A program made the translations under genes and the position numbers. The notes under the pieces were generated by a model. That model saw only the letters and a program-made list of their open reading frames with translations. It had not been told where the DNA came from and did no database searches. A stretch of DNA of 21,227 bases from Paraphysomonas bandaiensis (Eukaryota; Protista; Chrysophyceae): contig CBFFRP010000106.1 of the NCBI GenBank assembly GCA_965644295.1, forward strand, positions 1 through 21,227, given 5' to 3'. Each line of letters opens with the position of its first letter. Position 1 is the first letter of the stretch. This document shows positions 1 through 21,227 of this stretch, piece after piece.

Positions 1-1330
1 TCTGCCGCCAGTGGCGACTGGAATACACTAGTAGACAGAGTGCTCGGAGCCTCCAACTACAGTGTTGTCACAACTGACGCTACGCACATACTGGAAGAAT
101 TCTTCACCACGGGTCAATGGCACTGGAGAAGATACGATACACACCCCTCCTCACAGACCTCGGTCCCATGCTAGGAGATCTACACCACCAGCGGGACCTC
201 CATCAATACACCCTCCGACGAGATAGCATGTATGCTGCACAAACGCATCGAGACCCGCAGTATTGGACACGAATCGAAACAAGGCTCCGACACAAGCTCC
301 ATCCTCTCCGTGCCCATAACTCCTCCTAACACTTCATCTCCCTACCAGAACGTATACGCGAGACGGCATACGTATGGGACAAATCATACGCGATGGGAAG
401 AAGTCGAGCCAAAGGAAAATCACAACGGCCTCCACATAATATATACACAGACTGTGCACACCCATTAGACAACATGGTGCACATGCTTCTCAACTGCACA
501 CACCCTAACCTCACTCAAATACGTGAAGATGTTCACCAAGCACACCACAGTAAGCTCGACAAACTTCGCACACGCACGCTTCCCCATCCCTGGTTTCACA
601 CCGCCATAATCAACACCTTCAAAAGCCGCATGGAATCCGAACACCCCCTGGTTGAGAGGCCACATTACTGCCACACAACTGGCTGACGCATTCGGACGCC
701 ACATATTCAGCTCACTGCTCGAACATCAGTTCCACGCCCTCGAAAAATCCGTCACCTCTATCCTGCTCCCCCTATATAATGGAGGGCTTCGCATGCTTCG
801 AAAGAGAGGACTCAGACACCACAACGCAGACACGATACCAGTAACGCCGGTTACGACCCCAACACACTCACAGCAACGCCAGTCACAGGATACTCACCCA
901 ACACCAAAAATACTCCAACAACTCCAGGCGACATCCACCCCAAGAATTCTATCCTCTGCAAGAGTCCGAACCCGACAGAGACAAGCGCCACCACTCCGGA
1001 AACAACTCCTCCTTCCTGTAGTAGAAATCCCACCTCGACAACCAGCACCATCTCCACCACCGACTTACACTCTCATATACATCTAGTCCCAACCGCCCAC
1101 CGTATAACCCATGGCACAGGTCCGCCAGACACACTGCCCAAAGGCAACCCCCCGACTAACCTCACTACAAGGGACGGTTGCACCATCATGGTGCTCGCAG
1201 CGATGCACAAGCAGTCCCGAGACGGTTGCCGTACTAGTAGTACATAGCAAGTGCAGTTTAGTTTTAGTCTATAGATATTGTACTAGTTTCTGTACACAAC
1301 CGTTCTCATGTAATAATCAGACTTTCTTAT
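1..1330 (+). mobile_element. Degenerate 3' part of a non-LTR retrotransposon (end of RNase H region, CCHC zinc knuckle, Pro/Thr-rich tail, 3' UTR); copy A
   Basis: Frameshifted reading SAASGDWNTLVDRVLGASNY...GQWHWRR...LRRDSMY...RDPQYW...(Y)TDCAHPLDNMVHMLLNCTHPNLTQIRE...GHITATQLADAFGRHI aligns by eye with the - strand copy at 8195-9380 (AVAGEDWLEVDRLLGRQNY...GLWHWR...LRRDQRY...RAPGYW...CSDCGFRLDSLKHMCLDCTNDTITQIRE...GTITATQLEMVFGDHI). The 3' boundary is approximate. Confidence 0.75.
1171..1218 (+). ncRNA. Candidate structured RNA motif in retroelement 3' UTR, copy 1
   Basis: GGGAC-GGTTGCACCATCATGGTGCTCGCA-GCGA-TGCACAAGCA-GTCCC: closing stem GGGAC/GTCCC, GCACCA/TGGTGC hairpin, GCA-GCGA-TGC GNRA hairpin. 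Homologous to 1671-1728 and 7782-7832. Confidence 0.55.
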
Positions 1331-1670
1331 ACAGCGTTCAATTGCTCTCATATATAGCAGAACTCAACATAGTACTATACCACCCGTCAACAAAGTCGGA
1401 CTCCCACCTTTTCGTGTTGTTCTCTGGGGAGAAGTACAGGAGAGATTTTTCCGGAAAACTAACGTGAGTCACATAATATTATTATATTATAGTCAGCACA
1501 TACATCATATTGTTCTGCCCACTAATAAGTGTCTTTTGTGCTGTAGACGTCTTTGGGCCTTGAAGAATAAACAGGCATCTGGGAATGGGCCCACCTCAAG
1601 GACACCCGGGGTATTGGGCTGCCTACTGAAGTCACGCATACGGGTTAGTTCGCCTTCTTAAGGACAGAGA

Positions 1671-1728
1671 GCGAAATTGGTTGCACCTTGGTGTTTGCGG
1701 TTTGCGGAGACACACAAGCAGCTTTCGT
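1671..1728 (+). ncRNA. Candidate structured RNA motif, copy 2 (no adjacent ORF; 5'-truncated or SINE-like copy)
   Basis: GCGAAA-TTGGTTGCACCTTGGTGTTTGCGGTTTGCG-GAGA-CACACAAGCAGC-TTTCGT followed by AGCGCAGAATAGTAG. Near-identical core to the - strand copy at 7782-7832, with a TTTGCGG duplication. Confidence 0.55.
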
Positions 1729-2402
1729 AGCGCAGAATAGTAGAATATCTGAGTTAAGCACTATCTAGTTAAATAATTTTGCTATACTACTTCTGACACT
1801 TTCACGTCTATTGCTAATAATCAGGCATTCACTACTTTTACCCATGTAGGGGTATAATACTTACTTTAATAGACGTGTCGAAGAGTCTATGATGTCTACA
1901 AGTCAATTGTGGATCAGTTTGCGGCCCTATAAACTTCACTAACTTCCTAATCAAGCGCCGTACTTATAGATACATCTTATAACATCCTCTCTAAACCAAT
2001 GCACATGCTGCAGCTCAAGAATCTCCTGACGTACTGTCTCATTGTGCCCTCTTATCACCAAGAGGAGGTACATAGCAGTGAAACGAGAGACAGCCTGGAT
2101 GAAGCGGAGGGAGATTAACAGCAATCATATGTGGATTATTCCTCTGGAGAAGAAAACGACAAGAAATGAATGATAATTCAAAGACTGATGAGGAGGAGGA
2201 GATCGACTATGATGAAGCGCATCAATCTGTAGACGACGAGAAGAGTATCTACTACTAAACGTCTTGGTAATGATAACTAAACTAAAAATAAAATAAACAC
2301 GGAACTAAAAGTGTAATGGTGCTATTGCAAATGGTCTCAATCCAACATGTTTTGATATGAGTGGATCATTATTCTCGCAGTTATCAGTAAAAACGTTATT
2401 TA

Positions 2403-2975
2403 ACAACACTATTCGACGATTCTTTGGAAAGATATTTTTAAGACTATGCCATCCTCAAAGCGATTTTCACAGGAGATAAGAGCAATCGAGTTGAAGTAAT
2501 ATTAACAGGTAGCAAGAAGAATGGGAAAACGACTCTAATGAAGCACACAGACTAAATTTTTATTCTCTGCACAGACAAAATATGTGCGGTGTACTTCGAG
2601 TGTGTTGGACACCAATCCATGAATATTACACCGAAGGAGTTACTTCTGAATCGGGCTCAAGAACTTTCGCTTTTGGATGAAGTAGTAATCGAATTCTTCA
2701 GCAAAAGAAGCTTATTACTGACACTCTAAGTATAATTCTCCCTGTGGTGTTCTACGACGAAGCTGACCTTTAGTAGGCTAAGCAAAAAAATTTCACATTG
2801 TATTGGCTTAATAGAGATGCTTGTCTGGCAGTGCATGGAAGCTAGTGGCTTTGGTAATTATATAAAGGGCTTCACAGCATCCTCTGAATACCACCGGTTC
2901 AAAGAGAACCAGAATTTGAACCCTCAGAAATTCTCGGAGTTGCCATTTTATCCGCTCACCGATCCAGGTGATTCC
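2403..2975 (+). pseudogene. P-loop NTPase (AAA+/STAND-like) pseudogene fragment
   Basis: Walker A VEVILTGSKKNGKTTLMK (GxxxxGKT at 2508-2531). After stops and a frameshift, Walker B-like PVVFYDEAD at 2741-2767. Multiple in-frame stops. Not present in the supplied ORF track. Confidence 0.6.
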
Positions 2976-3404
2976 TCTCATGCCTAACCCAATATGGTAA
3001 GAACATTTCTCCGGATGATGCCTCTAGTCGTTTAGCTTGGTGGGCAAGGGCCGATTCGTGCCGGAACAAGGAAATCTGCACCACGTCCTACCCGCTTTCA
3101 TCCAGTGTGTGTATCCGCTGTGGAAGTATGAGCAGTCAACATGATCTGTCCTAGGAGATAGAGTACCCGTTGTGAAGGCCCATGCAGAACTCTTGGAGTG
3201 AACTGCATGTCGTGTATGTATCTCACAGCGTATATATATGGTATACGGTATACAGCAGGATACCATGCCATTGTAGTTATTCATACAGCGCATTCTCGAT
3301 ATATCGCGGTATGTATATCGCGATACCCTTTTATATCGCGGATTTTGGTCCAGGACACTTCATCACACATAATTCTAATGGAAAACTGAGGCCATTTTCT
3401 GTTA

Positions 3405-3528
3405 CAAGGGTAAGCATTTTTTTGGTAAGCATTCCTTACCAAAATACGCCGAAAATCAATTTCTGTTTGCCCTGGTAAGCATTTTCGGGGTAAGTTTTTG
3501 AAAATGCTTACCAAAATGCTTACCCTGG
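3405..3528. mobile_element. ~124-bp MITE-like inverted-repeat element nested in the pogo-like element
   Basis: Left CAAGGGTAAGCATTTTTTTGGTAAGCATT versus right end reverse complement CCAGGGTAAGCATTTTGGTAAGCATTTT. Internal GGTAAGCATT motif repeated in both orientations. No clear TSD. Confidence 0.6.
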
Positions 3529-4392
3529 AGAGAGAGTGGGGGGGTAAAATTTGGAATCCTTACCTGAGGATGAAATGTAATGATGCGCAAGAGTCTTTTT
3601 CTCTCATCGAAGGACGTCTGCTCATAAGAAGGATATATATATGTCTCATGATATTCAATGTCGCGTGCTGCAAGAACTTCGAATACCTGTTATTGAGAAA
3701 TTTCTTCGTTACATACCCTCAATAACAGGAGGCTCATGAGACCATTCTGGAGTCATTCCCTGAGAATGCATGGAGTTCACAAATATCAACACTTGGACAC
3801 CTGATTGAAACTTGGGCAAAAGCCGAAAAAGGCGGAGACATGTTTGGCACTGAAGAGTACACTAAGGAAAATGCACTGGGGGATATTTACCTCAAACGAA
3901 TGCGTAGTATGACTTTGGAGTGAACATCGAAGTGCAGGTAATTGAAAGCTGAATTGAAGCATTGAGTATAAGTTTACCTTCTGTTGTTAAGTTAATACTT
4001 CTCGTATAATGTCAAACTTTGATACAGAGGACGAGTATGAGAAAACTTTTAATTGGTTAAGCAGTAGGGTTTCATTATCAAGTGACATTATAAGACAAGT
4101 ACTAATAATTCAATTTACGGAAACCTTAATGCGTGTAAGAACCAGCTATCAGGTTATTTTATGCTGTATGAGCTCTCTATTGTATATGCTTAAGTTTGTA
4201 CATACCATCTGTACAACATAGGTTGAATATTGCTATGTTCTATATTGTTATTCATAATTTTCACTCTATCGTGTTCATTACTAACACTCTAATAATCACA
4301 ACATTGTTTTACTATTATAAAGATCAATTCTTTATTATAATGAGACATAATGAAGAACAAATAAGAGCAGTATCACTGCACTTCAGCAGTCA

Positions 4393-4671
4393 ATGTCTTT
4401 AGAGGACGAAGGCGATGACGATGACGAGGATGATTGTATTAACACCAATGGAAATGATAGTGCTATTACTGCTGTGCAAGCCGACAATGCTGTTTTAATG
4501 CTACTCGATTATGCTACCCAGGAGGGGCATTCAACAGCGCATATTGAGCTCCTCAGAAAAGTGCAGAATAATATTCATACAGAAAGGCACAAGAATCATT
4601 CTAAGGTACAAACTTCTCTGCATCAGTTTTTTTCAGCACGTACTAAAGGTTCTGAAGTCCATGAAATTTAA
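4393..4671 (+). pseudogene. C-terminal remnant of a pogo-like transposase (acidic stretch + PIP box)
   Basis: Acidic EDEGDDDDEDD, helical segment, then QTSLHQFF (QxxLxxFF PCNA-interacting motif, 4609-4632) near the C-terminus, as in pogo/Tigger transposases. Lies inside the TIRs. No DDE core visible. Confidence 0.65.
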
Positions 4672-5188
4672 TAATTTTATCTTATTGTTAGCTAGGAATG
4701 TAGTAAGTGTGTTAAGAAATTGAATACCATAAATTCCATAAATAATGATATATTAGTAACTTATTTCACAAATTCTTTGCATGTGCCATTCAGTACAAGG
4801 AGTACTATGCTATACAGACACGACATTGTGGATATATTGCACAGTCTTAAGCTCCTTAAACTTGTTCTCTATGACTTTGCGGAATACAGTGCTGTATTTT
4901 ACTATTAAATTGTATATCGCGATATTGCGATATATCGCGATTTCCTCTCCAGGACACTTTCCGCGATATATCGAGAATGCGCTGTAGTGTATTATTCAGT
5001 ATTCTATTCTGTATTTCACATCTGCGTGCTGGAACTGCTCTGTATGTATGCCGTGTCATCTCTCCATATGGATAAAACCATACTAAACATCGACCTTGCG
5101 CACCATCTATAGCTGTTTTGCACAGTGTATCCAGGTCTAGGGTCCGTGGTTTCCGTGGGATCACTTAACAGGCAGTGCCTTTCGTTGG

Positions 5189-6962
5189 ATGGACGACTCG
5201 AAGGGATTCGTCTGCGATGAGAAGTATCAAAACATAATTGCAGAGTTAGAGAGTCGAGGTTGGGTAAAGTTAGAAGATGGTCCCCATGTCCCTCCAAACT
5301 GTTCTCTAATTTGGAAAAATTTGTCTAAAATTAATTTCGGTCTCACTTTGGGACGATACGTAAATCATATCAGAGGAATTCACCACTTGAGTAACAAAGT
5401 GAGTACGATCATTCCCACAAATTAAGCTGTAATGTCTTACAGTCATATCTGGCATACCACTTGGATGGATCGGGTAGCGCCTACATACAACCACCAACAT
5501 GGAGTTCTTCGTACCATGACATATCAGTATTGATAGGTTGGTAGAGGAATTTTGGGTTATCTTCTGAGTGTTTCTCATTAGGCTGGTTGATGCTCGATAG
5601 GCTAGTCCAAGTAGCAAGAAGTATCTGCTCTGGGACTGGTGTTTACAGTGATAAAGATACACTACGAACGGAATTATCAATTGGTGAGAATGTTTGTGAA
5701 GTGCTGTGTCGGCAAGGGGAATGGCGTCACGTAGGTGCAGCATCGCAGTATAAAACTCTTCTTTCAATCTTGCGCAACTACAATTCTCGTGTTAGTGAAG
5801 ATAGTGCAACTTCCCAGTGCGAGGAGTTTTTGGAGAAATTAGACCTGCATCAGGAATGGCGATCGTGGGGAGGGGATCGTGGACTATGGATTATTAAACC
5901 TGTGGCACAGGCATGCGGTAGAGACATTCAGGTGTTACGCGGTATTAGGGAAATTTTACAAGCAGTGGAGACTATGGGCTTCAAGTGTGTAGTACAGAAG
6001 TACATAGAACACCCATTACTTTTACGAAATGCTCAAAAATTTGACATTCGTCAATGGGTTTTAGTAACGAGTCTGAATCCGCTGGTGGTGTATGGGTTTT
6101 CCGAGTGCTATCTACGGTTGTCCTCAAAGCCGTTTTCTCTAGAAGACAGCAGTCTGAACGTTCCTCTGGTCCATCTTTGCAACCAAAGCATACAACTCTC
6201 TGGAGAGATAGAAAGGGAATGCGTGAATGCTAGCTGCCCGACGATGATGAGCCAAGCTGAGTTCTGCGGGGCTCTTTCTGATTTGGGAAAGGGGGCCACT
6301 TTCGAAGATATTATCCTCCCTCAAATCAAGCACATTACAATTGATGCTGTTTCTTCCTGTAGGGAAGAAATGAATAGAACAAGTCGAGGTTTTGAGTGGT
6401 TAGGATTGGATTTAATGGTGACAGAGAATCTAAAAGTTATACTTCTAGAGGTTAATGTTTCTCCGGACACGACCAGCAGCACTCCAAGTAAGCAATTCTT
6501 GTTTACTGTTGATCATTTCTAATTTCAGATTGTGCCCTAGTTACGGGACGACTTGTCCGTCAGGCTACCTCGGATCTTTTTGATGTCTTGTTTTTGGAAG
6601 GGGCGGCGGACGGCCCCAGGGAGACAATGCGGTCAGTGCAAGTGGCTGCCAATACAGGACGACGGTGGCCCAGCGGAGGTATTCTTGGAGAGGGTGTCGC
6701 AAGTATTGTAACCCCTGCAGCTAAAAAATTGGATGCTGTTATGGATCCTCTGTGGGAGCTGTGGTATGTGGGGAAGGAAGAAACACAACGTGATATGAAG
6801 AGAATTTCTGCCAGCAAGATGGAAAGTGTTGGACGCTTGCGCTTAGGTAAAAATTCTATATCAGAAGATTTGGTGCGATCTTTTGGAGAAATAACAAACC
6901 GTGTACTAGATATAGTTGACGGTGTAGATAGTATAGAGTTTGATGATTATGATGAAATATAA
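5189..6962 (+). CDS. Tubulin-tyrosine ligase-like protein, TTLL3/TTLL8 (glycylase)-like; exons 5189-5398, 5443-5536, 5582-6487, 6541-6962
   Basis: ATP-grasp TTL motifs WIIKP...CGRDI, VVQKYIEHPLLL, KFDIRQWVLVTSLNPL, YLRLSSKPFSL, VHLCNQSIQ, FEWLGLDLM, LLEVNVSP. Three GT-AG introns (44, 45, 53 nt) join the ORF pieces in frame. Subfamily assignment is by motif resemblance. Confidence 0.9.
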
Positions 6963-7699
6963 TAGTGATTTCTTCTCTTTGGATTATATCCACCAAACAT
7001 ATTTGAAACTATTGTTGACGGTCGAAGAATGCCACACCAGACATAGTATGATAAAAGATGCTTGATGGATGTGAAGGTTTTCTTTATTCTCGGATATAAT
7101 ACATTAGAAGGAAAAAATGTATGTATCTTGTTTGTGGTCGAGGCCTCCAACATCCAACCCCATATCCTTAATGTCAATCGGGCTGTACGCTGTTCCTACC
7201 AGTAGGGTTCGTAATGCTTAACACTGTACACTTTTGGTACGCGTACTAAAGCCAATCTTATTACCTCTTCGTATCTTATATAGTCGTATGTTTATTAGTC
7301 ACTACCATTTCATTCACGTAATTATTTGATTATAACGGCTATGCTGTGATTTAGTATTCTTGATACTCGCAAGAAATTTCCCACGTTTTTGACGTGCATT
7401 CCTTGTTAAAACTAGCTAGTTACTAGAGTGCTAATAAATGGTTCTCTGTATTTGTATTGATATATTATATTATTGACTAGTATTGAAAATTAATATATAT
7501 TATAATATATACAGAGAGTATGTATACTATATTGTACAATATTTACACTGTCGTGCTGCTTACTAGATAATATTATATATCTATCAATTCATTATTATAA
7601 TTCGTGATCAATTATTATTAAATTCCAGCTTTCAAACAGCAATATATTGAAAGTCTTTTTATTTAGCAATAGGCGTTAAAAACTCGTTCCGATATAGTG

Positions 7700-9385
7700 G
7701 CTAGTTGAATGCTAGATCTACTAGTTAGACCTCTACCCATAACTAATCAGCACAAATTCTATTATCCTACTATTTAGCGCTACAGAAGCTGCTTGTGCGT
7801 CGCCGCAAGCACCAAGGTGCAACCACTTCCGTTCTTAATGTGGTTTGTGAGTTCGCCCTGCTCGTGTGTCTGAGGACTCACTGGCGCGTGTTGTCCGGGG
7901 GTCTCCCCTTGGGATAAGGTTCCACCTGGCTCTGAGGTACAGGGTTCTGTATTAAGGTCCTGAGTGTACCGAGCACTAGATGTGTGTACTGAGAGGTTGA
8001 TGGCGTGGTGGAATGTGGCGTTGACGTCATGCACCGTCTGGGCGTTGGGCATAGGTGGAGTTGCCGGAGACGGCGTCGCCGTTGTCTAGGGCCTGTTGGT
8101 TTCATACGGTCCGGTGCTATGGTCCTTTGTGTATGGTTGGTGGTGTTCATATGTGCGGTGGGCGGTGTTCCAGTCTCGGTTCGTCTGTGGATTCCTAGTA
8201 ATCGTAGCACCCTTGGACGTTTCCATTTCTGTCTGTGTCATTTGGACGCGGCCACGGTAGTAGCCTTGGGGGACCTTTCTGTAGGGTAACGTATCTTCTA
8301 CTTCGATCTTGGATCATTAGCTTTGCGGCAGCGAAAAGCGGTAGAAGTAATTTGATGATCGCTGATTCGATGCTGCGCAGTCCTTGGGATGTCAGTGACT
8401 CATGGATGTGATCTCCAAAAACCATTTCAAGCTGTGTAGCTGTGATGGTACCCGTCCAAAATCTCTCCACCTGTGGCACGGAAGGGTTCCAGGCCCTGCT
8501 GGAGAGTCGCTGGAGTACAGTGGTGGTCCATTGGGGTAGTTCCGGATTTCTCATTTCTTCTAGAAGCGCGTTTTTGTGGCTGTGAAATGCAGACTCCCTT
8601 ATCTGCGTTATGGTGTCATTTGTACAGTCTAGACACATGTGCTTGAGTGAGTCTAGTCTAAATCCACAGTCAGAACATGCGGCTTTAGCCATGTCGAGTC
8701 CGTGTTTGGTTTTCGCCCGGTTTCTTCCTATGCTGAAGGATTTGTCCCATGTCAGTGCTGCATTGAGTACTCGCTGGCGCAGGTGGGAACTCACTTTGTC
8801 CTTTGATGGTCCACCATCTGCTTGCGCCAGCAGTTTGCGCGGAAGTAGTGCTCCGCTGTCTTTCCAGTATCCAGGAGCCCGGTCAGGATTGTGACCGTAG
8901 CGTTGGTCTCGTCGGAGAGCTGTGTAGGCCTCCAGCGTCCGTTGATTACGGAGGGATTAGAAATCCGTGAGCAGGGGGCTAGTAGTGCGATACGGCCGTG
9001 GTTCCCCAGTTAGGCGCCAGTGCCATAAACCCTCGGTGAGTATTCTTTCAATGGCTTGGTCCACTTCTATGTGTTACAGACAGTGTAATTTTGTCGTCCG
9101 AGTAGTCGATCTACCTCAAGCCAGTCCTCTCCTGCTACTGCGTCGGCAATTTAAATTCCTTTGTCTTCATATGTCCATTCAGACTCATCAGAGGTATACG
9201 TCGTTCGGGGTGTGATCGGACCCATGCTACTGTCCTTGTACAATCGTTGTTTGCTGCAATGCTTTCGAGCAGTACACCTTCTTTGGCACGATGCCCCAGT
9301 GCCCGACGTCTGGTGGAAAGTGCTTCGTGTGTGCGTATGCAGACGGACTTACAGTCCGTGTTTCAAACAGCAAAACGCAACTATT
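7700..9385 (-). mobile_element. 5'-truncated degenerate non-LTR retrotransposon with RNase H and CCHC knuckle; copy B
   Basis: - strand translation across frameshifts gives RNase H motifs NTDCKS...VAWVRSHPERR...KGI*IADAVA (~9130-9365), then CSDCGFRLDSLKHMCLDC (CCHC) and VERFWTGTIT in ORF 8195-8794. Homologous to 1-1330. Boundaries approximate. Confidence 0.8.
7782..7832 (-). ncRNA. Candidate structured RNA motif in retroelement 3' UTR, copy 3
   Basis: - strand ACGGAAG-TGGTTGCACCTTGGTGCTTGCG-GCGA-CGCACAAGCAG-CTTCTGT followed by AGCGCTAAATAGTAG. Closing stem ACGGAAG/CTTCTGT and GCG-GCGA-CGC hairpin. Confidence 0.55.
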
Positions 9386-9612
9386 CGATTAGGGTTAGGG
9401 TTGAAGTATATAGAGGGCTGAGAGGTCCACCCCGTAATATCAACAGATTGTTTATACATATATAATATTATTATTATCTAGGATAAAGAATCAACTTCAC
9501 CACCAGTGTCCACCAAACCCTTTTTGTAGGTTCTATAATCTATTCCCACACGCTTTGGAACGGCCTCTCTTGGAAAGGTCCTAACTATATATTATCTCTA
9601 GTGCAACTGTGT

Positions 9613-9632
9613 ATACATACATACATACATAC
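9613..9632. repeat. (TACA)n microsatellite
   Basis: Short perfect TACA run of about 5 units. Confidence 0.8.
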
Positions 9633-10093
9633 ACCTTAATAATTACATTAAATTAAGATAACCGAACATGAAATACACACACTGACATCACTAATAAAAT
9701 AATTATTTTTAAAGTAATCAAACATACAAATAAAAAGCACCTATTATGCAGTATGCAGAGAAGTACTTTTTCATGCACATCCACTTTTTCTATCAGAGTT
9801 ACTAAAACCCTATTATGCATGCTAAGAAGTAAGAAAGCCAGTGAGAATACGCTACTATATATATTATGCTATATTCCTACTATATATAATATATTTTTGG
9901 AAATTAGAGTTATATTATAATACATCAAGTACTCCATGATGTTGAGTACTGCAATGATATATATATTGTATGCAAATGAAGTGAGTTAATATTACAAAGT
10001 TTGACATTATAATAATATTATAATTATTTATATAATATCCTCTCTGATGGAGCCACATCACTTCTTGCTTTATCTTCGTAAACAAGATGATAA

Positions 10094-11413
10094 AGTCGGT
10101 GTGATCATGAAACCTGGTAAAGTGATTTCACCAGGTTTCATATATGGAAAAGTTTCATATAAGTGCTTATTTGAAGTCTGTATTAATATTAGTTATAACT
10201 TAGTTGTTGTATATTATCAATTATATATATTATTTTAAAAATATTTTACTAAAATACTGTATTATATTGTTACTTCTCATATAAATCTACTGTATTACTA
10301 CTTATGAAAATCTCACATCAACGTAACACTACTATATATATATTATGCACAGACAACACATACACGAAGTAATAAAATGCAGACACAATATCCCTGAATT
10401 AATTACGCTTCACCGAAAACGATATTTTATTTGAAGTAATTCTGCAACACTAAGTTCTCGTACAAAATATTCTTCTTTTCCGCATCATGTAATCGATGCA
10501 GTCGATCAGTTTGATCTTGCACTGTAGACATAAGCATAAAAGAATTTCGACCATCACTACAATGAACAGCTTGTTGAGGTGCAAGAGACACACCAGTATC
10601 ATCACAAGCACCAAGAGAAGCAGTACGTGCCACAGGGATAGTAGGAGGTACAGGCGGTTCGGAAACACCAACAATAGATGCAGGCTGAGCAGAGGGATCG
10701 TGCTGTACAGGTGAGGGAGCCACTTCTCTGCTTGATACGATCTGCTTCATCTCGTCTCTCAACCCCTCTATCACGTATTCTCCTGGGGACGAAATTGTTA
10801 CTGTGACTAGGATGCGTGGTATTGTCCATGCTGTCAATGATGATGGTACCTATCATCTTGTTTACAAAAGCAAGAAGAGATGTGGTGCCACCAGGGAGGA
10901 TAAGTCAGTGCGCTCCAAATACTTCTCGCTTGCATCTGGTATACTTTATATATATGCTTGTTTGTGTACTGTACCTAATATTGAATATAGCCCACCAGGA
11001 TAAGCCTCATAATATTCCCTCCAGTAAAAGAGACAATATTCCGAGGTGGAGATATATCCAGGAACCCACTAAGGAGTGGGTAGACACAGGTGCAGTTGAT
11101 TCTGCTTCTATTATTACTGGTAAACGTACCAGAAGTTCAGTTGATTATCGCTTGTAAGTATAGATAGCACTTTGTAATATATATAATAGTGCTATCTATA
11201 GTATGCATGTATTAACCGTTACATTAACCGTTACATTCTCACTTTTTGGACCTGTAACTAATATAAAACTTATTAAATGTCTCCAAAAACATGTTCTCTT
11301 TACACCTACTACATTACTTATTGCAAAACATATAAAAAACACAACTTAAATCGACATTTTCAAAATTTCACCAGGTTTAGAGCGCTTCTCCAGGTTTGTT
11401 CATCACATCAACT
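10094..11413 (+). mobile_element. Unclassified TIR DNA element (~1.3 kb), non-autonomous
   Basis: Imperfect TIRs: left AGTCGGTGTGATCATGAAACCTGG versus right reverse complement AGTTGATGTGATGAACAAACCTGG. Subterminal TTTCACCAGGTTT motifs at both ends. The right ~460 bp recurs at 18410-19011. Confidence 0.7.
10689..11157 (+). pseudogene. Spliced ORF remnant inside the TIR element: Tudor/KOW-like beta segment + Chz1-like C-terminal motif
   Basis: YSPGDEIVTVTRMRGIVHAVNDDGTYHLVY...; a 52-nt GT-AG intron (10939-10990, CTAAT branch-like) joins ORFs 10803 and 10816 in frame, ending VDTGAVDSASIITGKRTRSSVDYRL*. Upstream in-frame TGA at 10686. Confidence 0.5.
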
Positions 11414-11445
11414 TATAGTAGGTACCATAATCATTGAGGGCATTG

Positions 11446-11760
11446 ACGCATCCTAGTGACAGTAGCAATTTCGTCATCAGGAAAATACCTCATAGAGTGG
11501 TTATCATCATCATCATCATCATCACCAGACGATGCCTCCACTTCTTGTCCTGATTGTACAGAGGTAAACAAGGCATCATAATATAATATATATATATACA
11601 TACTACACAACACAACATACCATTTTGATTACTATCGTCTGAGGCATTGAAAATTATATCACCACAATCCCACCCCACCTCCCTCCTGTCATCAAGGCTC
11701 GCCTTCTTTTCAACATTTGTCTTCTTCCTCGCCGCACGCTGCTCTTCCCTGCCTGGGTTT
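11446..11760 (-). pseudogene. Inverted paralogous fragment of the same ORF family (basic + acidic exons, truncated)
   Basis: - strand YFPDDEIATVTRMR matches YSPGDEIVTVTRMR at 10776-10818 at DNA level. Preceded by poly-Asp and a putative ~70-nt GT-AG intron (~11551-11621). Confidence 0.5.
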
Positions 11761-11774
11761 ATCTATGGCAAGAC

Positions 11775-11925
11775 TCTGGTGAATGATAAGAGATTTTGAT
11801 TATAATTTACTACTCTCAGCATTGAGTATAAGTTTTCCGTTTGTTGTTAAGCTAAAAAACAATACTCATATTATTATATTATGAGAATAGTAAATTGTAA
11901 TCAATATCTCTTATCATTCACCAGA
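11775..11925. mobile_element. ~150-bp fold-back MITE-like element
   Basis: 44-bp inverted arms TCTGGTGAATGATAAGAGATTTTGATTATAATTTACTACTCTCA versus reverse complement of 11882-11925, 3 mismatches. Confidence 0.75.
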
Positions 11926-11993
11926 TGTCACATACTTAAGTCGTGAAGTAGTAGTGTTGAGGTTAATAATTATAATTCTTACTTGTGAAAAAG

Positions 11994-12797
11994 CAGGGCT
12001 ACATATCAATTAATTGTCAATTAATTGACGCAGGTTGTAGTCAATTATAATTGCAATTATTACTTGCAGTCTCAATTTCAATTATTGCAATTAGTTGCAA
12101 TTATTTTTAGTCTAAACTACATTAGCTGCCTATATAGCTACCCCAACTGGCATTTCATTCCAGAGGCCACGACGGTTCATGCGTAAAAACATAAGTAATA
12201 CTCTTGTGCATATCAGTCATTTCAATCTTAGCTCTACTAAACAACATTTCAACCCTATTGGTTGTGGCATGCAAGTGCTTCATGCTGCGGTAACGAGTTT
12301 CCGTTGCCTGCTACCATCAATCTAATGTTGCGGTGCGCCGTCACTCTAAACAAGACTCTCACTGTCATTATCTTCTTCATCCTTATCGAGCAAAAATATT
12401 TTAATTGTAATGTTCCTTGATGCACGTCCACCCTTCAACAATCAAACCGAAATGCATTGGAAGCATTGCAACCTCTTCGTAATTACCATTTATATTCTCC
12501 AAGAACACTCGTGCATTGGCTTCAGGTGCCAGTCTATCGCTCATATCACCTATTATTTAAATGAATTATTATGTGAGTTTATCCTATGGGCATTATAGTC
12601 TTTCATCAATCTTCGATATTATTTATCGTAAAAAATGTATTTTCGCAATAAAAAATGCCGCTTTATATAAAAAGGTGGTATTTTTATATCAATTAATGAA
12701 GCAAGCTGGAGTCAATTATAATTTATTGCAATTATGATTTGATGTCGCAATTTCAATAATTGACAATTGAATATCAATTAATTGATACGCAGCCCTG
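11994..12797. mobile_element. Non-autonomous hAT-like TIR element (~800 bp)
   Basis: TIR CAGGGCTACATATCAATTAATTG versus right reverse complement CAGGGCTGCGTATCAATTAATTG (2 mismatches). Dense subterminal CAATT/AATTG motifs at both ends. The 8-bp flanks TGAAAAAG and CTTGAAAG are not a clean TSD. Confidence 0.7.
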
Positions 12798-13074
12798 CTT
12801 GAAAGTGCATTGTGTACAACAAAGCAAGGTTACGGTTGAAGTGTAGAGCAAGGTTAACTTCAGTTAATTGTCCAATTCTATCACTCCAGCATTATGAGAT
12901 GTACTGGGTGTGTAAGTGCTGGTTCTAACCCTACTTTTGCAGACCACTGATATATATGCAAATAGGTATACATGTTGCATATCATGCGCGGATAGGCACA
13001 ATACGTCATAGAAATTGTAAAAGTAATTTGATTTTGCTTTTCCATCTGTAATCCTACCCACAATATACTTCATG

Positions 13075-14819
13075 CTACACTTTGTCAAAGCTATTTGCCT
13101 GTTTCTCTGCTGATTTCGCACACCATAAGTGGTAAACACCCGAACAGCAAATCCAATACTTCAAAGTACCTGCAGAGAACAATAGCTTTACATATAGAGA
13201 TATAGCAGGCTATACCCACCAATAATGCAACCCACAAACGGTCCAAATACGCTGTACTCTTCAATAACATCCAATTGTACCCTTCCTAAGTCCCTGTTAA
13301 CGAAACACACATCTATACCGTCAAAGTTTTTGAGGAAATCGTCCCAAGACATATAAAATACTCCGTCGTCCTTCGCATTAGTGCCTGGATACATGAAATC
13401 AAATGCTCCAGTACAAAATATAAATCCAAACCTGTGTCAAAATTTCTCATTTCCAGGCGAATGTTCGGGTGTTTGTTCCACAGATCGCTGTTATCACTCC
13501 AGTCACCGTCCCACTCGAATTCTCCCCTGATATAGTCATGTCAATGAAAAAAATACTGGTACGAGGGTCTCACCATGGATTCCGCAACTGAACAAGGCGT
13601 ATTCCACTTTTCGCAGTCAAGACAGGCGAATACACCTAGTTTGGAGCATGCGCAAACAACCCTCACAGAAGTCACATAGATATGCAAAATGCAGAATATA
13701 CCTGCAGTATAGTGTACGCGTGGCCAGGAACAATGCCCCGTTTCTTACCCCGACCTTGCTCAATTGTTTTATCCACACCCCTTGTGGAGGCTGCCAGTAT
13801 CCCACCGTCACTGTGGTACATATCGAAATGGTTATGAGCAATATTTTGACTGTCACTGTATCACCTGTGAAATCGCGCCACCAATTCATACATTTCATCA
13901 GAACTTAACTTCTTGTGCTTGGACGCCAGATAGAATCTCACATCTGGTCCACCCTTCGTCTCCGCCACTCGCATTTCCAAGCGCTTCCAAATTTTTTGCG
14001 AGCTGTCGAAATTGAATTTGTACACGACGCCACCAGTGATGGCATTCATAGCATAGAGAGAGTACCCGCCCTCAATAGCAGAATAACTACCCATGAATTT
14101 CGCAAACGCTTTCTCCATCAGCATCACCCACATTTCATTCCCACGAGGAGAAGAAAATACAGGCTTCTCACTTCTAGCATTTACAGGCACATAGTCATCG
14201 ATCGTTACCGTCACGAACTTGTGCTTCGCATCGTCCCAAAGCCTGATATTATACCGACCACGAGGATTCCATTCTCGAGTTAGGAATGCATTTTCTAATG
14301 TCCATGGTTTAACTGTCAAACTTGCTAATGCACTAAGTAGCCAACAATCCCCCAACTGCCCTTGGCATATATCGTCGGGGTCCCTGAAAAATATAAGGAT
14401 ATTAAAGACAAAGTCTGCAGTACGCACATTCCATCATCAAATAGCTTATTCAATTTCCCCGCTGTGTTCTTGTACTCATAAGTAACATGCTGAGCTCGTT
14501 TCCAAACAATTTCGCTATTACTAGACTTAATACTCCCCAAACTTTTGTTATTAGGGGGGAAGTCCTTGTCCTCGTAGAGCATATGCTTGCAACAGAAGAG
14601 ACAACCATGACGAGTGAATAGTATGCGACACACACAGCTGGAGAATGTGTCTCTAATACATGGAAACACAAATATAGATATAAAATGTACAATAAGCAGC
14701 ACAGGGGTAGCTAAAACATTTAGCAGCAAAACAAACAGCCGGAAGCCCACATCTCTTCGTTTAGTTTTGAGAAGGCCGTACTCTTTACGTGTAATGTCTT
14801 CAAAACATAGCCACGCCAT
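13075..14819 (-). CDS. Calpain-family cysteine protease (CysPc/Peptidase C2 only); exons 14819-14428, 14383-13865, 13810-13702, 13635-13574, 13526-13432, 13384-13220, 13169-13075
   Basis: YEDKDFPP, catalytic QGQLGDCWLLSALA, VTIDDYVP, EMWVMLMEKAFAKFMGSYSAIEGG, GIVPGHAYTIL (His), LRNPWG (Asn), EWDGDWSD, DDGVFYMSWDDF. Six GT-AG introns of 44-66 nt give a continuous frame ending ...SFDKV*. Confidence 0.92.
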
Positions 14820-15208
14820 AAAATTATTAATCGTTTTATCGGCTCACTTCCTTCTCCCTGCCGTGTGTTTATGCACACTTAAGCTAAGATCCATCATAGT
14901 ATTTCTGTGTAACAGCAGTTCATTATTGAAATTGAAAATGATAATTTTTATAATCAAAACCAAACGACAGGACAGGAAAATACCTGTTTTTCGAGTTTTT
15001 AGAAAAAATTATTTCTATATTATACTGCTGTATATCCTGCTGCTGTTTATGTATTGCGCAATTCATCTCTTTCAGGTACGAAAGTAGGCGTTTTCAATTA
15101 CTCCTCTTCATACTTACGTCATTCGTATCGTAATAGCCAATAAAAACAGCATCATTTCTTTTAGCACCTTTGTGAATTCTGTGTGTCGCAATTGGCTTGC
15201 AGTCAATG

Positions 15209-15926
15209 CTAGATCTGGTAAGAGACAAAGTCACCGTTGAGATCTACAGGTGTAGAGGACATCCAGTACGTTGAACAAACAAAGAAGACATAAGTCTCTA
15301 GAGAGGGGTAGTCGGGGAAATAATTCATTGCTTTGGTAGAACCCACTTTCAATACTGTCCAATTAAACGTTAAGTAGCCATCGTAGTGCAACATGGCATT
15401 ACTACACGAAGCAAACATTGGTTCAATTCAGGCACCCGACTAACAGCAGCAAATGTGAAAACCAACGAATATATTTTCAGTTCTAAAAGAATAAAGGTTT
15501 TTAGCATATGATAAATCATAGATAAATAATTAAGGTAGCTCTACTTACCAGAGGTGTCAGATGCCTTATGGATAATATGTATTCACGTATACCCTTCATT
15601 AATTCTTTCCCCACTGAACTTGTTTCTCTGATACTCGCACCTCTTGTGTGATACACCGCTTGATGATACGATTTGACACAGCTGTCCTCACATATTTGTA
15701 CCACTGGAGTTGCTAAGTAACTAGACTTCTTTGAATCGCCTCTAAAGCGCAGTATTTGTTTCTGACAATACTGCCAAGCAGTACCTAGGGTCAGAGGCTT
15801 CTTCGCTTTTTTATGGACGGTGTGATCGATCAAAACACCACTAAAGCATTGAAAGAAGTCAACATTTGTGTCACTATCGACGAGTTGCTTACTTTCCGTC
15901 AAACCACTTGTACAAGTACTTCGCAA
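15209..15926 (-). pseudogene. Possible tyrosine-recombinase (Crypton-like) N-terminal relic
   Basis: Broken frames read ...KPLTLGTAWQY...PLVSRATL..., SLVFTFAAVSRVPEL (box I R-x-x-E-like, ~15424-15468), FNWTVLKVGSTKAMNYFPDYPSLETYVFF...YW (catalytic-Lys region-like). HxxR and Tyr motifs not seen. Confidence 0.4.
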
Positions 15927-17024
15927 ACTTAACTAGCGCTGAGGAGTTACTATTTTTGGTTTCGCTATAGCTCATGCTCACTGTGGTAGTTGATTTCTTA
16001 CTATTATGATATATATGTTCATCGTGTTGCTCATTTTAATAGAGTAGATACGTTATGATGCTGTGGTATGCCCCTTCTTGGGTCACTTCTCATGCTTCAA
16101 CACACCTCCATAGTACTATTACTCATCAGCAACAGTATATATACCATATGATCACTTACCATCACCAGTTATATACAGAGGACGGTACCGTGGTGCGGCA
16201 GGGATGCGATGGCTTCCATAACTCTGTGGTGCTAAGGCCATCGACTAATCGGGGGTCAATGTGGTAAGCCATGTGTGGTGTCCACATGTAGGTTCCTCCC
16301 CTACGGTCAAGGTCGCTCAACCATTGGATTGTGTCCTCGAGTACTCCAATCCTCGAGTACTCGAAGTCTTGTTCATACGCTAGTTTGAGGAGTTTTGAGA
16401 CTACCGAGTTGAATGCTTTTTGGAAGTCCCATAATGTGCAGAGCTTTGTGTTACCCGTGAATTTTTCGAGTTAGATGCGGTTATATCCCGGAGGATGATG
16501 GCTGTATCCGTGCCATGACGCCAGCGCCGTGCTGTGCAGGGTGGAATACGCCGTCGCCTTCCCATATCTACAGCATTCAGTTGGTAGCGTCCGTAGTCTA
16601 TCCCTAATTCTTTCTTCAAAGTACGTTGTGTGCAACAAAGCAATATTAAGGTTCACAACATGTTGAGCAAAATGTTAAATTCAGTGCAATGTCCCCAATT
16701 TTAACAGTAATCACTGAAATGTTGAATTTATATTGAAAATGTCTGCTTATTATAATTGTTCGCTGTTCTAGCTAGAGTGTCTGTGTGGCGGTGTTGCGAA
16801 GTTTCATGTGGGGTTTGCGGTTGGGTGGGGGAGAAAGGGTAGGTTTGTCTCTCTTCCTTGTCTTTGACCATATGCTGAGCCCCCCTTTGTATTTAGGGGG
16901 CGGCGGAGCAGTGTAGCTATGGGTTTGTCGGCGCGGAGGGGTGTGGAGTTGTCATTGCTTTGTTGTCGATATTTGAGAGCCATGTGGGCTATATGTTGTC
17001 TCTGCAATCGTATCATTGCGCTAT

Positions 17025-17060
17025 CGAACACACACACCGAGGCGGAGGGACGCCCGGGCG
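17025..17060 (+). repeat. GC-rich dispersed direct repeat, partner at 17668-17703
   Basis: TCGAACACACACACCGAGGCGGAGGGACGCCCGGGCG versus TCGATACACACACCAAGGCAAAGGGACGGCCGGGCG. Confidence 0.7.
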
Positions 17061-18409
17061 CTTGTGCCGCTCTAGGAATTCTTCCTATGCCAGAAGGGGC
17101 CTTCTGTCGTCTCGTTTTTTATTACTCTTTCCTTATTACTCTAAGTTTTTAAGTTATTATAATATTAATAATAAAATACTAAACTTTAAATTTTAAGTAA
17201 TACTATATATTTTATTACTAACTTTTAAATACCAAACTTAAAATACTAAAAACTCTTATATATTATTATTTAACTTTTATAACTAACTTTTAAACACTCC
17301 TATATAATATATATTATACTAATATGAAATGAATTATGGCTCTTGGCTCTATATATTGTGGCTTTCTGGCTTTTATGGATTTACTAATAAAAAGTTAATT
17401 TTTTTAATAGAACCGTTTGTAATATAAAATTCAGTTCCAAAAGTGCCGTTGTATATGATGTTGTCGATATAGTGTAGTCTATGGTATAGAAGTGGCTTTG
17501 TTGGTTAAAAGTGCAGTGTGCAGTGTGTAGTGTGCTCTGTGTAAATAAATAGTTTTCAAAAACGGCTTCTCTTCTTTAAGGTATGATAAAAGATACTTAA
17601 ACTTATATTCTGTTATTGAATCTAAGCTCTAATCGCAATCTACTTTACTGGACGAACACAGTGGAACTCGATACACACACCAAGGCAAAGGGACGGCCGG
17701 GCGTTATTCACTGAAGCAGTCACAACAACTAAATGTTATTCAATTATAAGAATTATTATTGCCTCAGCACGCTATAATATTATTACGTTTAATACTATGA
17801 ATTTTAGATTAACAGGTGTATTCGCCATCACGGCGTCGTGTGAATTGCATGAGGTCGTGTTTTGTGGGTGAGGTTTACTATGTTTCCCAGCATTGGGCCG
17901 AGGTCCGTATATGGAGGAATTGATCAAACCATCGCCAATGGTGCCAATAATACGTATGCCTAACAGTGAGAAAGTCTTCAAAATGAGGCGAGTAATGTCC
18001 GCTGTCGTGACCTCGTTTCCACTTGCTTCCAGTTTCCACTCGTAGCCGCATCTGCGATGAAGATACCGTGGTCTGGGAAGGACCGGGTTGCTTTGTTTGC
18101 ATTTTCCGGCGTTTCGGGTGGGAACTGACCCAGGTAATCTGTCTGAGTTTGCTTGTGAGTGCAGGGATAGATTCATAGTCTTGTGAAGTTTATCTAATCA
18201 TATTTCGATTTGTCATTGGTGAGGAGGGCGATGACATGTATCTCGTTGCTGGAAAGGCCTACGCCTACGCAGCGTCGCACGGGTATAATACTATTACTGT
18301 TATTACTTATAAAAAGTCGTTTGCAAGAACGTAAGAGTGTGGACTGTCTAACAGAGTTGCAAATATCATCCACTGTAGTGCTATCAGACATTTTAGATCG
18401 CAAGATTAT

Positions 18410-19011
18410 GATTGTTTGTGTAATGTACCTAATATTGAATGTAGCTTACTATAGGGTAAGCCTCATATTATCCCTTCCAGTAGTAGTGACAGTATATTAC
18501 TCCGAGGTGGGGTTATATTGAGAAACCCACTAAAAGGAGTGGTGGGTAGATATAGATGTAGTTGATTCTGCATTTATTATTTATTTTACTAGCGAATGTA
18601 CCAGAATTTCTGTTGATTATCGCTTGCAAGTATTTTTAATTAGCCAACAGAACGTTTTGCTATATACATACACAGTAGAGATAATATATATTATATAGTA
18701 CGCATATATATATAATATCATCATCATGATGTATGTATGTATGTATGTATGTATGTATGTATGTATGTATGTATGTATGTATGTATGTATGTATGTATGT
18801 ATGTATGTATGTATGTATAGTGTAACCGTTACATTCTCACATTTTTGACCTCTGTAACTAATATATAAAACTTATTAAATATTATCTTTAAAAACAACAT
18901 GTTCTCTTCACACCTCTCTACTGCAGTATTTATTGCAAAACTCAACATAAATCGATTTCAAAATTTCACCGGGTTTTGACCGTTTCACCAGGTTTGGTCA
19001 TCATATCGACT
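18410..19011 (+). mobile_element. Second, more decayed and left-truncated copy of the 10094-11413 TIR element
   Basis: Colinear similarity to ~10955-11413 (GTACCTAATATTGAAT..., GTTGATTATCGCTTG, AACCGTTACATTCTCAC, TTTCACCAGGTTT, terminal CATATCGACT). Confidence 0.8.
18729..18818. repeat. (TATG)n microsatellite, ~90 bp
   Basis: Perfect TATG/ATGT array of about 22 units. Confidence 0.95.
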
Positions 19012-19943
19012 CTGAGTATCCCTCGCGGCTCGGTTCCTCTAGTGCTTTGTGATTATGCGAGAGGGTTTCTGTATTTCTGGTCTGAACGGCTTGACAGTCT
19101 GTGTTTATGGGGGTTGAGCTGTGCGGGGGTTGTAAGAGTGAGAGTGGTTTCACATAAATGTATGCATGAATTTCTGGATAATTGTCTGATTGGGGGACCG
19201 TGAGTCTGAAAATTTATGTTTTACGAGTTTCCAATTTGCGCTTTTGTAGTAGCCAGACAATCGCTTTACCTCTGGAGTGGTGGTTGGCGTGCAGATGATG
19301 GGGGGCGCCAACAAGTGCGTTATGCGGGGTTCAAGTGCGTGCAGGTGAAGGAGCTGTCCGTGACGACGGCTTTTTTGTATGTGTGTATATATAGGTGATC
19401 TTCGTAGAGTTTAAGTCGGGATTATGTGTTGTTATCTCGTTCCTATGTGCAGGTCACAATGCTTGGATGATGGTGTCAAACTCGTGAGGGAGTGATGTAG
19501 AACGCTGTAGTAGCGAGAGTGCTGCAACCTCTCTTGGGCTGTTCAGTTCTATCGTTGAGCTGAGTGAATACCCTAGCATGAGATATTGTGTGACATGTAT
19601 TGTTGGATTTGTGATATCTATGTTGTATCATCAGGGATACTGTAGGGATCAATATATTATTGTATTGCAATACATTGTACAATAATATATATATTGATCG
19701 GCGGACTGGTCAAATATTCTATCAATATTGTTTCTGTTAAAAAGTAGCTCATAATAATATATAATATTGCAATATATTTCAATCAATATTATGATAGTCA
19801 TATAATACAGAAAGGTTCTTAACTGTAGGGTACAAAATATATGTCCATGTATATAAATCTCCGTTCAGACAGTGATTATTGCAAAAATACAGAGGATGAT
19901 GAAGCTGAAGTTGGAGATATGCGGAGAAAATTCTTCAACCAGC

Positions 19944-21227
19944 TCAAATTAATAACAGCCGAGTCAGTCTATCACCAGCCCAATCTGAATCACTGAACAC
20001 ATGTAAGTCGAACTCACTCCCACTGAATCTGATGCCCTCATCAATTGTTCCACGCAAATATTTCAATAAGTGAATCGCCAGTTTGCACGATGCATATGTC
20101 GGACAACTACTAAATCGAGACAATAACCCCACTGCATAAGCCAGATCAGGTCTAGTATGCATTGCTAGATACAACACTGCTCCAATAATTTGCCGATACG
20201 GAAATGAGTCAACCCACTGCTTCTGCTCCTCCGTAAGTTCACGTTCCTCTGCCAACAGATCCTGAACATTAGTAGGTAGTGGGGCCTCCTTATTCTTACT
20301 ACTCTTTCCCATAACTGAGCTGAATTTCTTGATAATATTCTTAGCATACTCAGATTGATCTAACATATACCAATTTTCTCCTCTGGTTATCCTGATGTTC
20401 AGAAATCGCTTACACACTCCCAGATCATGCATCTCGAATGTTTCACAGAACCTACGCTTTACGCTTTCCAAGTAAGTCAGATCAGCGGATGCAATTATGA
20501 TATCATCAACATATATCAATAATAAATGCAGTTTTCCGTTACTCCATCGCATATACAAACACGTATCCAAAATACACGGAGTAAAATGCAATGATTTAAT
20601 AAACTTGTCAATATGTTTATTCCACTGTCGCGGTGAAGATCGCAGTCCATACAATGCCTTGATTAGTTGAAAACACCATCCAGCTAGTAATTCCTCATCT
20701 GGTGGAGGTGCCATATACACGTCATCCTCCAGATCTGCATAGCAAAATGCGGATGATACATCTAATTGATGCACATGCATCTGTAACATAAACGCAATCG
20801 CTAACACTAGTCTAATGGTTATACCCTTAACCACTGGAGCGAAAGTGGACGGCTCCTCCTCCTTCTTCTCTTGGAGATTTCCTAATGCCACTAGCCGAGC
20901 CTTGTACTTTACTATATTCCCTAGTATGTCTCGCTTCACCGTATGCACATATTTCGCTCTAACTAATTTCACTCCGCTTGGAATTTTCACGATCTTCAAG
21001 ACACGTCTTTTCAGCAATGATGTCTTCTCCACCATTCGAGCTTTTCTCCATTGTTGATACTGTGGAGATCTCTCTGCCTCGGCATATGAATTTGGTATCT
21101 TGATATCTTCTGTCTCTGCATGGTTAAGATCAATATTATGCGCATCCGGTACTTCAACCATATTAATCTCTCCTAAAACTGACGCGTTTGCCAGTCTCCG
21201 CTGCAGCCGTTTGCGTGTGACCACGTG
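19944..21227 (-). mobile_element. Ty1/copia LTR retrotransposon pol fragment (RT and start of RNase H), 3'-truncated
   Basis: IPNSYAEA...W, KYKARLVALG, TFAPV, HQLDVSSAF, L.KALYGLRSSPRQW, IYVDDII, HDLG...FL.I, PYRQIIGAVLYLAMHTRPDLAYAVG.LSRF, FSDSDWAGD. ORF runs to the window edge. Confidence 0.95.

What the first reader, a model, noticed from the sequence alone, without database searches (positions are those of the whole stretch)
1171..7832. Three-copy covarying structured RNA motif at the 3' end of an RNase H-type non-LTR retroelement family
Seen: a core GGTTGCACC-N2-5-GGTGYTYGCR-GNRA-YRCACAAGCAG occurs at 1171-1218 (+), 1671-1728 (+) and 7782-7832 (-). The closing stem differs in sequence in every copy yet always pairs (GGGAC/GTCCC; GCGAAA/TTTCGT; ACGGAAG/CTTCTGT). 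The GNRA hairpin shows a compensatory change (GCA-GCGA-TGC vs GCG-GCGA-CGC; GAGA loop with one stem mismatch in copy 2). The GCACC/GGTGY hairpin tolerates a loop-length change. Copies 1 and 3 lie downstream of homologous but strongly diverged ORFs, so the motif is better conserved than its surroundings. Overlapping pairings (GCACC/GGTGC, TGCTTG/CAAGCA, GGTTGC/GCAGY) are partly exclusive, hinting at a junction, pseudoknot or switch. Known: LINE 3' stem-loops act as RT recognition signals and retroelements often carry self-cleaving ribozymes. I cannot match this motif to hammerhead, HDV, twister or pistol consensus. Inference: an undescribed cis-acting RNA (template recognition, 3'-end protection or cleavage).
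Basis: partly seen in the sequence, partly recalled or inferred. Interest (0 to 1): 0.8.

Follow-up and report, generated by a model that had tools for sequence, protein, structure and literature searches.

The report
Conserved three-way-junction RNA in LINE 3'UTRs
The three repeats are copies of a folded RNA element just after the protein-coding part of a family of jumping genes (LINEs) and their small parasites (SINEs); it occurs over 1000 times in this genome and seems to mark the smallest piece that can still be copied.

Summary
The motif sits at the three stated places with 0 chance matches expected, and occurs at least 1018 times in the 62.5-Mb genome.

It is not at the element's 3' end. 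It opens the 3'UTR, with its closing stem 10-47 nt after the ORF2 stop codon and 113-180 nt before a second conserved terminal block.

It occurs in at least five LINE lineages and two SINE-like families. Window copy 2 lies in a SINE.

The fold is a closing stem around two adjacent hairpins. The closing stem and the second hairpin co-vary inside the genome.

Six remote relatives from other assemblies (about 30% ORF2 identity) have the same architecture 10-32 nt after their stop codons, with different stem sequences.

There is no Rfam hit.

New here: the 5' ends of truncated insertions, validated by target-site duplications, pile up about tenfold on the 5' strand of the closing stem and at the first core base.

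Best reading: a docking element for the element's own protein that defines the minimal mobile module. An exonuclease-blocking role is a live rival.

Other first-stage notes on this genome (for example s1-443475) had seen SINEs with LINE 3'UTR tails, but not this motif.

The parts
1..1332 (+). 3' fragment of a LINE (lineage C), cut by the contig start. It holds decayed ORF2 C-terminal coding sequence and the 3'UTR.
   Evidence: tblastn with the lineage-A ORF2 C-terminus hits 1-882 at 38-43% identity. The 3' end is marked by GACTTTCTTATAC at 1320-1332.
1157..1159 (+). Position of the ORF2 stop codon (TAA) in lineage C, 11 nt before the closing stem.
   Evidence: Sequence read. The same TAA position is seen in 76 or so canonical lineage-C copies and in L203.
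1171..1218 (+). Motif copy 1. Closing stem GGGAC/GTCCC, hairpin GCACC-ATCAT-GGTGC, hairpin GCA-GCGA-TGC, junction ACA.
   Evidence: (MFE -20.2 kcal/mol, z -2.1).
1315..1332 (+). Conserved 3'-terminal block of the lineage-C element.
1381..1835 (+). SINE-like non-coding element (type D). It has a head of about 290 nt joined to the LINE-type 3' module that starts about 11 nt before the core. The 5' limit is approximate.
   Evidence: Alignment of ten type-D copies. The end CATTCACTAC is at 1826-1835.
1671..1728 (+). Motif copy 2, decayed. Closing stem GCGAAA/TTTCGT, with a 7-nt duplication between the two hairpins.
   Evidence: 60.9 bits.
7644..9335 (-). 5'-truncated LINE (lineage A). It holds the ORF2 C-terminal region with frameshifts, and the 3'UTR.
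   Evidence: tblastn 9335-7881 at 44-85% identity to the L013 ORF. Reads and contigs stop matching at 7642-7644.
7878..7880 (-). ORF2 stop codon of lineage A, 56 nt before the core (47 nt before the closing stem).
7782..7832 (-). Motif copy 3. Closing stem ACGGAAGU/GCUUCUGU, hairpin GCAC-CUUG-GUGC, hairpin UGCG-GCGA-CGCA, junction CA.
   Evidence: (86.8 bits).
7644..7660 (-). Conserved 3'-terminal block of the lineage-A element.

Best explanation
The motif is a compact three-way-junction RNA: a closing stem enclosing two adjacent hairpins, with an invariant junction around GCACA. It opens the 3'UTR of a clade of RNase H-bearing LINEs and of the SINE-like elements that borrow their 3' module.

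Shown:
- the fold and its conservation across lineages;
- its fixed place just after the ORF2 stop codon;
- its sharing by LINEs and SINEs, whose homology starts at the motif's 5' edge;
- a hotspot of insertion 5' ends at that same edge.

Inferred:
- The junction is the docking site where the element's own ORF2 protein (reverse transcriptase) or ribonucleoprotein assembles on the RNA that has just been translated.
- The conserved terminal block 113-180 nt downstream is where reverse transcription starts.
- Together they make the minimal unit that can be mobilised.
- The folded or protein-bound junction also acts as a barrier, so shortened RNAs or cDNAs end at its 5' edge and are inserted as copies of about 230 nt.
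For: - Abundance: 1018 exact matches against 0 for the reversed control.
- Position: the stop codon lies 56-57 nt (lineage A) or 19 nt (lineage C) before the core. In six remote relatives the closing stem starts 10-15 nt (32 in one) after the stop.
- Structure inside the genome: 7 of 8 closing-stem pairs show changes on both sides. The apical pair of hairpin 2 is GC in 74 copies and AU in 23. The covariation score beats 500/500 shuffles and all slid controls.
- Structure across lineages: ten representatives all give the shape [] as unconstrained MFE, against 4-10% of their shuffles. Closing stems and hairpin 1 have unrelated sequences.
- L207 against the window motif shows G-C to C-G, U.G to U-A and A-U to C-G.
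- Selection: the core is 32/36 identical between lineages whose ORF2 C-termini are 41% identical and whose neighbouring UTR is 25% identical.
- LINE/SINE sharing from about -11 (family break points at -4 to -18).
- 5'-end hotspot, per 100 listed copies: about 14 ends in -11..-6, about 3 at base 0, about 6 in the 22 nt upstream, at most 2 in the last 21 nt of the motif, about 4 in 22 nt of the tail. This is repeated in lineage C.
- Sixteen cases have their own target-site duplications of 10-19 bp.
- Precedent: stringent LINEs need a cognate 3' stem-loop bound by ORF2 (PMC4176376). R2 protein affinity for its 3'UTR depends on two stem-loops (PMC11194090).
Against: - No protein binding was tested.
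- In studied stringent LINEs each family recognises its own variable loop. Here the core is nearly invariant across lineages with about 40% ORF2 identity, which fits a host factor or an intrinsic RNA function as well.
- The motif is far from the site where reverse transcription must start.
- Predicted stability is ordinary (z -0.2 to -2.1).
- A reverse transcriptase moving 3' to 5' should stall at the 3' side of a block, not the 5' side. The hotspot therefore needs an extra assumption: protection of the RNA from 5'-to-3' decay, or of the cDNA end from resection.
- Boundaries of the remote examples were chosen by eye.
- The copy samples were read by hand from listings of 100. One of them excluded canonical B and C copies through its anchor letter.
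Confidence: 0.5

Rival explanations
1. The junction is an exoribonuclease-resistant RNA, comparable in role to the xrRNAs at the start of flavivirus and some plant-virus 3'UTRs. It stops 5'-to-3' decay, so a stable RNA of about 230 nt containing only the 3'UTR accumulates. That RNA is then reverse-transcribed, and it seeds SINEs by template switching at its 5' end.
For: - It is a three-way junction at the very start of the 3'UTR.
- Insertion 5' ends spread over the 5' strand of the closing stem (-11..-6), with a second sharp site at the first core base. This is what stalling of an enzyme arriving from the 5' side, then partial breaching, would give.
- There is no excess on the 3' side or inside the motif.
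- The extra bases at the junctions are a, c, t, tt and never G, which is weak evidence for uncapped ends.
- SINE heads join the module at the same point.
- Some copies abut another element's 3' end exactly at base 0 or -11.
Against: - No ring-closing pseudoknot could be found. The 5' flanks and hairpin loops show no conserved complement.
- No Rfam xrRNA family matches.
- Ordinary predicted stability.
- No RNA ends could be read, because only contigs were available.
- A bound protein would give the same footprint.
Confidence: 0.22
2. The motif is, or directs, a site-specific RNA cleavage just 5' of itself. This could be a new self-cleaving ribozyme with the cut at its 5' edge (as in HDV-like or hatchet ribozymes), or a substrate for a host endonuclease such as RNase P.
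For: - There is a sharp 5' end at the first core base in eleven insertions that each have their own target-site duplication (so arose separately), from three lineages.
- The core is invariant, as in catalytic RNAs.
- Retroelements of this genome were read by other first-stage notes as carrying ribozyme heads (s1-443475).
Against: - Cutting the 3'UTR off the coding RNA would harm the LINE.
- Most ends are spread over six bases at the stem base, not at one bond.
- No ribozyme family matches even at E up to 10.
- Threading the HDV-like fold fails, because no partner exists for a P2 helix.
- ARAGORN finds no tRNA-like gene.
- The remote relatives keep the architecture but not the core sequence, apart from GCACA.
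Confidence: 0.07
3. The structure serves translation or RNA surveillance at the ORF2 stop codon. It might shield a long 3'UTR without poly-A from nonsense-mediated decay, or modulate termination or readthrough.
For: The spacing of 10-15 nt between the stop codon and the closing stem is nearly fixed in eight lineages, about the reach of a terminating ribosome. There is no poly-A tail.
Against: - In lineage A the spacing is 47 nt.
- SINE copies without any ORF keep the motif intact.
- The reading frame across the motif differs between lineages A and C, so no conserved readthrough product exists (sequences).
Confidence: 0.08
4. There is no RNA function. The shared core reflects recent exchange of a 3' module among families, or a DNA-level signal.
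For: Most copies are neutral decayed insertions. Within the genome the core stems never co-vary. One abundant subfamily carries an uncompensated change, GGTCGC.
Against: - The flanks inside the same module have diverged almost completely while the core has not.
- The closing-stem strands changed on both sides in at least four ways.
- Relatives at 30% protein identity in other assemblies keep the architecture with new stem sequences.
Confidence: 0.04

Closest known systems
3' tail stem-loop of stringent-type LINEs and their partner SINEs (eel UnaL2/UnaSINE1, zebrafish ZfL2; PMC1636434, PMC4176376)
   Same: A conserved structured RNA in the LINE 3'UTR, shared with non-autonomous SINEs. It implies recognition of the template by the element's own ORF2 protein. 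There is no poly-A tail.
   Different: Here it is a three-way junction, not a single hairpin. It lies at the start of the UTR, next to the stop codon and 113-180 nt from the 3' end, not beside the terminal repeats. Its core is nearly invariant between LINE lineages instead of family-specific. Its 5' edge is a hotspot of insertion ends.
R2 retrotransposon 3'UTR protein-binding core (PMC11194090, PMC10499050)
   Same: A folded multi-helix 3'UTR RNA is bound by the element protein. In R2, affinity depends on two stem-loops, and the determinants of binding differ from those of initiation. That parallels the two conserved blocks found here.
   Different: There is no sequence or Rfam similarity. R2 is site-specific, with a restriction-like endonuclease and no RNase H. 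Binding is experimental for R2 and only inferred here.
Exoribonuclease-resistant RNAs (xrRNA) of flaviviruses and plant viruses
   Same: A three-way junction at the start of a 3'UTR. Shortened molecules have 5' ends at the 5' base of the structure, seen here only as genomic retrocopies.
   Different: No pseudoknot or ring closure was detectable. There is no sequence match or Rfam hit. Resistance is untested, and the host element is a cellular retrotransposon. I found no paper linking xrRNAs to non-LTR elements.
Ribozymes of non-LTR elements (HDV-like in R2/L1Tc, PMC3185411; twister variants in Schistosoma, PMC8501958)
   Same: Small conserved structured RNAs in LINE and SINE transcripts that define an RNA 5' end.
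   Different: Those lie at the element's 5' end and have proven cleavage. This motif lies in the 3'UTR, matches none of their models, and cleavage was not shown.

Membership tests
Stringent-type LINE 3' tail recognition stem-loop | Lies in the 3'UTR of a LINE without a poly-A tail | tested here: met
   The stop codon lies 19-57 nt upstream of the core. The elements end in a fixed block without poly-A.
Stringent-type LINE 3' tail recognition stem-loop | The same sequence is shared by partner SINEs | tested here: met
   Non-coding families B and D carry the module from about -11 to the 3' end.
Stringent-type LINE 3' tail recognition stem-loop | A single stem-loop directly next to the 3' terminal repeats | tested here: not met
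   It is a three-way junction 113-180 nt from the end.
Stringent-type LINE 3' tail recognition stem-loop | Specific binding by the cognate ORF2 protein, required for mobilisation | not testable with these tools
   Needs binding and mobilisation assays.
R2-type 3'UTR binding core | Match to the Rfam R2 element model or sequence similarity | tested here: not met
   No Rfam match at the gathering threshold or at E up to 10.
xrRNA (flavivirus or plant-virus classes) | Three-way junction or stem-loop at the start of a 3'UTR | tested here: met
xrRNA (flavivirus or plant-virus classes) | Pseudoknot that closes a ring around the 5' end | tested here: inconclusive
   By inspection of ten lineages, no conserved complement was seen between 5' flank, loops and downstream sequence. 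No tool for tertiary contacts was available.
xrRNA (flavivirus or plant-virus classes) | Accumulation of RNAs whose 5' end is at the structure, and Xrn1 resistance in vitro | not testable with these tools
   Only indirect evidence: genomic insertions start there. The public runs were contigs without end information.
xrRNA (flavivirus or plant-virus classes) | Match to the Rfam xrRNA models | tested here: not met
Known self-cleaving ribozymes (hammerhead, HDV-like, twister, twister-sister, pistol, hatchet, hairpin) | Match to the family covariance model | tested here: not met
   No hit even at E up to 10 with permissive filters. The shared string CGUUAAAUAGU, which I recalled from memory of one pistol sequence, gave no pistol hit.
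tRNA-derived SINE or tRNA-like structure | Cloverleaf detectable by ARAGORN; A and B boxes | tested here: not met
   No tRNA in the window. GGTTGCACC is two bases short of the B-box consensus (own knowledge).

The most novel reading that the evidence does not exclude
A cellular retrotransposon carries an exonuclease-blocking (xrRNA-like) three-way junction at the start of its 3'UTR. Decay of the LINE RNA from the 5' side halts there and leaves a stable RNA holding only the 3'UTR. This RNA is still a template for the element's reverse transcriptase, which produces the many copies of about 230 nt. By template switching at the RNA's fixed 5' end it also gives birth to SINE families. That would be the first xrRNA-type element outside viruses with a role in transposon evolution.
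Probability: 0.22. Interest if true: 0.85.

Novelty: new variant of a known kind. Interest (0 to 1): 0.6.

Why it matters
How non-poly-A ("stringent") LINEs pick their own RNA, and how SINEs arise from them, is known in detail for only a few animal elements. Here a protist LINE clade offers several things at once:
- a small RNA fold with good comparative support that could be added to RNA family databases;
- a two-part 3'UTR design, with a junction next to the stop codon and a terminal block;
- more than a thousand natural insertions whose 5' ends point to the junction as the boundary of the mobile unit.

If the boundary reflects nuclease stalling, it would link viral xrRNA biology to transposons and give a concrete mechanism for SINE birth. 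Practically, the motif is a sharp marker for annotating these repeats in marine stramenopile genomes and metatranscriptomes.

Tried and rejected
- **Metagenome scan.** My pattern was too loose.
- **Viral contigs.** No match.
- **CM search of the genome.** It returned only the 150 best, near-identical copies, so it gave no diversity. Later sampling relied on printed pattern matches.
- **Alternative long hairpin TGCTT/AAGCA.** It was suggested by one double change in L040. It is rejected because 18 of 19 copies with the first change keep the original partner.
- **HDV-like threading from the first core base.** This fails because there is no P2 partner. The pistol-like string after the motif gave no pistol hit.
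- **HDV-like heads of the type-D SINEs.** Other first-stage notes proposed these. No Rfam hit at E up to 1. Not pursued further.
- **RNA ends.** All 22 public runs were Logan contigs. Read laying showed the motif in poly-A marine metatranscriptome contigs and showed the family break points, but no starts or ends.
- **Stop-codon readthrough.** Rejected because the frames across the motif differ between lineages and SINEs keep the motif.
- **Ribosome footprint as the cause of the hotspot.** Rejected because the stop codon is 47 nt from the closing stem in lineage A, yet the hotspot stays at the stem.
- **Pfam on the ORF2 C-terminal 481 aa.** No family.
- **L204/L205 and L210.** No convincing junction. 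The contig ends early, or the fold is unclear.
Full report
**1. Observation**

The three sites exist as described. The pattern GGTTGCACC-N(2-8)-GGTGYTYGC matches exactly three times in the window and never in 100 shuffles.

In the whole assembly (62.5 Mb, 669 contigs; the window is the start of contig 106) the same pattern matches 1018 times. The reversed control matches none. This is therefore not a three-copy curiosity but one of the most abundant repeats of the genome.

Rfam gives no match, either at gathering thresholds on the window or at E up to 10 on the motif regions and on six further loci. ARAGORN finds no tRNA.

**2. Context**

I fetched 82 loci of 3 kb around copies. The motif has several unrelated upstream contexts:
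- coding LINE 3' ends of at least five lineages: A with sub-lineages, C, E, an F type and an H type;
- two non-coding SINE-like families, B and D.

In copies with an open frame the ORF stops 56-57 nt (lineage A) or 19 nt (lineage C) before the first core base. The ORF shows an RNase H-like end, a Cys/His knuckle and a basic tail, but has no Pfam hit.

All elements continue 113-180 nt past the motif. They end in a second conserved block resembling AATAATCAGAC(A/T)TTC plus a few bases, without poly-A, and are flanked by target-site duplications of 10-19 bp. Between the two blocks the sequence and length vary freely.

In the window:
- Copy 1 belongs to a lineage-C LINE fragment (1-1332).
- Copy 3 belongs to a 5'-truncated lineage-A LINE (7644-9335, minus strand).
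- Copy 2 belongs to a type-D SINE of about 455 nt (about 1381-1835).

The two LINE lineages are 39-41% identical in the ORF2 C-terminal region. Yet 32 of 36 core bases are the same. Only 2/9 and 2/8 bases of the closing-stem strands, and 25% of the middle UTR, are the same.

**3. Structure inside the genome**

The minimum-energy fold of every lineage is a closing stem, a 3-bp extension, and two adjacent hairpins (GCACC/GGUGC and UGCG-GNRA-CGCA).

On 123 copies aligned to a covariance model:
- Seven of eight closing-stem pairs show changes on both sides.
- The apical pair of the second hairpin is G-C in 74 copies and A-U in 23.
- The covariation score exceeds all 500 shuffles and all slid controls.

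The loop of the second hairpin is always GNRA in the main lineages: GCGA, GUGA or GCAA. The first hairpin and the 3-bp extension never vary inside this genome, so they could not be tested there.

Predicted stability is unremarkable, with z from -0.2 to -2.1.

Of 19 copies with C in place of the first T of CTTGC, 18 keep the A that would pair with it.

**4. Structure across lineages**

An exhaustive HMMER search with the 481-aa ORF2 C-terminus found 114 relatives. Longer ones carry RVT_1 and Exo_endo_phos. Their nearest Atlas clusters carry RVT_1 plus RNase_H, in fungi and diatoms.

I fetched the DNA of ten of them.
- Two are lineage-C and lineage-E copies from metagenomes (L203, L212).
- In six remote ones (L207 from NCBI assembly GCA_020049755.1; L208, L209, L211, L214, L215 from ENA metagenomes; about 30% protein identity), a closing stem enclosing two adjacent hairpins begins 10-15 nt after the stop codon (32 nt in L209).
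- The other two (L210, L213), and the two identical contigs L204/L205 fetched for a hit of the earlier word search, showed no clear junction or ended before the 3'UTR.

Features of the remote examples:
- The closing stems are unrelated in sequence: GAACUCUU, GGGUCGACAC, UCUGAGU, GAGGU, GGGUGGGC, GGGUGAGC.
- Hairpin 1 changes by paired substitutions: GCACC/GGUGC, GCCC/GGGC, AGCAC/GUGCU, GCGC/GCGC and longer forms.
- Hairpin 2 keeps the form (U)GC(A/G)-loop-(U/C)GC(A).
- The junction after hairpin 2 is (C)ACA in nine of ten.

L207 aligns to the window motif with G-C to C-G and U.G to U-A in the 3-bp extension, and A-U to C-G in hairpin 1. These are the compensatory changes that were missing inside the genome.

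All ten representatives give the abstract shape [], which only 4-10% of their dinucleotide shuffles give.

Caveats: I chose the boundaries of the remote segments by eye. The ten are perhaps five or six independent lineages.

Terminal-block-like sequences are also present in L207, L208 and L215.

**5. A hotspot of insertion 5' ends**

Many copies have unrelated sequence right up to the motif. Where both ends were in a locus, sixteen such copies have their own target-site duplication, so each is a separate insertion.
- Eleven start at the first core base or one base before it (L006, L034, L053, L054, L058, L059, L061, L065, L070, L072, L079). They come from three lineages. Often one or two extra bases (a, c, t, tt) are present, never G.
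- Five start 7-10 nt upstream, at the base of the closing stem (L005, L018, L021, L028, L060).

Those loci were partly selected for odd flanks. I therefore read unselected listings of 100 copies each:

| Region | Ends per 100 listed copies |
|---|---|
| -33..-12 (22 nt upstream) | about 6 |
| -11..-6 (base of closing stem) | about 14 |
| -5..-1 | about 3 |
| Base 0 (first core base) | about 3 |
| Last 21 nt of the motif | at most 2 (the other oddities are internal deletions) |
| 22 nt of the tail | about 4 |

- The anchor letter excluded canonical B and C copies.
- A lineage-C sample without that bias gave about 76 canonical copies and no ends in -18..-11. It gave about five ends in -10..-5, one at -2 and four at base 0. 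In addition, four H-type copies all begin at their closing stem.

The density of ends is thus roughly ten times background on the 5' strand of the closing stem and at the first core base.

The LINE/SINE homology starts at the same place, about -11. Contigs of public runs diverge between families at -4 to -18.

**6. Interpretation**

Shown: a conserved three-way junction placed just after the ORF2 stop codon across a LINE clade. It is kept by non-coding SINE partners and bounds the mobile 3' module.

Inferred: it is the docking site for the element's own protein on the freshly translated RNA, and the terminal block serves initiation. This parallels the stringent LINE tail (PMC4176376, PMC1636434) and the R2 3'UTR core, where affinity depends on two stem-loops and binding and initiation determinants differ (PMC11194090).

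The hotspot lies on the 5' side, where a reverse transcriptase coming from the 3' end would not be expected to stop. It therefore points to RNAs, or resected cDNAs, whose end is fixed by the folded or protein-bound junction.

The most interesting rival is that the RNA itself blocks 5'-to-3' exonucleases like a viral xrRNA. I found no pseudoknot and no paper linking xrRNAs to non-LTR elements. A ribozyme, a role in termination or surveillance, and absence of function are less likely (see Rival explanations).

**7. Limits**

- No RNA ends could be read, because only contigs were available.
It is marine, and other first-stage notes call it a stramenopile.
- The reverse transcriptase clade was not placed in a phylogeny.
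- Counts come from hand-read samples.

Noticed in passing
window 5587-6522 (+): An ORF of 311 aa with a strong tubulin-tyrosine ligase (TTL) domain (E 3e-52). It is an ordinary host gene lying between the repeats.
   Followed up: partly
window 19944-21224 (-): An ORF of 426 aa with a Copia-type reverse transcriptase (RVT_2, E 7e-56). It is a different retroelement class at the window's end.
   Followed up: partly
window 16725-18177 (-): A weak match to the LINE RNase H-like region at 18017-18177. About 1.3 kb downstream there is a terminal-block-like end (AATAAGCAGACATTTTCAATATA, about 16728-16750). No junction motif is detectable in between. This may be a decayed relative, or a relative without the motif.
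   Followed up: partly
window 1381-1670 (+); L017, L030, L034, L063, L066, L081: The head of the type-D SINE is about 290 nt. It starts near CCCTCAACAAAGTCGGACTCGCACC and contains repeated units like GGCATCCGGGAATGGGCCCACC. Other first-stage notes call such heads HDV-like ribozymes. Rfam gave no HDV-like hit at E up to 1.
   Followed up: partly
G000 contig 37, about 33.9-45.7 kb (seen in listings only): Four copies of a motif-deletion variant (GGTGCTGCTTCTGTAGCG) recur with a period of about 3.9 kb. This is a tandem array containing an element copy.
   Followed up: no
G000 contigs 127, 128, 272, 278, 578 (positions 35-126): Several contigs begin a few dozen bases before a motif copy. The assembly therefore tends to break inside this repeat family.
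   Followed up: no
L011 about 1675-1800; G000 C35:200158; C59:56648: In some places a 5'-shortened module follows directly on the 3' end of another element. Examples are at base 0, at -11 and at about +66. These are either nested insertions or template-switch chimeras.
   Followed up: partly
G000 C199:548597-548631 (listing): One lineage-C copy starts with the first eight core bases duplicated (GGTTGCAC GGTTGCACC). This may be slippage at a template end.
   Followed up: no
about nine of the 123 copies aligned from L001-L082 (A2): A subfamily carries GGTCGCACC (T to C in the 3-bp extension) without a compensating change. That pair is therefore not strictly required, or the subfamily is dead.
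   Followed up: partly
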